IMG/VR virus record: IMGVR_UViG_3300014838_000019
Location: 11,837-75,836 of that record
Length of the DNA stretch: 64,000 bases
Direction: 5' to 3' (one strand)
From: a virus
Part shown: in pieces, positions 1 through 64,000 of the stretch
Layout: each line of letters starts with the position of its first letter
Numbering within the stretch: the stretch's first letter is position 1
Program-made: the position numbers and the translations under genes
Notes under the pieces: model-generated
What the model was told of the DNA's origin: nothing
What the model saw: only the letters and a program-made list of their open reading frames with translations
Database searches by the model: none

Positions 1-1
1 G

Positions 2-136
2 TTTTTACGAGGGTTCAAGCCCGGACTCAAGGTCACGGCGTTCTATTGCGACCCGATATATCGCCACGTCAGTTCGAGTGCTCTGCGGGGCATTCAGAAG
101 TTTTCCGAACAGGAATACAGAAAATACGTGGTCTGA
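2..136 (+). CDS. 3' end of phosphopantetheine adenylyltransferase-like (HIGH-superfamily) protein, partial
   Basis: Frame 2 reads FLRGFKPGLKVTAFYCDPIYRHVSSSALRGIQKFSEQEYRKYVV*; HVSSSALR resembles the CoaD C-terminal ISSS motif. Confidence 0.6.
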   Translation, partial: FLRGFKPGLKVTAFYCDPIYRHVSSSALRGIQKFSEQEYRKYVV

Positions 137-156
137 AATATAAATAATCATGGGAC

Positions 157-188
157 TTGACATTTTCGACTTCCCGTGCTATATTTAT
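157..188 (+). promoter_or_regulatory. sigma70-type promoter overlapping the TATTTAT motif
   Basis: TTGACA-17 nt-TATATT with extended TG, continuing as TATTTAT. Confidence 0.75.
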
Positions 189-199
189 GCGTAAGATTT

Positions 200-328
200 G
201 AGATGCACACAGCGACAAAAAATCTATGAGCCGAAAGACTCACCATGAGTCATCCTCTCCCTCGCAAAAAAGAGAGGCGGAAGAATAACCGTGCTGTTTT
301 TATAGTGCAGCGTAAAATTGGGCATCTC
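200..328 (+). ncRNA. putative structured ncRNA of unknown family
   Basis: Closing stem GAGATGC/GCATCTC with internal helices (CCTCTC/GAGAGG, ACAGC/GCTGT); lies just downstream of a promoter in the tRNA array. Confidence 0.5.
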
Positions 329-392
329 GCAAAATTTCCTATTCACCAATGGTGGAAAAGGTTGGGATAGACGTTCAGCGTCATCCTTTTAT

Positions 393-468
393 GGGGCATT
401 AGCTCAGTCAGTAGAGCGTCTGCTTTGCAAGCAGAAGGTGCCGGGAGCAAAGCCCGGATGCTCCACCA
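393..468 (+). tRNA. tRNA-Ala(TGC)
   Basis: Acceptor GGGGCAT/ATGCTCC with G3:U70, anticodon arm TCTGC-TTTGCAA-GCAGA, encoded CCA; atypical T-loop AGCAAAG. Confidence 0.92.
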
Positions 469-515
469 ATCTAAATATTTCGATTCGTTTCCGTTTCTCT
501 CCACTATTTATTGGT

Positions 516-1307
516 ATGAAGATGATACCAATCACTTGCCACAAATGTTCTAATATTGTTGACCGGCCAAAATCCGAGGTTGACCGACAAATTAGAAATG
601 GGCGGAAATATTTTTTCTGCTCATTGTCTTGCTCCACATCGGCAACAAAAACCACAACTCGCAATATAAAATCACGATGTCTATTTTGTCATAAAGAGTT
701 TGATTCGACTACTCGTAAAAAAGCAAAAGTATGTTGTAGCAAAGAGTGTGCAATAAAATATTCTCAATCATTTGTGGACCCGGTAATTCACAAAAAATCT
801 ATTCAGCGGCCATCACATTATCCCCGAGTCGAGAATTTCGAGTGCGTTATATGTGGAACGACGTTTAATAAGAATATAAAATCTCACGTCGAAACATATC
901 AGACCTGTTCGGATAAATGTTTTAGAACACTACTCCAAGTAAAGGCAAGAGCCAATCCAAATTGCGGCGGGGATACGAATTATCGAAGGTATAAATATAA
1001 TGGGATATGGATGGACTCAAAATGGGAAATAGAATTAGCCAAATGGATGGATGCCAATAGTATATCGTGGGAGAGGGACAATAAGAAACATCAATTCATA
1101 TGGACGGATAAAGACGGAAATAAGCGGCGATATTATCCCGACTTTTACCTTCCATCTTATAATGTGTATTTAGACCCGAAGAACAAATATCTCATTAAAG
1201 TTGATGATTACAAAATAAATCAAGTCATTCGGGAAAATAAAATTTGTCTTGTTTGGGGTCTGTTAGAAAATGTGAAAAAAGAAGTTGACATTTTGCGGGG
1301 AGTCTGA
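516..1307 (+). CDS. putative homing endonuclease: Cys-rich zinc-finger repeats plus TnsA-like PD-(D/E)xK domain
   Basis: CxxC...FCSxxC repeats; DSKWE...YYPDFYLP...YLDPKN. Start moved to ATG 516 because the longer ORF overlaps tRNA-Ala. Confidence 0.7.
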   Translation: MKMIPITCHKCSNIVDRPKSEVDRQIRNGRKYFFCSLSCSTSATKTTTRNIKSRCLFCHKEFDSTTRKKAKVCCSKECAIKYSQSFVDPVIHKKSIQRPSHYPRVENFECVICGTTFNKNIKSHVETYQTCSDKCFRTLLQVKARANPNCGGDTNYRRYKYNGIWMDSKWEIELAKWMDANSISWERDNKKHQFIWTDKDGNKRRYYPDFYLPSYNVYLDPKNKYLIKVDDYKINQVIRENKICLVWGLLENVKKEVDILRGV

Positions 1308-1316
1308 TATATTTAT
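1285..1316 (+). promoter_or_regulatory. sigma70-type promoter overlapping the TATTTAT motif
   Basis: TTGACA-17-TATATT, TG extension, then TAT. Confidence 0.75.
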
Positions 1317-1323
1317 GACCATA

Positions 1324-1538
1324 GCTCATCTACCAAGTAAGTGTAGAAGGAGTAACGGGTCCGTCAAGTGGCGAACCCATCAATTTGCCTATCGCCCATG
1401 TGGTGAAAAGGTATCTGAAGTCACTGCGAAGTGACCTCTGACAACTGCGGGAGTCGGCAGACAATAAAATAAGACGGAACTCCAATACCTTATGGTATTG
1501 CGAATCAAACCGAGGGGCACGGTCTCTCGGTCAGTTTA
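1324..1538 (+). ncRNA. putative structured ncRNA(s) of unknown family
   Basis: No ORF; dense hairpins such as GTCACT-GCGA-AGTGAC, CAATACC-TTAT-GGTATTG and ACCGAGGG/TCTCTCGGT between the promoter and tRNA-Met. Confidence 0.45.
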
Positions 1539-1539
1539 T

Positions 1540-1617
1540 TGCGGGCTAGGCAGTTCTGGTGAACTCCTTTGTCTCATAAGCAAATCTAGAAAAGTTCAAT
1601 TCTTTTGCCCGCTACCA
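1540..1617 (+). tRNA. tRNA-Met(CAT), 1:72 mismatch
   Basis: Acceptor TGCGGGC/GCCCGCT, anticodon loop CTCATAA, T arm AAAAG-TTCAATT-CTTTT, CCA. Confidence 0.85.
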
Positions 1618-1681
1618 ATTTTGCTCTTGTAAATGTCCCGATCCAAAGTCATAGACTTGAGAAGAAGGTATTGAGCATTAT

Positions 1682-1755
1682 GGGGTCGTCGTTCAACGGT
1701 AGGACTTGACTATGGCATAGTTAGGATAGGGGTTCGATTCCCCTCGGCTCCACCA
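1682..1755 (+). tRNA. tRNA-Ala(GGC)
   Basis: GGGGTCG/CGGCTCC with G3:U70; loop ATGGCAT (A32-U38 as in bacterial Ala-GGC); GGTTCGATTCC; CCA. Confidence 0.92.
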
Positions 1756-1802
1756 AGTATTTGACTGGAATAGTTTCAGTCATTAGAGAAATAAAACATA
1801 AC

Positions 1803-2366
1803 ATGAAGAAAACATTATCATTATTTGCAACCCTCATCCTTGCGGTAGGTCTATTCGCAGGATGTGCATCTCCAAACGGAGCATCATCCCTCACCCCCGC
1901 TCAAGTAGCAACCGTTGGTGTGGTTGTAACTCAAGCCGCCAATGTTGGTGCTGCATATGCAATTCAGCAAGACAAAACGAACGCCAAGTATTTTGTTCTT
2001 GCCGATGCCGCCATTGACACCTTGGTTGTAAGCAGCAATGCAAGTCCAACCGAACTTGAAAATGCTCTTGCTCCAATCGAAGGAAGCAATCAATTGGTTA
2101 ATGTTGCCATCAGCGGAGCACTCGTCGCTTATGACCTCACATTGAGCCAATATTCAATCACGAATGCCGCTGACGCCGATGCCATTATATGGCTTGGTGA
2201 TATAGAAGTCGGATTCAAGGAAGCATTGGTCTCGACTGGTGCAACAGGATTGACAGTCGCCCACATTGATCCTCCTTATTACTTGCAGCACGTTGGAACA
2301 GGTATCGTAGTTAATACGAATGCTATCAAGTTTACAATCGAAGAAGCCAAGCCAGTGACAAAGTAA
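1803..2366 (+). CDS. lipoprotein
   Basis: Signal peptide MKKTLSLFATLILAVGLFAG-C with lipobox. Confidence 0.75.
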   Translation: MKKTLSLFATLILAVGLFAGCASPNGASSLTPAQVATVGVVVTQAANVGAAYAIQQDKTNAKYFVLADAAIDTLVVSSNASPTELENALAPIEGSNQLVNVAISGALVAYDLTLSQYSITNAADADAIIWLGDIEVGFKEALVSTGATGLTVAHIDPPYYLQHVGTGIVVNTNAIKFTIEEAKPVTK

Positions 2367-2382
2367 ATTAACTTTAACGCAT

Positions 2383-2414
2383 ATCCCTCGCTTCGGCGAG
2401 GGATTTTTTTTTTT
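2383..2414 (+). terminator. rho-independent terminator
   Basis: ATCCCTCGC-TTCG-GCGAGGGAT followed by a T run. Confidence 0.9.
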
Positions 2415-2425
2415 GTAGAAAGTGT

Positions 2426-2457
2426 TTGACATTTGGAAAAGGTGTGGTATATTTATA
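2426..2457 (+). promoter_or_regulatory. sigma70-type promoter overlapping the TATTTAT motif
   Basis: TTGACA-16-TATATT(TATA) with TG extension, just before tRNA-Gln. Confidence 0.7.
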
Positions 2458-2466
2458 TCTGACGAT

Positions 2467-2540
2467 TGGAGTTTAGTGTAGTGGTAGCACGACTCTCTCT
2501 GAAAGAGCAAGTGAAAGTTCGATTCTTTCAACTCCAGCCA
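2467..2540 (+). tRNA. tRNA-Gln(CTG)
   Basis: TGGAGTT/AACTCCA acceptor, loop CTCTGAA, GAAAG-TTCGATT-CTTTC T arm, CCA. Confidence 0.9.
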
Positions 2541-2550
2541 ATTTTAGTTT

Positions 2551-2738
2551 TTGATGTAGCAGACATACCAAAATTCTATGTGCCCGTCATGTGGACATAT
2601 GGGACGAACGTCAGCAACAAGTAGGTTCTTAAGTTTGAACCGAAGATGACGATGGGAGGTCACAACCCAAAGAGTGACTTTGCGAAGACTGCGAGTAAGG
2701 TCTAGGTCAACTACGAACTGTCGTAAGGGCTACATCAA
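2551..2738 (+). ncRNA. putative 188-nt multi-branched ncRNA
   Basis: Perfect 10-bp closing stem TTGATGTAGC/GCTACATCAA filling the gap between two tRNAs, with several internal hairpins. Confidence 0.6.
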
Positions 2739-2743
2739 TTTTA

Positions 2744-2831
2744 GGCGAATTGCCGGAACGGTAACGGGCCAGCTTGGAAAGCTGAGGCAAGTTAACTACT
2801 TGAGTGGGTTCGACTCCTACATTCGCCGCCA
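2744..2831 (+). tRNA. tRNA-Ser(GGA)
   Basis: GGCGAAT/ATTCGCC, loop TTGGAAA, long variable arm, G73, CCA. Confidence 0.92.
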
Positions 2832-2837
2832 ATTTTA

Positions 2838-2927
2838 AATGCGACTGCAACTAGCGATGAAGGTTCGATTCCTTAGTAAAGTGGAACGCAAGTCAGGGGC
2901 ATAATCTGATAGGGTTATGTCAGCATT
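2838..2927 (+). ncRNA. tRNA-like (T-arm-containing) ncRNA
   Basis: Closing stem AATGC-GAC/GTC-A-GCATT; internal AAGG-TTCGATT-CCTT followed by a D-loop-like AGTGGA. Confidence 0.5.
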
Positions 2928-2951
2928 ACGATTATGGATATACAGTATCGA

Positions 2952-3042
2952 GGTGAGTTGGTAGAGATGGATTATTGCACCTGACTCGAAATCAGGAGTG
3001 GCCTCAAAACCACCGGGGGTTCGAATCCCTCACTTACCGCCA
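2952..3042 (+). tRNA. tRNA-Ser(CGA)
   Basis: GGTGAGT/ACTTACC, CCTGA-CTCGAAA-TCAGG, long variable arm, G73, CCA. Confidence 0.93.
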
Positions 3043-3050
3043 TTTTGTAG

Positions 3051-3079
3051 TTGACATCAATTGAGTAAAGTGTTAAACT
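3051..3079 (+). promoter_or_regulatory. sigma70-type promoter
   Basis: TTGACA-17-TAAACT with TG extension. Confidence 0.65.
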
Positions 3080-3110
3080 ATCTTTGAAATTGAAATTCTA
3101 AAATACAGTT

Positions 3111-3377
3111 ATGACATTACCAATATGGTTCCTCGTTCTTAGTCTTTTCCTCCCTCGCATTGCACTCTTAGCTGCATTTATTGCGGGTGGATCATTCCCA
3201 CATCTGTTCACCAAATGGCTTTCTGTGCCAATGGCTGCACTTATTCCCCGAGTTCTTGTTCTTATTGCTATAGCCACTACAATGGGGATATGCGTATGGT
3301 TTTGGATTCATTTAGGATTCATGATTGTAGTTTGGTTCATATCCATACTTCGTAGTTCTGTCAGTCGTGGAAAGTAA
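3111..3377 (+). CDS. small integral membrane protein
   Basis: 88 aa, almost entirely hydrophobic, internal repeat LPRIALL/IPRVLVL. Confidence 0.7.
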   Translation: MTLPIWFLVLSLFLPRIALLAAFIAGGSFPHLFTKWLSVPMAALIPRVLVLIAIATTMGICVWFWIHLGFMIVVWFISILRSSVSRGK

Positions 3378-3381
3378 TTCT

Positions 3382-3678
3382 ATGCAAGAACCAACGTCTA
3401 TCATGGTCAAGTGTGAATGCCACGATGAAGCACTTGAAGTGACCCATTGGCCAGATACAAATGGCAATGGAGAAAGTGAAAATGAGTATTGGTTTGCAAT
3501 ATGGAAACAAGGATTTGATACTCGTCTCTGTTGGAGAGAACGTTTCCGTTGGTGTTGGAATATTTTAAGGACGGGCAAGCCGTGGGGTGACAATATAATT
3601 TTAACTCCCGAGAACGCTAAACAAGTTTCTGAGTTCATTAATCAAAATTTAAAAAATGATACCGAGACCAAAAAATAG
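3382..3678 (+). CDS. hypothetical protein
   Basis: ORF tightly packed in the operon; CECH motif. Confidence 0.6.
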   Translation: MQEPTSIMVKCECHDEALEVTHWPDTNGNGESENEYWFAIWKQGFDTRLCWRERFRWCWNILRTGKPWGDNIILTPENAKQVSEFINQNLKNDTETKK

Positions 3679-3910
3679 TGTGGCACCGTCAAGCCATCAA
3701 ACGGATATAGCCAGTAACCACGAGGCAACCCCCATCAAGTATGTAGTTGTCCGCAATGGGCATCGAGTATCTGATAAAGATTACGATGCTCCCAATAATC
3801 CTCGGTGTTTGGATGAAATAAATTTCTGGACAAGAGTTTCCAATAACACTTCGTTTGGGGAAAAGGTTGAGGTGGTCCCCTATGATTCAAAAAGGCATCG
3901 AGTTTGGTAA
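3656..3910 (+). CDS. hypothetical protein
   Basis: ORF followed by a terminator. Confidence 0.55.
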   Translation: MIPRPKNSVAPSSHQTDIASNHEATPIKYVVVRNGHRVSDKDYDAPNNPRCLDEINFWTRVSNNTSFGEKVEVVPYDSKRHRVW

Positions 3911-3928
3911 CTATATCTATTTCTACAG

Positions 3929-3956
3929 GAGCACGTATTTACGTGCTCTTTTTTTT
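3929..3956 (+). terminator. rho-independent terminator
   Basis: GAGCACGTA/TACGTGCTC stem followed by a T run. Confidence 0.8.
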
Positions 3957-3995
3957 GGTTCTTTTATTTCTTTTGTCCACAAGTATCTCATATTT

Positions 3996-4139
3996 ATGAG
4001 TATGCGGAAATTGACGTTAGATGAATTCATTCTGAAAGCAAAGCACGCTCATGGTGGAAAATATGATTATTCGAAATTTGTGCGAATAACACATAAAGAT
4101 TTCTCAAATATATATTCGGGTTTATCTTCTATGTTATGA
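3996..4139 (+). pseudogene. truncated homing-endonuclease N-terminus (KYDYS repeat)
   Basis: MRKLTLDEFILKAKHAHGGKYDYSKFV is the typical 'EFIxKAxxxHGxKYDYSK' DNA-binding repeat; no nuclease domain follows. Confidence 0.6.
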
Positions 4140-4492
4140 AGAAAAAAAATAAAAATATTGAGGCAGAGGGTTATATTCTTCCGTCTAATAATGATGAGAT
4201 GAGAAAATTCATATCCAAATTCAAAGTGGACATGATGGAAAAAGTAGTATCTTCAATAAAGTTTGCAGTGGAAAACAAGCTCTCCCTAATCGAAGTTTTT
4301 CAATTTAAAGGAACTCCATTCGTTGTTACTATAAACAAAGATGAGTTCATGCTTAATCTTTCACACATTCATCAATTCTATATGAATAATGAAATGTATG
4401 AACTGTGTCAGCGGGTAGAAGTGTTATGCGAAACCCTAAAGAAGAATGAAAAAGAAAACCACAAACCAAACGGACCAAACTCAACCATATAA
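4136..4492 (+). CDS. hypothetical protein
   Basis: 118-aa ORF upstream of PhoH. Confidence 0.6.
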   Translation: MKKKNKNIEAEGYILPSNNDEMRKFISKFKVDMMEKVVSSIKFAVENKLSLIEVFQFKGTPFVVTINKDEFMLNLSHIHQFYMNNEMYELCQRVEVLCETLKKNEKENHKPNGPNSTI

Positions 4493-5198
4493 CGATCACT
4501 ACGACCATTCTCCGGTCATTCCGCAAAGAAGTAAATTAAAGTCAGTTCTCAAAATATATAAACGAGAATTGACTCCCCGCCAACAAGAATTCCTTTCCCT
4601 CGCTAACGACAAATCGTCGAAAATCATTTTCGTTTCTGGTCCCGCTGGAACTTCGAAAACATTCCTCTCTATCTTCCACGCCTTAACTATGATTAATGAG
4701 AAAAAGGTCAGTGATCTCATTTACATCCGTAGTGCAGTGGAATGCTCGGATGCTAAATTGGGGTTCCTTCCCGGTGAAGCTAATGAGAAAATGGCACCTT
4801 ACATCCAACCATTGCTAGATAAACTATCAGAGTTCCTTCCTAAGAGTGATATTGATATTTTACTCAAAGAAGAGCGAGTGACTGGCATTCCGGTTGGATT
4901 TTTGCGTGGTTTAAACTGGAATGCGAAGGTAATTATAGCCGATGAGGCACAAAATATGTCCTATAAGGAACTTTTGACACTTATTACACGCACCGGGGAG
5001 TTTTCCAAAGTATTTATTCTTGGCGACCCAGAGCAAAGCGATATTAATGGTAAAAGTGGTTTTATAAAAATGGTAAGCCATTTCGACGACGAGGAAAGCC
5101 GTCAGAATGGTATTCACGTATTCCGTTTCACGGAAGACGATATTGTCCGAAGTGGATTGGTCCAATTTATAATTCGAAAGATAAAAAAGACTCTGTAA
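4446..5198 (+). CDS. phoH: PhoH-family ATPase
   Basis: GPAGTSKT Walker A, LGFLPG, FLRG, DEAQN, TRTG, GDPEQSD, DIVRS motifs. Confidence 0.95.
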   Translation: MKKKTTNQTDQTQPYNDHYDHSPVIPQRSKLKSVLKIYKRELTPRQQEFLSLANDKSSKIIFVSGPAGTSKTFLSIFHALTMINEKKVSDLIYIRSAVECSDAKLGFLPGEANEKMAPYIQPLLDKLSEFLPKSDIDILLKEERVTGIPVGFLRGLNWNAKVIIADEAQNMSYKELLTLITRTGEFSKVFILGDPEQSDINGKSGFIKMVSHFDDEESRQNGIHVFRFTEDDIVRSGLVQFIIRKIKKTL

Positions 5199-5214
5199 TC
5201 GCTATGTATATCTT

Positions 5215-7140
5215 ATGGCAAACATGCGTGTATCAGAACTGGTGCAAATTACAGTGCCCGAAATGGTGGCCGGAGACCTCCTGCTCGTTTCCGACATAAA
5301 TGCAAACCAGTCCAAAAAATTAACGGTTGGTGATCTTGGTACGTTTCTTATTGAGAACGGATTACTAACGGGGTCTTTTAATGGAACTTCCAGTTACGCA
5401 TTGGTTGCGGCGACAGCATCATATGTGGTGCCGGGATCGGCTTCTTATGCCCCAACTTCCAGTTGGGCACTGAATGTATCAACTGCATCCTATGCGTTAA
5501 CTGCCACGTCAGCAGCTAATTCTGTCACAAGTTCATATGTTGTTACCGCATCGTATGCATTATTTGCATCGGTTCAATCGGTATTTTCCGCATCGTTTGC
5601 TGGCAATGCCCAAACCGCTTCGTTTTTGTTTTTTACACCGGGGGAAACAAATGGAACTGCATCATCGGCAATTACAGCGTCATATGCTCTTAAAACATCC
5701 CCGACATCATCATTCGCAATTACGGCGTCATATGTTCTCGGTCTTGTCACCCAAGTATCAGCATCGTATGCTCAAACAGCATCCATAGCTAATACAGCAT
5801 CGTATGCTCAAACTTCAACCTATCTTCAATTTAATGGTGTTCCAAATGGAACTTCTTCGTATGCATTAGCTGCCGCATATATTGCTGGAGTAACTTCCGA
5901 TTTTGGAACTTATGCCGCAATAACACAATCCTTATCTTCATCTCAACTCGACATGGTATTTGTAAGTCCATCATTGGCTGGATATAGAAATACTAATTTT
6001 GAAGCGTTAGGAACTATCTGCGTTCCATTTACATCATCCAATGGACCCACGAATGGAACCATTCAATTCTTCGTTGTAGATAGACAAAATGGTGGCTCTC
6101 AATCTTTAGATTCAACTTCCATTTATGTTAATTTAGCAAGTTCATCTAGTATTTCTGGAACTTTCAAATATCCATTTTCTCTTGCTGGTGATGTATCTTT
6201 AAGTGGATCATATGAGCTATATGTTACTGCATCGAACGGAGTTTTTATTGAACCATCAAGAAATGTTAAATTTAAAATCACAAGTCAAAGCGATGTATTA
6301 AAAGTTCAATCTTCCGAACCAATACAGTTTTATACTACTCCATCCAACATTGTAATGGGATATTCATCAAGTTTAAATCCTGCTACAGCCTATGTGGGTT
6401 CCGCTTCCCAAGTCATTTTCTCGGGGTCAAATGATCCGACCGTTCTAGTTGTTCCTGCGGCGAGCGGAATGACTAGCCTTTCTTATACATGGACATTGAT
6501 AAATCTAACGTATCTGAATACAATTGGTAATTCAAGTATTACTAATATTGGTGGAGCACCGAGTTCACTTCTAACAATGTCCGTAGCAAGTTGTAGTATT
6601 TTGGCAATTCCACATTTAGGAACTTCTTCAGTTCAAATATTGGACTGTTCTAATAACAACATAAATGGAGTATTGGAATTGGCACCATCAATGAGTTATG
6701 TTAACGTATCAAACAATCCAAATTTGATATTACCTTCATATTTGCCACAGGGATTAACCTCCCTTTGGGCGAATCAGTTGTCTATATTGTCAACTCCTAC
6801 AACAATACCCGATACACTCCAAACTATGTCCATGGCTTCTTGTACAAGTTTGAATTCATGGGCAAGTCTAACATTTCCCTTATCAATCGGATATTTTGAT
6901 TGTCATTCAACATCAATAGCAAGTCTTCCGACCTTTATACCATCACATATGTTATATTGTGATGTTTCATATTGTCAAATGACCCCAACTACAATAGGTA
7001 ATATTTGTAGTGGTCTTGTTTCAAATGCATTATCAAATGGAACATTGAAAGTCATTGGAAACCCATCAAGTCAGTCGGCTCCGAGCATAGTGACAAATAT
7101 AGCCACACTTGTTAGCCGTGGATGGACGGTTGTATCATAA
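5215..7140 (+). CDS. putative tail fibre/receptor-binding protein with ASYA repeats and C-terminal LRR
   Basis: N-terminal RVSEL..GDLLLVSD..SKK fibre-attachment motif, (T/S)ASYA repeats, LPxxLxxLxxxxN-type repeats, RGWTV end. Confidence 0.65.
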   Translation: MANMRVSELVQITVPEMVAGDLLLVSDINANQSKKLTVGDLGTFLIENGLLTGSFNGTSSYALVAATASYVVPGSASYAPTSSWALNVSTASYALTATSAANSVTSSYVVTASYALFASVQSVFSASFAGNAQTASFLFFTPGETNGTASSAITASYALKTSPTSSFAITASYVLGLVTQVSASYAQTASIANTASYAQTSTYLQFNGVPNGTSSYALAAAYIAGVTSDFGTYAAITQSLSSSQLDMVFVSPSLAGYRNTNFEALGTICVPFTSSNGPTNGTIQFFVVDRQNGGSQSLDSTSIYVNLASSSSISGTFKYPFSLAGDVSLSGSYELYVTASNGVFIEPSRNVKFKITSQSDVLKVQSSEPIQFYTTPSNIVMGYSSSLNPATAYVGSASQVIFSGSNDPTVLVVPAASGMTSLSYTWTLINLTYLNTIGNSSITNIGGAPSSLLTMSVASCSILAIPHLGTSSVQILDCSNNNINGVLELAPSMSYVNVSNNPNLILPSYLPQGLTSLWANQLSILSTPTTIPDTLQTMSMASCTSLNSWASLTFPLSIGYFDCHSTSIASLPTFIPSHMLYCDVSYCQMTPTTIGNICSGLVSNALSNGTLKVIGNPSSQSAPSIVTNIATLVSRGWTVVS

Positions 7141-7150
7141 GGAACAATAT

Positions 7151-8269
7151 ATGGCAACATACGACATAAAAATAAGTCAGCTTAACTCGTTTCCTGATCC
7201 AACCCAAACGGTGGATTTTTTCCCATTGGTTGATAGTTCATCGCTGACTACATACCGTGCATCAATCGCAGATATAGCACCATTGATGACCCACTCTATA
7301 CAGTCTGATTCTGCATCATTAACTGTAACAGCGTCATATGCCCTCAGTTCCTCATATGTGGTTTCAGCAAGTAATGCTATCAGTTCGTCATATGCTATTA
7401 CATCCTCAAATGCAGTAACAGCCTCGAACTCTTTATTCGCAAGTAGTTCTATTAGTGCATCATATGCATTGAACGCTGGTAATTCTTTAACGGCATTATC
7501 TTCTATTTCTGCAAGCAATACGATCAGTGCGTCATACACATTAAGCTCGTCATACACCATAACCGCCAGCAATGCAATAAGTGCTGCATATACATTATCA
7601 TCAAGCAATACTGTCAGTGCCTCGTATGCTATTTCGGCGAGCAATACTGTCAGTGCCTCGTATGCTATTTCGGCGAGCAATGCAATCACGGCGTCATATG
7701 CAATAAATGCGGGAAGTTCAAGTTATGCTTTGACTGCATCTTACGTAAATCAAGGACAGACTTATTTGCCTTACCCTTTTATTCAAGGAATGTTGTTTGT
7801 GGCTACGAACGATGATTATATAAATGCAAATTTATTGGGAACGAACTGGCAAGCCGGAACATATGATATGTGCCCTGCATTTACTAATAACCAAGTAGGG
7901 GATAATGAAGCGTTAGCGTTATCATATTCATTTACATGGGATAATATCAACCAGGCGTATGTGAGTCCTAGTTCGCACGGAGTATATTTTCCAACATTTT
8001 GTTCCCCGACTTCTTGTATTAGAATGTGGTGTGATAATCGTGGTGGTGGTGGAAACAACTGGAATATGTATGGATATTTCTATGTATATTTTGCATTATC
8101 TCCAACGCAGGTTGTTACACATTCATATTCTCCCGTGCTACATAAAAATTATGCCCAGCCAAATTTCATAGTCAGTGCTTATCGTGCCTCCGCCGGACTC
8201 AATGCTATAGTGCAAGCTGATACCACAAACACTATAAATTTGATATTCCCGTCTCCAATAATAAGTTAA
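7151..8269 (+). CDS. putative tail fibre protein with SASYA repeats
   Basis: IKISQL..DFFPLVDS N-terminus paralogous to the previous gene; 6/12-aa Ser/Ala repeats. Confidence 0.65.
   Translation: MATYDIKISQLNSFPDPTQTVDFFPLVDSSSLTTYRASIADIAPLMTHSIQSDSASLTVTASYALSSSYVVSASNAISSSYAITSSNAVTASNSLFASSSISASYALNAGNSLTALSSISASNTISASYTLSSSYTITASNAISAAYTLSSSNTVSASYAISASNTVSASYAISASNAITASYAINAGSSSYALTASYVNQGQTYLPYPFIQGMLFVATNDDYINANLLGTNWQAGTYDMCPAFTNNQVGDNEALALSYSFTWDNINQAYVSPSSHGVYFPTFCSPTSCIRMWCDNRGGGGNNWNMYGYFYVYFALSPTQVVTHSYSPVLHKNYAQPNFIVSAYRASAGLNAIVQADTTNTINLIFPSPIIS
7604..7681 (+). repeat. 36-bp perfect tandem duplication (coding)
   Basis: AGCAATACTGTCAGTGCCTCGTATGCTATTTCGGCG twice. Confidence 0.95.
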
Positions 8270-8385
8270 TATAATAAGTTGACTATTCTTTTAATTATGA
8301 TATTATATCACTATTGATAAAACAAAATCTACTTTTTCACATGGAAAACAATATGTATCCGTCGGTTAGTCATAAGAAAAATACT

Positions 8386-8523
8386 ATGGATCAATCCGAC
8401 ATTCAATACATATTGGACCTGCTAAACGATGCAGTCTTAGAAAAGGACTGGGATAAAGTGGAAGAAGCTCGTGAAACACTCAAGGAATTCTTGGATGCCA
8501 CCGAGGCTGTTTTAGAAGAATAA
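8386..8523 (+). CDS. small acidic hypothetical protein
   Basis: MDQSDIQY... ORF abutting the next gene. Confidence 0.55.
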   Translation: MDQSDIQYILDLLNDAVLEKDWDKVEEARETLKEFLDATEAVLEE

Positions 8524-8524
8524 T

Positions 8525-8815
8525 ATGATTATAACACTCTTATCATTAGCTCTAGTTATCTCTTTAGGACTTCTTTTCTCGGCTTATGTCATAATTCGAA
8601 AATTGCTAGTTAAAGTTGCCATCTATGAGACATGGATAATGGACGTTAAGACTGATGTTATAGACACCGTTGAACAAATGCGTGAGGTTGACAAGTCCGG
8701 AGTTCTGTCTTCCAGATTAAATGATAAAGGCGTCTTCGAATCAGATGACCAAGTTGGTGGAGTTTTTAAAGATTTGCTTGATCTAATTGAGAAGCTAAAT
8801 CAAAGAACTCAATGA
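8525..8815 (+). CDS. N-terminally membrane-anchored hypothetical protein
   Basis: Single TM helix; FESDDQVG motif. Confidence 0.65.
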   Translation: MIITLLSLALVISLGLLFSAYVIIRKLLVKVAIYETWIMDVKTDVIDTVEQMREVDKSGVLSSRLNDKGVFESDDQVGGVFKDLLDLIEKLNQRTQ

Positions 8816-9705
8816 AAAAAAACAAAAAAGTTACACGTAAGTCCCGGTCCACTTCTAATCGTTCCAAAGTTAAACCCGCCATCCTAAGACAAAGAAAGAA
8901 GGCGGTATCCGTTCCTGTCGTAACCATTACGTCTCCGATTATAGAGAAAGCCAAGCTTCCTCGTAAACGTCGAACCAAGAACGTTACCCGGATGTATTTC
9001 ACCCAAGATACCGAAGATGCTATTGTGCTCTACAATAACACCACCGACCTCGCTGTGCGTGAACAAATCTTCCGTGACAGAATCCTTCACCCCTTTCAGA
9101 AACTTGTTGAGAACGTGTTTAACACGTTCAAGTTCTCTTATTTTGAGACTGGTCCGTTAGATGTTCAAAAGGAATGTTTGACGCATCTTGTTGCCAATAT
9201 GCACAAATTCGATCCTACTCGCACTAGTCGTAATGATCCAACCAAGAAGACTCGGGCATTTGCCTACTTTTCTATAATCGCCAAGCATTATCTCATTCTT
9301 TTGAATAACACCAATTATAAGAAATTCAATCAGAATGTCGAAATAAGTGATGAGAGGGAAGACAATACCATTCAACTTCAACAAGATGATAAATATTACG
9401 CTCAACAGGAATTGAACGATTTCATCAAGCTTATCATTGATTTCTGGGAAAAGAACGTTTCTAAGATATTCAATAAACAACGGGACTTGAATATTGCGAA
9501 TGCAGTCATTGAGCTATTTCGTAGTTCCGACCGCATTGACGCCTTTAATAAAAAAGCCCTCTATTTGTATATTCGTGAAATTGCTTTATGTAAGACCCAA
9601 CAGATTACTAAGGTTATTAATCGAATGAAACAGTATCAGGATACCATTCAAAAGTCCTATATGGAAAATGGAAGCATCAATGCTGACCGTTATTCCGTAT
9701 CCTAA
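8812..9705 (+). CDS. phage late sigma factor (T4 gp55-like)
   Basis: YFT..EDAI..YN and KFDP...AFAYFSIIA sigma region-2 motif as in gp55 (NPFAYFT). Confidence 0.75.
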   Translation: MKKNKKVTRKSRSTSNRSKVKPAILRQRKKAVSVPVVTITSPIIEKAKLPRKRRTKNVTRMYFTQDTEDAIVLYNNTTDLAVREQIFRDRILHPFQKLVENVFNTFKFSYFETGPLDVQKECLTHLVANMHKFDPTRTSRNDPTKKTRAFAYFSIIAKHYLILLNNTNYKKFNQNVEISDEREDNTIQLQQDDKYYAQQELNDFIKLIIDFWEKNVSKIFNKQRDLNIANAVIELFRSSDRIDAFNKKALYLYIREIALCKTQQITKVINRMKQYQDTIQKSYMENGSINADRYSVS

Positions 9706-9767
9706 TACCGTTAAAATAGACCGTTTGCCCACGTAAAGTCGGGTGATAGGTCTATTTATGTACAAGT

Positions 9768-9830
9768 ATGAGAAAATCCGGCATATACAGCATAACCAAT
9801 TCTAAGAACGGGAAGGTATATTATGGATAA
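9768..9830 (+). pseudogene. 20-codon GIY-YIG endonuclease stub
   Basis: MRKSGIYSITNSKNGKVYYG*, preceded by CTATTTAT and overlapping the next ATG. Confidence 0.75.
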
Positions 9831-10206
9831 TGATTTCGAAATTTATGGTGGGAAAACATTTAAAGATTTATGCAAGGAAATCGTTGACCGTTCAGAAAAC
9901 AAAAAAATGCAAGTAGATACACTTATCGGAGACTTGCGGACTCTTATAAAGGGTCCAAACGATGTTGCGTCGTTTATGCCTCGAATCAAAGAACTTCTCG
10001 AAGTTGGGGTAAAAAATGATGAGCAACTCATCAAGCTTGCTGCTGTTTGTCAAAGAATTCAATCTAGTCAAATCGAAGTCTCAGGTGGAGAAGGGTCGGG
10101 TTTATCCGAAGAAGATAAGGCTAAACTATTAGAAAACCACTTGGCTGAAGCTGAAGCCACCCTAAAAGGTATAAAAAAGAATACGGATGATTCTATACCC
10201 AAATAA
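9823..10206 (+). CDS. hypothetical protein
   Basis: Helical ORF at the head of the baseplate operon. Confidence 0.7.
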   Translation: MDNDFEIYGGKTFKDLCKEIVDRSENKKMQVDTLIGDLRTLIKGPNDVASFMPRIKELLEVGVKNDEQLIKLAAVCQRIQSSQIEVSGGEGSGLSEEDKAKLLENHLAEAEATLKGIKKNTDDSIPK

Positions 10207-10209
10207 TAT

Positions 10210-11718
10210 ATGGCATACTGGAAAGACAGTTCTAAGAATACTCGCCCGTTAGATAGTTTTGGTCTGACGACGAATCAGTCTGCCGCCAAGGGAGGAAATA
10301 GGGAATTTCATGAGTTAGAAATGGGCGTAGTACTTGATATTGTATTAGATTTAACTCACCCTATTTTCACAAAAGCTAATCCTGAACAGACTAGAATTGA
10401 TGCCGACAGATGGCCTGTAGATTTAACTGGGAAGCCCCCATCTCAAAACGACCCCGATTTGACATGGATTGGTCGTGTGTTGGTTCGTCCTATTATTTCT
10501 GGAAAACTAACCAAAAAAGATCAACTCAAATGGGCATACCCGTTAGAAAATAACTTTGGAGAATATCCTCTCATTAACGAGAAGGTAATGTTATATGAGT
10601 CAGACAACCGTTTATATTATAGTAGAACGTTAAATTTTAGAAACTTACCGAATAACAATCTCGACTTTACAATCGAAGATGCTACGTCGGGTGCAGGAAA
10701 CACCGAACTATTTAGCACATCTCCTTACACTGGGCGCATTCTATCTCAAACAAACTGGAAGGGAGATGATGGAAGAATTGGGTATGCGGGAAAGTATTTC
10801 TATGCCAATCCTAAAATCCGTCAAGTACATCGGTTTGAAGGAGACACCGTGTTGGAAAGCCGTCATGGGTCCGAAGTTATTATAAAGGCTTTTGATAAGA
10901 ATCGTGCAAATGACGTGGGGTATTATCCAGATTACTCCAACAGCGGGAATCCAATGCTAATTCTCCGAAATCGTCAACGTCAGTTATTGAAGGTTGGTCA
11001 AACTCTTTCATTAACTAACAGTCCTAATCCAGCAACCGTTACTGGAACCATCGAAGAAAAAAATGTGGGTGGATATTTGGATGAAAATATAAATCATGAC
11101 GGGTCATCGGTTTATATGACGAGTGGGCAAACTATTAGTGAATGGGTAACAACATGTTATAAAAAAATGTTTGGTGTGGGTGAAGAGGTTGATGCATTTA
11201 ACGGTACTACCAATTTTACATATCCCGTTTTAAATGGCGATCAGATTGTTATACAATCCGATAGGTTGATATTATCGGCACGTTATGGAGAATTATTTCA
11301 ATATTCTAAAAAGAGACATGGTATAGTTACTGATAGTGAATTTACGGTAGATGCCCACGATCAAATTGTAATGACAACTCACGTCAAAACCGTTTTTAAC
11401 TCACCTCTTATTTTCCTCGGAGAATATGACCAGAGTGGAGAACCGGCATTGTTAGGTCAAACAACTGTTAATTGGTTATATGAACTTTGTGAATGGTTAC
11501 TTGCTCATACACATTGGTATCATCATGTACATCCAGATGCAGTAACTAAAGATGGCGAAGGAGTTGATACAAAGCAGCCTGAGCCTTTGCAGACTCAAGC
11601 TCCAGTTCAAGTGTTAAAGTTGATGGCATTGCGGGATAATTTACAAACAATTATGAGCCGTAGAGTATTTATAACTGGTGGAGGTTATGCTCCCGGTCAA
11701 AATGGAGCAACTATATAA
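10210..11718 (+). CDS. baseplate hub/central spike (gp5/VgrG-like)
   Basis: OB-fold-like N-terminus (YPLINE), EGD..LESRHGS, beta-strand repeats, HTH/HVH metal-binding tip motif. Confidence 0.65.
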   Translation: MAYWKDSSKNTRPLDSFGLTTNQSAAKGGNREFHELEMGVVLDIVLDLTHPIFTKANPEQTRIDADRWPVDLTGKPPSQNDPDLTWIGRVLVRPIISGKLTKKDQLKWAYPLENNFGEYPLINEKVMLYESDNRLYYSRTLNFRNLPNNNLDFTIEDATSGAGNTELFSTSPYTGRILSQTNWKGDDGRIGYAGKYFYANPKIRQVHRFEGDTVLESRHGSEVIIKAFDKNRANDVGYYPDYSNSGNPMLILRNRQRQLLKVGQTLSLTNSPNPATVTGTIEEKNVGGYLDENINHDGSSVYMTSGQTISEWVTTCYKKMFGVGEEVDAFNGTTNFTYPVLNGDQIVIQSDRLILSARYGELFQYSKKRHGIVTDSEFTVDAHDQIVMTTHVKTVFNSPLIFLGEYDQSGEPALLGQTTVNWLYELCEWLLAHTHWYHHVHPDAVTKDGEGVDTKQPEPLQTQAPVQVLKLMALRDNLQTIMSRRVFITGGGYAPGQNGATI

Positions 11719-11722
11719 ACAT

Positions 11723-12244
11723 ATGGCGGACACAGATTTATCTTCTTTTGGATTAACTAGTTCAGACAATGCGGTTTATGATCCAAACGCTCAACATCCA
11801 TCATTGGAAAGTACCGAGGGTGTTTCCACCCCAAACCCAAATTATAACCCCCCAAAATTGCCAGTTACTCCATCGACAGTAAATATAACTACTGGGAATG
11901 GAGTTCCAGGTGGGTTTGATTGTTCCAGCATAAAATCTCCAACGTCCGCCACAACGAATGCGTCATTGGCTATTTCGGCAATAATGGCTGAAGCATCCGC
12001 AGTTACCGCTGTAATTTCAGCAATCAAGGCGGGGTTAATTCCATCAGTTCCTGGAATAATGGGGGCATCCAGTAAATTAGCGGCACTGCAAACAAAAGCA
12101 GCCAACAAACTGAACGCAGCCAAATCAGCGCCGGACTTCTCGAAAAGTTATATATTACCCTCTCCACCTACAATACCGGCTGTTCCAAATTTTGCAAGTG
12201 CAGGAATACCCACACTACCTAAACTCCCATCGGTGAGTTTGTAG
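11723..12244 (+). CDS. Pro/Ala-rich hypothetical virion protein
   Basis: ORF within the baseplate operon. Confidence 0.55.
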   Translation: MADTDLSSFGLTSSDNAVYDPNAQHPSLESTEGVSTPNPNYNPPKLPVTPSTVNITTGNGVPGGFDCSSIKSPTSATTNASLAISAIMAEASAVTAVISAIKAGLIPSVPGIMGASSKLAALQTKAANKLNAAKSAPDFSKSYILPSPPTIPAVPNFASAGIPTLPKLPSVSL

Positions 12245-12296
12245 TCGTCGTGAATGGACCCGAATAAATAATAACCAGCTATTTATACACATACAT

Positions 12297-12902
12297 ATGA
12301 AAAAGTCAGAACTCACACAACTCACACAGATAATTGAAGTTCTCGTAACTCGGGAAGTTCGCAAACAACTCCCTAAACTCATTGGAGAGGTATTTTCCAA
12401 CATGACCGGGAAGGCAATGGTCACGGAAAATGTCCATAAGGAAGTTGCACATCCATCAACAACCGTCGATCATCACGAATTTAAGTCATCTCTGAAAGAC
12501 CTTTTTACTGGGGCAATACCCATAACAAGGGCAGAATTAGAAGAGGGGGTTCGTTCATCCCCTCCAAAGGTAATGAAAACCTATACTAAAGACCCAATTC
12601 TTAATAAAATTTTGAATGAAACCACTCCAAGAGCAAGTGAAGGACCGGGAGCAATGGCAGCATTAGCTGGAGGATTTAGTCCGTCGGGTCCAATTGATAT
12701 GGGGCAAATAGTTCAACCAACGTCAAATGCTACAATGTTATCGGAAGGTCATGCTCCGTTATCGAATATACCAGATGGAGTTTCGGTGTTGGATGTAGCC
12801 AAGATGGGTGGAGGTGTTATTGCCGCCCCAGTTGTGGAAGCATTGACCAATTATGATCGAATGAAGAAGATTTTGGATGCATCGAAAGGTAAGAGATACT
12901 AA
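12297..12902 (+). CDS. hypothetical protein
   Basis: ORF preceded by CTATTTATA; lies before gp25. Confidence 0.65.
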   Translation: MKKSELTQLTQIIEVLVTREVRKQLPKLIGEVFSNMTGKAMVTENVHKEVAHPSTTVDHHEFKSSLKDLFTGAIPITRAELEEGVRSSPPKVMKTYTKDPILNKILNETTPRASEGPGAMAALAGGFSPSGPIDMGQIVQPTSNATMLSEGHAPLSNIPDGVSVLDVAKMGGGVIAAPVVEALTNYDRMKKILDASKGKRY

Positions 12903-13310
12903 ATGTCCCTTATAAAAAATACTCCAATCGGTATTACGTTTCCCATCCGAGATGGGCGTGATGGGTATTTTGAGCAGTCAACGGATAGTTTCACGGCTTA
13001 CCGGATGAATATCATCAATTTGCTTAGAACTAACCAAGGAGAACGAAGGTTGAATCCAACGTTTGGTTCTAGATTGGGAACTTTGGTATTCGATCCGAAT
13101 GATGATTTTCTACTGAAGAAGATTGAAAACATAATTCAGCAAGATATATCCGAATGGATTCCTGGCATCACAGTGACAAATGTAGCGGTCGAGGGAAACC
13201 AAAATACAAATACTGATAATTATACATTGCAAATTTCCGTCACATATGTCATAAACGCAATCAATGCGGCGGATGTAGTGGGGATTAACCTCAATGTGAA
13301 CAAAGTTTAA
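12903..13310 (+). CDS. baseplate wedge subunit, gp25/GPW-like
   Basis: NLLRTNQGERRLNPTFGS.L..LVFDP motif. Confidence 0.9.
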   Translation: MSLIKNTPIGITFPIRDGRDGYFEQSTDSFTAYRMNIINLLRTNQGERRLNPTFGSRLGTLVFDPNDDFLLKKIENIIQQDISEWIPGITVTNVAVEGNQNTNTDNYTLQISVTYVINAINAADVVGINLNVNKV

Positions 13311-13312
13311 AT

Positions 13313-15292
13313 ATGGCAACTACAACACCAAAGTCTTTTCAGCCTAATAGCAAAGACATTCGATATATTAACCGGGATTTCTCTCAACTAAGGGAGGCGT
13401 TAATCAATTTCGCAAAGGTTTATTATCCGAATACATATAAAGACTTTTCCCCTGCCGCCCCCGGCATGATGTTCATTGAACAAGCTGCTTATGTTGGTGA
13501 TGTACTCAGTTATTATACGGATTATATTTTCGGGGAAACAACCATACAAAATGCCACCGAAAGAAAAAATATCATAGGGCTTGCAAGTTACTTGGGATAT
13601 AAAGCTCAAGCAACGACCGCTGCTAATGGAGTTGTTAACCTCCAACAACTTTGTCCCGCTGCTACTGATGGAGCAGGATCATATTATCCTGACCCAAATT
13701 ACATGCTAACAGTAAGTCAAAATACTCAATTTTCCAACCAAAATGGAGCATATTACATATTGACTTCGGATATTAACTTCAACGTTAGCACATCATTATC
13801 TCCGAGAACCGACCAAGTGTATTCTAGAAACTCAGATGGAACTCCACAGTTTTTCTTGATGACAAAGGAAGGACCAATTAGTTCTGGACAAATATTGACT
13901 ATAAACGTTACGGTTGGAACACCGACAGCATATTTTCAAATTCCACTTACGGAAACCAATGTTATTGACATTGTTGACATTGTTGATTCTGACAATAACG
14001 AGTGGTATGAGGTGGAGTATTTAGCTCAGGGTATGGTTCCTACTGCCGTTCCAAATGATGCCGAATACGAAGGATCACTTGCACAATATCAAGATTCCGT
14101 CCCGTACATTTTGACATATCTCAAAACATCTCGCAAGTTTATAAAAAGCGTGGATGAGAACAATTTGACGACTATTACATTTGGTGCGGGAATAAACGGA
14201 GTAGATGATGAATTGGTGACATTTGATTCCAATTTACTTGGGGTAGGACTTCAAAACATAAATACTGTAAATGTCCCATTGGACCCAAGCACATTCTTAA
14301 ATAATGAAAACTATGGCATAGCACCACAAAACACCACCCTCACGGTAACTTACACGATTGGTGGAGGATTGCTATCCAACTGTCAATCGGGAGAAATAAC
14401 GAACATAGTAGCACCGATATTCAATAACCCAACGGAAGGTCTGTTACCATCACAAATGGCGTTGCTTCAAACCGTTCAAAATTCTCTTGCGGTATATAAC
14501 CCATCACCATGTAATGGTGGTAAAGATGCAGAGACCGACGACGAATTGAGATTAAATGCAATGGCAACGTTTGCCGCACAGAATCGTGCCGTTACTCAGA
14601 ATGATTATTTGACACGTCTATATTCAATGCCCTCGCAGTTTGGTTCTATTGCTAAAGCACAGATTGTTGCCAATACCAGTTTACAAGTTGGTATCAATAA
14701 GATTTTGATTGGAAACATTGACCAAAATAATGTAGCTCAAGTTACTGATAACAGTAATAGTAGTTACTTGCGTAGCATTGCATATGACAATACAAACCCC
14801 TTTGCACTCAATGTTTATATTCTAAGTTATGACGCAAATAAGAATTTAACACCATCCAACCAAGCATTAATAACAAATTTAATTACCTATCTAAAACAAT
14901 ACAGAATTATTACTGATGGGGTAAACCTAATTGATGGATATGTTATAAATATAGGAGTTAATTTTACAATCACCGCTTACAAAGGCTACAATAAGAAAGA
15001 TGTGTTGAGCAACTGTATATCGACCGTTCAAGATTTTTTCAGCATTGACAAATGGAGTTTTTCTCAACCCATTAACTTGAGCCAATTGAATTTGGAAATA
15101 GCCAAGATTGAAGGAGTGCAATCTGTGCCTGTTGTTCAGATTACAAACCTAACAACTATGGATGGAACTTATTCAGGAGTTCAATATGACATTTCAGCAG
15201 CAACTAAGAATAATATAGTATATCCATCGATCGATCCTAGCGTGTTTGAGGTTCGTTTTCCGAATAGTGATATTAGAGGAAGTTGCTTATAA
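13313..15292 (+). CDS. baseplate wedge subunit, gp6-like
   Basis: RDF..LR..LI, AYVGDVLSYY, LGYK, FGAG, GG.DAE, QNRAVT..DY motifs. Confidence 0.9.
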   Translation: MATTTPKSFQPNSKDIRYINRDFSQLREALINFAKVYYPNTYKDFSPAAPGMMFIEQAAYVGDVLSYYTDYIFGETTIQNATERKNIIGLASYLGYKAQATTAANGVVNLQQLCPAATDGAGSYYPDPNYMLTVSQNTQFSNQNGAYYILTSDINFNVSTSLSPRTDQVYSRNSDGTPQFFLMTKEGPISSGQILTINVTVGTPTAYFQIPLTETNVIDIVDIVDSDNNEWYEVEYLAQGMVPTAVPNDAEYEGSLAQYQDSVPYILTYLKTSRKFIKSVDENNLTTITFGAGINGVDDELVTFDSNLLGVGLQNINTVNVPLDPSTFLNNENYGIAPQNTTLTVTYTIGGGLLSNCQSGEITNIVAPIFNNPTEGLLPSQMALLQTVQNSLAVYNPSPCNGGKDAETDDELRLNAMATFAAQNRAVTQNDYLTRLYSMPSQFGSIAKAQIVANTSLQVGINKILIGNIDQNNVAQVTDNSNSSYLRSIAYDNTNPFALNVYILSYDANKNLTPSNQALITNLITYLKQYRIITDGVNLIDGYVINIGVNFTITAYKGYNKKDVLSNCISTVQDFFSIDKWSFSQPINLSQLNLEIAKIEGVQSVPVVQITNLTTMDGTYSGVQYDISAATKNNIVYPSIDPSVFEVRFPNSDIRGSCL

Positions 15293-15302
15293 TAAATAAT
15301 TT

Positions 15303-16190
15303 ATGGAATATAAAAAACAATGTCCAACTTGTGGGAAAGAGATTGTGTTCTCTTGTAAACAATCATTACGATTATCCATAAAAAATAATCGTGATTGTAA
15401 ACAGTGGTCTGCATTAAAACGTGCTCCGAAATCAGAAGAAACTAAATGTAAAATTTCACAGACCTTAATTGGAAGAACAATACCACGAGATATAGTTGAA
15501 AAAATAAGAACTACGCTCAAGGTTAAATTTAATACTCCCGAATATAAAAATAAGTTCAAGATACAAAATGGGGGAGAAAATAATCCCAATTTTGGAAATC
15601 ATCATGATGAGAAAATAAGAAACAAGATTTCTATTCAAACGAAAATAGCAATAAGTTCGGAGGATGTAAGAAATCGTCACTTAGAGTCGCATAGAACAGA
15701 AGAATATAGAAATAAAATTTCTCAACTTAATCTTGGGCGAAAGCATTCATGTAATAGTCGAATGAAAATGAAAGGTCCAAGACCAAGTTTACAAGGCGAA
15801 AACAATCCGAATTTTGGAAAACACAGAAAGCATTCGGATGAAGATAGAAGAAAAATGAGAATAGCTTTCGTGACTCGTCTCGACGAAATGTTTCGAGATG
15901 GGTGTGATATAACATATCCAAATTATAATCCGAACGCCTGTAAAATAATTACAGAATATGGGAGGCAAAATGGATATAAATTCCAACACGCTCTCAAGGG
16001 TGGAGAATATCATATCAAAGATTTGGGATATTGGGTAGATGGATATGATAAAGAAAAGAATGTGGTTATAGAAATTGATGAGCATCATCACAATAAGCCA
16101 AGTCAAAGAGAAAAAGACATTCGTCGTCAAAAGGAAATAGAGAAACATCTTGGTTGCAAGTTTATACGTCTGCCTTTCGTTAAACCTTGA
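15303..16190 (+). CDS. homing endonuclease (NUMOD3 repeats plus PD-(D/E)xK/Vsr-like domain)
   Basis: GENNPNFG(K)H repeats; YWVDGYD..NVVIEIDE..H; D..RQ.EI. Confidence 0.75.
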   Translation: MEYKKQCPTCGKEIVFSCKQSLRLSIKNNRDCKQWSALKRAPKSEETKCKISQTLIGRTIPRDIVEKIRTTLKVKFNTPEYKNKFKIQNGGENNPNFGNHHDEKIRNKISIQTKIAISSEDVRNRHLESHRTEEYRNKISQLNLGRKHSCNSRMKMKGPRPSLQGENNPNFGKHRKHSDEDRRKMRIAFVTRLDEMFRDGCDITYPNYNPNACKIITEYGRQNGYKFQHALKGGEYHIKDLGYWVDGYDKEKNVVIEIDEHHHNKPSQREKDIRRQKEIEKHLGCKFIRLPFVKP

Positions 16191-16790
16191 CTATTTATAT
16201 CTGATATGATTAAGTTGAAAGAATTAATAATGGAGACCAAACGAAAACAGTATGGATGTGTTATGGCGTGTATTGATGGAGGCATTAAATCCGAAATTCT
16301 AAAATTTAATAAATCCATTATTGAAAATGAAATCATTTATGATAACAAAGAAAAAGAATTTGGACGGGAGACCGACCCTCACATCACCATTAAATTTGGG
16401 TTGACTAAAAATTATACCCGAAAAGATATGGAAACTTTTTTGAAAGATGTATCGCCGTTTACTATAAATATTGATGGCGTAAGTGTATTTGAAAATGATG
16501 ATTTTGACGTTGTTAAAATGGATGTGTCTGGAGATGAACTGAAGAAATTAAATAAGAAATTTAGTAAATTGCCAAATGAAGATGAACATCCAGATTATCA
16601 TCCACATTGTACTTTAGCATATGTAACTCATGGTGAAGGAGATAAATTTAACGGCAAATCAAAGAAATTTTTAAATATAGAAATTAGTCGAATAGTATAT
16701 TCTTGTTCCGATGGAAAGAGTTATTATAACTTAAAATATTCCTATCCAAAATCTTAAAATGGCATTGACTATTTATATCTGATATGATTA
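16187..16790 (+). repeat. 26-bp direct repeat (16187-16212 and 16765-16790) containing promoter motif and start codon
   Basis: TTGACTATTTATATCTGATATGATTA is identical at both sites. Confidence 0.95.
16206..16757 (+). CDS. 2H phosphoesterase, Acb1/gp57B-like (candidate anti-CBASS nuclease)
   Basis: Two HxT motifs (PHITIKFG, DYHPHCTLAY), the second like T4 57B DYTPHITLSY. Confidence 0.75.
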   Translation: MIKLKELIMETKRKQYGCVMACIDGGIKSEILKFNKSIIENEIIYDNKEKEFGRETDPHITIKFGLTKNYTRKDMETFLKDVSPFTINIDGVSVFENDDFDVVKMDVSGDELKKLNKKFSKLPNEDEHPDYHPHCTLAYVTHGEGDKFNGKSKKFLNIEISRIVYSCSDGKSYYNLKYSYPKS

Positions 16791-17128
16791 GGATGAAGAC
16801 ATTATTGTTGGAGACTATGGTGAAATTGACTCATGAAGATGCTCAAGAAGTGATGCATAAAATTGGAGTGTTAGCTGATAATACAGATTTACAAGAGGAC
16901 TATGGTGTTACATCAGAACAAGCGAAGGCATTGGTACACAGCATTCCTCAGAATGGGGGAGAATGGCTCATTCCAGATTGGGGAATAAATGCTGTTAGAG
17001 GTGAAATAGAAGACCATATACAGGTGCTTAGAGATATAGCTATGGATGCATACAATAGCAATGAAAAAGGACAATTTTTGAGAATAAGTAAACAAGCCAA
17101 ACGATTAACTGCCTTATTTGAGTTATAA
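16784..17128 (+). CDS. hypothetical protein with N-terminal MIRMKTLLLE tag
   Basis: ORF starting inside the 26-bp repeat. Confidence 0.7.
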   Translation: MIRMKTLLLETMVKLTHEDAQEVMHKIGVLADNTDLQEDYGVTSEQAKALVHSIPQNGGEWLIPDWGINAVRGEIEDHIQVLRDIAMDAYNSNEKGQFLRISKQAKRLTALFEL

Positions 17129-17132
17129 ATAT

Positions 17133-17303
17133 ATGAAGGAAATAAATTCCAATGAAGAATTGAAGTGGAAACGAGATTGTCCGTCTTGTGGAGAGGAACT
17201 TATTTATGGAATATTAAGAGAGAAGGATATTCGTCGTCAGAATGAAATAGAACAATATCTTAAATGTAAGTTTATAAGAATTCCCATCAAATACAAGGTA
17301 TAA
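17133..17303 (+). pseudogene. internally deleted paralog of the 15303 endonuclease
   Basis: CPSCGEELIY joined almost directly to REKDIRRQNEIEQYLKCKFIRIP; compare CPTCGKEIVF ... REKDIRRQKEIEKHLGCKFIRLP. Confidence 0.8.
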
Positions 17304-17304
17304 T

Positions 17305-19908
17305 ATGCATCATCAGATTTTTCCGGTCACAGATACTTACATAACCGACCGTCCAAATGATTTGGATACGAAGAACTTTGGTGTGACGGAAATCCTCCAA
17401 GTTGGAACTCAGAACAAACTAATAGGATATATCAGTCCCACCACGGATTATCTCTACTCCAACATTATATTTGACAGCATTGGGGTTCAATACTTTAACG
17501 GCACATTTACGGGGTCTATATTAGGAACGACTGGTAGTTCATATGCATATCTCGTTGGATCGGGAAGTATTACATCGGCATCTTATTTCAGTGGTTCAGA
17601 TATAGGTGGGGTAATAAATGGGATTTTTTCGGGATCATTTGAGGTTGATTTTTATGTTGGAAGTATAGCCAGCGGTTCATATGTTTGTTTTTATGGAACG
17701 GCATCTGGAACTGATACTCGTCAGCAAAGAAGCAGCCAATATAGCACCCAATCGTTCGCCGACCACGCTCTATTACAATTTGATATTACTGCTATTTCCC
17801 AGTCCATTTCTTCGGGAGATATAGTGAATGCGTCATTTTTCCTAAAAGTCAAGATTTGTAACGAATTTGAGATTCCAATGGCATATTCCATTTATGCTGC
17901 CCCACTCAGCGAAAGTTGGGTCGGTGGAGTCGGCTATACATCCGATGGTGGAGATTCCAATGGAGCAAGTTGGGTCTATAGAGATTTTGATGGAGGAACA
18001 GCATGGGTCACTGCGGGAGGAACTGTAATACCCACATATTGTACGCAAAGTTTTCAATATCAATCGGCTGATCTCGATATGGATGTTACTCCCATTGTAA
18101 ATCAATGGTTCGCAGGACTTCCAAACAATGGATTTATTATTCAGTCTTCCGATGAACTTTTCCCAACTGGATCAGGATTCATTCTTAAATATTTTAGCAA
18201 AGAAACAAACACGGTATATTCTCCCGTGCTCGATGTAGGATGGGACGATTCCTCGTTTATTACGGGCAGTTTCTTTACAGCCAGTGCTCAAGTATTATCC
18301 ATTACAGCGTCATCTATGACAGTAAATGGTAGTGGATCGTGGTTAAATGCCGTTGGAGGAGTTCATGGAAACTTTTCGGCTTCAACAGCTATAACCATAG
18401 GAACTAACTACATTACATCAAGTGGAAACATGACTATATTCGTAAATGAATTGGTGCAACAATTCACCGGAAGTTTGACTGGTTCATTCTATGGAATTGC
18501 AGATGTCATTTATGGAACTTTGTCAGGAAGTGGGACGTTCTACACTGATTATTACTCGGGGTCCGTTAACGGATTTCCAATAGTGTCTTCGGGAAGTATA
18601 AGTAGTGGATTGATTGATGTGTTCATTAGTGGAACAGTAATAATGCCTACGAGTTCTATTACTTTATTCACAGGATATTTGTTATCCAATGCCATATCTT
18701 TAAATGGAACGGGGTCTGGTCAATATTATGATTCTGCCTCGGTCGCATTTAGTGGGTTCATATTTGGACAGGGAATATCGGGAAATATTTCAGGAGTTCC
18801 CATATTTGGACCGGCATTTGGTGTAATGAGTGTTACAACTACCGTTGTAACGTTGCCAACAGAATGGAAATATTCATATCCGACATCTCCCAATGAGGCT
18901 CCATACGGAGATATGATACGTCAGATTTTCAACTGTTCTGATTGTGGTGATGGTGGATGGGCTAACCGTCCAAACCCTTGGAATGCCTCCCCACCATTGA
19001 ACAGTCAATTTTGCAATCCAACGCCATATGCATTTGATAGTTTATACTATGTATGGTCAGGCGATGATGTTGGATGGACTATGACCCTTCCACAGGCATC
19101 ATCATCGGTCATAACGTCATCTTGCGGGAAATATCATACCGTTCAAAAAATGGATGGAACGTTTAGTGATGGAGTTTTCAGTGGAAGTTCATTCTTTGCC
19201 TTTTATGAGAACTATAAAATATCATTCGGAATGTTAACTGGGTCGTGGAATCCATCTGCATTGAATGGGGAAACGCTTGTCGTTACCTTACCTCCATTGT
19301 TTTTCCCATATTATACCGCAGTTCTTGAAGGTCCGTATGCTTATGGACCAATCATGGGTATTTATACTACGTCTGGCTCTTATAGCGCAAGTTTTTATGG
19401 TCAGTTCACCGACGGAATGTTGTTGGGGGCAATGGCGGACTTTCAACTGTCGGGAAGTGCCGTTACTTCAAGTTATGCTTATACGAGCAGCGTAAATTTG
19501 TCAGCCAGTTATTTGTTGCCACTCGACGTAGAACAACAGTTCAGCATAAATCTGACCAATTTGCAGTCAGAATATAAGGCAGGAGATATTATCAAACTCA
19601 ATGTATTTGGAAGAAAAAAATATCCTCAGAAGTTTTTCGATCATACTAATCAACAAACTCAATATCTTATTCCTGAGTTTTTGCCTTCATCGTCATATTA
19701 TGCGTTAAAAGACAATCAGACTGGAGAAATTGTAGTTAATTTCGATAGTTATACCCGTATAAGCTGCGACTACCCATATGGAAACTATTTCCTAGTGGAT
19801 ACGACGGGCATACCACAAGAGAGATACTATAAAGTATTGGTTCGTGTGGAAGACGGGTCAATAATGGACACGATTGACACAGGAAAAATATTTAAGATAA
19901 CGAGATAA
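17305..19908 (+). CDS. virion structural protein (DNRLRE/CBM-like N-terminal region, Ser/Gly-rich)
   Basis: DTYI...NFG..EIL and ALLQFD..NNGFII..YFSKET motifs; tail operon context. Confidence 0.6.
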   Translation: MHHQIFPVTDTYITDRPNDLDTKNFGVTEILQVGTQNKLIGYISPTTDYLYSNIIFDSIGVQYFNGTFTGSILGTTGSSYAYLVGSGSITSASYFSGSDIGGVINGIFSGSFEVDFYVGSIASGSYVCFYGTASGTDTRQQRSSQYSTQSFADHALLQFDITAISQSISSGDIVNASFFLKVKICNEFEIPMAYSIYAAPLSESWVGGVGYTSDGGDSNGASWVYRDFDGGTAWVTAGGTVIPTYCTQSFQYQSADLDMDVTPIVNQWFAGLPNNGFIIQSSDELFPTGSGFILKYFSKETNTVYSPVLDVGWDDSSFITGSFFTASAQVLSITASSMTVNGSGSWLNAVGGVHGNFSASTAITIGTNYITSSGNMTIFVNELVQQFTGSLTGSFYGIADVIYGTLSGSGTFYTDYYSGSVNGFPIVSSGSISSGLIDVFISGTVIMPTSSITLFTGYLLSNAISLNGTGSGQYYDSASVAFSGFIFGQGISGNISGVPIFGPAFGVMSVTTTVVTLPTEWKYSYPTSPNEAPYGDMIRQIFNCSDCGDGGWANRPNPWNASPPLNSQFCNPTPYAFDSLYYVWSGDDVGWTMTLPQASSSVITSSCGKYHTVQKMDGTFSDGVFSGSSFFAFYENYKISFGMLTGSWNPSALNGETLVVTLPPLFFPYYTAVLEGPYAYGPIMGIYTTSGSYSASFYGQFTDGMLLGAMADFQLSGSAVTSSYAYTSSVNLSASYLLPLDVEQQFSINLTNLQSEYKAGDIIKLNVFGRKKYPQKFFDHTNQQTQYLIPEFLPSSSYYALKDNQTGEIVVNFDSYTRISCDYPYGNYFLVDTTGIPQERYYKVLVRVEDGSIMDTIDTGKIFKITR

Positions 19909-19911
19909 GAT

Positions 19912-20370
19912 ATGGCTGATTTTTCGATGGACATAGACCAATTTCAGAAGGATGGAACTTATACATATGAGTTTGATGATGCTGGAAACTTGTATTTTAA
20001 CAGTGCCTCCACTGACTTTTCACAGGTCTATTTATCATTACCATTGACCAACGTATCTTATAACAGTGCGAGAATAGAAAAGTTTTACAATCCAACGTTT
20101 CTTGAGTTTATTCCAACAACGATTGTTACATCTTCGGCACCAAGCACAGAGGATTTACAGGCTCAGTTGGGAGTCGTCCAACAAGAAAATATAACATTAA
20201 AGTCACAACTTGATAATGTTATTGCTGAAAATGAAACCACAAGCAATTCGTCAGATTCACAGGTTGTAAAACAAATAATTTTGGAATTAAGAATAGCCTT
20301 GGGGCAAGGTCGAGTAGCAGCAAATTTCTCGGATACATTTCCGTATGCGCCGTTAACGGCACAATCATAA
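19912..20370 (+). CDS. hypothetical virion protein
   Basis: Operon context; coiled-coil segment. Confidence 0.6.
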   Translation: MADFSMDIDQFQKDGTYTYEFDDAGNLYFNSASTDFSQVYLSLPLTNVSYNSARIEKFYNPTFLEFIPTTIVTSSAPSTEDLQAQLGVVQQENITLKSQLDNVIAENETTSNSSDSQVVKQIILELRIALGQGRVAANFSDTFPYAPLTAQS

Positions 20371-20371
20371 T

Positions 20372-23300
20372 ATGGATTACATATCATATCAGTCAATCTC
20401 CGAAAACTCACAAAGTTTGAATACGGGTTCTTATTTGAATCCTACGGAATATGCTATGTTTGTAAATGGGTTCGTTCCAGATTTATGGTATGGACTGTCG
20501 GCTAAAGATGTGGTTGAAATTGGACTTTGGGATAGAACTGAAAATCAACTTGGATGGGATATATTATATCAATCGAAGAGTTATGATGCTGTAACTGTAT
20601 CCTATTTGGATTCTAAAAATAATTCCGTCACATACTCTTATAAAGAGCTTATTCCAGATTTCATTCTGAATAAAACGAACAATCTATTGGTTGATCCAAC
20701 AAATAATATTTCATCGTCCTTTTCCATTTTTAGCGGAAGCTTCAATCTGACATATAATTTGACCCGAGAAATGGCAGGTTCTCCTACTATTCCATTGGTC
20801 ATTACAGACATAGCCCCATCAAGGACTGAAGTAAAATTACTTCCGTTATCAGCATCAGACGATTCTTACACTGCATTTTGTCAGCATCAAGTTTTGATAC
20901 AAGATGCGTCCCCACTGTATATCAGTTCGCTTACATCATGTCCTTACGGTAAGATTTTAAGCGTAGTAACTCCTCTCTATACCAATCAAATTTCTACAAT
21001 CCGAAACTTATTTTTCATTTCATCTGAGGGTGGAATAGAACTATTTTTCCGTAACATTTATGAAGACTTGCTCATGTATTCTTCGAATACATTCGGGGTT
21101 CAGAACTTTATCCGAATTCAAGGAATCAAGACGTATTTCACAAACTATCTTCTGTCTAATGGAGATACTATAGTTAATTTCAGTGATATTGATTCTAATT
21201 TCGGAGCATTGGTTTCGGCTTCAATCGAACGAAAGTTTGTGTCGGTAGGAAAAAATCCTCCGCAAGAATATGTCAATGCCAAAGAGTTTGTATATGATTT
21301 CTTCACTAAGTATTTTTATACTCCAATATCCAATACGCTTCAGACCACATATAATGACAAATATTTTGGATATTTTAAGAACGCTCTGAATGTTGGAAAC
21401 AACCGCTTGCTTCCAATATTAAGTATAGGAATGATGGATGAGAGAACCAGTCCATATGATCCTCTGACGTTGCTTATCAAACTTAAAGACGGGTTACCTT
21501 CCGATCTTACGATGCAGACTCAATGCTGGGTCTCGAATATTTCGTTGGTTCCTCAGATTGTTAGTTCTATTTTGGTTAGTAATACATCGATCGGAGTATA
21601 TCAAATTGGTCCTCCAAACTTTTCTATACCAATCCCACACGCAAGTTTGACTAATACTAATACGTCTTACACTGCGAATGATTTGACGCAGACAGACGAG
21701 GCAGAACGTCAAATTACTGTTGGCCAGAACATACAAAAATTGTCGGTAGATTATACCGATTTCAGTAACTTCGTTCTATTTTCATCTGCTGAAATGCGTT
21801 TGAAAGTATTCAAAAATAAAGCCATAAATCTGTGTGTATTAAGTGCATCGTTAGGATCATTGAACACAATTGCTAATACGTTTCTCGTAGCAAGTGGAAG
21901 TGTCTATCCATATTATACTCAAGAATATACGACCATCCAAACTCAGATGGATAATATCATAAACACGTTTGATGGTTATGAGTCATATCTTTATAACAAT
22001 GGAAGTTATGCCTTCCAAAATGGAGAATTTGTAAGTTCCAGTTATGTAGCGAGTCAAGATGTGATCGCTACTCAATATGATACTGACAATCGTGATAGTT
22101 TGGTAAATACTTGTCCCGAACACGTTCTAACTAATCCCGATAATGATGATTATATAATATTCCTTTCGATGATTGGTCACTTTTTCGATAACATTTACAT
22201 TTACATTGCTAACATGCCTTCGGAAAAGAAGTTGGGAAATGATACGACTTCTGTGTTTTCTCGACAAGTGGTTGACTACATGCTAGAAACTTTCGGGTGG
22301 GATATTGGAAATTCTCTTGAGCAAACCGATTTACTCAACAATTTCTTGACTTCCAACCAAATTGCCGGATTAAACAGTATGTCGGCGGAAGACCGATTGA
22401 AAACGATTCGTAATCGCATCCTACAAAATCTTCCGGCCATTTACAAGGCAAAAGGAACGGACGAAGCAGTTCAACTCATTTTAGGGTGTTATGGTATTCC
22501 ATCGGCTCTTCTTAGCGTTCGAGAATATGGTGGAGTAAACTACAACGACCCATCGGCAGCTTATACGCTCTATGAGCGTGTTTATATGCGTCAGTGGGAT
22601 ACTTCGTCTCGATATGACTCTTACGACCTGCAAGTTCCCACAGGATCACATACGTATTTGTTCAAAATACACCTTGACGACTCTACTCCATACACGTATG
22701 GAAATGAGCAGATTTTGTTTGGGAGAGTTCAAGATTCGAATAACACGTCTGTTAGTGGTTCGGGCGAGTGGTCAACTGGATTTGTTCGCATTCCTAAAAA
22801 GAATACTGGGCAAATATTCTTCAGAATTGGATATAAAGGTCAAGAAGAGTTTAAGTTATACAGTCCTGAATTTCCTCTGTTTGATGGAAACATTTATAGT
22901 ATAATGATTCGTCGGAATTATCCCGATGCGAATTTTGATATTTCAACCAACCCAGATGTAGTACCGGCTCTTTACGATTTGTATGTAAAAAGAAATCAAT
23001 TTGGAAATCAAGTTGTAGCTCTGTCATCCAGTGCAGTTTGCTATGATGTTGGAACCAATTCTCGATTTAGTCAAGGTGGATTGATTAAAATTGGAGGATG
23101 GTTCTCTGATTATAATGGTCAAGGATTTACTGGAGCATTCGATAAGTTTCAAGCTTGGTTAAACCCAATTTCCAATGATGACCTTGAAAACTATGCAAAC
23201 AATTTTAATGCATATACTTCTCAAGTAAGTGGGGCACTTTCCTATAAATCATTGTTTTTCCGTATGCATACAGATTATCCATTCAATCAAAATGTGAATG

Positions 23301-25654
23301 GAATATGGAGAAATGGAAACCCATATTTTGCTGTATCTTCATCGGTAAAACTGAATACTCTGTATGGAGAGCCAAACTGCAATGTTGATTATATCGTAGG
23401 AACCTTGCCTTGGTCTGGTTCGACCGAGATGGTAGAAGGACCATGTGGTCTTGTATCCCAATCAGTTTATCCGTGGCAATGGAAGGTGTTTGATTATCCT
23501 AGCACATGGGGAATGTCTCAATACGGACCCAATAAGTTTCGAAATGAGAAGACGAAATATGTCTCTCAATCGTTGCAAGTTCGCCTAGACAACTTAAACC
23601 GTTCAACCTATGTGGATACGAGTGGAATAGCACCTGATTCCAATCAAGTTGGATTCTTTGCTGACCCACAAGATTTCAAAAATCGTGATATTGTTCGTTA
23701 CTTTGGTAATTACAACTTCATGGATGCTATTGGAGACCCCGAGCTTCAGTTCTCTCAAAGTTATGACCCACTGCGTCTATTCCGAAAAGAGTTTGCTGAG
23801 GATCAAAATCAATTTAGCGGAAGCCGAACACTGTTCAATGAACTTCTCACTACTTACAAGTTATATTTTAATCGTTCGGTATTTGATAGCATTAAGAATG
23901 TGGTTCCTGCGAGAACAAACGCCCTAGTGGGGATTGTTATAGAACCTACTATTTTGGAGAGACCGAAATATCAATCGAAACCAATGGAAGTTAAGGCGAG
24001 GTATGCATTCGAAGTGCCAATTGGACGATTAATGCGAATGACTGCTTCGTTGGCTCCGTCTCATTCAATGAACTTGGATGTTAAATATGTTTCATACCCT
24101 AACAAAGATTATCCCGTCAATTATGGTGGAAACTATATTGGAGATTTGACCGACCGTATTGAGTTCGGGCATTTCGCTGCTGGAGTTCCACCTCGATACA
24201 TTGATTTTTCTGCAAGTTTAGTTGCGGGGGTTGCACCATTGATTGTTTATTTCACTAACCTTTCATATGGAGCAAGCACGTATGTTTGGGATTTTGGAGA
24301 TGGTGTAACTGATTCAAATCCACAAGAGAACATAGTGAATGGTAATTATCCCGTTACACATTCATATTTGTTACCCGGCGTTTACACTGTTACATTAAAT
24401 GGATACTACGGTAGTTACGGATTGCACACTACCAAAATAGGATATATAACAGTTGGTTCCTATCCATTTAATGCTGATTTTGCCGCAAGTCAAAATATTG
24501 GATTAGCACCATTGTCGGTAACATTTACTAATAATACCACCCCGGGTGCAGCTAACTATTATTGGGATTTCGGGTCTGGATCAGCAACTAGTACTGCTTA
24601 TTCCCCAACTCAAGTATATACAAATCCCGGCGTTTATAACGTGACATTGGCATCATCCACATCATCCATATCAACCGGCGTATTCGCTTCTCAACATGTT
24701 AGCACGAGTTATATCACAGTATTGTATCCGACCAATAATTGCAATGGACCATATTTCAATGCTGTTGCTGGAGGAATATACGGACACTATTCAGTATCAC
24801 AATCATATATGGTTTCCCTTGGGTCACTTGAAACTCCCGTTACTGTTAGTTATAATGCAGGAGCAAGTGCATCTCGATATGTTGTCACCATAAACGGAGT
24901 GCAAGAATATGATAGCTTATGGGTATCTACTGCTGGAACAAGTTCGGCTATTATTAATTCCATCAATTCGGCACTGATTTCATATGGAGCAGTGACCGCA
25001 TCATTCCTATCAGCATCGTCGGCGAATGTGGTGACTGCATTTAATAATTCTCTATTCTACTTCAACAAAGATCAGAGTGGAAGCATAACTCAAGTAACAG
25101 TGTATAATCCATTTAACACGACTTCTAGCTTTACAATGAGTTGCCCTACAGCTATAGCTCTTGCAACTGGATCGGCTCCACCATTATTCACTTATAACTC
25201 GGAAACGGCAGTATCTATAGTTTCAGATGCTGGTGGAAATCCATATCCAACATCATTCTTCATTCAGTTTACAAATGTGGACGATGATATGGCATTGGCT
25301 TGGTCGGCTAATAGTCCTATTCGTATTGTATTATGGTATAATGGAGTTGCACAAAATCCAGTGCTTTCTCTAGGAAATCCGAATTTCAATTACAACGGAA
25401 GCTTATTTGGTGACACTGGTTACATTGGTGATCCAAGTCAACAGGGAGTATTGAATAATGCCCTAATTGCTCAAGGTGGTGGGGCGGCTATTATTACTCC
25501 ATTTACACCGTTGAATGGAGTATCAAGTGGAATATTCCTAAATAGCTTCTTTGAAAAACAATCATGGGGGGCTGGATCGAACGAGCTGGCGGTTCAAGTT
25601 TATGCTCCAATTCCTAACACCAAGTTTACCATAACAGTGGGGAACCCATACTAA
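20372..25654 (+). CDS. large baseplate/tail protein with PKD domains
   Basis: NLPAIYKAKGT...CYGIP (gp7/P2 gpI-like motif); two PKD repeats (WDFGDG, WDFGSG, Y..PGVY.VTL). Confidence 0.7.
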   Translation: MDYISYQSISENSQSLNTGSYLNPTEYAMFVNGFVPDLWYGLSAKDVVEIGLWDRTENQLGWDILYQSKSYDAVTVSYLDSKNNSVTYSYKELIPDFILNKTNNLLVDPTNNISSSFSIFSGSFNLTYNLTREMAGSPTIPLVITDIAPSRTEVKLLPLSASDDSYTAFCQHQVLIQDASPLYISSLTSCPYGKILSVVTPLYTNQISTIRNLFFISSEGGIELFFRNIYEDLLMYSSNTFGVQNFIRIQGIKTYFTNYLLSNGDTIVNFSDIDSNFGALVSASIERKFVSVGKNPPQEYVNAKEFVYDFFTKYFYTPISNTLQTTYNDKYFGYFKNALNVGNNRLLPILSIGMMDERTSPYDPLTLLIKLKDGLPSDLTMQTQCWVSNISLVPQIVSSILVSNTSIGVYQIGPPNFSIPIPHASLTNTNTSYTANDLTQTDEAERQITVGQNIQKLSVDYTDFSNFVLFSSAEMRLKVFKNKAINLCVLSASLGSLNTIANTFLVASGSVYPYYTQEYTTIQTQMDNIINTFDGYESYLYNNGSYAFQNGEFVSSSYVASQDVIATQYDTDNRDSLVNTCPEHVLTNPDNDDYIIFLSMIGHFFDNIYIYIANMPSEKKLGNDTTSVFSRQVVDYMLETFGWDIGNSLEQTDLLNNFLTSNQIAGLNSMSAEDRLKTIRNRILQNLPAIYKAKGTDEAVQLILGCYGIPSALLSVREYGGVNYNDPSAAYTLYERVYMRQWDTSSRYDSYDLQVPTGSHTYLFKIHLDDSTPYTYGNEQILFGRVQDSNNTSVSGSGEWSTGFVRIPKKNTGQIFFRIGYKGQEEFKLYSPEFPLFDGNIYSIMIRRNYPDANFDISTNPDVVPALYDLYVKRNQFGNQVVALSSSAVCYDVGTNSRFSQGGLIKIGGWFSDYNGQGFTGAFDKFQAWLNPISNDDLENYANNFNAYTSQVSGALSYKSLFFRMHTDYPFNQNVNGIWRNGNPYFAVSSSVKLNTLYGEPNCNVDYIVGTLPWSGSTEMVEGPCGLVSQSVYPWQWKVFDYPSTWGMSQYGPNKFRNEKTKYVSQSLQVRLDNLNRSTYVDTSGIAPDSNQVGFFADPQDFKNRDIVRYFGNYNFMDAIGDPELQFSQSYDPLRLFRKEFAEDQNQFSGSRTLFNELLTTYKLYFNRSVFDSIKNVVPARTNALVGIVIEPTILERPKYQSKPMEVKARYAFEVPIGRLMRMTASLAPSHSMNLDVKYVSYPNKDYPVNYGGNYIGDLTDRIEFGHFAAGVPPRYIDFSASLVAGVAPLIVYFTNLSYGASTYVWDFGDGVTDSNPQENIVNGNYPVTHSYLLPGVYTVTLNGYYGSYGLHTTKIGYITVGSYPFNADFAASQNIGLAPLSVTFTNNTTPGAANYYWDFGSGSATSTAYSPTQVYTNPGVYNVTLASSTSSISTGVFASQHVSTSYITVLYPTNNCNGPYFNAVAGGIYGHYSVSQSYMVSLGSLETPVTVSYNAGASASRYVVTINGVQEYDSLWVSTAGTSSAIINSINSALISYGAVTASFLSASSANVVTAFNNSLFYFNKDQSGSITQVTVYNPFNTTSSFTMSCPTAIALATGSAPPLFTYNSETAVSIVSDAGGNPYPTSFFIQFTNVDDDMALAWSANSPIRIVLWYNGVAQNPVLSLGNPNFNYNGSLFGDTGYIGDPSQQGVLNNALIAQGGGAAIITPFTPLNGVSSGIFLNSFFEKQSWGAGSNELAVQVYAPIPNTKFTITVGNPY

Positions 25655-25655
25655 T

Positions 25656-26426
25656 ATGAATCTAGACGGACAAGTATATTTTGACATGTTCCGAACATCT
25701 CATCCAACGATTGGGAACTCAGTATTTATGCTCAAACGATGGACTAAGAATACCATTTATGCATTAAGCGGTTCTTACAAACATCATCAAAGTCAATCTT
25801 GGCACAGTGTATCCGACCCAAGATTTAACATGTATTCTACTAATTCCATATATTTGTATGATTATGTGTTGGTAAACGATGCATTTTTTGATGCTGCGGT
25901 TTATACCTCCTCCAGTGTTGATTCAACCCCCGCTGGAATTGCAAGTTACGCTGGAACTATAAACGGTACAGCATCATTTTCTCATAGTGCAAATACATGG
26001 AAAAATAGTCCAAATGCAACAACTAACAACTATTTGTTAAGGTATAATCCTCTTGCAAGTTCGTTTAGAAAATTCCCCGTGTATGGGCTTGACCCCGGAT
26101 ATGCCGCAACGGCATCATATCAAGCGTTAATGGCGACTCCTATTTATACTGATAATGGGACGTATTTCGAAATAGTCAGTGGATACCCGAGGAATCACCA
26201 CACCCATAAAAGAAACATGTTTGCGGCAGAACGATTCACAAGCTATGGATTGACTGGAGATTTATTTATAGGAACTACGATTACATCTGCATCTTACAGA
26301 ACGGGATTTCAGACGGCGGCGACAACCATTAATTCAGGAGGATTAAGCGACGGAACTGATCCAGTTCAATCGTTCCAAGTAACGAATATTAATTTCATAC
26401 AATCGAACAACGTAATTTACCAATAA
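25656..26426 (+). CDS. hypothetical virion protein
   Basis: Operon context. Confidence 0.6.
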   Translation: MNLDGQVYFDMFRTSHPTIGNSVFMLKRWTKNTIYALSGSYKHHQSQSWHSVSDPRFNMYSTNSIYLYDYVLVNDAFFDAAVYTSSSVDSTPAGIASYAGTINGTASFSHSANTWKNSPNATTNNYLLRYNPLASSFRKFPVYGLDPGYAATASYQALMATPIYTDNGTYFEIVSGYPRNHHTHKRNMFAAERFTSYGLTGDLFIGTTITSASYRTGFQTAATTINSGGLSDGTDPVQSFQVTNINFIQSNNVIYQ

Positions 26427-26476
26427 AAAGCATCAACTCACTTATACTTATAGATTAGAACCCGATTTATAAAAAT

Positions 26477-27124
26477 ATGGCATATATTGACAACCAGAGC
26501 ATCACTGTTGATGCAATTTTGACCCAAAAGGGTCGCCAACTGTTGGCACAAAATGGCAACTTGAACATTACATCATTTGCGCTTGCCGATGACGAAATTG
26601 ACTACACGCTGTATCAGCCAAACCACCCGCAAGGAAGTGCTTTCTATGACATTGCTCTTCGCAATACACCAGTATTTGAACCACTGACTGATGAAACACA
26701 AGTGATGAAATATAAGTTGGTTACCCTCAATCAGGGTGTCACGTCCATTCCAGTCATCACTATTTCTCAAGACAAGATTTTGGTTACTTCTACATATACG
26801 GGAGATATTATAATAAATCCTTCCACTAACCCAACATACAATTTACAATTGGGATATACAGCAATTCTTGGAAACAAAAACGTGGGATTGTTGATTGTTC
26901 AACAAACTAATGCGGTTAACTCTGTTTCCAATACGGTTCCAACATTTGCAGGAAACATTAACATCGCCAGTGCTCAAGTTGTTGTTGGTAATAGTTTCCG
27001 ATTTGTCCCAAACAGTGGATTGACCCAGACCACCACGACCAATTTAACCATCATTGGCAATGAGTCGGGAGGAAGCACTTCAATTGAAGTTACTGTTACA
27101 GTTCCCACGACTACTACCTCCTAA
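26477..27124 (+). CDS. conserved baseplate/tail structural protein
   Basis: DAILT.KGR.LLA...FALADDEIDY motif typical of large-myophage baseplate proteins. Confidence 0.65.
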   Translation: MAYIDNQSITVDAILTQKGRQLLAQNGNLNITSFALADDEIDYTLYQPNHPQGSAFYDIALRNTPVFEPLTDETQVMKYKLVTLNQGVTSIPVITISQDKILVTSTYTGDIIINPSTNPTYNLQLGYTAILGNKNVGLLIVQQTNAVNSVSNTVPTFAGNINIASAQVVVGNSFRFVPNSGLTQTTTTNLTIIGNESGGSTSIEVTVTVPTTTTS

Positions 27125-27132
27125 AAAAGATT

Positions 27133-28281
27133 ATGATATTCAATACATTTGACCCCAATCAGGATGTTGTAACGGGACGTGTTACCCAAGTTGCCAGTGG
27201 TTATTGGCCCGATGGCTCTCCTAACTGGGGGCAAGGAAATTTCTTGTCAGATTTTTGGAGAAATACGGGGTCGTCAGCATCTCCATCATACGGAACGTCT
27301 TATTATGACGTTCTATACACAATGTATTATTTGAATGTGTTTCCAGACATTGGGACATATACAAATTACGATCCATATTTTTCCATTACTTATGGAAACT
27401 TTTATGGGGAGTTCGGAAGTGGTTCATTTGCAATAGAATCGTCGAGTATTATGGCATCTCCTACAAAGGCTATTTACAGTCAATATAAAAATGTTTTACT
27501 TGCAGATTCTAATGTTAGTGCTACTTCCAATGGAATGTTTTCCATGATTAGCGCAAGCACCACCGTCAATGCGACAGATATTTGGGCTATAAACTTTTCG
27601 GCTTATAAAATGAAAGACCATGTTGATGAGGGTCTTCTTCAACTTAACTTCAGTGGTTCAAATGGGTTGTTTTCATTCATTGATGACTCGATCTATACAT
27701 CCAATAATCAATCCGTATATCAAATAGTTCCCGGAACTATTGATGCTCCCAATGCCTCTCCGACGTATGCTGGTATTGGATTGTTTTATCCACAATCAGG
27801 AATTGTTATTCTCAATGCCGCAGTTCTTGCTAACATCCTCGGAATCACCATCACCACTGGAACAGGACCGGGAACGGGCGGACCATTGCCCGATGGATCG
27901 TGGCCATATAACTCATCATCTCTAGCAACCAATTACACCTACAATCACATGACTCTGTTTGAGTCAATGAACAGTTGTGTTGGACTTGACATGAACGTTC
28001 GCAAATCAGAGTATGTTCCTTCTCAACATTACTTCGTGCGTGTAATGAATCGTGATTTTAACTACAGCAACAACCCAACGTATGTATGGGATGGAACAGA
28101 TGGAATTCATCCACAAGGGTTAATATACAACTCGGATTTTATTACTGACCCCAAGACATATATTACGAGTGTTGGACTGTATGATGACAACAATAACCTT
28201 GTTGCCATTGCGAAGTTGAGCCGTCCAGCAGTCAAATCATTTGACCAAGAATTGCTCATAAAAGTCCGTCTTGATTTTTGA
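27133..28281 (+). CDS. conserved baseplate/tail structural protein
   Basis: C-terminal YITSVGLYD....LVAIAKLSRP..K......KVRLDF motif. Confidence 0.65.
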   Translation: MIFNTFDPNQDVVTGRVTQVASGYWPDGSPNWGQGNFLSDFWRNTGSSASPSYGTSYYDVLYTMYYLNVFPDIGTYTNYDPYFSITYGNFYGEFGSGSFAIESSSIMASPTKAIYSQYKNVLLADSNVSATSNGMFSMISASTTVNATDIWAINFSAYKMKDHVDEGLLQLNFSGSNGLFSFIDDSIYTSNNQSVYQIVPGTIDAPNASPTYAGIGLFYPQSGIVILNAAVLANILGITITTGTGPGTGGPLPDGSWPYNSSSLATNYTYNHMTLFESMNSCVGLDMNVRKSEYVPSQHYFVRVMNRDFNYSNNPTYVWDGTDGIHPQGLIYNSDFITDPKTYITSVGLYDDNNNLVAIAKLSRPAVKSFDQELLIKVRLDF

Positions 28282-28361
28282 CCATAAGTCATTAATAAAA
28301 TAGAGTTTTGACTATGTGGATCAATAGTTCTTAAATGCGTTATTTGAGTATATTTATTATC

Positions 28362-28901
28362 ATGATTAAACTCCTCGACCTTCTTGTAGAATATCATGAT
28401 ACTAATATTTGGTATCATGGGTCTGCGTCAGGAGATTTGCGTGGAGGTAAAACAGGTCTTCATTTAGGAACTGCTTTGGCGGCTAAACAAGCATTGGAAG
28501 CAACAATTGGGATACCCATCGAAGGATACTGGGATGGAACTCGTGAATATGGAAAAACTTTACTTTGTGGTAAAAATACGTTAAAACATAGAGGAATTTT
28601 TCCAACGGGGATTAATTGTGATGTTACGGAGGAAGATTTCTATGTTACGCCAGAAATCATTCGCCGACGGTCATCCTTTATAACATCATCAATGAAACCC
28701 TCTATAAAAAAGTATAAGATAGTTTGTAGAATGACAAATACTCCGGAAAATCCATATCCCGACTTTAAAGCCAACGGATATATGGGCGGGTTACTGAAAC
28801 GAGGAATAGCGAAAAATGGATTTTATTACAAAAACGAGTCCGAAGATTATGGGAGTATATCCGCTGTAGTTCCAAATGGAACTTGCGTGAAAGAGGTATG
28901 A
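28362..28901 (+). CDS. ADP-ribosyltransferase-fold-like protein with MIKLLDLLVE tag
   Basis: WYHGS...GLHLGT..AA...GFYYKNESEDYGSIS.VV pattern resembles H-type ART domains of polyvalent proteins. Confidence 0.5.
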   Translation: MIKLLDLLVEYHDTNIWYHGSASGDLRGGKTGLHLGTALAAKQALEATIGIPIEGYWDGTREYGKTLLCGKNTLKHRGIFPTGINCDVTEEDFYVTPEIIRRRSSFITSSMKPSIKKYKIVCRMTNTPENPYPDFKANGYMGGLLKRGIAKNGFYYKNESEDYGSISAVVPNGTCVKEV

Positions 28902-30334
28902 TAAAGCAAATCAATCCTCAGAATATTCTGATTTCGCCGTTTATTGCGGCTAAATCTCGTGCTTTATCCAACACAGCAAATTCTGATATAGTCATCCTTG
29001 AACAAGATACCACTGAAACGATTGGTATTGCGCTCGAATATATTGATTATAATTTTGGAACTCCCCTACTTAATCGTGACTGTAATATAGCTCTTGAGCA
29101 ACAAAGCAATGATCTCGCAATGTATCAAGAAGGTGTTTCGGGATCGGGAACATTCAATAGTCAATCAGCAGTTTTAAATGGAGATGGGACCTATAAAGTT
29201 CTTGTTTACAACACAGTAAAGAATCTATTCTATAATACCTATAATAATCCTACTGAGATTTTAGGTCTTGAACATATTGATTTTCCTCTTAGTAACACCC
29301 TCCGAAATCTGTCACAACAGTTTCGAATGTTTTCTATCCCCCAAAGTGTTTTTGGAGATAGAATACAACCTAAAAGTGTTCAGCTTTTCGACGAACTTTT
29401 GGATGATAACATCATAATTTTTGACGATGGAAACCAAAACCTGATTGCTGGGTATAATTTATTTTCAAAAGTTCAAGAGGTTCACACATATCCGGCTGGA
29501 TTTAATCCTCAGATTCTACTACCGGGAGCAGTGAGTCTTTCATGCCCAGTTTACAATCCTGTATATTTCACTCTCAATCCGTCTCCACAGGGAAATTGGA
29601 CGACTCCGACATATATTTACGAGTCATTACCCGACAAAAATTTCTTTACAGCATCATTTACGGTAAGCGCAAGTGCAGGAAACAATGAGATAACATTCCA
29701 ATGGTATTCAGGAAGCACTGCATTAGTTGACAATGCTAGAGTAACGGGAAGTTTGGTGGTATCTAGCTCAGTATCGGGTTCGACTTTACAAATTAACGAT
29801 CTTCAATTTAGTGATTATGGTAATTACTATTGTTCGGCAACAGACAATGCAGGAACTTCCTTCAGTTCAAATGGATTATTGACTGTTTGGGATAATACGG
29901 TGTCTCAAAGTATGGTTGATACAATGACGTTGGGAACCTCCGTTCTTTATGGTAGCACTACTACATTGCTACCATATGGGGAAGCAAGTGTTCCAACATT
30001 TGGAACAACACTACGTAGTGGTTTGGTAGTTAACAATGTCTTCTATGCTAATGCATACGAAACTGCTTCTGTATCGGTTGGATTTGATAGTGGATTATTG
30101 TTTAACGTTCTTGTTCCATCGTATGGAGGACAAGAAACTGCTTCTGTATCGGTTGGATTTGATAGTGGATTATTGTTTAACGTTCTTGTTCCATCGTATG
30201 GAGGACAAGAAACTGCCTCAGTATCAGTAGGGTTTGATAGTGGACAACTTACAACACTTGTAGGTCCATATGTGAGTGTTACAGAAACACCGGCAACATT
30301 TGCAGTAAGCTTATTGACGGGAAGCGTCTTTTAA
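28898..30334 (+). CDS. virion structural protein with Ig-like domain
   Basis: FQWY...STLQI..LQFSDYGNYYCSAT I-set Ig signature. Confidence 0.7.
   Translation: MIKQINPQNILISPFIAAKSRALSNTANSDIVILEQDTTETIGIALEYIDYNFGTPLLNRDCNIALEQQSNDLAMYQEGVSGSGTFNSQSAVLNGDGTYKVLVYNTVKNLFYNTYNNPTEILGLEHIDFPLSNTLRNLSQQFRMFSIPQSVFGDRIQPKSVQLFDELLDDNIIIFDDGNQNLIAGYNLFSKVQEVHTYPAGFNPQILLPGAVSLSCPVYNPVYFTLNPSPQGNWTTPTYIYESLPDKNFFTASFTVSASAGNNEITFQWYSGSTALVDNARVTGSLVVSSSVSGSTLQINDLQFSDYGNYYCSATDNAGTSFSSNGLLTVWDNTVSQSMVDTMTLGTSVLYGSTTTLLPYGEASVPTFGTTLRSGLVVNNVFYANAYETASVSVGFDSGLLFNVLVPSYGGQETASVSVGFDSGLLFNVLVPSYGGQETASVSVGFDSGQLTTLVGPYVSVTETPATFAVSLLTGSVF
30059..30244 (+). repeat. 75-bp tandem repeat (2 identical copies plus a diverged partial copy)
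   Basis: Encodes ETASVSVGFDSGLLFNVLVPSYGGQ. Confidence 0.95.
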
Positions 30335-30355
30335 AAATATGTATAGGACATAAAT

Positions 30356-31606
30356 ATGAACAGCATACAACAACTTTCTCAGACATTTCACGGTTATTAT
30401 AAAATTGGCGTAGTCAATCCTGCGACCGACGAAGTTGAGTGGAAGTGCTCGGGCAGCAACATTATCCTCAATGCTGGAATGGATAACTTGTATAATATGT
30501 CCATTGCCGATCAGACCGATTATGCAATGTGTGGAGTTGGAACCCGGCCCACCAATTTGTTTGGTGGAGCATCTCAGATTTCCCAATCTGGGAACCAAGT
30601 CCTTTTATATAACACAGGGGGGCTTATTACCGATTTTACATCATCATACAATGTGTATCCAAACTTGGTTCAAGCAGGAGATATGATTTCTTGTTCCAAT
30701 GGACAACAACTCATAGTATCAAGTGTTAATAATGGATTCAATCTAACGGTAACTCCTCCTTATACGTTTGGACCACAGACGTTTGCAGTTTATAAAACAT
30801 CTCAAGTAGGGCTTCAGGCTGAATCCTATCGTGCAGGTCCAGGTATTTCCAATAGTCAATATTTCACAGGACTTAATGGATGTGGAACAACATACAATGG
30901 AAACATTGTGGAATTACTTCGAACCTATGATTTTGCCCCGATAGTAACAACTCAAACATTCAATGAAGTTGGGGTAGGATGGGCATCAACTGGAGCAGCC
31001 ACAGTATTCAGCCGCCTATTGCTCCCATCTCCGGTGACCGTTACGGCTGGATTTAAATTGAGGTTAGCATATACACTCACCACAACATTTGGTCCAAATG
31101 GTTCCATTTTTGGAGCAGCATCAATTGGTGGATGGCCATTATTACCATCAACAAACACGAACGGAACTCAATCAGTCCAAGATTTGCTGTGTTCATATAT
31201 TGATACTAATGGTAATACACAGGCGAGTCTTGCAGTGCTTGATCCATTCTTTATCAATGTTGGAGGAAATTATGCCGCAATATATGCATCAACAAATTCA
31301 CAATCGCTTGCCCCATTTGGAAGTGCCTATGACCGCACAAGTACAGCAGTCACTGGTCCTCAAATGAGTTTAGCGTCTTATACTAATGGAAGTTATTTTT
31401 GTGATAAAACGGGAACTACTACTGCGGGAGCAATTAGTTCTAACACGATATATAGCATTGGATTCGGAGTAATAGCATATGGATATGTTCCCTATTCCTC
31501 AACAGGTCAAGCATATACATTTATATTCGCCCAGCCTCAAACATTGACCAATACCCAAACTCTATCTCTGACTTTCAGATACACATGGGGAAGAATATTA
31601 GGATAA
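30356..31606 (+). CDS. virion structural protein, paralog A
   Basis: NIILNAGMD, VQAGD, KTSQ.GLQ.ES, EVGVGW, FSR.LLP shared with the next gene. Confidence 0.65.
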   Translation: MNSIQQLSQTFHGYYKIGVVNPATDEVEWKCSGSNIILNAGMDNLYNMSIADQTDYAMCGVGTRPTNLFGGASQISQSGNQVLLYNTGGLITDFTSSYNVYPNLVQAGDMISCSNGQQLIVSSVNNGFNLTVTPPYTFGPQTFAVYKTSQVGLQAESYRAGPGISNSQYFTGLNGCGTTYNGNIVELLRTYDFAPIVTTQTFNEVGVGWASTGAATVFSRLLLPSPVTVTAGFKLRLAYTLTTTFGPNGSIFGAASIGGWPLLPSTNTNGTQSVQDLLCSYIDTNGNTQASLAVLDPFFINVGGNYAAIYASTNSQSLAPFGSAYDRTSTAVTGPQMSLASYTNGSYFCDKTGTTTAGAISSNTIYSIGFGVIAYGYVPYSSTGQAYTFIFAQPQTLTNTQTLSLTFRYTWGRILG

Positions 31607-31610
31607 GATT

Positions 31611-32924
31611 ATGAGTGAACAAAACAACTTAAATTATAACGGTGGAATACAGATAGGATTATCGGGGCGGTATTGCGTTCAAGTAGTTGATTCTACGACC
31701 GACGAAATAATGGCAGATTATGGGTGGCACAAAAATCTTATTCTTAACAATGGAATGGATGCAGTCGCATCTGTAGAAATGGGTGCTCTGTCAGAAATCG
31801 CAATTTCTGGGACTGGATCACGTCCTAATTATTTTACCAGTAGCACATCCACTATAACTCAGTCAGCAAACTATATTGGATTGGTAAATTCATCCTCAAT
31901 TACATCATTCAATCAATCGGTAACTACTAATGGAACTAGTTCTTATCCTTATATAGTTCAAGCAGGAGATTTAATCATAGATCAAACTTTGAGTCAATCT
32001 GTAGTTATCACAACATCTATTGATGGTAAAACTATTCAGATTAGTGGAAACGGTCAATCATTCTCTACCCCCAGAACGTTTACTATATGGAAAACATCTC
32101 AATATGGGTTGCAAGGAGAAAGTCAACGCACTAACAATTATTACCCGGGGTTTGTTAATACAAGTTCTTGGAATTGCGGGTCGGTTCAAAGTGGAAGCAC
32201 ATTGACCATGCGTCGTACTTTTAACTTCTTACCGGAAGTTCAAACTCAATCATATACAGAGGTAGGATGTGGATGGAACACCAATCCTTCTTATGGTGCT
32301 TTCAGTCGTGTTTTATTGCCACAAACAGTATCGTTGTCCCCATTCCAACAGTTGCGACTCATTTATGATTTGTCGGTTTCATATGGACCGTTTACCCTAA
32401 TAACTAGGAGTATAAATATTGCTGGATGGCCTGTCGGTCCTTCTACAAATACTTTGGGAACCGAATCAGTGCAAAATTTCAATGTTTCATCAGTAAACAT
32501 AGGTGGATACTCTGACGGGTGGGGACAATATGGGTTATATACCTTAGACCCCTCGAACATAAGCCAGTTTAACGTTTTTGCATCTGTATATACGGCATCG
32601 TTTTATACTGGGTCTCCCACGTCTGGCTCCGCAAGTAATTTGCCCGGTGATTATACACTTACAAACACACTGGGAACCTATGTTCCTGGGACTTATACCA
32701 ACACAAAAACTGGATTTTTTACCATCTATCAAGTAACTTCTTCAAACTTAATGAGTATTGGATTTGGAACGTATCTTCTAGATTATAATAATAATGTATT
32801 GACATATCCTTGGGATAAATATGGACAAGCAATGGTATTTTCGTTTAATCAGCCACAATCAAAAAACAGTTATCAATCCTTAACTCTAACGTGGAGATGG
32901 TATTGGTCACGGATTATTCAATAA
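31611..32924 (+). CDS. virion structural protein, paralog B
   Basis: NLILNNGMD, VQAGD, KTSQYGLQGES, EVGCGW, FSRVLLP. Confidence 0.65.
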   Translation: MSEQNNLNYNGGIQIGLSGRYCVQVVDSTTDEIMADYGWHKNLILNNGMDAVASVEMGALSEIAISGTGSRPNYFTSSTSTITQSANYIGLVNSSSITSFNQSVTTNGTSSYPYIVQAGDLIIDQTLSQSVVITTSIDGKTIQISGNGQSFSTPRTFTIWKTSQYGLQGESQRTNNYYPGFVNTSSWNCGSVQSGSTLTMRRTFNFLPEVQTQSYTEVGCGWNTNPSYGAFSRVLLPQTVSLSPFQQLRLIYDLSVSYGPFTLITRSINIAGWPVGPSTNTLGTESVQNFNVSSVNIGGYSDGWGQYGLYTLDPSNISQFNVFASVYTASFYTGSPTSGSASNLPGDYTLTNTLGTYVPGTYTNTKTGFFTIYQVTSSNLMSIGFGTYLLDYNNNVLTYPWDKYGQAMVFSFNQPQSKNSYQSLTLTWRWYWSRIIQ

Positions 32925-32933
32925 TTATTTATT

Positions 32934-35471
32934 ATGCCAGTCGTCTTCAACCCACCAACAGGTTCTGCATCAGGATCATTATCAGGTTCTGCATCAGGAT
33001 CATTATCAGGATCGATATCAAGTTCCTACACCGGTTCCGCTCATTCCGTCCATGTAATAGCACAAAATGTAAACTATGGATATGCAGTCGCAACATATGG
33101 TGACTATGTTGTGGTTGGGAATCCTGATTTTTTACCATATGACCAATCGACTGGAAGTTTTCATACGGGGTCGGTTGATGTTTTTCTTTACAACAAATCT
33201 ACAGATGAACATGATTATGTAGGAAGTATTGTCCAACTTTGGAGAGACGTTGATGTTATAATGACTACGGAAGCCAATAATTCTCCGTCGGCTTTCACAC
33301 CAATATCAACCGAAAGTTCGTCCCTAACCTCCTATCCTGAGTATGATATTGTTATAGATAAAAATCTATATGAATACTCCATCGAAAATGGATATGGTAC
33401 TTCCCTTGATATGTATAAAACATATTTAGTAGTGGGAAACCCGTATGATAAAGAAATTACTCAGACTCAAGCGGGTGTATTCGTATCTTCTTCTTGGTCG
33501 ATGGTAGATATTTATGATTTGTCCAAGATAGCTTGGCCATTATTAAGTTCAAGTGCGGCTCTTTTTACAATTGATGACCCTGATTTGACCACTGATTTTG
33601 GATTCACGGGATCATTTGGAACCTCCGTATCCATCAACGCCGAATGGGTTGCTGTTGGAGCACCACGTCACAATGGATCGAATGGATTGGTTTATATCTA
33701 TCAAAATCAATCCATAGGAAATAATTACTCGTGGTCGTTATTTCAAACACTTCAACCTCCGGCATCTGCCGTATCCCAATCTGAATTTGGATACAAATTA
33801 AAGCTGAATAAATATGATGGTCCTCATAGTAATAGTCTTATAGTAGGGTGTGGAAATCCAATGGCATCGGTAGCATATTATTTCGAGTTTATTAATAATG
33901 TATGGACTCAAACCTTTGTTTTCCAACCAGACATGAGTGTCTATCCTATGACATTCAATCCAAATTATTATCCTCAGCCCGGTAATATCAACATGAATGT
34001 GTTCAATGGGTTTGGGATGGCAGTTGGATGTTATGGCGATGGAGTTATTATCGGAGAACCATTTGATCGAAGTTTCTACGAGTTTGCTAGTTCATCACTT
34101 TATCAACAAGGTTCAACATATATTTTTGAACGATGCATAACTGGATCGGGTTGGCAGCAAGTTTTAAAAACATATGGAACTCCTACAACATTATTTAACA
34201 ATCGAATGGGATTGTCCGTTGATATGTTTGGTACAAACGGGGTATCGGGAATTCCTAAAATAAATGAAGGTCAGGAAAATTCATGTTATATCGAAGGAAC
34301 CCTAAGTCAGGTTTATCAATGTGGAACTAATTTACAAGAGATTGTCAATGGACAAGTAATGTTGCTTCAACAAAATACTCAGTCGGGACAATGGGGAGTT
34401 ACTAATGTATATCAAAAAAAGAAACAGTTTTTAACTCCGTTCCGTGATTATGGGTTTGATGTTGCCGTGGCAGACGTTTCGATGGTTGTCGGTGCTCCAA
34501 TGCTTGTAGCAGATAACAATCGTATTATAAATACGCCATTAACACAAAGCGGAGCATCAATGTTAGGGGATTTAATGGGTAAAGCCTACATTTACGATTT
34601 CGATACATTTAGAGATCAATTTCATGTCGGTAATGTATTTTACCGAAATGGAAAAATAATCATCATGACCTCGGGGTCAGTGTTTGATGGTCTGTTTTAT
34701 AATCCAGTAAATACTAATAATTACGAATATGACTTGGCATTCAATAGTCAGCACACGATCTACGAAAAACAGATCATCTGCACGGTTGACCCGGGTGAGT
34801 TCAACGTCAGCACCAACCCAACTGCTATCACTCAGGGCATCGCTACTTTTGACATCAATGGGAATGGAATCTTCGACTTCCAAGACGCCGATGTTATCTT
34901 GCGATACATGCAATACAAATATACGTCGATTCTCGGAGTTCCAGTGTCAACCGATTGGAGTTCCTCTGTTGTTAATACTGTTGACGAAATAAGTTTGTAT
35001 AACTATTATTTAACGAACTACAATAATATTTCAACCCCAACTTTACTTTCTCAGAGTTTGACTACGTGGGAGACGACAAATACTGAAATGCAAACGATCC
35101 TTGATCTTAACCAAGATGGTAAGATTGACATTCGAGATATAAACATCTTGTGGAAATATTTCTCGCACCGATTGACTCAAGATAACTATTCTCTTTACAT
35201 TACGCCTGCATGTTCACGCCGATTGTTCAGTGATGTAACCGATTATCTCAATGGATTGACTGGAAAATATAATACTCCATTGATTAACAATAACTTCATG
35301 GACTATGAGCGGTTGACTGCCACAGATAATACTGGGTCGTATTTAGCTCCTATGGCTACTTTGATTGGAATTTATGATGGACTGCAACTTGTAGCATTGG
35401 GAAAACTTGGAACTCCAATTAAAATTTCCCCAGAACTTCCAATTAATTTTGTAGTCAAAATGGACTTCTAA
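32934..35471 (+). CDS. virion protein with FG-GAP-like beta-propeller and dockerin/EF-hand-like loops
   Basis: FG.SV..VAVGAP repeats; DINGNGIFDFQD and DLNQDGKIDIRD; C-terminal IGIYD..LVALGKL..PI motif shared with 27133. Confidence 0.7.
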   Translation: MPVVFNPPTGSASGSLSGSASGSLSGSISSSYTGSAHSVHVIAQNVNYGYAVATYGDYVVVGNPDFLPYDQSTGSFHTGSVDVFLYNKSTDEHDYVGSIVQLWRDVDVIMTTEANNSPSAFTPISTESSSLTSYPEYDIVIDKNLYEYSIENGYGTSLDMYKTYLVVGNPYDKEITQTQAGVFVSSSWSMVDIYDLSKIAWPLLSSSAALFTIDDPDLTTDFGFTGSFGTSVSINAEWVAVGAPRHNGSNGLVYIYQNQSIGNNYSWSLFQTLQPPASAVSQSEFGYKLKLNKYDGPHSNSLIVGCGNPMASVAYYFEFINNVWTQTFVFQPDMSVYPMTFNPNYYPQPGNINMNVFNGFGMAVGCYGDGVIIGEPFDRSFYEFASSSLYQQGSTYIFERCITGSGWQQVLKTYGTPTTLFNNRMGLSVDMFGTNGVSGIPKINEGQENSCYIEGTLSQVYQCGTNLQEIVNGQVMLLQQNTQSGQWGVTNVYQKKKQFLTPFRDYGFDVAVADVSMVVGAPMLVADNNRIINTPLTQSGASMLGDLMGKAYIYDFDTFRDQFHVGNVFYRNGKIIIMTSGSVFDGLFYNPVNTNNYEYDLAFNSQHTIYEKQIICTVDPGEFNVSTNPTAITQGIATFDINGNGIFDFQDADVILRYMQYKYTSILGVPVSTDWSSSVVNTVDEISLYNYYLTNYNNISTPTLLSQSLTTWETTNTEMQTILDLNQDGKIDIRDINILWKYFSHRLTQDNYSLYITPACSRRLFSDVTDYLNGLTGKYNTPLINNNFMDYERLTATDNTGSYLAPMATLIGIYDGLQLVALGKLGTPIKISPELPINFVVKMDF
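32959..33006 (+). repeat. 24-bp tandem duplication (GSASGSLS)
   Basis: CAGGTTCTGCATCAGGATCATTAT twice. Confidence 0.9.
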
Positions 35472-35487
35472 CTGATATTTATAGGTA

Positions 35488-35613
35488 ATGATTGAATTAT
35501 ATCAAAATGAACAGTCGCAATGGTGCCTCAAATGCTCATGTGGAGATGCCATGGTTTATGCAAACAAACGTGCCGCAGAAACAAATTCAACTATACCAAT
35601 CCTATGCCTATAA
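35488..35613 (+). pseudogene. probable truncated zinc-finger endonuclease N-terminus
   Basis: MIELYQNEQSQWCLKCSCGDAMVYANKRAAE...*, after ATATTTATA and overlapping the next start. Confidence 0.45.
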
Positions 35614-35897
35614 GTTCACCACGCCCATCACTGACGACCACCCTAGACCAGCGTTATGCAACTCAGAATGTTGGAGAGGCATTCAACGTTAAAGCCGTTC
35701 TAGGAGGACCGGGAGCCGTTCCAACCTCGGGAGAGACTATTGACGCTGTAAGTAGTAATGGACAAACTTTTCAAAGTCCGAATGGGTTTTGGGTCAGCCC
35801 GAAGTCGCAAGTGTCTCAACTTAAAGATGTTCAGTCTGGAAATAGCTCTCTATCTACCTATATTAAAGGCTTAGATACGACAAAGTATCATCCGTAA
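35604..35897 (+). CDS. small hypothetical protein
   Basis: MPISSPRP...YHP, followed by a hairpin. Confidence 0.6.
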   Translation: MPISSPRPSLTTTLDQRYATQNVGEAFNVKAVLGGPGAVPTSGETIDAVSSNGQTFQSPNGFWVSPKSQVSQLKDVQSGNSSLSTYIKGLDTTKYHP

Positions 35898-35911
35898 AAA
35901 AATATTTTCAC

Positions 35912-35959
35912 AAAAACCTCCATTGCCCTATGTATATCAAACGGCAATGGAGGTTTTTT
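35912..35959 (+). terminator. 16-bp inverted repeat terminator with a promoter-like motif in the loop
   Basis: AAAAACCTCCATTGCC / GGCAATGGAGGTTTTT; loop CTATGTATATCAAAC. Confidence 0.75.
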
Positions 35960-35987
35960 CATTGTCGAAAACAACGTAACAAATAAC

Positions 35988-36566
35988 ATGTCACTACAAG
36001 AAATCAAAGTTGCACGCACGGATGTTCTCAAAATTGTGCAAGAGAACAAGGAAAAACACGATGGTATCCTCAAAACAGCCATCGAAGGTTACTGGATTGA
36101 TGCAGAATCGTATTTGAAGAAATTTGAGAAGGAAGAACTCGAAAAAGCTACGAAAACGCATAAGGCACAGCTAAAATCTATACGAAAAAGTCATAAAGAG
36201 TTAGTAAAGTCAATAAAATCTCGTGTTAAGGAAGACCTCACGAAAGTAGCTTCCCGAACTAAGGATAAAGGATTTAATTACTGGCGTGGAGCATATCCAG
36301 AAGATCATGGCGATGATTATACCGGAACCATTCGTAGGTTGGAATTATGTGTTGAACCTAACATCGACCTTAATACCAATGAGTTTGATTCCTATATCCG
36401 TAATAAATGGTCGTGGAAGGATTCATTCATCACGTCAAATCGTGGGTATGTAACTTCATTCGCTAGTGCTAATAATATGGGAATTGGAAACTATCAACCA
36501 AGCTATACTATTAGTGCATCCTATGCATCGACTGGAAGCTACCTTAACGCCTTAGCAAGGTTCTAA
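35988..36566 (+). CDS. hypothetical protein
   Basis: 192-aa ORF with a coiled-coil segment. Confidence 0.7.
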   Translation: MSLQEIKVARTDVLKIVQENKEKHDGILKTAIEGYWIDAESYLKKFEKEELEKATKTHKAQLKSIRKSHKELVKSIKSRVKEDLTKVASRTKDKGFNYWRGAYPEDHGDDYTGTIRRLELCVEPNIDLNTNEFDSYIRNKWSWKDSFITSNRGYVTSFASANNMGIGNYQPSYTISASYASTGSYLNALARF

Positions 36567-36595
36567 AAAGTCATAAAATAAAATGTTACAATATG

Positions 36596-36622
36596 AAATG
36601 GCATCTTCGGGTGCCATTTTTT
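36596..36622 (+). terminator. rho-independent terminator
   Basis: AAATGGCATC-TTCG-GGTGCCATTT followed by Ts. Confidence 0.85.
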
Positions 36623-36647
36623 ATGTTTTCGACCAATACTTATAAAC

Positions 36648-37211
36648 ATGAAGCAATCAGGCGTTTATAAAATCCAAAATACTATCAATGGGAAATCTTA
36701 CATAGGGAGTTCGTTTGATATTGTTGACCGATGGAATAGACACAAACGTTTATTGTCTGATGAAAAACATCATAACACTCATCTTCAAAATGCATGGCAC
36801 AAATATGGCAGTGGGCAGTTTACATTTGAAGTTTTGGAGCTTGTCCCGTGTAATGAACTATTGGTAGTGGAACAGAAGTATTTGAACGATTGTAAACTTA
36901 ACCCCGATTGCTATTACAATACGGTGTATGAAGCAGGAGCACCGATGAGAGGACGGGTTCCGTGGAATAAAGGGAAAGTAGGAGTTCAGGCTGCTTGGAA
37001 CAAAGGGATATTATTTTCGGATGACGCAAAACGCAAAATGAGTGAAGCTGCCAAAAATAGAACCGGAAATAAAAACTCGATGTTCGGGAAAAAACACTCC
37101 GAAGAAACACGAAAAAAGTTAAAAATTGCACGACGAAGCCGACCTCCTGTTAGTATTGAGACACGAGAAAAGATGCGTCAATCACATTTGGCTCGATGGA
37201 GGAACCAATGA
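36648..37211 (+). CDS. GIY-YIG homing endonuclease with NUMOD3
   Basis: GVYKIQN..NGKSYIGSS, LQNAW.KYG, MFGKKHSEET. Confidence 0.9.
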   Translation: MKQSGVYKIQNTINGKSYIGSSFDIVDRWNRHKRLLSDEKHHNTHLQNAWHKYGSGQFTFEVLELVPCNELLVVEQKYLNDCKLNPDCYYNTVYEAGAPMRGRVPWNKGKVGVQAAWNKGILFSDDAKRKMSEAAKNRTGNKNSMFGKKHSEETRKKLKIARRSRPPVSIETREKMRQSHLARWRNQ

Positions 37212-37702
37212 AAAGTTTAGGCTTGGACTTATCAACAACTGTATGTGGATTCGCCATTGCGGAAAACAAAATCATTTTGGATGCTGGATTTTTTGATATA
37301 AGCGATGTGGCAAAATACAAAGAAAAATCATCCATTATTATAAATGGACTTGAAGGTAAAGTTTTTGATAGAATAATCATTGAAGAAACATTGTCGGGAT
37401 TTGCGTTTGGAAAAACCTCTCAACAGGTGTTATTGAAGTTGGCTAAAAACAAAGCGGTCATATCATACATTTTGGAAGAGCATTATAAACTCTCCATTTT
37501 TTATGCCAACGCTGTGACCATGAGAAAACAATTGTTCGGAATTTCTCGAATCAAAGGAATAAAACCAAAAGATTTTGTAAAATCAAAACTGGACGCTATG
37601 TATGATATGACACGGTGGACTACGCTCAATCGAAACGGCGTTCCAGATAAAAAGATGGAAGATGTTTATGATGCCGTAGTGATAGCGTGTTACGAACCGT
37701 AA
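37208..37702 (+). CDS. RuvC-like Holliday junction resolvase
   Basis: LGLDLSTT..G, IIIEE, DVYDAVVIA RNase H-fold motifs. Confidence 0.8.
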   Translation: MKSLGLDLSTTVCGFAIAENKIILDAGFFDISDVAKYKEKSSIIINGLEGKVFDRIIIEETLSGFAFGKTSQQVLLKLAKNKAVISYILEEHYKLSIFYANAVTMRKQLFGISRIKGIKPKDFVKSKLDAMYDMTRWTTLNRNGVPDKKMEDVYDAVVIACYEP

Positions 37703-37703
37703 T

Positions 37704-37919
37704 ATGAAAACAATCAAGATAACGTGTGACCGATGCGGGACAGTAGTTGAGGGGGTTATAAACCATAATTCCAAGGGGGACATAGTAACTACTGGTGGAT
37801 ATTACATCGTTTCCGAAGGCAGTAGTTGGAACGAATATCAACGGGACGACGAAGAATACGTCTGCGACGAATGTATGCATGAAGACCCGCTCTACAAAAA
37901 GTTATACCTTCAGGAATGA
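37704..37919 (+). CDS. small zinc-ribbon protein
   Basis: CDRC...CDEC. Confidence 0.65.
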   Translation: MKTIKITCDRCGTVVEGVINHNSKGDIVTTGGYYIVSEGSSWNEYQRDDEEYVCDECMHEDPLYKKLYLQE

Positions 37920-38221
37920 GTGGCGGCTACATATACATAATATCTAATCCCGCCCATCCAAATTTTCTAAAATTTGGAATTACGGAAGACATAAAGTCCC
38001 GTTTGTCCACCTATAACACAGGCGACCCTCAACGAGCATATCGGGTGGAGTATTACATTTTCCATCCAAAATATAAAAAGGCTGAAATGAAGATTCAAGA
38101 AATGCTCAAATACTTTGCAAAATCCCAAAAGAATGAATGGGCGGAAATTTCACTTCCAATTGCCATATCAAGATTGGATGAGACGTTGGATGATTATAAC
38201 AATGGTCCTGAGAACTATTGA
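37916..38221 (+). CDS. T5orf172/GIY-YIG-family protein
   Basis: GYIYII....FLKFGIT....RL..YNTGDP...E..I....EW. Confidence 0.8.
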   Translation: MSGGYIYIISNPAHPNFLKFGITEDIKSRLSTYNTGDPQRAYRVEYYIFHPKYKKAEMKIQEMLKYFAKSQKNEWAEISLPIAISRLDETLDDYNNGPENY

Positions 38222-38225
38222 TAAC

Positions 38226-38918
38226 TTATTGTTTTGTGTTTAGGCATTTCCACCGTCTATATGATTTGATATGCCCATTGATTAACTGTGAGAGCACTTT
38301 TCGATTAAACTGAAACCGAGTTCGCAAGTTAAACATTGTATCACTGACCACTTGGTTGGTGTCAACATTGAATAGATTATAGACCTTCGTGTCATATGCT
38401 GAGTTTTTACTTCCATTTCGCATATTTTTATACCTCTCGATAGTTTCTTTCGAATGCTTTTTTCCATAGTTCGGGGCTAATTTTCCCACACGATTCTTTC
38501 TAAAAAACTTCATTTTGGCAATAGAGTTGTCTGAATGTCGCATTCCATAAAACCCATTCCGCTCACCACGATTTTTGAATGATATTTTTTGACGGGACAA
38601 TTCGGTTAGTTCGCCGCCCGAGGCATCAAAGCATAGGTTATAACATTTGCATTTTTCCGATTTTGCTACATCGAGATATTTCTGTTCTTCGGTTAGGAGA
38701 TAATTTCTATTGACATCATGATGAAACTCTACAATTATTATGAAGTCAAAATTTTTCTCTCCATATTTATTCCACGCAGATTGAAGGTGGACGTTTTTAT
38801 GTGATTGTTTACGCAAATCTATTCTATGATTCATCCATCGAATTGATATTCGGTTGGAACTCCCAACATAATATTTGCCATTAACTCGGTTGATAATTTT
38901 ATAAATCCCACAGTTCAT
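38226..38918 (-). CDS. GIY-YIG homing endonuclease with NUMOD3
   Basis: MNCGIYKIINRVNGKYYVGSS, LQSAWNKYG, FYGMRHS/NYGKKHS. Confidence 0.9.
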   Translation of the reverse strand: MNCGIYKIINRVNGKYYVGSSNRISIRWMNHRIDLRKQSHKNVHLQSAWNKYGEKNFDFIIIVEFHHDVNRNYLLTEEQKYLDVAKSEKCKCYNLCFDASGGELTELSRQKISFKNRGERNGFYGMRHSDNSIAKMKFFRKNRVGKLAPNYGKKHSKETIERYKNMRNGSKNSAYDTKVYNLFNVDTNQVVSDTMFNLRTRFQFNRKVLSQLINGHIKSYRRWKCLNTKQ

Positions 38919-38924
38919 ATCAAT

Positions 38925-39012
38925 ATTATACATATTTCCACTCGAATGTCAACCCAAACATTTCCATCATCGAATATAAAAAGTTGATAGTGAGGGCGGT
39001 ATCAGTTACAAT
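38925..39012. promoter_or_regulatory. divergent sigma70 promoters, each 6 nt from its ATG
   Basis: Minus strand TTGACA-16-TATAAT-6nt-ATG; plus strand TTGATA-17-TACAAT-6nt-ATG. Confidence 0.7.
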
Positions 39013-39018
39013 CTTGGA

Positions 39019-39972
39019 ATGCTTTTACAATCAGAACTCGTAGCTCTATTTGACCAATTGCTCGGTCAAAAGGCTCGACTCCGAAAAAATGGAGTTCAGG
39101 CAACATACCATTGCCCGTTCTGCGTTGATAAAAATCTTGCTACAAACAAGTTGGAAATAGCCGTCGGGGGTCCGAGAATCGGAAACTATCACTGTTGGCG
39201 TTGTGATTTTCGAGGAAGATCATTTGGCAGTCTCCTTTATAAACTCAAAGCCCCACAAAACTATCGGGACGCCATCGTTAAACTTACGGGCGATATTCGG
39301 ATGGTTAATTCCCATCAAGATATAGAATCAACGTATGTGTGTCTTCCACCCGAGTTTCATCCAATGCATAAGCCTAAAAAGACTCCGGAATATAAGAATG
39401 CAATGGTGTATTTGAAACGCCGTGGTATTACACGAGAAGACATTCTTCGTTACAACATTGGATATTGCGAATCGGGGGAATATGAAAATCATGTCATCAT
39501 TCCATCGTATGATGCCAAGGGTGATTTGAACTTTTTCATTGGGCGACGTTATTACGCAGCCGACCCCGGACTCCCCCATAAGAAACCGGAAACACCAATG
39601 AATGAGATTATCGGGTTTGAATCATTTATCAACTGGAATGAACCTCCGATTTTAGTTGAAGGTGCATTTAACGCAATCACAATTCGGCGAAATGCCATTC
39701 CACTGTTCGGAAAGTTTCCATCCAAAAAACTATATGAAACTATGCTTGAAAATCACGTTGAAAAAGTGTATATCTGCTTGGATTCAGATGCCGAACCAGA
39801 TGCAATATCCATATGTAAGCGATTGCTTCGACTCGGGATAGTGCCATATATTGTAAAACTAATTGGCGGAAAAGATGCTAATGAAATTGGATTTCATAAT
39901 TCGTGGCAATGCATTCGGTCAGCAGTCGAAATAGACAGCACCGAATTATTGAAATATAAATTGAAAATATGA
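39019..39972 (+). CDS. DNA primase (zinc finger plus TOPRIM)
   Basis: CPFC..HCWRC, YL..RGI, IIP, VEG.F, CLDSD, KDANE. Confidence 0.9.
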   Translation: MLLQSELVALFDQLLGQKARLRKNGVQATYHCPFCVDKNLATNKLEIAVGGPRIGNYHCWRCDFRGRSFGSLLYKLKAPQNYRDAIVKLTGDIRMVNSHQDIESTYVCLPPEFHPMHKPKKTPEYKNAMVYLKRRGITREDILRYNIGYCESGEYENHVIIPSYDAKGDLNFFIGRRYYAADPGLPHKKPETPMNEIIGFESFINWNEPPILVEGAFNAITIRRNAIPLFGKFPSKKLYETMLENHVEKVYICLDSDAEPDAISICKRLLRLGIVPYIVKLIGGKDANEIGFHNSWQCIRSAVEIDSTELLKYKLKI

Positions 39973-42900
39973 ATGTATTAAAAACAAATCTTAACAAAGT
40001 AACTCATATAATTCACATCGCTGATATTCATGTGAGATTAAATAAAAGAATGGATGAATATAAAGAAGTATTTAAGAAGTTATACTCAGAGGTTAAATCT
40101 TCACCCGAATCATCCGTCGTGGTGATGGTGGGAGATACATGCCACAGCAAAAACGAATTGAGTCCAGAGTGCGTTCAGTTAATATCCGAATTATTTACGA
40201 ATATCGCCAACATCAGACCTCTTATTCTCGTGGCAGGAAATCACGATGCTATATTATCTAATAAAACTCGTTTGGATAGCCTCACACCTATTGTGGATGC
40301 ATTAAACCACCCCAATCTACATTACCTCAAGACAACGGGATTATATGGATTCGGAAACATCCTATTTAACAACATGTGTATATTTGATGAACCCGATAAA
40401 TACATCCTCGGCAAAGATATTCCCGCAATATATCGTAATCAATATGACCATATTATCGCATTGTTTCATGGTGCCGTTGATAGAGCATCATTAGATACTG
40501 GATATGCCATTAGCAATCCGTCAATAATGCTTCCATTGTTTGATAATCATCACGCAGCATTGCTTGGCGACATACATAAAATGCAGGATATGCAGGACTA
40601 TGACGGCAATAGAAACAAACCATGCGTTAGATATTGCGGCTCACTTTGCCAACAGAACCATGGGGAATCTCTTATGGGGCATGGTTATTCATTATGGGAT
40701 TTATCCGATTATTCTTATCAACACCACGAACTTCCAAATGAATATGGTTATTTCACCGTGGAAATCCACAATGGTAAATTGACTACTGATATTTCAAATT
40801 TACCCAAGTTTGTTAGACTTCGGGTCAAGTTTTACAATAGCATAGCATCAGAAGTAAAGCAGGTTGTCGCCGACATTAAAATGAAAGTGCAAGTCATAGA
40901 GACTGCATATTTTCGAATGGATCAAGACCAAGATAAGTCAAATGGCATTCCTCTTTGCAAAGATATTGTGCTATCTGATTTGACGAGTGTCGATTATCAA
41001 TCCAAACTGCTAACCGAATTTTTATCCAAAAAATTGGAAATCAATTCCCCGCAGAAAATCGAGGATATTTTAAAGATTAATAAGGATACAAACTCTATTA
41101 TTAAAAAGGATGACTTTACTCGCAACTTAAAGTGGAAACCTATCCGTTTCGAGTGGGACAATATGTTCACGTATGGTGAGGGAAACGTTATTGACTTCAC
41201 TCAAATGAATGGTGTCTATGGTATTTTTGGACCCAACGCATCGGGAAAATCGGCAATTCTATCATCCATGATATTCTGTCTGTTCGATAAGTTTGATCGT
41301 GGATATAAGGGATTGCACGTTTTGAATGTTCAAAAGCAATCGTTCCATTGTAAGTTTGAATTTGAAATATCCGGTGTGCGTTACTTCATTGAACGAGAAG
41401 GAAACACTACCCGCACGGGAAATGTCAAGGTCGATGTATTTTTTTGGAAGATGGTGAATGGAGTCAAGGAAGAACTCCACGGCAATGCCCGACGTAATAC
41501 CAATGACATCATTCGTGACTATATAGGAACGTATGAAGATTTCATTATTACTGCCGCATCTTTTCAGACTGCCAAAAACCTTACATCATTTATTGACATG
41601 GGTAATAGTGAACGCAAAGATTTACTCGTTCAGTATATTGGACTCAACGTATTTGACCGATTGCATGAGTCGGCTGGCGAACGAAGTAAGGAACTGACCA
41701 CCATTCTAAAAACACATAAGGATAAGAACTATCAGCTTGAAATTCAACAGAATGAGAGTGCGTTATCACACGCCAATGAATTGTTCACTGCCGCAGCCGG
41801 AGAAGCTGAGAGTTTAAAAAATCAAATCGCAGCCGTAAATGAACAAATTGTGCTTGAAACGGCAAATATAATCAAACTTGATACGAGCGTACCAACGGAT
41901 TTATCCGCATTGGAATCCCGTAAAAAAACATCCGAAGAAACATTAACGGCAAAACGAAAGGTAATTTCTGATGCCCGTGAAGTGTTAGGAGTTCAAGAAA
42001 AAATTCTTGCTGAAATCAATAAGAAAATTGAGGATATTGAGAAGTCGAAATTTGTCGAAGCTCATAAGACTTATAAGAATCTAACAGATTCAGTTACTTC
42101 CCTCAAGCAAAAAATTGACTTGAAGAAAGTTGAAATCAAGGGGAAACTTGAGAAAGTAGCTCGTTTAGATAAACACGAGTATGATCCTAACTGCAAGTTT
42201 TGTATAAATAACTCTTTCGTTAAGGATGCAACCAAAGCCAAGAAGGAACTTGTTGATGATAAGGTAGAAGCAAATGGAATGATGGAAACATTGGCGACTC
42301 TACGAAAGGATTTGGATGATGTTAAGTGGGTGGAACACACCTATGAGACCTACACTAAGTTGCTGACCGACCGTGGAACTTCCAAAGATACATGTGCTAC
42401 GGCAAGCAGAAACATCATTATTGCAACAAATGAACTGGAACGGTTGGATACTTCTGCAAAGGCGGTTGTTCAACAAATAGAAATCTATCACCGCAATGAA
42501 GTTGCCGTAGAACAGAATTCTAAGGTTCAAGCGAAGATTAATGCGTTTCGAGTGACTTTAACAAAACTCGATTCCATATTCCAAAAACAATATCAATCAC
42601 TGGTGGATATTTCTGGAAAGCGTGAAATGTTCAAGACAACTATTGCGAATGTGACTAAGACTCTTGCTGACGTGACGGCAATGGAAACGGAACTTGAAAA
42701 CTATCAACTCTATTTGCAGTCAGTAGGACGAGATGGATTGCCATTTCAAGTCATATGCAATACAGTCCCCGAGATTGAGAAAGAGGTAAATTCCATTCTA
42801 AGTCAAGTGGTTGATTATACCCTTCAGTTTGAAACGGATGGAAAGAACATCGTTCCTTACGTTGTCTATGAATTTGGACGTTGGCCTATCGAATTGACAT

Positions 42901-43172
42901 CCGGATATGAACGATTTGTTGCAAGCGTAGCTATCCGTGTTGCTCTGACCAACATCTCCAACTTGCCCAAGACGACGTTTCTTGCCCTCGATGAAGGCTT
43001 TGGAACATTGGACCCCGATAATCTCGCATCTATGTTCACACTCTTCTCTGTTCTCAAGAACAACTTTGACTTTGTGTTTGTAATCTCACACCTGGATGCA
43101 CTCAAGGATGCGGTAGACAAACGAATCGAGATCAAACGGGAGGGTAATTTCTCCCTCGTGAAATACGAATAA
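39969..43172 (+). CDS. fused Mre11/SbcD nuclease - Rad50/SbcC ATPase (gp47-gp46)
   Basis: DIH, GD, GNHD, GDIH phosphoesterase motifs; GPNASGKS Walker A, CKFC zinc hook, TSGYE signature, LDEGFG.LD, ISH. Confidence 0.92.
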   Translation: MNVLKTNLNKVTHIIHIADIHVRLNKRMDEYKEVFKKLYSEVKSSPESSVVVMVGDTCHSKNELSPECVQLISELFTNIANIRPLILVAGNHDAILSNKTRLDSLTPIVDALNHPNLHYLKTTGLYGFGNILFNNMCIFDEPDKYILGKDIPAIYRNQYDHIIALFHGAVDRASLDTGYAISNPSIMLPLFDNHHAALLGDIHKMQDMQDYDGNRNKPCVRYCGSLCQQNHGESLMGHGYSLWDLSDYSYQHHELPNEYGYFTVEIHNGKLTTDISNLPKFVRLRVKFYNSIASEVKQVVADIKMKVQVIETAYFRMDQDQDKSNGIPLCKDIVLSDLTSVDYQSKLLTEFLSKKLEINSPQKIEDILKINKDTNSIIKKDDFTRNLKWKPIRFEWDNMFTYGEGNVIDFTQMNGVYGIFGPNASGKSAILSSMIFCLFDKFDRGYKGLHVLNVQKQSFHCKFEFEISGVRYFIEREGNTTRTGNVKVDVFFWKMVNGVKEELHGNARRNTNDIIRDYIGTYEDFIITAASFQTAKNLTSFIDMGNSERKDLLVQYIGLNVFDRLHESAGERSKELTTILKTHKDKNYQLEIQQNESALSHANELFTAAAGEAESLKNQIAAVNEQIVLETANIIKLDTSVPTDLSALESRKKTSEETLTAKRKVISDAREVLGVQEKILAEINKKIEDIEKSKFVEAHKTYKNLTDSVTSLKQKIDLKKVEIKGKLEKVARLDKHEYDPNCKFCINNSFVKDATKAKKELVDDKVEANGMMETLATLRKDLDDVKWVEHTYETYTKLLTDRGTSKDTCATASRNIIIATNELERLDTSAKAVVQQIEIYHRNEVAVEQNSKVQAKINAFRVTLTKLDSIFQKQYQSLVDISGKREMFKTTIANVTKTLADVTAMETELENYQLYLQSVGRDGLPFQVICNTVPEIEKEVNSILSQVVDYTLQFETDGKNIVPYVVYEFGRWPIELTSGYERFVASVAIRVALTNISNLPKTTFLALDEGFGTLDPDNLASMFTLFSVLKNNFDFVFVISHLDALKDAVDKRIEIKREGNFSLVKYE

Positions 43173-43210
43173 GGTTATATGTATAGGTGGGGCTTTTCCC
43201 CATCATACAT

Positions 43211-45796
43211 ATGGCCACTCAATTATTGTCTTCGTTCGGAACACGAGGCGACAGCAGCTATACAACGACTGGAGTCCATCAAGGTCTCGCAGATTTAAGT
43301 ATAGATATTACTGATACCGCCCATCTATCCACATATTTTCAAGTGGTTGAGTTCAATCCTGTGTTTACGGCAGGAAAGAACTCCATTTCGTTCAATGGTT
43401 CTAGTCTACTGGCGGTTGGCTCTGAGATAAAAATCGAAGTCTTAGATGCCGGTGGGAACTCCTTATATTTAAAATCCCCACCAGCGACAGCCAATTACAT
43501 TGATGTTGCTATCTTTACGGTTTCCATTTATGTGTATGAGGATACTGTAGCTGGATCGGGAAAAGTCATTTTAGTGGGAACTACTATTAACGGTGAAAGT
43601 GTTCGATGGACGGGAAATATAAGTATAAACACCACGTATAAAAATGTTTCACGTACTCGATTTTATTATGCCCCCACTATAGAATCTCTTCCGCTCTTAC
43701 TTCCCACGGTTGATTTAACAACTGGAGCTACCCTTGGTGTAGATGCAATCTTAACCGGATCATGCACGGGTCAGTCATTGATTGGGGCAACAATAGCCAA
43801 TGGACCAAACTCTAACTATAGAGTGGACTTGACGGCGTTCTCATCAAGTATTGGATTTATTACTGGATTTGGTTCGCAACTTATTGGGCAAAACATTTCG
43901 CTATACGTTTACAAGGCAAAAAATCTATTCAATAATGGTATGGATGTTGTAAACTCAACTCAGTCGTTTACCATAAAAAACGTCATTAGTCCCACAGAAC
44001 TTCAACTTGACGGTGATGTAGTTGATACCTCTACCACTCAACTATCTCAGTATCTATCTCCTTATTTCATAGGAAGCTTTTATATAAGCTATAGCCAAAC
44101 GGGTTATTTGAATCAAGCAACGGCGGTTCCCTGTGTTGGAACTTATAATGCACTATCACATTCTATGACGCTTATTGCAAACAACTCATTTTTTACAGCA
44201 TCAATGATTGGAAATGCCATTCAAGTAAACTATGATACATTGTATCTTGGAAATGGAAGTCCTACCTTGACGTTAAATCCATCAATATCTTCGTCTACAA
44301 ACAGAATACCTATAACATCATCGGTTTATACAGTCTTAACAGTTAAGGATTCTTATACAGCAAGTATAACACCTGTAACGTATAATCTTTATTCTGGAAA
44401 CCCACATGTTGTGGCTCCAACTATATACACCGCATCCAAAATTTTAGGCAGTGTGACATCTCTAAGTTCATCCACTGCATATCAGTATTATACAACTGTA
44501 TATTCATCATCCGTGCTTCTCCAAAAATCCTACATGGATGTTGTATTTCGAAATTTAGATACTTTTACGGGATGTGTTGCCAGCCAAAAATTGTATGCCA
44601 TGAGCAACATTTATCCCGGTGATTTTGAACTTGTAAGTAATACTCAAATTGGTCCCACGGAATTATTGTATGATCCTATTACGGTAAACAAAAACTATGC
44701 GGATATTGGAATATTTTACAATCAAGACCAAGTGAATAAATACTGGTATGCTTCTTCCGCATCGCTTTCACTTATTCAAAGTGATACTCCAGTGTTAAGT
44801 TCAATGACCATACAATCGTCTCCGAATTTTACGGGGGCGGATGGAAATAGTTATGTCGTCGTCAAAACATCTGCTATAAATGTTAATAATGATAGCAATT
44901 ATTATCCATATGACCAAGTAAGTTTTGATGATTTTAATGGAACAGGTTACACATCCAATTTCATATTTCTTCTTAAAAATGTTTTATATGCTCTGACGAC
45001 AGACGTAACTATCAATAAGAATCCCAATGTTTCAGCCAAAGTATCGTTTTACATGACAAGTTCGTCTCCTGAAATTTCGGGTGAACCAAATTTCGATCCA
45101 ATATATGGTCTGAAAATAGGAGAGGTAAGTGTAACCGATTTAGTATCAAAGAAGGTATTCTCGCCATCACCAGAGTTATTTTTTACACCACTCAACGATT
45201 ATTATGGCACGTTGGTTATTGTGCCCTATCAATGTAATGTGACGCTTGCAAATATGTCTATGGTAAACTATGGGGATTATGGATTTTCTCCCGGTGGTGC
45301 TACGATTCAAATTCCGTTTCCATTACATGTTGCAAATGAAACATACACGATAAAAGCGGAACTCTACGATAACAATTCAAATTTGGTATATACAACTGCT
45401 CCAATCATACAAACATTTGATCCGTTGGGATTGAGTCTATATGGAAGCAGTATTATCGCCACGGCTGGGTCTGGAAGCACAATTCCAACTGTGGTTCCAA
45501 CATTTACGGTTACAAACAATTTATTTCTCCAAGGACTTACGCAACTAACCCCGCCGATGAAGTTTTTGGCATACGAACCATTCAATGGTATGGTAGGATT
45601 TACACCGGTATCAAATATAAGCTTAATTCCAACAAATGTTAATGATGCGGGATCAGTTGATTATATTAACATAGAACTTAATGGAGGAGCCAATATTGGA
45701 AGGTCTTTAGCCGTTAGATATAGCGGAAGCTCTCCAAATGTATTCGGTCGCCGAGTCTATGTGGATCAGAGTGGTAACAAAACAACTTATATGTAA
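43211..45796 (+). CDS. Ser/Thr-rich virion structural protein
   Basis: FTAGKNS....L..GSEIKIEVLD..GN N-terminal motif; composition like the tail proteins. Confidence 0.6.
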   Translation: MATQLLSSFGTRGDSSYTTTGVHQGLADLSIDITDTAHLSTYFQVVEFNPVFTAGKNSISFNGSSLLAVGSEIKIEVLDAGGNSLYLKSPPATANYIDVAIFTVSIYVYEDTVAGSGKVILVGTTINGESVRWTGNISINTTYKNVSRTRFYYAPTIESLPLLLPTVDLTTGATLGVDAILTGSCTGQSLIGATIANGPNSNYRVDLTAFSSSIGFITGFGSQLIGQNISLYVYKAKNLFNNGMDVVNSTQSFTIKNVISPTELQLDGDVVDTSTTQLSQYLSPYFIGSFYISYSQTGYLNQATAVPCVGTYNALSHSMTLIANNSFFTASMIGNAIQVNYDTLYLGNGSPTLTLNPSISSSTNRIPITSSVYTVLTVKDSYTASITPVTYNLYSGNPHVVAPTIYTASKILGSVTSLSSSTAYQYYTTVYSSSVLLQKSYMDVVFRNLDTFTGCVASQKLYAMSNIYPGDFELVSNTQIGPTELLYDPITVNKNYADIGIFYNQDQVNKYWYASSASLSLIQSDTPVLSSMTIQSSPNFTGADGNSYVVVKTSAINVNNDSNYYPYDQVSFDDFNGTGYTSNFIFLLKNVLYALTTDVTINKNPNVSAKVSFYMTSSSPEISGEPNFDPIYGLKIGEVSVTDLVSKKVFSPSPELFFTPLNDYYGTLVIVPYQCNVTLANMSMVNYGDYGFSPGGATIQIPFPLHVANETYTIKAELYDNNSNLVYTTAPIIQTFDPLGLSLYGSSIIATAGSGSTIPTVVPTFTVTNNLFLQGLTQLTPPMKFLAYEPFNGMVGFTPVSNISLIPTNVNDAGSVDYINIELNGGANIGRSLAVRYSGSSPNVFGRRVYVDQSGNKTTYM

Positions 45797-45860
45797 AAAT
45801 ATTATGGGATTTTCTGTGTTTTTTCTGTGTTTTTTCTGTGTTATGATATAGTTATAGAAC

Positions 45861-46019
45861 ATGGACAACAAGTTATATCAGATCAAATACCGTCGCCACA
45901 AGGAGAAAAATGGGTGGCGATATTTTTCTACTATTGTCCCTCCTGATTGTTATTTGGAATTGAAGAAGTTTTATCTCCGGTGGAAAAGTGAGAATATAGA
46001 AAAGTGGAACAATAAATGA
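45861..46019 (+). CDS. small basic protein (52 aa)
   Basis: MDNKLYQIKYRRHKEKNGWRYF...; stop overlaps the next ATG (ATGA). Confidence 0.5.
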   Translation: MDNKLYQIKYRRHKEKNGWRYFSTIVPPDCYLELKKFYLRWKSENIEKWNNK

Positions 46020-46840
46020 AAACTGGAGTTTATAGAATACGAAATATAATAAATAACCATTGTTATATTGGAAGTTGTGCCCACAAAACGGGAATTAAAC
46101 ATAGATGGAGAACTCACGTTCATGGTCTAAAACATGGCAGACATCATTTTATCATATTACAACGAGCATGGAATAAATATGGAGAAACCAATTTTCAATT
46201 CGAAATATTAGAGACGTGTATTCCGTCCGAGTGTATTAATCGAGAACAATTTTATTTGGATACACTGACTCCGAAATATAATGTATTAAAAATTGCAGGG
46301 AGTTCATTGGGAAGAAAAATGTCGCCGGAACAATATGAAAAAAATAAAAATAGGTCATACGATTGGATGAAAGGCGATAAAAATTGGAATAAATCTCCAG
46401 AAAAACGAGAATTTTATAGACGGAGAATTAAAACGCAAAATTTACGACAATATCTTACGGCAGATTCGTTTCTAAAAATATCAAAGTTTCATAAGGGCCG
46501 TCCAAAATCGGAAATTCAAAAACAACGAATGTCAGAAGCAGCTATAGGAAAACCCAAAAGTAAGGAACATGTGGAAAAAATGAAAGCATGGGCAAAGGAA
46601 AATAATTCTGGAGAAAAGTCATATTTTCATACTCATAAATTTATCTTCCAAGGAAAAGACAATCCCGGATTTTCCGGGTATTACAAATTTAGGAATAGAA
46701 TTACAAATGAAGAAATTGTATGTGCCCAATTTGAGTTTGCTAATAAATTTAATTTTGATAGCGGACGAATATCTGCAATATGTTTAGGTAAACGGAAGTC
46801 TCATAAACAATGGATTTGTCTCGGAAAGGAAACTATTTAA
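46016..46840 (+). CDS. GIY-YIG homing endonuclease
   Basis: GVYRIRN..N..CYIGS, LQRAWNKYG, EQFYLD...YN...AGSSLG. Confidence 0.9.
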   Translation: MKTGVYRIRNIINNHCYIGSCAHKTGIKHRWRTHVHGLKHGRHHFIILQRAWNKYGETNFQFEILETCIPSECINREQFYLDTLTPKYNVLKIAGSSLGRKMSPEQYEKNKNRSYDWMKGDKNWNKSPEKREFYRRRIKTQNLRQYLTADSFLKISKFHKGRPKSEIQKQRMSEAAIGKPKSKEHVEKMKAWAKENNSGEKSYFHTHKFIFQGKDNPGFSGYYKFRNRITNEEIVCAQFEFANKFNFDSGRISAICLGKRKSHKQWICLGKETI

Positions 46841-46842
46841 TT

Positions 46843-47532
46843 ATGAAAAAATGCAAGGGAATGTCAAATTTAGAGATAGTTTCCCATTATCTCAATGGAA
46901 CTCGCCCGTTTACTCAATTATCAATGAATATTTCCGAAAAAGAAAAGCATCGAGAAAATGGAGAAAAATGGACTGTGGATGGAAAGGAATATAAAAGGGA
47001 AAATGGGAAAACAATTTGTATTACAAAAACACAAGGAGATATTATTCGGGAGGCTATTGGAAACGGATTAAATTGTAAACAATGTGGAGCGCAATATAAG
47101 TGGGTAGGAAAAAAAGACCAAAAATTTCTACGACGATGTGGATTATGCATGGATTGTTTGATTGATTATGAAACAAAACTTAGAATTTTGGGAATTTATC
47201 CAAATTATGAAATATATAAATTAGCATCGTATGAATTGGATTCGTTAAAAACCCGACGGTCTCAATTTGAAGAGGTCATTGAATATTTTACGAAAACTAA
47301 TGGAGATATAATAAAAGTCGCAGAATCCGAATATGACCCCAATATAGTATGGAAAAATACTAATAAGACTAAAATCCTCGCCGACTCCAAGAAAGATTTG
47401 GGCGAAGTCAATAAAAGAATTGATGCTCTCGAACAAATCCGAGATGAATGTAAGGCAAAGTATATCGAATTAGCAACCAAATACGGACTTGAAATTTTAT
47501 GCCATACGGACAAATCTCTTATCAAGAGTTAA
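46843..47532 (+). CDS. hypothetical zinc-binding protein adjacent to terminase
   Basis: CKQC...CGLCMDC. Confidence 0.65.
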   Translation: MKKCKGMSNLEIVSHYLNGTRPFTQLSMNISEKEKHRENGEKWTVDGKEYKRENGKTICITKTQGDIIREAIGNGLNCKQCGAQYKWVGKKDQKFLRRCGLCMDCLIDYETKLRILGIYPNYEIYKLASYELDSLKTRRSQFEEVIEYFTKTNGDIIKVAESEYDPNIVWKNTNKTKILADSKKDLGEVNKRIDALEQIRDECKAKYIELATKYGLEILCHTDKSLIKS

Positions 47533-49145
47533 TAAAAAACGAGTATAAGAAGTGCATGGAATCTCCCGTGTACTTCATGAAACATTATGTCAAGATTAAG
47601 CATCCTATGCGGGGTACTATTCTTTTCGATTTATTTAGTTTTCAAGAGGAAACTCTGGATTCGTTTCATAAATACAAATTTAACATCATCCTAAAATCCC
47701 GTCAGATGGGTATCTCAACCCTTGTTGCTGCGTATTCCCTTTGGCTGATGACATTTTTGAAGGATAAGAATGTCCTTCTGATTTCATTGCGCCAAGACGA
47801 TGCCAAAGATGTTGTAGCTAAAGTCAAAGATGCCTATGAAGCATTGCCTAAATGGTTGAAAGTCAAGTGTCTTGAAGATAACCGTCTATCCATGAAATTC
47901 AGCAATGGATCGGCGATCAAGGCTGCATCTACGACTAAAAAATCAGGTGTTGGTCAAGCACTCTCCCTTCTAATTATCGACGAAGCTGCACTTATTGATG
48001 AAGCCGAAGAGTTGTGGACTTCTGCACAACCTACTCTGTCAACTGGTGGTAACGCCATCATCCTTTCTACCCCTCGTGGTGTTGGTAATTGGTTCCACAA
48101 AATGTGGCAAGGTGCTGAAGCTGACAATATGGATAACACTACGGGTAAGAATGGATTTCATCCTATTACTCTCCCGTGGCAGTTACATCCTGAACGTGAT
48201 GACGAATGGCGTAGGGTTGAAGGAGAAAAGCAAGGAAATCCCAAGAAGGCTTCACAGGAGTATGACTGTAACTTTCTTGCATCAGGTGATAACGTTGTTG
48301 ATCTTAACATCATTGAATTTTACAAAAAGAACAAAGCCCTCGACCCCATCGAATGTCGTGGTATGGACAGGAACTTGTGGATATGGGAATATCCCGACCG
48401 AAATCATGTCTATGTAATTGCGGCTGACGTAGCCCGGGGCGACGGAGCCGACTATTCTGCTTGCCATGTGTTAGATATAAGCCGAGAGAAACCAGTTCAA
48501 GTTGCCGAGTATAAAGGAAAGATAGAAACCAAGGATTTTGGTGACTTTCTGGTGGCGTTGGCTACAGAATACAATGGCTGCTTGCTTGTAGTTGAACGTG
48601 AAAACGTTGGGTGGGGTACTATTCAAGAAATTCTTGACCGTGGATATTCGAATACTTTTTATAGTTCTGCTGACCTTAAATATGTAGAAGTTCAACGTCA
48701 GTTGAATAATAAGTGGGCGTCTGAAGATAAGAAATTGGTCCCGGGATTCAGCACGAATATGAAAACCCGCCCATTGATTATCGACAACATGGAGCATTAC
48801 ATGCGTCAGATGGCAATTGAGATTAGATCAAAGCGCACTTTGGCAGAATTGGAAACGTTTATTTGGAAGAACGGAAAACCTATAGCAATGGAAGGGTATA
48901 ATGACGACTTAGTTATGTCTTTGTGTATTGCGCTGTGGGTTCGAGATACGGCTCTTCGTCTTCGTCAAGAAGGCGTCGAGTTGACCAAACTCGCTGTAGG
49001 AGGAATTACATCGACTCAAAAGGATAATACGCCTGTTTATAAAGCGAAACAGCAGCAAGCGGGATTCAATTCATGGAAGATGAACACTGGACGCCAAGGA
49101 TTTGGTAAAGAAAATCAAACGGATATACGGTGGCTTTTAGGTTAA
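47499..49145 (+). CDS. terminase large subunit (gp17-like)
   Basis: KSRQMGIST, IIDEAA, STPRG, QEY.C.F, ADVARGDG.DYS, NDDLVMS. Confidence 0.96.
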   Translation: MPYGQISYQELIKNEYKKCMESPVYFMKHYVKIKHPMRGTILFDLFSFQEETLDSFHKYKFNIILKSRQMGISTLVAAYSLWLMTFLKDKNVLLISLRQDDAKDVVAKVKDAYEALPKWLKVKCLEDNRLSMKFSNGSAIKAASTTKKSGVGQALSLLIIDEAALIDEAEELWTSAQPTLSTGGNAIILSTPRGVGNWFHKMWQGAEADNMDNTTGKNGFHPITLPWQLHPERDDEWRRVEGEKQGNPKKASQEYDCNFLASGDNVVDLNIIEFYKKNKALDPIECRGMDRNLWIWEYPDRNHVYVIAADVARGDGADYSACHVLDISREKPVQVAEYKGKIETKDFGDFLVALATEYNGCLLVVERENVGWGTIQEILDRGYSNTFYSSADLKYVEVQRQLNNKWASEDKKLVPGFSTNMKTRPLIIDNMEHYMRQMAIEIRSKRTLAELETFIWKNGKPIAMEGYNDDLVMSLCIALWVRDTALRLRQEGVELTKLAVGGITSTQKDNTPVYKAKQQQAGFNSWKMNTGRQGFGKENQTDIRWLLG

Positions 49146-49212
49146 ATGCGGAATATTTATAGTAAAGGCCACTAGGTCTTCCACATATACACACTAAATC
49201 AAAAGACATATT

Positions 49213-51333
49213 ATGCCAAGTTCAAACCAAATACCGCCGACCAAGCCATTTGAGGACGAAATACTCGACGTAAAGAAGCAATCGCTATATGCGAGGCTAA
49301 AACGATTGTTCTCAACTGACGTTATTGTCCGCAACGTTGGTGGTAAACAACTCAAGATAAAAGACACCGATAGCATAATGTATGCTACGGATCGTAACAG
49401 TCTGAGAGACCGCTTCAACCGCATTCGTTCTTCGGGTTATAACGCTTATACTCGTGATTTTGCACTGTCCTATCAAGCTGCTCGCATGGACCTCTTTCGT
49501 GATTACGATACGATGGACATGGACCCAATTTTATCTTCTGCCCTTGACATTTATGCCGATGAATGTTTGACGTATAACGAAGTGGGTAAGATGATTACGG
49601 TTCATTCTACGAATAACAACGTCAAACGTATTCTTGAAAACCTATTTGACGAAGTTCTAAACGTCCGTTTCAATTTGTGGTCGTGGGTAAGAAACATGGT
49701 TAAGTATGGAGATTTCTATCTTAAACTCTATGTCACTCCCGAATACGGTATTTACATGGTTGAGCCAATATCAGCCTATAACGTAGAACGTATTGAAAAC
49801 TCCGATCCCTCCAATAAACGCTACGTTAAGTTCCAACTTCGTCCAACCGATACATCTCAAGCTGAAATCCTTGAAAATTACGAAGTGGCTCACTTCCGTC
49901 TAATTTCCGATTCTAACTTCTTACCTTACGGCAAAGCAATGATTGAAGGTGCTCGCCGTGTTTGGAAACAACTATCTCTGATGGAAGACGCCATGCTTAT
50001 CAGCCGTATCATGCGTGCTCCTGAACGTCGTATTTTCTATACTGATATTGGAAACATCCCACCAAACGAAGTGGATGCTTACATGCAGAAGATGATGGAC
50101 AAAATGAAGAAGGTTCCATACGTCGATGAGCAAACGGGTGAATATAACCTTCGATTTAATTTACAGAACATGATTGAGGATTATTATATCCCCGTTCGTG
50201 GTGGTGATAGCGGAACTAAGATCGACACTTTGGCGGGTATGGAGTGGACGGGTATTGACGATCTTGAATACGTCAAGAACAAGATGATGGCTGCTCTGAA
50301 GATTCCAAAGGCATTCCTTGGATATGAAGAGGGCATTTCCGGTAAAGCTACACTGGCATCCGAAGACGTTCGTTTTGCACGCACCATTCAGCGTTTACAA
50401 CGCATTATTTGTTCTGAACTTAGCAAGATTGCTATTGTTCACTTGTATGCCCAAGGTTATCGTGATGAATCCTTAGTTGACTTCGAAATCGAACTTACCA
50501 ATCCATCTACCATTTTCGAAAAGGAAAAGATAGAAATTTGGCAAGATAAGATTGGTGTTGCAATTGACATGGTGGAAAATAAATTCTTCTCATTCAATTG
50601 GGTTTACAAAACCATATTTAACATGTCTGAAGATGACATTCGTGATGTTAAAGATGAAGTTGTTGATGATGCCAAACAGAAATATCGTCTCAATAAGATT
50701 GAGGAGGATGGTGATGATCCAGCGAAGCCGTTTAAAAAAATTGGTGGTGGAAAAGGTGATGATGGTGATGACGAAGGTGGTCTTGGAGACATCGGCGGTG
50801 GTGGAGGAGGGCATGGGGGCGGCGGAGGTGGAATGGGAGGAGATTTGCCTGACTTAGATGACCTTGGAGGAGATGAGGGGGAAGGAAAAGATGGAGAAAA
50901 GGGAGATGAGGGAGATGAGGAAGACAATGATAAGGGTGAAAAAGAAGAAGCTCCCGACATGAAAAAGATCAAAGAAGTCGTGGATGTTAAAGACACCCGT
51001 GATCGAAGCGACCGTGACCAAAGCGACCGTGACCAGACAGGAGAGAAAGTAGCTCCGGCAATAGCCGAAGACCCAATTGGTCGGTTAGAACGTTCAGCAA
51101 CCCAAAAGAAAAAGAGTGAAGGAAAACCTAAGAGTGCGCTTACTCATAACTTTGAGGGCGGAAGCCCATTGGTTCTGAAAGAAAGATCAGTTCCATATGT
51201 TGATACGGGTATGGTGAAGAGTCTTTCGGAGTTCCTAAAAAAGACTCAACCTGAAACTAAACAAGAACTTTTAAGTGAGAATCAAAAGAGCGGAAGTAAG
51301 TCCATGATGGATGTTTCCAACATTTTAGAATAA
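49213..51333 (+). CDS. portal protein (gp20-like) with Gly/acidic tail
   Basis: QL.LMEDAMLI.RI.RAPERRIFY.DIGN, EDYYIPVRG, LKIPKAFL, DVRFARTI.RLQ. Confidence 0.96.
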   Translation: MPSSNQIPPTKPFEDEILDVKKQSLYARLKRLFSTDVIVRNVGGKQLKIKDTDSIMYATDRNSLRDRFNRIRSSGYNAYTRDFALSYQAARMDLFRDYDTMDMDPILSSALDIYADECLTYNEVGKMITVHSTNNNVKRILENLFDEVLNVRFNLWSWVRNMVKYGDFYLKLYVTPEYGIYMVEPISAYNVERIENSDPSNKRYVKFQLRPTDTSQAEILENYEVAHFRLISDSNFLPYGKAMIEGARRVWKQLSLMEDAMLISRIMRAPERRIFYTDIGNIPPNEVDAYMQKMMDKMKKVPYVDEQTGEYNLRFNLQNMIEDYYIPVRGGDSGTKIDTLAGMEWTGIDDLEYVKNKMMAALKIPKAFLGYEEGISGKATLASEDVRFARTIQRLQRIICSELSKIAIVHLYAQGYRDESLVDFEIELTNPSTIFEKEKIEIWQDKIGVAIDMVENKFFSFNWVYKTIFNMSEDDIRDVKDEVVDDAKQKYRLNKIEEDGDDPAKPFKKIGGGKGDDGDDEGGLGDIGGGGGGHGGGGGGMGGDLPDLDDLGGDEGEGKDGEKGDEGDEEDNDKGEKEEAPDMKKIKEVVDVKDTRDRSDRDQSDRDQTGEKVAPAIAEDPIGRLERSATQKKKSEGKPKSALTHNFEGGSPLVLKERSVPYVDTGMVKSLSEFLKKTQPETKQELLSENQKSGSKSMMDVSNILE

Positions 51334-51497
51334 GTAAAACGTATCTCCATACAAAATGGAGGTTTAGACGATATTGTCTATATTTATAATAGTTGAAGAT
51401 AAATACCAAATACTATGCAGAAGGTGGAATATAAATGCCCTTGTCCAGATGATTCGGAAATCGAAACATTTTCTAATATTTTGGAGAAATCATAATT

Positions 51498-52400
51498 ATG
51501 AGTCAACAGAAGAAAATGCGCCATTCCAAATTTCGTAATACCGGAATCTTGTTTGAGTTGCTAACCAAACAAGTTACTGCCGATATTATTTCAGGGAAAG
51601 ATTCTTCGATAGCTAAAGACTTACTTCATAAGTATTTTCGGGAGACCACCGAGCTTGGGAGAGAGTGGCAACTGTATAGCACCCTGCTCAATGAAAAGAT
51701 AAAGGACGAACCCCACGCCGAACGATTTTTTTCCGTTATTTTGGAAGCACGTAAGAAGTTGAATAGTCGAAAGCTTTCCATGCTTAAGTATGACTTAATC
51801 AAGGAAATAAAGGATGCATATCCTATAGAGGAAATGCTAAAAGCCCCCGTTCGTAACTATAGAGTCTTGGCTTCTATTTATAAAGCTTTTGAAGACGTTG
51901 TAACCCCCGATTGTAAGTTTGATGTCAAAGAAGTGTATCAAGCTAAAAACTGCATCGTAGAACACATCGTTGACCGACCGAAGGCATCACACCCCGAGGA
52001 CGAACTCATCAACTATTATCAAACTCAAACGGAGGATATACGTCTTCTAACTTACAAACTTCTCTGCGAAAAGTTTAATGAAAAATATTGCAGTGTTCTT
52101 GACGAGGACCAACGGGCAGTTTTGCGGGAATACATCTGTAATGTTGCTAATACCAACAACTTCGACGTGTTCGTAAAAAAGAAAGTGTCTCAAATCAAGA
52201 AATGTTTGAATGAGGCAATTGACAAAATCAAGGACGCCGATGTAATGAAGATCAAAATTCGTGAGGTCGTCAATCAACTTGATAAAATCAACCCAGGCAA
52301 AATCGTTAAAGATAATCATGTCATGGTGTTGATGCTCTCTTACGAATTGCTGAACGAAGTTAAAAAGCAATTGGAAGGAAAGCATGAACATCAATCTTAA
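51498..52400 (+). CDS. conserved head-module protein
   Basis: HSKFRNTGILFELL N-terminus; directly after portal. Confidence 0.7.
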   Translation: MSQQKKMRHSKFRNTGILFELLTKQVTADIISGKDSSIAKDLLHKYFRETTELGREWQLYSTLLNEKIKDEPHAERFFSVILEARKKLNSRKLSMLKYDLIKEIKDAYPIEEMLKAPVRNYRVLASIYKAFEDVVTPDCKFDVKEVYQAKNCIVEHIVDRPKASHPEDELINYYQTQTEDIRLLTYKLLCEKFNEKYCSVLDEDQRAVLREYICNVANTNNFDVFVKKKVSQIKKCLNEAIDKIKDADVMKIKIREVVNQLDKINPGKIVKDNHVMVLMLSYELLNEVKKQLEGKHEHQS

Positions 52401-53976
52401 TTTACTCAACAGGTTATCAGACCGATTTGGAGTTGGACCTTTATCGACACAGCCCCATCTTCAACAAATTTTGGCAAATACTGACCGTTTTGTCAAGGCA
52501 GATGCCGGATTTGAACCTTCTATTACGGGTGGCGGCTATCAATGGAATGATGAAGTTAATGGTTATACCTTGGGTAATAATCAAAAGATTTTCGTCTTAC
52601 CTGATGGAAAAGCCATTTGGATATTCAAAAACTCTCTCTTCCGTCTTATAACTCCAAATAGCATTGCTAAATGGGTATCAGCAGATTCCGAATATCCAAT
52701 GGGAAAATCCAATGCTTTTTTTACGATTTACGGAAAACTGACAGGACAAGATTTAGGTCAAGATGAAACGGCGGGTGATAATGTTCCTGATGGAGATCAA
52801 GAAGACGGGGGTGGAATAGCATCGGCAGATGATGAAAACGCACCTAAGTTTTCTAAAGCAGATATTCAAAAAATGTTGAGTGGAGAATTTCCAGCCGAAC
52901 CATCAGAAGACCCAAATGGACTTTCCGATGAGCCTTCGGCTCCTCTCAAAGGTGGAATGCCAGATCGCACAAAGATAGGATTACCAACTCCTGTTGGAAG
53001 TAAAGCTGACCAAATTATCCGAGCAATTTATAGAAAGGCTCATGTTGATCCCAATTCAAAGATGAGTAAACAAAATCCAATCCGTATTGACTCGGATGAG
53101 ATTATAGACATATATAACACCGCCAAAACATTGCCACCCGAAGAAAAAGAAAAGGTGATTGCGTTTCTTAAGAGTGGAATTGTTTTGCCAATGAAAGAGG
53201 GAAAAATTTATAGGTCTCAAATTCTATCACTTGTTGAACGTATTGTTGAAGGAGTAGTTAAGGAAGTTGAGACAGCTAAAACCAAGATTCAGGAAAAGAA
53301 ACGTTGGACTGTAAAGTTAGAAAAAGAACAGTCCGGTGCTTCTGCTGCTGGACCCGTTAATGGAAAAAAAGATTCCGACCAAGAAAAGCCTCTGGAAGAA
53401 ATGACCACGACAAGTGGCGGCGGCGGTTCCTCAGCAGGAACTCCCGGATATAACATTCCCGGAGCTTGGGCAGGTGGAAGTCTTGAGAAGAACAAAAAAC
53501 ACATTGAAGTTCTGGGTTATACACTTACTCCGACAGGTAAAAAGGACATGGAGCGTGCAGGGGATAACCTCTACGAAAATACAGAGAAGACAAAGAAATG
53601 TCAAAACTGTGGGGAAACTATGGGAGCCGATAAAACTCGCTGCCCTAAGTGCAAATTTTTAAATGGGGATGTGCCTAACGAAAAAGAAAAAGAATTGAAA
53701 TACGGGGCACTTCAAGAAGAAAGTGGATTAGGAGCAAGTTTTGATCGAGCACAACGTAACTATGATAACCAACTTCCTCCTGATGATGGCACTGGAGTTG
53801 ATGATGAAGAAGGAGACGATAACGGTGATGGCATAGAATGTCCCACATGTGGTAAGCATCAAGGCTATGTGACTGATAAGGGGCATCAAGGAAGCGCATA
53901 TTGGATTGAAATGAAATGTAATGCGTGTAATGCAGAATGGGGTCATGATAATTTCGATTCATTAGACGACCGATAA
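52384..53976 (+). CDS. putative prohead core/internal protein, modular, with zinc ribbons
   Basis: Acidic linkers, EEMTTT..GY.IPGAW motif, CxxC pairs; between portal and protease. Confidence 0.55.
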   Translation: MNINLNLLNRLSDRFGVGPLSTQPHLQQILANTDRFVKADAGFEPSITGGGYQWNDEVNGYTLGNNQKIFVLPDGKAIWIFKNSLFRLITPNSIAKWVSADSEYPMGKSNAFFTIYGKLTGQDLGQDETAGDNVPDGDQEDGGGIASADDENAPKFSKADIQKMLSGEFPAEPSEDPNGLSDEPSAPLKGGMPDRTKIGLPTPVGSKADQIIRAIYRKAHVDPNSKMSKQNPIRIDSDEIIDIYNTAKTLPPEEKEKVIAFLKSGIVLPMKEGKIYRSQILSLVERIVEGVVKEVETAKTKIQEKKRWTVKLEKEQSGASAAGPVNGKKDSDQEKPLEEMTTTSGGGGSSAGTPGYNIPGAWAGGSLEKNKKHIEVLGYTLTPTGKKDMERAGDNLYENTEKTKKCQNCGETMGADKTRCPKCKFLNGDVPNEKEKELKYGALQEESGLGASFDRAQRNYDNQLPPDDGTGVDDEEGDDNGDGIECPTCGKHQGYVTDKGHQGSAYWIEMKCNACNAEWGHDNFDSLDDR

Positions 53977-53982
53977 TTGTAT

Positions 53983-54867
53983 ATGATTAAGCTATTGAGA
54001 ATTGCAGAATCCTACGGGGCCGAAGGTCAGTTTTATGACATCGGGAAGGATTTTACTGGTTTTCGTAGAATGATTGATGGTGCAGATCAACAGATCAAGC
54101 AACAATACGAAAAGGCAATATCTGCTAAGTTAGTCGGAAAACGTGTTCGTGCCCGAGCGTCCCGGGGATATAAGCAATACGTTAAAGACTACGAGTTTGA
54201 CATTTCTAAAATAACTCTTGACGATTATTACGACAACTTTGTCGTTGTAGCATATGATAGCACGACGCCTAAGCCAAAAGAATACTTTCTCAAGACCGGA
54301 TTCAAAGTTCAAATTATAGGACCAGCGACGGGGCAACCATCTCCTGAAAAGGGAGGAGACCCACGGTTTCAACGTACCAAGCAAGCTGGACCTACCACAG
54401 TTCAACCAGATCAGAATGGAAATGCTGCTCAAGCTCAACCAATGGCTTTAGCTCCTGTGGGTCGTACTCCTCAAGAAACTCCCATGAAAGAGGGACAGAA
54501 TGCAGATGCACTTTACGATGCTTATGGAGTCGAAGAAATATCGGAAGACCTAAAATCTTGGTTGCCAGAGCTTTTACTTAAACCTAATACTGCTCTTCGT
54601 GAGTTTATTAAAGGATTGGGTTGGCGAAAAGAGATTGATGAAAGAACCAAAGTCGCAATGTATGACATACGCCTTCCATCGAGCATGGTCAAACCGAATG
54701 TTAACGAAGATACAATCAAACAGATGCTTGCAAAAGCTGCTGCTGCTCCAGTTATAGGAGAAGACCGGGAAAAGACCAAAACTCGATATGATTTAGTTAA
54801 ACTGGACCCCGACAAGAAAAAGTCAGAATGGAACGTTCGCATAAAGAAAGTAACCACAAAAGTATGA
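53983..54867 (+). CDS. hypothetical head-module protein (MIKLLRIAE start)
   Basis: ORF overlapping the protease start. Confidence 0.65.
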   Translation: MIKLLRIAESYGAEGQFYDIGKDFTGFRRMIDGADQQIKQQYEKAISAKLVGKRVRARASRGYKQYVKDYEFDISKITLDDYYDNFVVVAYDSTTPKPKEYFLKTGFKVQIIGPATGQPSPEKGGDPRFQRTKQAGPTTVQPDQNGNAAQAQPMALAPVGRTPQETPMKEGQNADALYDAYGVEEISEDLKSWLPELLLKPNTALREFIKGLGWRKEIDERTKVAMYDIRLPSSMVKPNVNEDTIKQMLAKAAAAPVIGEDREKTKTRYDLVKLDPDKKKSEWNVRIKKVTTKV

Positions 54868-55487
54868 ATATGTCAAAGACACTCCTAATGGAATGTATTA
54901 CCTTCGAGGCGGATCAGCGAATGCTCAAGGAGGCAGCATCCCACCCGAACATGCCATTTATGGTGCAGGGCATTTTGCAGCGCAAAGGTAAGAAAAACCA
55001 GAACGGACGTATTTATCCCGACGAAGTGCTTATGCGTGAGGCAAATAAGTATGCACAAACCTTTATTAAAGACCGTCGTGCGATGGGTGAATTAGACCAT
55101 CCCGAATCTTCAGTTGTAAACTTGAAGAATGTATCTCATAACGTAACCGAAATGCATTGGCAAGGTGATGATCTTGTTGGAACGGTTGAAGTTCTTACCA
55201 CTCCTAACGGCAACATTCTACGTGAACTTTTCCGTAACGGAATCAAACTCGGCATTTCCAGTCGTGGACTTGGAACCCTCAAAAAGATTTCTGAAAACTC
55301 TGCTGTCGTCGGGGATGATTTTGAATTAATTGCGTTTGATTTTGTCTCAAATCCCTCAACCCAAGGCGCTTTTCTAGCACCAGTTGGACAAATTCCATTA
55401 GCGGAAGGAATTTACAGAAACCCACGGACTAACCAATGGGAACGCACGGATGACATCATTCGTAACATCATAGCCGAAATTGGTTAA
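54864..55487 (+). CDS. prohead core protease (gp21-like)
   Basis: NQNGRIYP, GELDHP, VSH, TPNG, GISSRGLG, DFVSNPS. Confidence 0.95.
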   Translation: MNMSKTLLMECITFEADQRMLKEAASHPNMPFMVQGILQRKGKKNQNGRIYPDEVLMREANKYAQTFIKDRRAMGELDHPESSVVNLKNVSHNVTEMHWQGDDLVGTVEVLTTPNGNILRELFRNGIKLGISSRGLGTLKKISENSAVVGDDFELIAFDFVSNPSTQGAFLAPVGQIPLAEGIYRNPRTNQWERTDDIIRNIIAEIG

Positions 55488-55531
55488 TTTGACTTGATTG
55501 CATTGTACTTATATGATAGTATAATGCAGCA

Positions 55532-57217
55532 ATGTCAAGTATGAATAATTTAATTGGATGGATAAAGAATAATTTACAATATTCTCGTGGATTAATTTGT
55601 AAAAAATGTAAATTAGCGTGGTTCGAAAAATATGATTACTTGGATATGTGGCAACAAATACATGAGGTCACATCTTTTTTAGATATATTAAATCCTACAT
55701 TTCCACAAAGAGTGTGGCATATTATTAATGATAAAAAATTAGTTAAATGTGCCAATCCAACTTGCCAAAATTCTCCCAACTTCTGGTCATTCAATGAAGG
55801 ATATTTACGAACATGCTCCCCCGTATGTGCTCAATATGATCCGCTCACCCAAGAAAAAATAAATATCACTAACCTGGAAAAATATGGATATAAATATGGA
55901 TTGCAAAATGAGGATATAATCAAAAAAAGAATATTCACCATCCAAGAAAAATATGGCGTCGAAAATATTTCTCAGGTCGCAGGAATATCTGATAAAAAGC
56001 AAGAAACATGTTTAAAAAATTATGGAACAAAATGGTTCTTGGAAAGAACAGATATTGTTAAGAAATGTTTAATGGAGAAATATGGGGTTGGTAATGTTCA
56101 ACAAGTAAGTGAAATATCAAATAGAACATCTCAGACAAGAACTGATAAATTTTATGATGATTTGGTAAAATCTGATAGATTTAAAGGAAAGGTTGTTCCT
56201 ATGTTTACAAAAGATGAGTATGTAGGAGTAGGGTCTGAATATAAGTTTAAATGTTCATCTTGTTTTACAGAATTCTCCTATGTTTTACGATGGGATAGAA
56301 TACCCCGATGCCCCATTTGTTTCAAAGGTTCATCTGTATTTGAAACAGAGGTGACGGAGTATATAAAATCTCTATTGTCGGGGGATGTAATATTGGAAAA
56401 TACAAAGTCCATTTTATCAAACAATTTTGAATTGGATATCTACATCCCATCTAAAAAGATAGCGGTTGAATGTAATGGATTGTTTTGGCATGGAGAGGTT
56501 GGTGGTAATAAAGGACGAAAATATCATCTAAATAAAACAATCGAGTGTGAATCTAAAGGTATAAGACTCATTCATATATTTGAAGATGAGTGGATATTAT
56601 CATCTGACATAGTTAAAAATAGATTATCTCATATGCTGGGATTACATACTAAATCCATTTATGCCAGAGATTGTGAAATTAAAGAAACATCTGTGCAAGA
56701 CAAAAATATTTTTTTAGATGCGAATCATATACAAGGGAGTGACCGCAGTAAAATACGGATTGGGTTATTTCATAAAGATATGATGGTAGCAATTATGACA
56801 TTTGGAAGTAAGAGAATATTTACAAATTCTACCAACATTGTAGATGAATATGAACTTATAAGATATGCTACATCTACACCAGTCGTTGGTGGTGCGGGAA
56901 AATTAATAGCACATTTTATAAAAACATATTCTCCAAAGAAGATTATTTCATATGCTGATAGAAGATGGACATATTATAAAAATAATCTATATGAAAAAAT
57001 TGGATTTCAAAAAGTATCCGATGGCACCCCAAATTATTGGTATTTTGGTCGATATGGCAATTATAGAAGATTCCATCGGTTTGGATTTGCCAAACATACT
57101 TTACCAAAAAAGTTAATATTGTTTGACCCTAGCCTGTCCGAATGGGAAAATATGAAAAATAATGGATGGGATAGAATATGGGATTGCGGTAGTTTGAAGT
57201 ATGAAATGACATTTTGA
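55532..57217 (+). CDS. Hef-like homing endonuclease
   Basis: EKYG repeats; ELDIYIP...AVECNG.FWH, IHIFEDEW, ISYAD.RW, IWDCG. Confidence 0.8.
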   Translation: MSSMNNLIGWIKNNLQYSRGLICKKCKLAWFEKYDYLDMWQQIHEVTSFLDILNPTFPQRVWHIINDKKLVKCANPTCQNSPNFWSFNEGYLRTCSPVCAQYDPLTQEKINITNLEKYGYKYGLQNEDIIKKRIFTIQEKYGVENISQVAGISDKKQETCLKNYGTKWFLERTDIVKKCLMEKYGVGNVQQVSEISNRTSQTRTDKFYDDLVKSDRFKGKVVPMFTKDEYVGVGSEYKFKCSSCFTEFSYVLRWDRIPRCPICFKGSSVFETEVTEYIKSLLSGDVILENTKSILSNNFELDIYIPSKKIAVECNGLFWHGEVGGNKGRKYHLNKTIECESKGIRLIHIFEDEWILSSDIVKNRLSHMLGLHTKSIYARDCEIKETSVQDKNIFLDANHIQGSDRSKIRIGLFHKDMMVAIMTFGSKRIFTNSTNIVDEYELIRYATSTPVVGGAGKLIAHFIKTYSPKKIISYADRRWTYYKNNLYEKIGFQKVSDGTPNYWYFGRYGNYRRFHRFGFAKHTLPKKLILFDPSLSEWENMKNNGWDRIWDCGSLKYEMTF

Positions 57218-57232
57218 CATATATTTATAAAC

Positions 57233-57622
57233 ATGAAACCAATGTTTATACGCCTAGACGAAAATATATTTCGACTTGAAGAGGCTCCAACCGTAGTAAA
57301 TAAATTGTCAAAGCCTGAGCGCAATGCTATTAGCAATGCGTTTGCTAAAATGGGACTTGATGGTAACGGTCGTTTTGACAAGAAAGAGCAAGGACTGAGT
57401 GCAGTAACCCAAGCATTGGATAGTTTGGGATTTCAACTTGATATGGTATCGAGAGATATAATCATTGGAGATCAAGGAAGTCGAATGTTGTTGTTCCGTC
57501 GTCGTAATGCCGAAGGAGCCGACGCATTTACCGAACAGCCAGAAATTTCCAATAGCCGAATCGTTTTTACATGGGAACTTATGGGTCAAAACAGATTTGA
57601 GATTTTGGCATACGCATCATAA
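57233..57622 (+). CDS. hypothetical protein
   Basis: Follows ATATTTATA; ends in the EILAYAS motif. Confidence 0.65.
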   Translation: MKPMFIRLDENIFRLEEAPTVVNKLSKPERNAISNAFAKMGLDGNGRFDKKEQGLSAVTQALDSLGFQLDMVSRDIIIGDQGSRMLLFRRRNAEGADAFTEQPEISNSRIVFTWELMGQNRFEILAYAS

Positions 57623-57625
57623 TAT

Positions 57626-58825
57626 ATGGACTCCCACTCATTCTTGAAACAATGTATATCCGAAGTTATTGTTGAACCTATCAACGAACGAAAGCTTCGT
57701 TGTTCTGTTTGTGGAGGACATGCCAAAGGAAAACAATGGTGGAATCAAGATAAGGGCTATGGTATATGCAGTCAATGCGCTTCTAAAATGAAGGCTGACG
57801 GAAAAGAAGATATTAACCAATCGTATGGAAAAGAAGGGACGCATTATTTTCTAAAAGAAATTTCCGTGAATGAAGAGGCACAGCCTGAACCGTATAATGA
57901 TGATGAAACGGATACATTTTCTCCCGGTCCAAGGGATCGTGTAGAACCATCTAAAAAGTCGAAAGAAGATTCGACGAAATCAGATTATTCCAAGTCTAAA
58001 AAGAAAAAGGCAATGGAAAAATTTGTGAAGGAATGCCTCTCAGAAGTTATCATTGAACCTCTCAAGCCGAAGGCTACTAACTTGGTAAAAGAATGTATCC
58101 TCGAAGTTTTGAAAGATCGTTTGACCGAAGGAGGATACGATCCACAATCTCAAGCGGGACCAAATTCTCCGTGCGAAAACCCATACCCGGGTTGGAACAG
58201 TAAAATGGCAAAGATGGAGGAGGACACATCAGATGCAGATTTTTCAGAACCTCAAACGTGGAAATGTAAAGGGCAACGGGTTCAAGTTACATTTTTTAAA
58301 AATGGAAAAAATGAAACTCAGTTTGGAGTAATAAAAGAACCTCAAATAAATCAAGCCATTATTAAACCCGATATGGGGTATAATACAATCGTCGTTCCGT
58401 GGAAATATATTAAACCATTAATAAACGCCCAATTTGGAGTGAATGAATCAGACCCGCACGGACGCTATGCTCAAGATGCGGGAGCGGGTCAATTTGATCC
58501 ACGCACTTTTGGTGTTAATGAGGAGAGTTCACAATCCAAAGAGATTCAATGGACATGTCCTCATTGCAAAAAGCCGACTCAAGTCCAAATCGAAATAGCT
58601 TCTCCATCTGATTATATCGCTTGTTCAGATTGCGTTAACTGTGGGAAAGAAATAAAAGACCCAAAATTGGATCAAGAAGTTTACAAAATGGTCATAGGTC
58701 ATTTTGCTGGAAATAAAGAAATTAAGGTAAATGAGGCTGGCGGAACTTGGGGAGAAATAGAAAAAGACAATAAGAGCGATAAGCCTCTACCAAATAAAAC
58801 TACATATCCTTCACGTTGGAATTAA
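57626..58825 (+). CDS. modular hypothetical protein with repeated K(Q/E)C(I/L)xEV motifs and zinc ribbons
   Basis: LKQCISEVIVEP / VKECLSEVIIEP / VKECILEV; CxxC pairs. Confidence 0.65.
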   Translation: MDSHSFLKQCISEVIVEPINERKLRCSVCGGHAKGKQWWNQDKGYGICSQCASKMKADGKEDINQSYGKEGTHYFLKEISVNEEAQPEPYNDDETDTFSPGPRDRVEPSKKSKEDSTKSDYSKSKKKKAMEKFVKECLSEVIIEPLKPKATNLVKECILEVLKDRLTEGGYDPQSQAGPNSPCENPYPGWNSKMAKMEEDTSDADFSEPQTWKCKGQRVQVTFFKNGKNETQFGVIKEPQINQAIIKPDMGYNTIVVPWKYIKPLINAQFGVNESDPHGRYAQDAGAGQFDPRTFGVNEESSQSKEIQWTCPHCKKPTQVQIEIASPSDYIACSDCVNCGKEIKDPKLDQEVYKMVIGHFAGNKEIKVNEAGGTWGEIEKDNKSDKPLPNKTTYPSRWN

Positions 58826-58982
58826 AATAAGTTGCTTCTTCTAGTTTTTGTTGCTATACTCCCTCAAGTATTATGCAACAGAAAAAATCATCATTAACCC
58901 CGACACAAACAAATGTTGTCGGGTTTTGTGCGTTTATTACCGATGGATGGTGAGTTGATTGAAACAAAATAGACTACAAATT

Positions 58983-59372
58983 ATGAATACAAACGAATCC
59001 GAGGGTATAACTCCAGAATTTAAACAAGAGTGTGAGAATCACTATAATCAAATGAATGATAACACTGAAGTTGATGACGAAAATAAAAAATTGAAGTTCG
59101 TCCGCATGTCCATGCCCGCCGAGCATATGGACTTCATAATGAACTATTACAAGTTGCCCAATATGGTTGAAGTAAATCGGGTATCAATCTACATTTTGAA
59201 GACCCTTGCTCATATGGAACAGGACGGATATAAATTCGCCGTGTTTAAGACCGAAAAGAATGCTGAAGGTAAGGATGTAATAACTTCCGAGGGCAGTATT
59301 GGGTTATCCATTACGGATATGGTGAACACTCTTATGAAGCATATGAATGACGGACTTCCTCCCAAAAAATGA
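58983..59372 (+). CDS. hypothetical protein
   Basis: ORF downstream of a TTGCTT-17-TATACT promoter. Confidence 0.6.
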   Translation: MNTNESEGITPEFKQECENHYNQMNDNTEVDDENKKLKFVRMSMPAEHMDFIMNYYKLPNMVEVNRVSIYILKTLAHMEQDGYKFAVFKTEKNAEGKDVITSEGSIGLSITDMVNTLMKHMNDGLPPKK

Positions 59373-59593
59373 AAAGACGTGGCTTTCTCAAACATTTAAT
59401 GGTAATTGCTGGTGCGGTGTGCTTACCGACCACAATACTGAATTATGACCCAGTAAAACGAGTCATTGTTAATAAACCAACGCCCGATGTATCCATGCTG
59501 ACTGGGTATAAAGGAGATCGGGTTCTGGAAGTTGGATATGTTTACGGCCCATATATTCCTATATTTAGGACTCCCAATTTACAGAAAATATGA
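59369..59593 (+). CDS. twin-arginine-signal mini-protein carrying a gp23-like motif
   Basis: MKRRGFLK plus hydrophobic stretch; GYKG-x6-G-x2-YGPYIP; ATGA overlaps on both sides. Confidence 0.7.
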   Translation: MKRRGFLKHLMVIAGAVCLPTTILNYDPVKRVIVNKPTPDVSMLTGYKGDRVLEVGYVYGPYIPIFRTPNLQKI

Positions 59594-60171
59594 AACAACC
59601 CTTCGACATAACCATACCAAAAGTTGACCCAAATGAGAGAAACCTTTTCCTATGCAAAGATGTCAATCAAGAATCAATTGAAGAACTCACTAAGGGCATA
59701 ATAAAAATAAACGAAGAAGATGATCAATATCAGAAAATCTATGATTTTCATGGGTTTCCCTATATTCGTCAGCCAATTCATATTTTCTTGGATACCTACG
59801 GTGGGATGGTATATCAAACGTTTGGACTCGTATCTATCATGGATAATAGTAAGACTCCCATTCATACCGTCGTAACTGGATGTGCAATGAGTGCTGGGTT
59901 TGTTATTTTAGTGTGTGGTCACAAACGATTTGCTCATGCTTTTTCTACTCCGTTATATCATCAAGCCTCGGGAGGAGTGTGGGGTAAAGTCAAGGATATG
60001 GATGAGAAGGTAATTGAATCCAAACGCCTTCAGAAAATGATGGAAGACATCGTTGTGAAGCGCACCAAAATTCCCAGAACTAAACTTGCCGAAATTTACA
60101 CAACCAAGACTGATTGGTATATGTCTTCAAAAGAAGCTAAAAAGCTTGGAGTTGTGGACGTTATTATTTGA
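59590..60171 (+). CDS. clpP: ClpP-like serine protease
   Basis: DTYGG, G.AMSAG (Ser), YHQ (His), DWYMS..EA..LG.VD. Confidence 0.88.
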   Translation: MKQPFDITIPKVDPNERNLFLCKDVNQESIEELTKGIIKINEEDDQYQKIYDFHGFPYIRQPIHIFLDTYGGMVYQTFGLVSIMDNSKTPIHTVVTGCAMSAGFVILVCGHKRFAHAFSTPLYHQASGGVWGKVKDMDEKVIESKRLQKMMEDIVVKRTKIPRTKLAEIYTTKTDWYMSSKEAKKLGVVDVII

Positions 60172-60210
60172 TGCTTGACTTGATCGTTTCATCTGTTATA
60201 CTGTTGAAGT

Positions 60211-60408
60211 ATGAAGAAGAATGATCGCCTGAGACATGATGCAAATCGCACGATGGAAAAGATTCGTAGGATTGCTCGACACATTCGAAATGTAGAGGAT
60301 AATTGCCTCTTGCTTGGCGAAAAGCTGATTGAACGTGGAGAAATTGAACTTGGACGACAATTAATTGCTGGTGCGGGTTTTTGGGATTATCAGTATAAAC
60401 GAATATAA
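60211..60408 (+). CDS. short hypothetical protein, possibly truncated
   Basis: Follows a TTGACT-16-TATACT promoter; RHIRNV helix then an abrupt end. Confidence 0.45.
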   Translation: MKKNDRLRHDANRTMEKIRRIARHIRNVEDNCLLLGEKLIERGEIELGRQLIAGAGFWDYQYKRI

Positions 60409-60409
60409 A

Positions 60410-60625
60410 ATGTATCTTGAAACAAATACCGGCCTCGTCGTCCAAGAATTACGTAATGGTTTTCTCGGTCATGAGGCCGTGTATTTATTATTTCATGGTA
60501 AAAATCTAATTGCCTTTTCTATAGATAAAAAGAATTGGACGATGAGTTCGTGGATTACCAAAATAAAACTTAAACAAATCGATGAAAATATGTTTAAACA
60601 ATTATCGATGATGAAAGACGTATAA
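60410..60625 (+). CDS. hypothetical protein
   Basis: ORF abutting the previous stop. Confidence 0.5.
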   Translation: MYLETNTGLVVQELRNGFLGHEAVYLLFHGKNLIAFSIDKKNWTMSSWITKIKLKQIDENMFKQLSMMKDV

Positions 60626-60821
60626 AATTATGACTAAACAAGGTGGTAAATTTATTTTTCTGACACACAATCCGAAATTGATATGGACCGTCTGACGGAT
60701 ATGACCCGTTTACTTGAGTATCATCTCAAAATAGTATCCGAGACCAAGGCTAAAAAATTTGATTTGTGGAAGGACGTTTTGTGATACACGTTTGGTGGAT
60801 ATGCTTACTATTTATTAGTAT

Positions 60822-61676
60822 ATGAATAACTTAGTATCCTGTCCAATATGTCAGTCGAAATTCAGATCGTTGATGTCACATATTCGACTGATTCATGGGT
60901 TAACTCCAACTGAATTACTTGAAAAATACCCTAATACAAAGATGGTGTCGGATAGGGTGAAGAAAAAAGCATCCCATTCGTGTGTTCGGGCGTGCTGCGG
61001 GAGAACTCCGGGGTTTATTGTATCCGAGGAACAAAAACTAAAAATCTCCCATTCTGTCACGGGAGAAAAAAATCCATTTTATGGAAAACGGCATTCCAAA
61101 AAAACACAGCTGAAAATGTCCCGTAATCATGCCGATTTTCAGGGAGTCAATAATCCACTTGTAAAATGGCTAAATAGTGACCCAAAAAATAGGACTGCGT
61201 ATTCAGATGGGATGAAACGATGGATGGCGGAAAAATGGTCCAACGAAGAATATAGGAAAAAACACAGCGAACGCCTTTCACGACAGGTCTCACAACAACA
61301 CATAAATGGATTCAATCCATATTCTAACTGTGAACATGGGTGGTTTCATAGTAGCAAATTTGCAACAAAATTTTATTTTCAAAGTTCGTATGAACGGCGA
61401 TTTTTAGAATTTTGCGAAAAATCACAAAAAATAAGTTCTTTACAACGAGTTCCATTCGTGATACCATACCAAGACGATAAGGGAATCAGTAGAAATTATT
61501 GTGCTGATTTTCTTATCAATGGAAATATTGTGGTTGAAATTAAACCGCAATCCATGATGAACTATAATAACAATTCTCGAAAAATTATTGCAGGAAAATC
61601 ATATTGTGAAGCGAATGGGCATGAATATAAACTCATTACAGAGACGGAACTAAACAACCTCGAAAACATATTATGA
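60822..61676 (+). CDS. homing endonuclease (C2H2 finger, NUMOD3, TnsA-like nuclease)
   Basis: CPIC..H...H; GEKNPFYGKRHS; SSYE..F....IPY......Y.ADF.....VEIKP. Confidence 0.8.
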   Translation: MNNLVSCPICQSKFRSLMSHIRLIHGLTPTELLEKYPNTKMVSDRVKKKASHSCVRACCGRTPGFIVSEEQKLKISHSVTGEKNPFYGKRHSKKTQLKMSRNHADFQGVNNPLVKWLNSDPKNRTAYSDGMKRWMAEKWSNEEYRKKHSERLSRQVSQQHINGFNPYSNCEHGWFHSSKFATKFYFQSSYERRFLEFCEKSQKISSLQRVPFVIPYQDDKGISRNYCADFLINGNIVVEIKPQSMMNYNNNSRKIIAGKSYCEANGHEYKLITETELNNLENIL

Positions 61677-62833
61677 AATGGCTGAAAGAAAATTTGATTT
61701 ATTTGACCGTGGCGGGTAGTCGCTCATATGGCATGGCCAATGACATGTCTGACTTAGACATTAAGGGCATTGTCGTTCCGCCGCCATCAGTAGAGCATCA
61801 CCTTTATCATCATTTTGAGCAAGCCGAAAATAATGAAGAAGTTAATGCCATAGTGACACATATGGCAAATCCAAAAAATCCAAAAATCGAAGGGACCGTG
61901 TATTCCCTTCGTAAGTTTTTTCTGCTTGCCGCCGAAGTAAATCCCAACATCATAGAATTATTGTTTACGGACGAATCCGACCACGTTATAATGACTCCGA
62001 CAATGAAACTCCTGATGGAAAATCGAATGTTGTTTTTATCAAACAAGGCTCGTTATACCTTCAGCGGTTATAGTGCGGCACAATTAAAAAAAATCGAACG
62101 CCATCATAAGTGGATTGTTCTCGGAGAAATGCAACATCCGAAACGTGAAGATTTCGGTCTCCCGCTTATTCCCGAACGAGGATTGGATGAAGTGTTTGGA
62201 CACATCAAATCTACGGTTGAATCATGGAACCTTAATCAGTTTCCACTAGAAGAAATAGACCGTGCTGAACTCAAAGATACAATTTGGGAACTGATGTCTA
62301 ATGTGGTTGATAAAGAAATCTCCATTGCCAATTGGCCCGATGTTTATTCTGACGCAGTCATTCATAAGATGGCGAAAGAATTCAGCCTCAAGGATGAACT
62401 GGTCAAGTATATCTATGCCGAACGCTCTTATGCAAAGGCCAAGCGGGTGTATGATTCGTGGGTCTCTTGGAAAAAAGAACGTAATCCTGCACGAAGAGAA
62501 TTGGAAATAAAATCGGGATATGACACAAAACACGCCGCAATGTTAGTCCGATTATTGCGGGTCGGTTATGAAATTCTTACAACTGGGAAAGTGATTGTCA
62601 ACCGCACGGGAATTGATGCTGATGAACTGTTGGCCATCAAGAACGGCTCGTGGTCGTTTGACAAAGTTATGGCGTTCAAGGACGAGATGGAAGCCAACCT
62701 CGACGCTGAGTATCTTCGTCAGAAGAAACTTATCGCCGAAGGCAAGCCTACGCCAATCCCTCGGGAAGTGGACAAAGTGAAACTTAACGAGTTCTATCAC
62801 AAACTTTACAATGAGTATTGGAATGCCAAATAA
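61673..62833 (+). CDS. RlaP-like (Pol-beta superfamily) nucleotidyltransferase
   Basis: GSRSYG....SDLDIKG, NPNIIELLF, GYDTKHA..LVRLL. Confidence 0.85.
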   Translation: MKWLKENLIYLTVAGSRSYGMANDMSDLDIKGIVVPPPSVEHHLYHHFEQAENNEEVNAIVTHMANPKNPKIEGTVYSLRKFFLLAAEVNPNIIELLFTDESDHVIMTPTMKLLMENRMLFLSNKARYTFSGYSAAQLKKIERHHKWIVLGEMQHPKREDFGLPLIPERGLDEVFGHIKSTVESWNLNQFPLEEIDRAELKDTIWELMSNVVDKEISIANWPDVYSDAVIHKMAKEFSLKDELVKYIYAERSYAKAKRVYDSWVSWKKERNPARRELEIKSGYDTKHAAMLVRLLRVGYEILTTGKVIVNRTGIDADELLAIKNGSWSFDKVMAFKDEMEANLDAEYLRQKKLIAEGKPTPIPREVDKVKLNEFYHKLYNEYWNAK

Positions 62834-62967
62834 AATAATTAAGCCGTCATTTGATAATACCTTATTTGTAGGAGTGATATTTTTTATTATAAGTATGACT
62901 ATTATTAAATACCGATGGGATGATTGGATATTACCATTATTTAATTGGTTAACATCGTTTTTTTAAT

Positions 62968-63798
62968 ATGCTCGGAGCCATTCTTGGGGATATTGTGGGG
63001 TCACCTTATGAAGGGGGATACAAACGTTCCGTTGATAAGAAGGACTTCCCACTGTTTAGTCCTGACTGTCGATTTACGGATGACAGCGTTTTGACTTGTG
63101 CAACAGCAAAAGCCATAATGCATCCATCGTTTGCATCATATTCATATAGGTTTGCCTATCAATACAAGCAATGGGCGTTGCGGTATCCTGATCGTGGGTA
63201 TGGAAGTAAATTCAAGGAATGGATTAAAGCGAACAGTTATACCATTAATAACAGTTATGCAAACGGCTGTATGATGCGTTGCTCTCCGATTGCCCTCTAT
63301 TACGAAGACAAAGACCTTGCTCTGAAACGTGCTCTTAACAGCATTGCCTACACTCACAATTCGCCAGAGTCCGCCCGTGGAGTGCAATCTATTGTTGATG
63401 CAATTTGGATGGCTCGTCACGGGGCATCCAAAGAAGAGATCAAAACCCGTGTCCAAGAACAATATGGGCACATGCTTAATCTTACATTGGAAGAATTGAA
63501 GACAAAGTGGTCTCGTGACATTCGTAGTAATCTCACGGCGCAACAAGCATTGATATGCTTTATGGAATCCAACAATTATGAGTCGGCAATCAGAAATGCC
63601 GTGTATATCAATGGGGATACCGATACAAATGCTGCCATTGCCGGAGCAATTTCTGAAGCATTTTATGGAGTTCAAACCATTCCTACGATCATGATTGAAC
63701 AAGCTAGAAAACTTCTCACCAAAGAAATGATTGATACTGTTAATGCCTTTTACACCAAATGTGGTCAAGATAGATTTGGAGTTAAATTTGCATTATAA
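62968..63798 (+). CDS. ADP-ribosylglycohydrolase (DraG/ARH family)
   Basis: GAILGDIVGS.YE, FTDD, S.ANG..MR.SP, TH, GDTDTNAAIAG. Confidence 0.93.
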   Translation: MLGAILGDIVGSPYEGGYKRSVDKKDFPLFSPDCRFTDDSVLTCATAKAIMHPSFASYSYRFAYQYKQWALRYPDRGYGSKFKEWIKANSYTINNSYANGCMMRCSPIALYYEDKDLALKRALNSIAYTHNSPESARGVQSIVDAIWMARHGASKEEIKTRVQEQYGHMLNLTLEELKTKWSRDIRSNLTAQQALICFMESNNYESAIRNAVYINGDTDTNAAIAGAISEAFYGVQTIPTIMIEQARKLLTKEMIDTVNAFYTKCGQDRFGVKFAL

Positions 63799-63891
63799 CA
63801 ACCGTTAGTATTTTCGTAGTTCATCTGTTTTCTCATTATATCTATAGAAATCACATCCAAGATAATGTTTTATATCATTCATATTTTCTAT

Positions 63892-63934
63892 CGTTGCGGA
63901 AACCCCTATCCCTTTAGGGTAGGGGATGAGCAAC
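63892..63934 (+). mobile_element. probable IS200/IS605-family terminal hairpin
   Basis: CGTTGC-GGAAA-CCCTATCCC-TTTA-GGGTAGGGG-ATGA-GCAACG. Confidence 0.5.
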
Positions 63935-64000
63935 GAAACTTATCCTTGTGTTAGTATGTATTTTCTAATAGTTTCAGGTGATGCTTCACCAATGGAACAA

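Follow-up and report, generated by a model that had tools for sequence, protein, structure and literature searches.

A conserved five-armed RNA between tRNA genes of large uncultured phages, probably present as a circle

Genomic context of the element

The DNA analysed here (the window, 64,000 nucleotides) comprises bases 11837-75836 of a 75.8-kb IMG/VR virus record whose completeness was estimated at 21% by CheckV, so that only part of a very large phage is represented. Fifteen tRNA genes were located by ARAGORN in the record, 6 of those within the window. The unit of interest runs from promoter to promoter in the order terminator, promoter, tRNA-Gln(ctg), element, tRNA-Ser(gga), a 120-nt spacer, tRNA-Ser(cga) and next promoter, and its features are listed in Table 1. 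An earlier note on this DNA had described a 188-nt RNA precisely filling the slot between two tRNAs, and this placement agrees with the ARAGORN positions of tRNA-Gln(ctg) and tRNA-Ser(gga). The AATTTT spacers that it had seen on either side of the element are found as parts of an 8-nt direct repeat, AATTTTAG, at 2540-2547 and 2737-2744, which brackets the element. Its second copy extends over the end of stem P1 and the +1 position of tRNA-Ser, and the 3′ end of the element (CAA-UUUUA-G) therefore mimics the CCA-AUUUUA spacer that follows the tRNAs.

Table 1. Features of the tRNA unit and of the element, in positions of the window
Feature	Position	Strand	Remarks
Terminator	2383-2404		precedes unit promoter
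Sigma-70-type promoter, TTGACA, 16 nt, TATATT, TG before -10	2426-2453	+	consensus match 11/12; predicted
tRNA-Gln(CUG), CCA encoded	2467-2540	+	ARAGORN; Rfam tRNA 63.1 bits
5′ spacer AUUUUAG, excluded from the cycle	2541-2547	+	back-joint starts at 2548 in three runs
Closed-cycle RNA	2548-2742	+	2548-2741 (194 nt) in two runs, 2548-2742 (195 nt) in the third
P1, 5′ strand	2551-2560	+	pairs with 2729-2738; 9/9 modelled pairs covary, 92% paired
P1b, ACC	2567-2569	+	pairs with GGU 2705-2707; 81% paired; double changes in 3/3 pairs; weakest helix
P2 hairpin	2583-2603	+	96.5% paired; double changes in 8/9 pairs; recovered on MAFFT-only alignment too
P3 arm	2609-2651	+	P3a 96.9% paired, P3b 97.5%; 10/10 pairs covary
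P4 hairpin, GGUCAC/GUGACU	2658-2679	+	86.6% paired; double changes in 6/6 pairs
P5 hairpin	2686-2703	+	2686-2690 / 2699-2703; 94.3% paired; double changes in 5/5 pairs
P6 hairpin, TACGA/TCGTA	2712-2725	+	subgroup-specific; one compensatory change in L113, weaker in L125
P1, 3′ strand	2729-2738	+	pairs with 2551-2560
tRNA-Ser(GGA)	2744-2831	+	ARAGORN
tRNA-Ser(cga)	2952-3042		
Next promoter	3051-3079		

The unit promoter was called by consensus scan alone, and judged from its sequence it would drive tRNA-Gln, the element, tRNA-Ser, the spacer RNA and the second tRNA-Ser as one transcript. Near-identical strong promoters (TTGACA, 16-17 nt, TG-n-TATATT) head RNA gene blocks at 157-185, 1285-1313 and 2426-2453, and the same promoter box stands immediately before the element in several relatives (L034, L043, L066). 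Long GC-richer leaders without ORFs are seen at 1324-1538 and 186-392, between promoters and tRNA-Met or tRNA-Ala, and these may hold further structured RNAs. Upstream of the unit, RNA contigs of the ORF at 1761-2366 end at 2351-2368, and in two runs the sequencing adapter was found directly at 2356-2358, a position not beyond the stop codon and ahead of the predicted terminator hairpin.

Fold of the element and covariation

The fold of the element consists of P1 and the short P1b, which together enclose the four arms P2 to P5. The terminal stem P1 is formed by TTGATGTAGC and GCTACATCAA with 10/10 Watson-Crick pairs, exactly as first noticed. P1 has no conserved sequence, its arms being wholly different among relatives and yet complementary over 7-15 bp. 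The P2 hairpin is composed of a lower stem (2583-2587 / 2599-2603), a bulged C2588 and a nearly invariant upper stem (2589-2592 / 2595-2598; family consensus GUAU/AUAC). In the P3 arm, P3a (2609-2613 / 2647-2651) and P3b (2624-2628 / 2637-2641, apical loop UUAAGUUU) are separated by an internal loop in which an invariant AGUA (2620-2623) faces GAA (2642-2644), by its sequence pattern a candidate loop-E/bulged-G-type motif. P4 (2658-2663 / 2674-2679) carries the conserved loop ACAAYC-NAAA-G with the loop end C-NNAA-G, and one further loop-closing pair covaries. The family loop consensus of P5 is GAC-R-AGA. P6 (2712-2716 / 2721-2725) is absent from shorter relatives, and the extra sequence between P1b and P1 that folds as P6 in the window marks a longer subgroup made up of the window and L113, L125, L002, L004 and L005. 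The conserved joiners are A-AAU, UAGG and UUUG, and altogether about 25 unpaired positions are invariant or nearly invariant across divergent phages. Ranking of column pairs by mutual information gave no convincing long-range tertiary pairs beyond one-pair extensions of P4 and P5. A reading of the UUAAGUU loop as anticodon- or codon-like was ruled out, the triplet varying among the family.

Four of the five helices named in the earlier note, the terminal stem included, are correct, with GGTTC/GAACC, GGTCAC/GTGACT and TACGA/TCGTA present as P3b, P4 and P6. For the fifth, GTCAT/ATGAC, the 3′ strand was right and the partner wrong: by covariation TGACG (2647-2651) pairs with CGTCA (2609-2613), and GTCAT at 2586-2590 is part of the P2 hairpin, which was overlooked then, as was P5. 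The branched shape proposed there is borne out by the multi-arm fold in the alignment of 32 homologues.

Folded as a single sequence, the element has a minimum free energy of -55.2 kcal/mol with z = -2.5 (+ strand) and -1.4 (- strand) relative to shuffles, which is modestly better than shuffles and alone would prove little. On a plain MAFFT alignment, RNAalifold recovered P2, P3a, P3b and P5, with compensatory changes in 22 of the 24 predicted pairs. In the alignment of the 32 distinct homologues fitted to the covariance model, which is biased to its own structure, 92.6% of 1359 cells form standard pairs, relative to 33-38% in slid controls with partners shifted by 1-3 columns, and changes on both sides are found in 43/44 pairs. 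None of 500 shuffles matched the observed value on any of five measures. A structure-blind check was provided by ranking all column pairs by mutual information, where the top 16 were all proposed base pairs (16/16). Five helices are maintained by compensatory change. G-U pairs are frequent in P3a, P4 and P5 and are C-A mismatches on the other strand, which identifies + as the RNA strand. The homologue search and covariation check that had been suggested for this element thereby gave existing homologues and strong covariation, and we are virtually certain that the window at 2551-2738 (+) holds the gene for a compact five-armed structured ncRNA that is real, conserved and previously uncatalogued.

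Distribution of the family

Among catalogued phages (50,697 phage records, blastn with word size 11) no similarity was found beyond the tRNA-Ser part of the query, and the upstream 201-aa ORF as query gave no relatives. The PhoH gene 1.7 kb downstream of the element led to 69 loci from uncultured viral contigs. These were searched by nhmmer and thereafter with a covariance model built from 12 of the PhoH-recovered sequences. The element was present in 37 of the 78 sources searched with nhmmer or the covariance model, always on the PhoH/tRNA strand and in one copy per locus, and pattern scans supplied further members from viral and metagenome contigs. The family now comprises at least 32 distinct sequences, all on the tRNA strand in large uncultured phages, and the element is encoded in phage DNA at more than 40 loci. 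Three relatives, one of 365 kb and complete (100%) and two of 250-280 kb, have exactly one copy each. A group-A pattern scan returned mostly coding-sequence coincidences, the real matches being only L113 and L125.

The tRNA context is well preserved. By ARAGORN, the nearest upstream tRNA is tRNA-Gln(ctg) in 24/32 and the nearest downstream tRNA is tRNA-Ser(gga) in 23/32. P1 starts 3-16 nt after the CCA of tRNA-Gln in 17 of these 24, and it ends 1-7 nt before the +1 of tRNA-Ser in 21 of these 23, the remaining two distances being due to mis-assigned stems. A terminator and a promoter are inserted ahead of the element in L034, L043, L044, L066 and L029, where the element starts its own transcript, and in L031 the element has its own terminator. 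In L018 and L064 there is no element and the two tRNAs are joined with gaps of 4-6 nt. Own promoters or terminator in some relatives, together with absence in others, make the element a discrete and optional gene.

At several loci (L003 5829-5900, L012, L046, L044, L004), sequences starting GGAAGGTTAAGTG were found just 3′ of the element, occupying the usual place of tRNA-Ser(gga) and giving no ARAGORN tRNA call. They may be atypical tRNA-like genes.

A strict core pattern had 0 matches in 185,579 bacterial and archaeal species (one genome each) versus 17 in viral contigs, and a cellular origin was rejected, as none of the 57 matches obtained with a looser pattern passed the covariance model. 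As far as searched, the family is restricted to large uncultured phages. No close cultured relative was found, the best PhoH matches being below 40% identity, and Tunturiibacter phage Tunturi_5 is without the element.

Comparison with known RNA classes

No Rfam 15 family matched 2551-2738 in any overlapping position, either at gathering scores or at E<=10, the latter scan being run with permissive filters over window positions 1-4000. The families without a match include RNase P, SRP, tmRNA, 6S, Y RNA/YrlA, GOLLD, ROOL, riboswitches, self-cleaving ribozymes and group I/II introns. ARAGORN gave no tRNA or tmRNA in 2541-2743, and none at default settings on the doubled 194-nt circle described below. 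The lack of RNase P, SRP and tmRNA signatures reported before is in agreement with these searches. A permuted tRNA or tmRNA was rejected, since only a spurious opposite-strand call with an intron appeared at a relaxed ARAGORN threshold. In the literature searched, including a large metatranscriptome circular-RNA survey and two recent preprints on new bacterial RNAs, no such RNA is described, and no description was found of a circular RNA of this kind for a DNA phage. The suggestion that this phage tRNA array contains an ncRNA of an undescribed class is supported by this Rfam null, by the covarying homologues and by stable RNA in three metatranscriptomes.

Several other candidates were rejected. 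A protein-coding role does not fit, with only short overlapping ORFs present and with indels and compensatory changes as in RNA, and rolling-circle translation is excluded because each of the six frames contains stops in both the 194- and the 195-nt circle and because the family lengths range over 148-193 nt. A riboswitch or cis-regulatory leader does not agree with a tRNA that follows within 1-7 nt and an RNA that accumulates as a separate molecule. A viroid-like replicating circle (viroids, satellites, Obelisks) is at odds with an RNA encoded by phage DNA, with a branched fold and no ribozyme family match. The notion of a specificity domain acting in trans for a cut-down phage RNase P was not supported, the topology being unlike the S-domain. 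No RNase P RNA was found in the record (Rfam RF00010; full Rfam scan at E<=10), and the CR-I motif occurs at chance level.

Cyclic contigs in metatranscriptomes

A 1-kb stretch was detected, in part or whole, in DNA runs from permafrost, peat and freshwater and in six metatranscriptome runs; run shares below 0.2 (X18-X20) were not counted as habitat evidence. RNA contigs, assembled contigs and not raw reads, were examined in four metatranscriptome runs. X10, X17 and X18, peat metatranscriptomes of three different studies, each yielded a single isolated cyclic contig for the element, with 100% identity to the window's own sequence. These contigs cover only 2548-2741 (2548-2742 in X17) and carry a same-strand joint from 2741/2742 to 2548. 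Their lengths of 224, 225 and 224 nt equal 194/195 + 30, where 30 is k-1 for k = 31, each contig begins and ends with the same 30 nt, and the contigs are opened at different interior points (2638, 2652 and 2640), as is expected of isolated cycles in a de Bruijn graph. No adapter or loose ends were reported at 2548 or 2741, adapters being present on the ends of neighbouring mRNA contigs in the same runs. The depth was 244, 214 and 52 in X10, X17 and X18 relative to 57, 24 and 10 for the upstream mRNA, that is 4-9 times the mRNA, and 0 for the tRNAs. The stable transcript anticipated in the earlier note is thus seen as RNA of the predicted extent in three metatranscriptomes, and it is very likely that the element RNA is excised and abundant.

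The cycle is made up of the stem-closed 188-nt element and, where the ends meet, a loop of U6-7, the joint sequence being CAA-U(8-9)-GAUG and the period 194 or 195. With a mainly linear RNA, the contig should have been broken at the RNA ends, and the sequence has no 30-nt direct repeat able to close the assembly graph; for these reasons the RNA is read as a circle, and we consider it likely that the element RNA is circular with a length of 194-195 nt. All DNA loci have a single copy of the element with tRNA flanks. A tandem duplication in the DNA is unlikely given one copy per locus, and from recombination between the AATTTTAG copies one would expect a 197-nt period and an AG at the joint, whereas no AG is seen there. 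It is argued from this that the joint is absent from the DNA template.

A second spacer RNA, 2833-2929, between tRNA-Ser(gga) and tRNA-Ser(cga), was also found as a cyclic contig in X9, of 127 nt = 97 + 30. A similar contig of 124 nt is present in X10. This second RNA combines a terminal stem AAUGC/GCAUU with short tails and a hairpin resembling a T arm (AAGG-UUCGAUU-CCUU). It recurs in conserved form in L166 and L191, and across the joint it shows a poor tRNA-like fold that is called by ARAGORN at a relaxed threshold only.

Proposed biogenesis

The element would be co-transcribed with the flanking tRNAs from the promoter at 2426-2453 and released by the nucleases of tRNA maturation. RNase E prefers sites of the form R-N|W-U-U, and in the E. 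coli model it separates CCA-encoding tRNAs a few nucleotides downstream. With RNase E assumed for the host, an RNase E-type cut at G2547|U2548 (A-G|U-U-U), 7 nt past the CCA of tRNA-Gln, would give U2548 a 5′ phosphate, and U-rich sites like A-G|U-U-U also precede P1 in relatives. Of the two products of RNase P, the upstream one ends in a 3′ hydroxyl, and exonucleases commonly trim such an end by a few nucleotides as far as a stem. Cleavage by RNase P at the +1 of tRNA-Ser followed by trimming of 1-2 nt would accordingly place a 3′ hydroxyl at U2741 or U2742. P1 would then keep both short U tails together, and these would be joined into the 194-195-nt circle.

A 5′ phosphate and a 3′ hydroxyl are the substrates of ATP-dependent RNA ligases and not of RtcB. 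With such ends, the likeliest sealing enzyme would be a phage ligase of the Rnl family, and we regard sealing by a phage Rnl-type ligase as a tentative proposal with somewhat less than an even chance of being right. RtcB is absent from five related phage records (G000-G004), and 2-3 PF09414 RNA ligase genes are present in each of three near-complete relatives. One of these ligases, with an OB domain at its N-terminus, is similar to Naegleria Rnl5 (E = 6e-34), and G002 also carries an Rnl1-type gene. In the 250-kb relative G003 (L029 1088-2170) an Rnl5-like gene (OB domain + PF09414) is inserted between tRNA-Gln(ctg) and the element, its product sharing 56% identity with the ligase found in the 365-kb relative. 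No locus other than L029 has a ligase next to the element, and there is no ligase gene in the window's own record, which is 21% complete. That the stem-closed second spacer 2833-2929 cycles too fits a ligase sealing any ends juxtaposed by a stem.

Function and alternative explanations

Being a circle, the RNA would have no ends open to exonuclease attack, and it accumulates above the neighbouring mRNA. A host or phage protein would probably bind to the surface made by its conserved loops, this being the least supported step of the scheme. That the circle serves as a stable protein-binding decoy or scaffold during infection is a speculative suggestion to which we give only a minor chance. As a whole, the reading of a phage-restricted ncRNA that is released by tRNA nucleases, sealed by an Rnl-type ligase and kept as a long-lived protein-binding circle is the one towards which we lean, with moderate confidence. 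In its widest form, which we put close to, and slightly short of, an even prospect, large phages would run a dedicated circular-RNA route in which structured inter-tRNA RNAs are excised by host nucleases and sealed by phage ligases into exonuclease-proof effectors, the five-armed RNA being the founding member and the 97-nt RNA a second product.

The most serious alternative, which we nevertheless hold to be unlikely, is a stable linear small RNA cut from the tRNA transcript, comparable to the stable non-tRNA RNAs of the T4 tRNA cluster, the back-joint arising from assembly or from template switching by reverse transcriptase at the ends juxtaposed by P1. P1 sets the 5′ and 3′ tails side by side, so that reverse transcriptase could jump between the ends held by it, the joint lies within a U run where the one-U difference between runs could be slippage, and the evidence for the circle consists of contigs. 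Against a linear RNA speaks that the same clean cycle was obtained in three studies, each time opened at an interior point, that neither branch nor adapter was found at 2548 or 2741 although adapters do occur on neighbouring mRNA contigs, and that, were a linear form dominant, the contig should end where the RNA does, there being no 30-nt direct repeat to join them. The circle could also be an intermediate that is re-opened elsewhere, like circularly permuted tRNA genes, so that the true ends are internal and no family match is obtained. The circularity in the assemblies and the neighbouring 97-nt cycle with its T-arm-like hairpin agree with such a course, which is still highly improbable in view of the silence of ARAGORN on the doubled circle at default settings and the lack of a partial match to Rfam local models. 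Furthermore, P1 covaries as a closed stem, the loop at the joint consists of unconserved U's, and in three runs the assembled cycle has no internal break.

Two further explanations concern what the RNA is for and how it is made. It might be a functionless structured spacer that insulates the flanking tRNAs or aids their processing and is circularised accidentally by a repair ligase. The tight packing, with a distance of 3-16 nt to the preceding CCA and of 1-7 nt to the following tRNA's +1, is what a spacer would show, and the cycling of an unrelated second spacer suggests that a ligase acts on any stem-closed fragment. A mere spacer is however hardly expected to keep about 25 unpaired positions invariant or nearly so and five helices under compensatory change, nor to be more abundant as RNA than the neighbouring mRNA; moreover, L018 and L064 join the tRNAs directly (4-6 nt) and other phages give the element its own promoter or terminator, and we find this explanation very unlikely, to a degree only marginally less than for the re-opened intermediate. 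Least probable of all is a self-processing ribozyme that cuts itself out, ligates its own ends, or both. A multi-helix junction with invariant unpaired nucleotides and a circular product would suit a ribozyme, and a loop-E-like motif is also part of the hairpin ribozyme. Self-cleaving ribozyme families gave no match, though, and the joint is placed beyond P1 in U tails that are not conserved, some 10 bp distant from every conserved nucleotide, with ends that match the expected sites of tRNA-processing enzymes.

Significance and relation to known systems

The element represents a conserved structured RNA family without catalogued relative, with covariation support equal to that of established RNA classes, and it is carried by poorly known 250-365-kb phages of peat, permafrost and freshwater. 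If the circle is true, circular ncRNAs extend to DNA phages, with an origin in tRNA punctuation and RNA ligation. If the dedicated route is true as well, this would be the first circular ncRNA class encoded by a DNA phage and a natural counterpart of engineered stem-plus-ligase expression systems. Phage RNA ligases are usually regarded only as tRNA-repair enzymes, and they would then gain a second role. A stem, short U tails and tRNA flanks make a simple design and a possible route to circular RNAs in bacteria. In the search for a binding partner one would naturally begin with the conserved loops, the invariant AGUA/GAA loop among them.

The tRNA gene cluster of phage T4 encodes stable non-tRNA small RNAs, species 1 and 2 (rnaC/rnaD), whose function is unknown. 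The element resembles these in its position inside a phage tRNA cluster, in co-transcription with tRNAs, in release by the tRNA machinery, which for the element is a proposal, and in stability, being flanked by tRNAs and represented by discrete RNA contigs that cover only 2548-2741(2) at high depth. It differs in having no sequence similarity to them (50,697 phage records) and a different multi-arm junction, and to our knowledge species 1 and 2 have not been reported as circular. GOLLD and ROOL, with which the element had been compared at the outset, are likewise found in tRNA-rich regions of phages and prophages and have a complex conserved fold and unknown function. The comparison holds for location and fails for homology, as there is no Rfam match and the element, with its 155-195 nt as opposed to more than 500 nt, is a third of their size.

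Among circular RNAs, archaeal C/D box sRNAs are circularised by the ATP-dependent ligase Rnl (PMC9014305, PMC3326292). The likeness lies in a small, structured, DNA-encoded RNA that forms an abundant circle, and in a ligase of the PF09414 superfamily, the circle being probable and the ligase putative for the phage RNA. The differences are a bacterial virus, an unrelated RNA and ends that are proposed to come from tRNA-processing nucleases. The tRNA intronic circular RNAs, tricRNAs (PMC4536317), and the archaeal bulge-helix-bulge intron circles are products of tRNA maturation in which a stem brings the ends together, as is proposed for the element. They are, however, introns that the splicing endonuclease excises and RtcB joins (2′,3′-cyclic phosphate + 5′-OH), whereas the element is a spacer between tRNAs, with no bulge-helix-bulge apparent and with RtcB absent from the related phage genomes. 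DucS of Bacillus altitudinis is a bacterial sRNA with linear and circular forms (PMC10504365) and shares with the element that it is a non-intron ncRNA of the bacterial world and, in the probable reading of the element, that it exists as a circle; unlike the element it is chromosomal, unrelated in sequence and context, and has no tie to tRNA processing. In kind, the phage RNA is thus partly familiar from the stable RNAs of phage tRNA clusters and from the ligase-made circles of archaea, while its fold and the combination of these properties are new.

Follow-up and report, generated by a model that had tools for sequence, protein, structure and literature searches.

A family of mini-genes in large uncultured T4-like phages joins a Tat-type leader to a segment of the major capsid protein

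The mini-gene at 59369..59593 (+) is in all probability a real and selected small gene of a large, uncultured T4-like phage from peat, one that joins a Tat-type leader to a copy of the capsid strand-turn-strand found at residues 437-456 of T4 gp23. It lies in the window, by which we mean the whole stretch of DNA analysed here, i.e. the last 64 kb of a 75.8-kb IMG/VR contig that was judged 21% complete. The window encodes a terminase, a portal and a prohead protease of the T4 type, and the portal shares ~50% identity with its counterparts in Flavobacterium phage immuto and Microcystis phage Mel-JY01. Such leader-tagged capsid fragments are an architecture that is both new and widespread: no description of them was found in the literature, and a build of the same two parts is found in at least 80 homologous clusters.

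Both the ORF listing and the sequence itself give an intact ORF of 74 residues. Its ATG shares the tetranucleotide ATGA with the TGA of an upstream ORF (58959..59372 (+); 137 residues from a TTG, with an ATG also at 58983 and without any family match), and its own TGA shares another ATGA with the ATG of a ClpP-like protease gene (59590..60171 (+); Pfam CLP_protease, E = 3.6e-26). These overlaps on both sides are those of the translationally coupled 74-aa ORF that a first-pass annotation of this DNA had described. The encoded protein starts with an n-region that carries a twin-arginine motif (residues 1-8, MKRRGFLK; 59369..59392 (+)), in which R3, R4 and F6 are invariant among 42 aligned family members. 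It is followed by an uncharged hydrophobic h-region of 18 residues (residues 9-26, HLMVIAGAVCLPTTILNY; 59393..59446 (+)), and AlphaFold2 predicts a helix at residues 3-18; the RRxFLK motif and the hydrophobic stretch, which had been noticed before as well, are thus both in place. The linker (residues 27-45, DPVKRVIVNKPTPDVSMLT; 59447..59503 (+)) contains a YDPVK motif that is conserved in the subfamily of this gene, not family-wide. The tblastn alignments of the mini-protein to the capsid proteins of Listeria and Bacillus phages begin at residues 19-24. The capsid-derived core comprises residues 46-65 (GYKGDRVLEVGYVYGPYIPI; 59504..59563 (+)), and a short tail closes the protein (residues 66-74, FRTPNLQKI; 59564..59590 (+)). 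T68-P69 of this tail align with T457-P458 of T4 gp23, where the P loop starts; among 85 mini-protein cores, the position matching T68 holds T in 68% and the position matching P69 holds P in 19%. The first-pass annotation had the protein ending in the capsid-like string TGYKGDRVLEVGYVYGPYIP. The string is indeed present, at residues 45-64, while 'ending in' is only loosely right, as ten further residues (IFRTPNLQKI) follow.

Judged by its sequence, the passenger is genuinely homologous to the major capsid protein of T4-type phages. The Pfam profile Gp23 (PF07068) matches residues 31-66 of the mini-protein, at profile positions 291-326 of 376 (E = 0.0017, 18.3 bits). This score is below the Pfam cut-off of 24.4 bits for Gp23, and the mini-protein is to be read as a fragment homologue, not as a capsid protein. 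The same profile matches 42 of 42 aligned family members, with a best E of 2.7e-7, and the capsid origin proposed in the first-pass annotation thus withstood this check. When the 74 residues were compared by tblastn with 50,697 phage records, most of the best matches listed fell inside annotated major capsid genes, which belong to phages of Flavobacterium, Microcystis, Listeria, Bacillus, Streptococcus, Escherichia and others. From the mini-protein and its two closest homologues a profile was built, and a search of 1.84 billion representative proteins with it gave 187 matches at E <= 0.001. These include full-length capsid proteins of 450-600 residues, in which the matched region lies ~30-80 residues from the C-terminus.

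The likeness extends to single residues. The family HMM, and with it the core, aligns to residues 430-457 of T4 gp23, as well as to the corresponding stretch in the capsid proteins of two relatives; in the alignment, P64 of the mini-protein falls on A455 of T4 gp23. T4 gp23, as read from NC_000866, has G437-Y-K-G440, six residues, G447, two residues and then Y450-A-P-Y453; the mini-protein has G46-Y-K-G49, six residues, G56, two residues and Y59-G-P-Y62. Since T4 gp23 437-453 and the mini-protein share exactly the same spacing, the claim to this effect made earlier is correct. In addition, the core consensus G-[YF]-K-G-x-x-F-L-E-[TA]-G-x-[VI]-Y-A-P-Y-I-P-L shows a near-identical conservation profile in 85 mini-proteins and 68 capsid proteins, while its flanks are conserved in the capsid proteins and relaxed in the mini-proteins. 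The resemblance to T4 gp23 and its vertex paralogue gp24 therefore consists in a homologous core with the same spacing and conservation pattern. In contrast to both, the mini-protein holds ~20-50 of some 500 residues, has no HK97 fold, and carries a Tat-type leader in place of everything upstream. A search of solved structures by sequence gave no meaningful match. In the AlphaFold2 model, which was made with the family alignment (mean pLDDT 69), the helix is confident and the passenger is mostly coil at low confidence; the passenger, ~50 residues long, has no predicted fold of its own.

The mini-protein belongs to a large family. At least 80 clusters (50% identity), counted among the 150 representatives listed of the 187 profile matches, are proteins of 67-136 residues with both modules. 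In these 80, RRxF stands near the start, at position 3 in 67 of them, and a YAPYIP-type motif follows 40-65 residues further on. Among 42 aligned members R3, R4, F6 and P61 are invariant, and M1, G49, G56, Y59, Y62 and P64 are conserved in at least 90%. Both parts are thus kept across the family and the motif shows no decay. Two long repeat proteins among the profile matches (P0045 and P0056) were rejected as spurious. Neither PHROGs nor NCBIfam has a model for the 74-aa mini-protein, and the members whose annotation was looked up carry either none or 'hypothetical protein', all of them being metagenomic sequences. Consequently, the family represents an unannotated addition to phage genome annotation.

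Is the capsid segment kept for its own sake? In one relative (G002) the capsid gene is intact, encodes 564 aa and lies 6.5 kb downstream of its mini-gene. If this mini-gene is compared with its own capsid gene, the codons are identical at 5 of the 13 positions with identical residues. Because so few codons are shared, the peptide of G002 appears to be kept by selection on the mini-protein itself, and the codon divergence points to selection at the protein level rather than to recent gene conversion. A second relative (G004) has identical codons at 10 of 11 such positions, which may be due either to codon bias or to sequence recently exchanged with the capsid gene. We also considered whether the mini-gene is one piece of a split or intron-interrupted capsid gene. 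This was rejected, since a six-frame search of the 75.8-kb contig with Gp23 gave one short match and since the capsid gene of G002 is intact; the capsid gene of the phage itself was not found on the 75.8-kb contig by the same search and lies past its end.

Another explanation would be that the mini-gene is a non-functional relic, i.e. a piece of the capsid gene left behind by rearrangement or homing-endonuclease traffic, which is open and starts with two arginines by chance. The surroundings lend some colour to this idea, as homing endonuclease genes abound in the region (55532-57217; 60822-61676, the latter NUMOD3/TnsA-like), which also contains the truncated remnant of a DUF5662 gene at 60211-60408. 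However, the ORF has stayed intact and similar in length, with the four invariant residues, in at least 80 diverged clusters, the mini-gene of G002 diverged synonymously from its own capsid gene with the protein sequence conserved, and the ATGA coupling is tight on both sides. We consider such a relic extremely improbable and set it aside on the basis of the family-wide conservation.

The leader follows the consensus [N/K]-R-R-x-F-[L/F]-[K/R] throughout the family. Residues 2-8 of the mini-protein (K-R-R-G-F-L-K) agree with the Tat consensus (S/T)-R-R-x-F-L-K, and its h-region of 18 residues (family median 16) falls into the range of ~12-20 uncharged residues of Tat signals. The h-regions of the family consist of L (18%), A (17%), V (13%) and G (11%) to a large part, and the first charged residue behind them is K or R in 53 of 77 members, while it is D27 in the 74-aa mini-protein. 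The c-region of the latter departs from the Tat pattern, with the uncharged run ending at D27 and no A-x-A; in the family, A-x-A is found in 19 of 76 members and small residues at -3/-1 near the end of the h-region in 37 of 77. Among 42 members, the signal model TIGR01409 matched 14 (best E = 3.2e-4) and PF10518 matched 10 (best E = 3.8e-4); the 74-aa mini-protein gave no match to either of them at E <= 1, and the ESM Atlas returned sub-threshold leads only, to Tat-signal proteins. That the mini-protein reaches no Tat-signal model and lacks A-x-A counts against the decoy reading discussed below. With bacterial twin-arginine signal peptides the leader shares the RRxFLK consensus and a moderately hydrophobic, Gly/Ala-rich h-region, often with a basic residue after it. 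It differs from them by its extremely short n-region, with the arginine pair starting at residue 3, and by a short passenger without a predicted fold or cofactor domain. When ~250 kb from six phage contigs were scanned, no real ORFs other than the capsid-fragment mini-genes turned out to have such a leader, and no phage-encoded TatA was found in five contigs.

From the leader one might derive an envelope function, exerted through Tat export or through occupancy of the translocon, with the capsid sequence being merely a convenient source of a strand. Two versions could be envisioned: either the exported peptide acts in the periplasm, by superinfection exclusion, manipulation of envelope stress or signalling, or an aggregation-prone passenger jams the Tat translocon and thereby blocks host Tat substrates. 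This would be in line with the strict Tat consensus at the extreme N-terminus and with h- and c-regions that are Tat-typical, unlike long membrane anchors, as well as with the small -3/-1 residues in about half of the members and the A-x-A in some. With a median of 56 residues and a GRAVY of -0.2, the passenger is a short, mildly hydrophilic peptide, and Tat has been reported to accept short unstructured peptides. However, an envelope function leaves unexplained why the passenger is conserved residue by residue like a capsid protein and why the capsid segment varies from member to member while always being one of the most conserved. Furthermore, we know of no periplasmic target for a capsid strand, and we regard this explanation as unlikely.

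The genomic setting provides further hints. The prohead protease (54828) is followed by the first homing endonuclease, a 129-aa ORF (57233), a 399-aa protein with three LSEVIIEP-like repeats (57626) and the three coupled genes, behind which lie the DUF5662 remnant, the NUMOD3/TnsA-like endonuclease, an RlaP-like nucleotidyltransferase (61673) and an ADP-ribosylglycohydrolase (62968). The exact 74-aa mini-protein is also encoded on a 194-kb contig. Syntenic relatives (L005/L006, L088/L092, L090 and L093) have the protease, a core-like protein and often a GMP reductase, and then the mini-gene. No conserved upstream partner was seen in the relatives; L090 has a 136-aa ORF at that place, compared by eye. 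The neighbouring ClpP had led the first-pass annotation to suggest, among other functions, that the mini-protein acts as an adaptor for it. This linkage is not conserved: ClpP is absent beside the mini-gene in L005, L006, L088, L090 and L093, and the loci with ClpP homologues (L002-L004) contain no mini-gene. Thus, while the architecture of Tat leader and gp23 fragment is borne out and even generalises to a large family, a function as ClpP adaptor is contradicted. The other two functions suggested there, a decoy for capsid sensors and a point at which proheads nucleate on the membrane, may each apply. In another lineage (L009, L085/L086, L091, L094 and L095), the mini-genes stand among replication genes.

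With two family members as queries, tblastn against 50,697 GenBank phage records gave no match covering at least 80% of the query, and the nearest isolates, immuto and Mel-JY01, match in their capsid genes only. Likewise, the DNA pattern of the family had no match in 185,579 prokaryote genomes. Given this absence from the GenBank phage and prokaryote collections, we take the mini-gene to be an accessory gene of uncultured phages. It was present in 3 of the best 80 capsid-related IMG/VR loci. The carrier contigs are fragments of genomes whose size is ~170-360 kb if estimated from CheckV completeness. Near-identical DNA occurs in permafrost and peat metagenomes from many studies.

The C-terminal strand is not the only capsid segment that is found behind such a leader. 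In two lineages, a sister gene lies directly 5' of the gene with the C-terminal core (C-type), at 1973-2188 in L085/L086 and at 8899-9162 in L091. These N-type sisters have the same kind of leader and the signature ...VQPM..P.G..FYMD of the capsid N-terminus, and the L091 protein matches Pfam Gp23 above the cut-off (E = 2.2e-10, 40.9 bits; profile positions 3-49). Five more N-type clusters exist (P0155-P0159). Pattern scans of IMG/VR for N-type and for MKRR-type mini-genes, and first locus scans with N-terminal patterns, found nothing. Variants occur as well: the mini-protein of L009 has a C-type core that is followed by an N-type-like motif in one protein, as seen by eye, and P0024, P0026 and P0030 additionally copy the strand in front of the spine helix. 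On the basis of these sisters and variants we consider the family modular, with one leader and different invariant capsid segments, i.e. the C-terminal strand, the N-terminal stretch or both. A leader-tagged terminase-like protein was observed in L094; a word-index search gave no relatives of it.

Compared with T4 gp23, the N-type stretch presumably corresponds to the Gol region, at about residues 93-122, the sequence of which was compared with the T4 protein. Gol is the most conserved part of gp23, binds EF-Tu and activates the Lit protease (PMC3014915, review). The exclusion by Gol, EF-Tu and Lit (prophage e14) resembles the present case in that a short linear capsid stretch acts alone and in that the N-type sisters copy the Gol region. 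However, the 74-aa mini-protein carries the C-terminal strand (gp23 430-457) and not Gol, as only the N-type sisters match profile positions 3-49. In addition, Gol is a trigger inside the full capsid protein, whereas the mini-protein is a separate, leader-tagged gene product. A derivation of the leader from an RRxF of the Gol region was rejected: with a Gol HMM of 14 distinct capsid sequences, the real leaders reached a maximum of 3.4 bits and shuffled sequences up to 9.9.

What the peptide does might be approached from the site it copies. In gp23, this strand belongs to the P-domain sheet and continues into the P loop, and A455, the site of gp31 bypass, lies within it (PMC9546572). The gp23 mutations T457A, R460C and G461S alter capsid length and lie near the quasi-threefold axes, at which the P loops of neighbouring capsomers make contact (PMC9546572). 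The mini-protein could be imagined as a modulator of capsid assembly: the leader would hold the peptide at the inner membrane, either bound to TatBC or as a signal anchor, and the P-domain strand and P loop would dock onto capsid subunits or capsomer edges. Proheads would thereby be tethered or nucleated at the membrane, free edges capped against aberrant polymerisation, or the capsid geometry of these very large phages tuned. Such a role fits the place of the core in the sheet that holds A455 and leads to the length-mutation sites T457, R460 and G461 at inter-capsomer contacts, and the N-type sisters copy a region that includes A94 and G97, both sites of length mutants, and M98, which contacts the portal (PMC9546572). 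Moreover, T4 proheads form on the inner membrane (PMC9958956), the 20-residue core is conserved in the manner of the capsid protein, the gene comes just after the prohead protease and the core-like protein in the window as in the syntenic relatives, and all carrier contigs stem from phages with the large genomes estimated above. However, a sporadic accessory distribution is difficult to reconcile with assembly, since immuto and Mel-JY01 show no mini-gene and few of the capsid-related IMG/VR loci have one. The same holds for the position among replication genes in the other lineage and for the N-terminal arginines, which would be expected to place the capsid-like part outside the cytoplasm. Taken together, we regard a role in assembly as rather doubtful.

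Due to this accessory distribution and the varying neighbourhoods (a head-gene cluster here, a replication cluster in L009, L085 and L091), we favour an interaction with the host over core morphogenesis. Our preferred reading, which we put forward tentatively as one possibility, is that the mini-protein, directed to Tat or to the membrane, mimics invariant capsid segments and competes for the host factors which recognise them. The peptide would be made in the cytoplasm and its leader would direct it to the inner-membrane TatBC receptor of a presumably Tat-proficient host, where it might be exported or held. As a linear mimic, it would stand in for a capsid segment which the phage is unable to mutate, and might compete for factors by which such segments are recognised while the capsid protein is nascent or not yet assembled. 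Candidates are immune proteins that sense capsids, of the kind of Lit, CapRel or Avs7, or their co-factor EF-Tu, and the bound factor might be sequestered or removed at the membrane, with a presumed effect on immunity. The receptor families Avs7, Avs8, Avs10 and Dsr1 sense major capsid proteins, Avs7 together with EF-Tu (PMC13581612). Thus, a decoy or sink is favoured because the family displays segments that cannot be mutated, because one of these, Gol, is a proven immune trigger, and because capsid proteins are known receptor targets. A weak point of this idea is that, where a trigger segment is copied, the sensor could be switched on instead of blocked. In addition, the near-identical conservation profile of mini-proteins and capsid proteins would fit equally a peptide that docks onto the capsid protein during assembly, and thus counts against a decoy, as do the absent Tat-model match and A-x-A site mentioned above.

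Phage products that mimic targets of host defence are known, for example the DNA mimic Ocr and the pseudo-ToxI antitoxin RNA. The likeness to them lies in the proposed logic, namely that a small phage product imitates a molecule recognised by the host, while an anti-defence role is hypothetical here. To our knowledge, no phage mimic imitates the phage's own capsid protein or bears an export leader. One might speculate further that large T4-like phages possess a modular toolkit of leader-tagged, invariant segments of head proteins (the P-domain strand, Gol and perhaps pieces of terminase or portal) which serve as immune decoys. The decoys would capture host receptors or EF-Tu, and the Tat leader would drag the complexes to the translocon, where they would be sequestered or expelled. 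We hold this extension with considerable doubt; if true, it would represent a principle of counter-defence that has not been described so far.

Bacterial immunity reads conserved structural proteins of phages as patterns, as exemplified by Lit with Gol and EF-Tu, by CapRel, by Avs7, Avs8 and Avs10 and by Dsr1 (PMC3014915; PMC13581612). How phages protect patterns which they cannot mutate is an open question, and a family that displays invariant capsid segments behind an export-type leader offers a concrete handle, which can be transplanted into model systems. If its role were morphogenetic instead, the family would indicate that very large capsids pass through a membrane-linked step as they assemble. 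In both cases, a fragment of a structural gene was turned into a new small protein.

With regard to expression, positions 59401-59599, which make up most of the ORF, recur without any difference in a 199-nt contig from a peat metatranscriptome, and another RNA library covers the ClpP gene. As these sequences from RNA libraries are contigs and DNA carry-over is possible, the hint toward transcription is weak. A possible hairpin with a 7-bp stem and an 11-nt loop, followed by a T-rich run, was read from the sequence at 58899..58935 (+), 5' of the coupled three-gene unit; a terminator scan did not call it, and the scans for sigma-70 promoters and terminators gave nothing usable. None of the T4-type late promoters (TATAAATA) lies 5' of the mini-gene operon, and they consequently give no timing of its expression. 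The motif is nevertheless enriched in the window, with 22 occurrences versus 6.5 expected. Its many minus-strand matches correspond to TATTTATA on the plus strand, just 5' of gene starts.

Among related phages, the mini, a short gene that joins a twin-arginine (Tat-type) leader to a segment of the capsid protein gp23, is followed on its 3' side by the gene for a 173-aa DUF5662 protein. In the window, only a 65-aa ORF at 60211-60408 (+ strand) was recognized as a remnant of this gene by its identity to the relatives' protein: it matches the first third with 81% identity over 53 residues, while the remainder is absent. Since the DUF5662 gene is reduced to its first third, the ClpP-like protease gene directly 3' of the window's mini appears to have been inserted recently at a rearranged site.

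Two related loci carry a tandem partner gene of the N-type, in which the mini-type leader precedes the capsid Gol-region signature (L085:1973-2188, - strand; L091:8899-9162, + strand). In both, the C-type mini, with its C-terminal gp23 strand, lies directly downstream of this partner. The two leaders of the L085 pair are almost the same, which points to an exchange of passengers by recombination. Directly 3' of the L091 mini, a 59-aa ORF (9415-9594, + strand) shows a weak YSPYIP motif and lacks a twin-arginine leader.

The mini of the related loci L094 and L095 adjoins the gene of another leader-bearing protein. This 263-aa terminase-like protein (L094:368-1159, - strand; partial copy at L095:2-652, + strand) has a Tat-type leader of textbook form at its N-terminus (MNRRNFLKMLGISAMSMPLLAKA), after which it weakly matches the N-terminal ATPase part of the T4-type large terminase (E = 0.05; E = 0.0045 for the partial copy). 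A word-index search found no relatives of the L094 protein.

Three homing-endonuclease-like genes, all on the + strand, lie inside or alongside the window's head and packaging cluster: a GIY-YIG protein (46016-46840), a phrog_3339 match (55532-57217; E = 3.6e-117) and a NUMOD3/TnsA-like nuclease (60822-61676). The 706-aa portal protein (49213-51333, + strand) fits the T4 portal profile at residues 92-481 only; the roughly 225 residues C-terminal to this part form an extension without a match. After the prohead protease, a 399-aa protein (57626-58825, + strand) contains a motif resembling (L/V)K(Q/E)C(I/L)SEVI(V/I)EP three times, and its C-terminal part includes a zinc-ribbon-like stretch. Similarly sized ORFs with a comparable N-terminal motif are found 3' of the prohead protease in L006 (631-1803) and L088 (888-2024), two loci syntenic with the window; the 399-aa protein may belong to the prohead core and carry protease sites. 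Elsewhere in the window, a calcineurin-like phosphoesterase and a Rad50/SbcC-type ATPase are encoded together in a single 1067-aa ORF (39969-43172, + strand), which looks like a fusion of the subunits corresponding to gp47 and gp46, which are encoded by separate genes in T4.

Across the whole window, TATAAATA was observed 22 times, while 6.5 occurrences were expected (for example at 12280, 16192, 16770, 35476, 49154, 51381 and 57222). Many copies lie in intergenic gaps on the minus strand and so appear as TATTTATA on the + strand; in several cases a start codon follows a few bases downstream. In this phage group, the motif may serve as a signal for the start of translation or of transcription.
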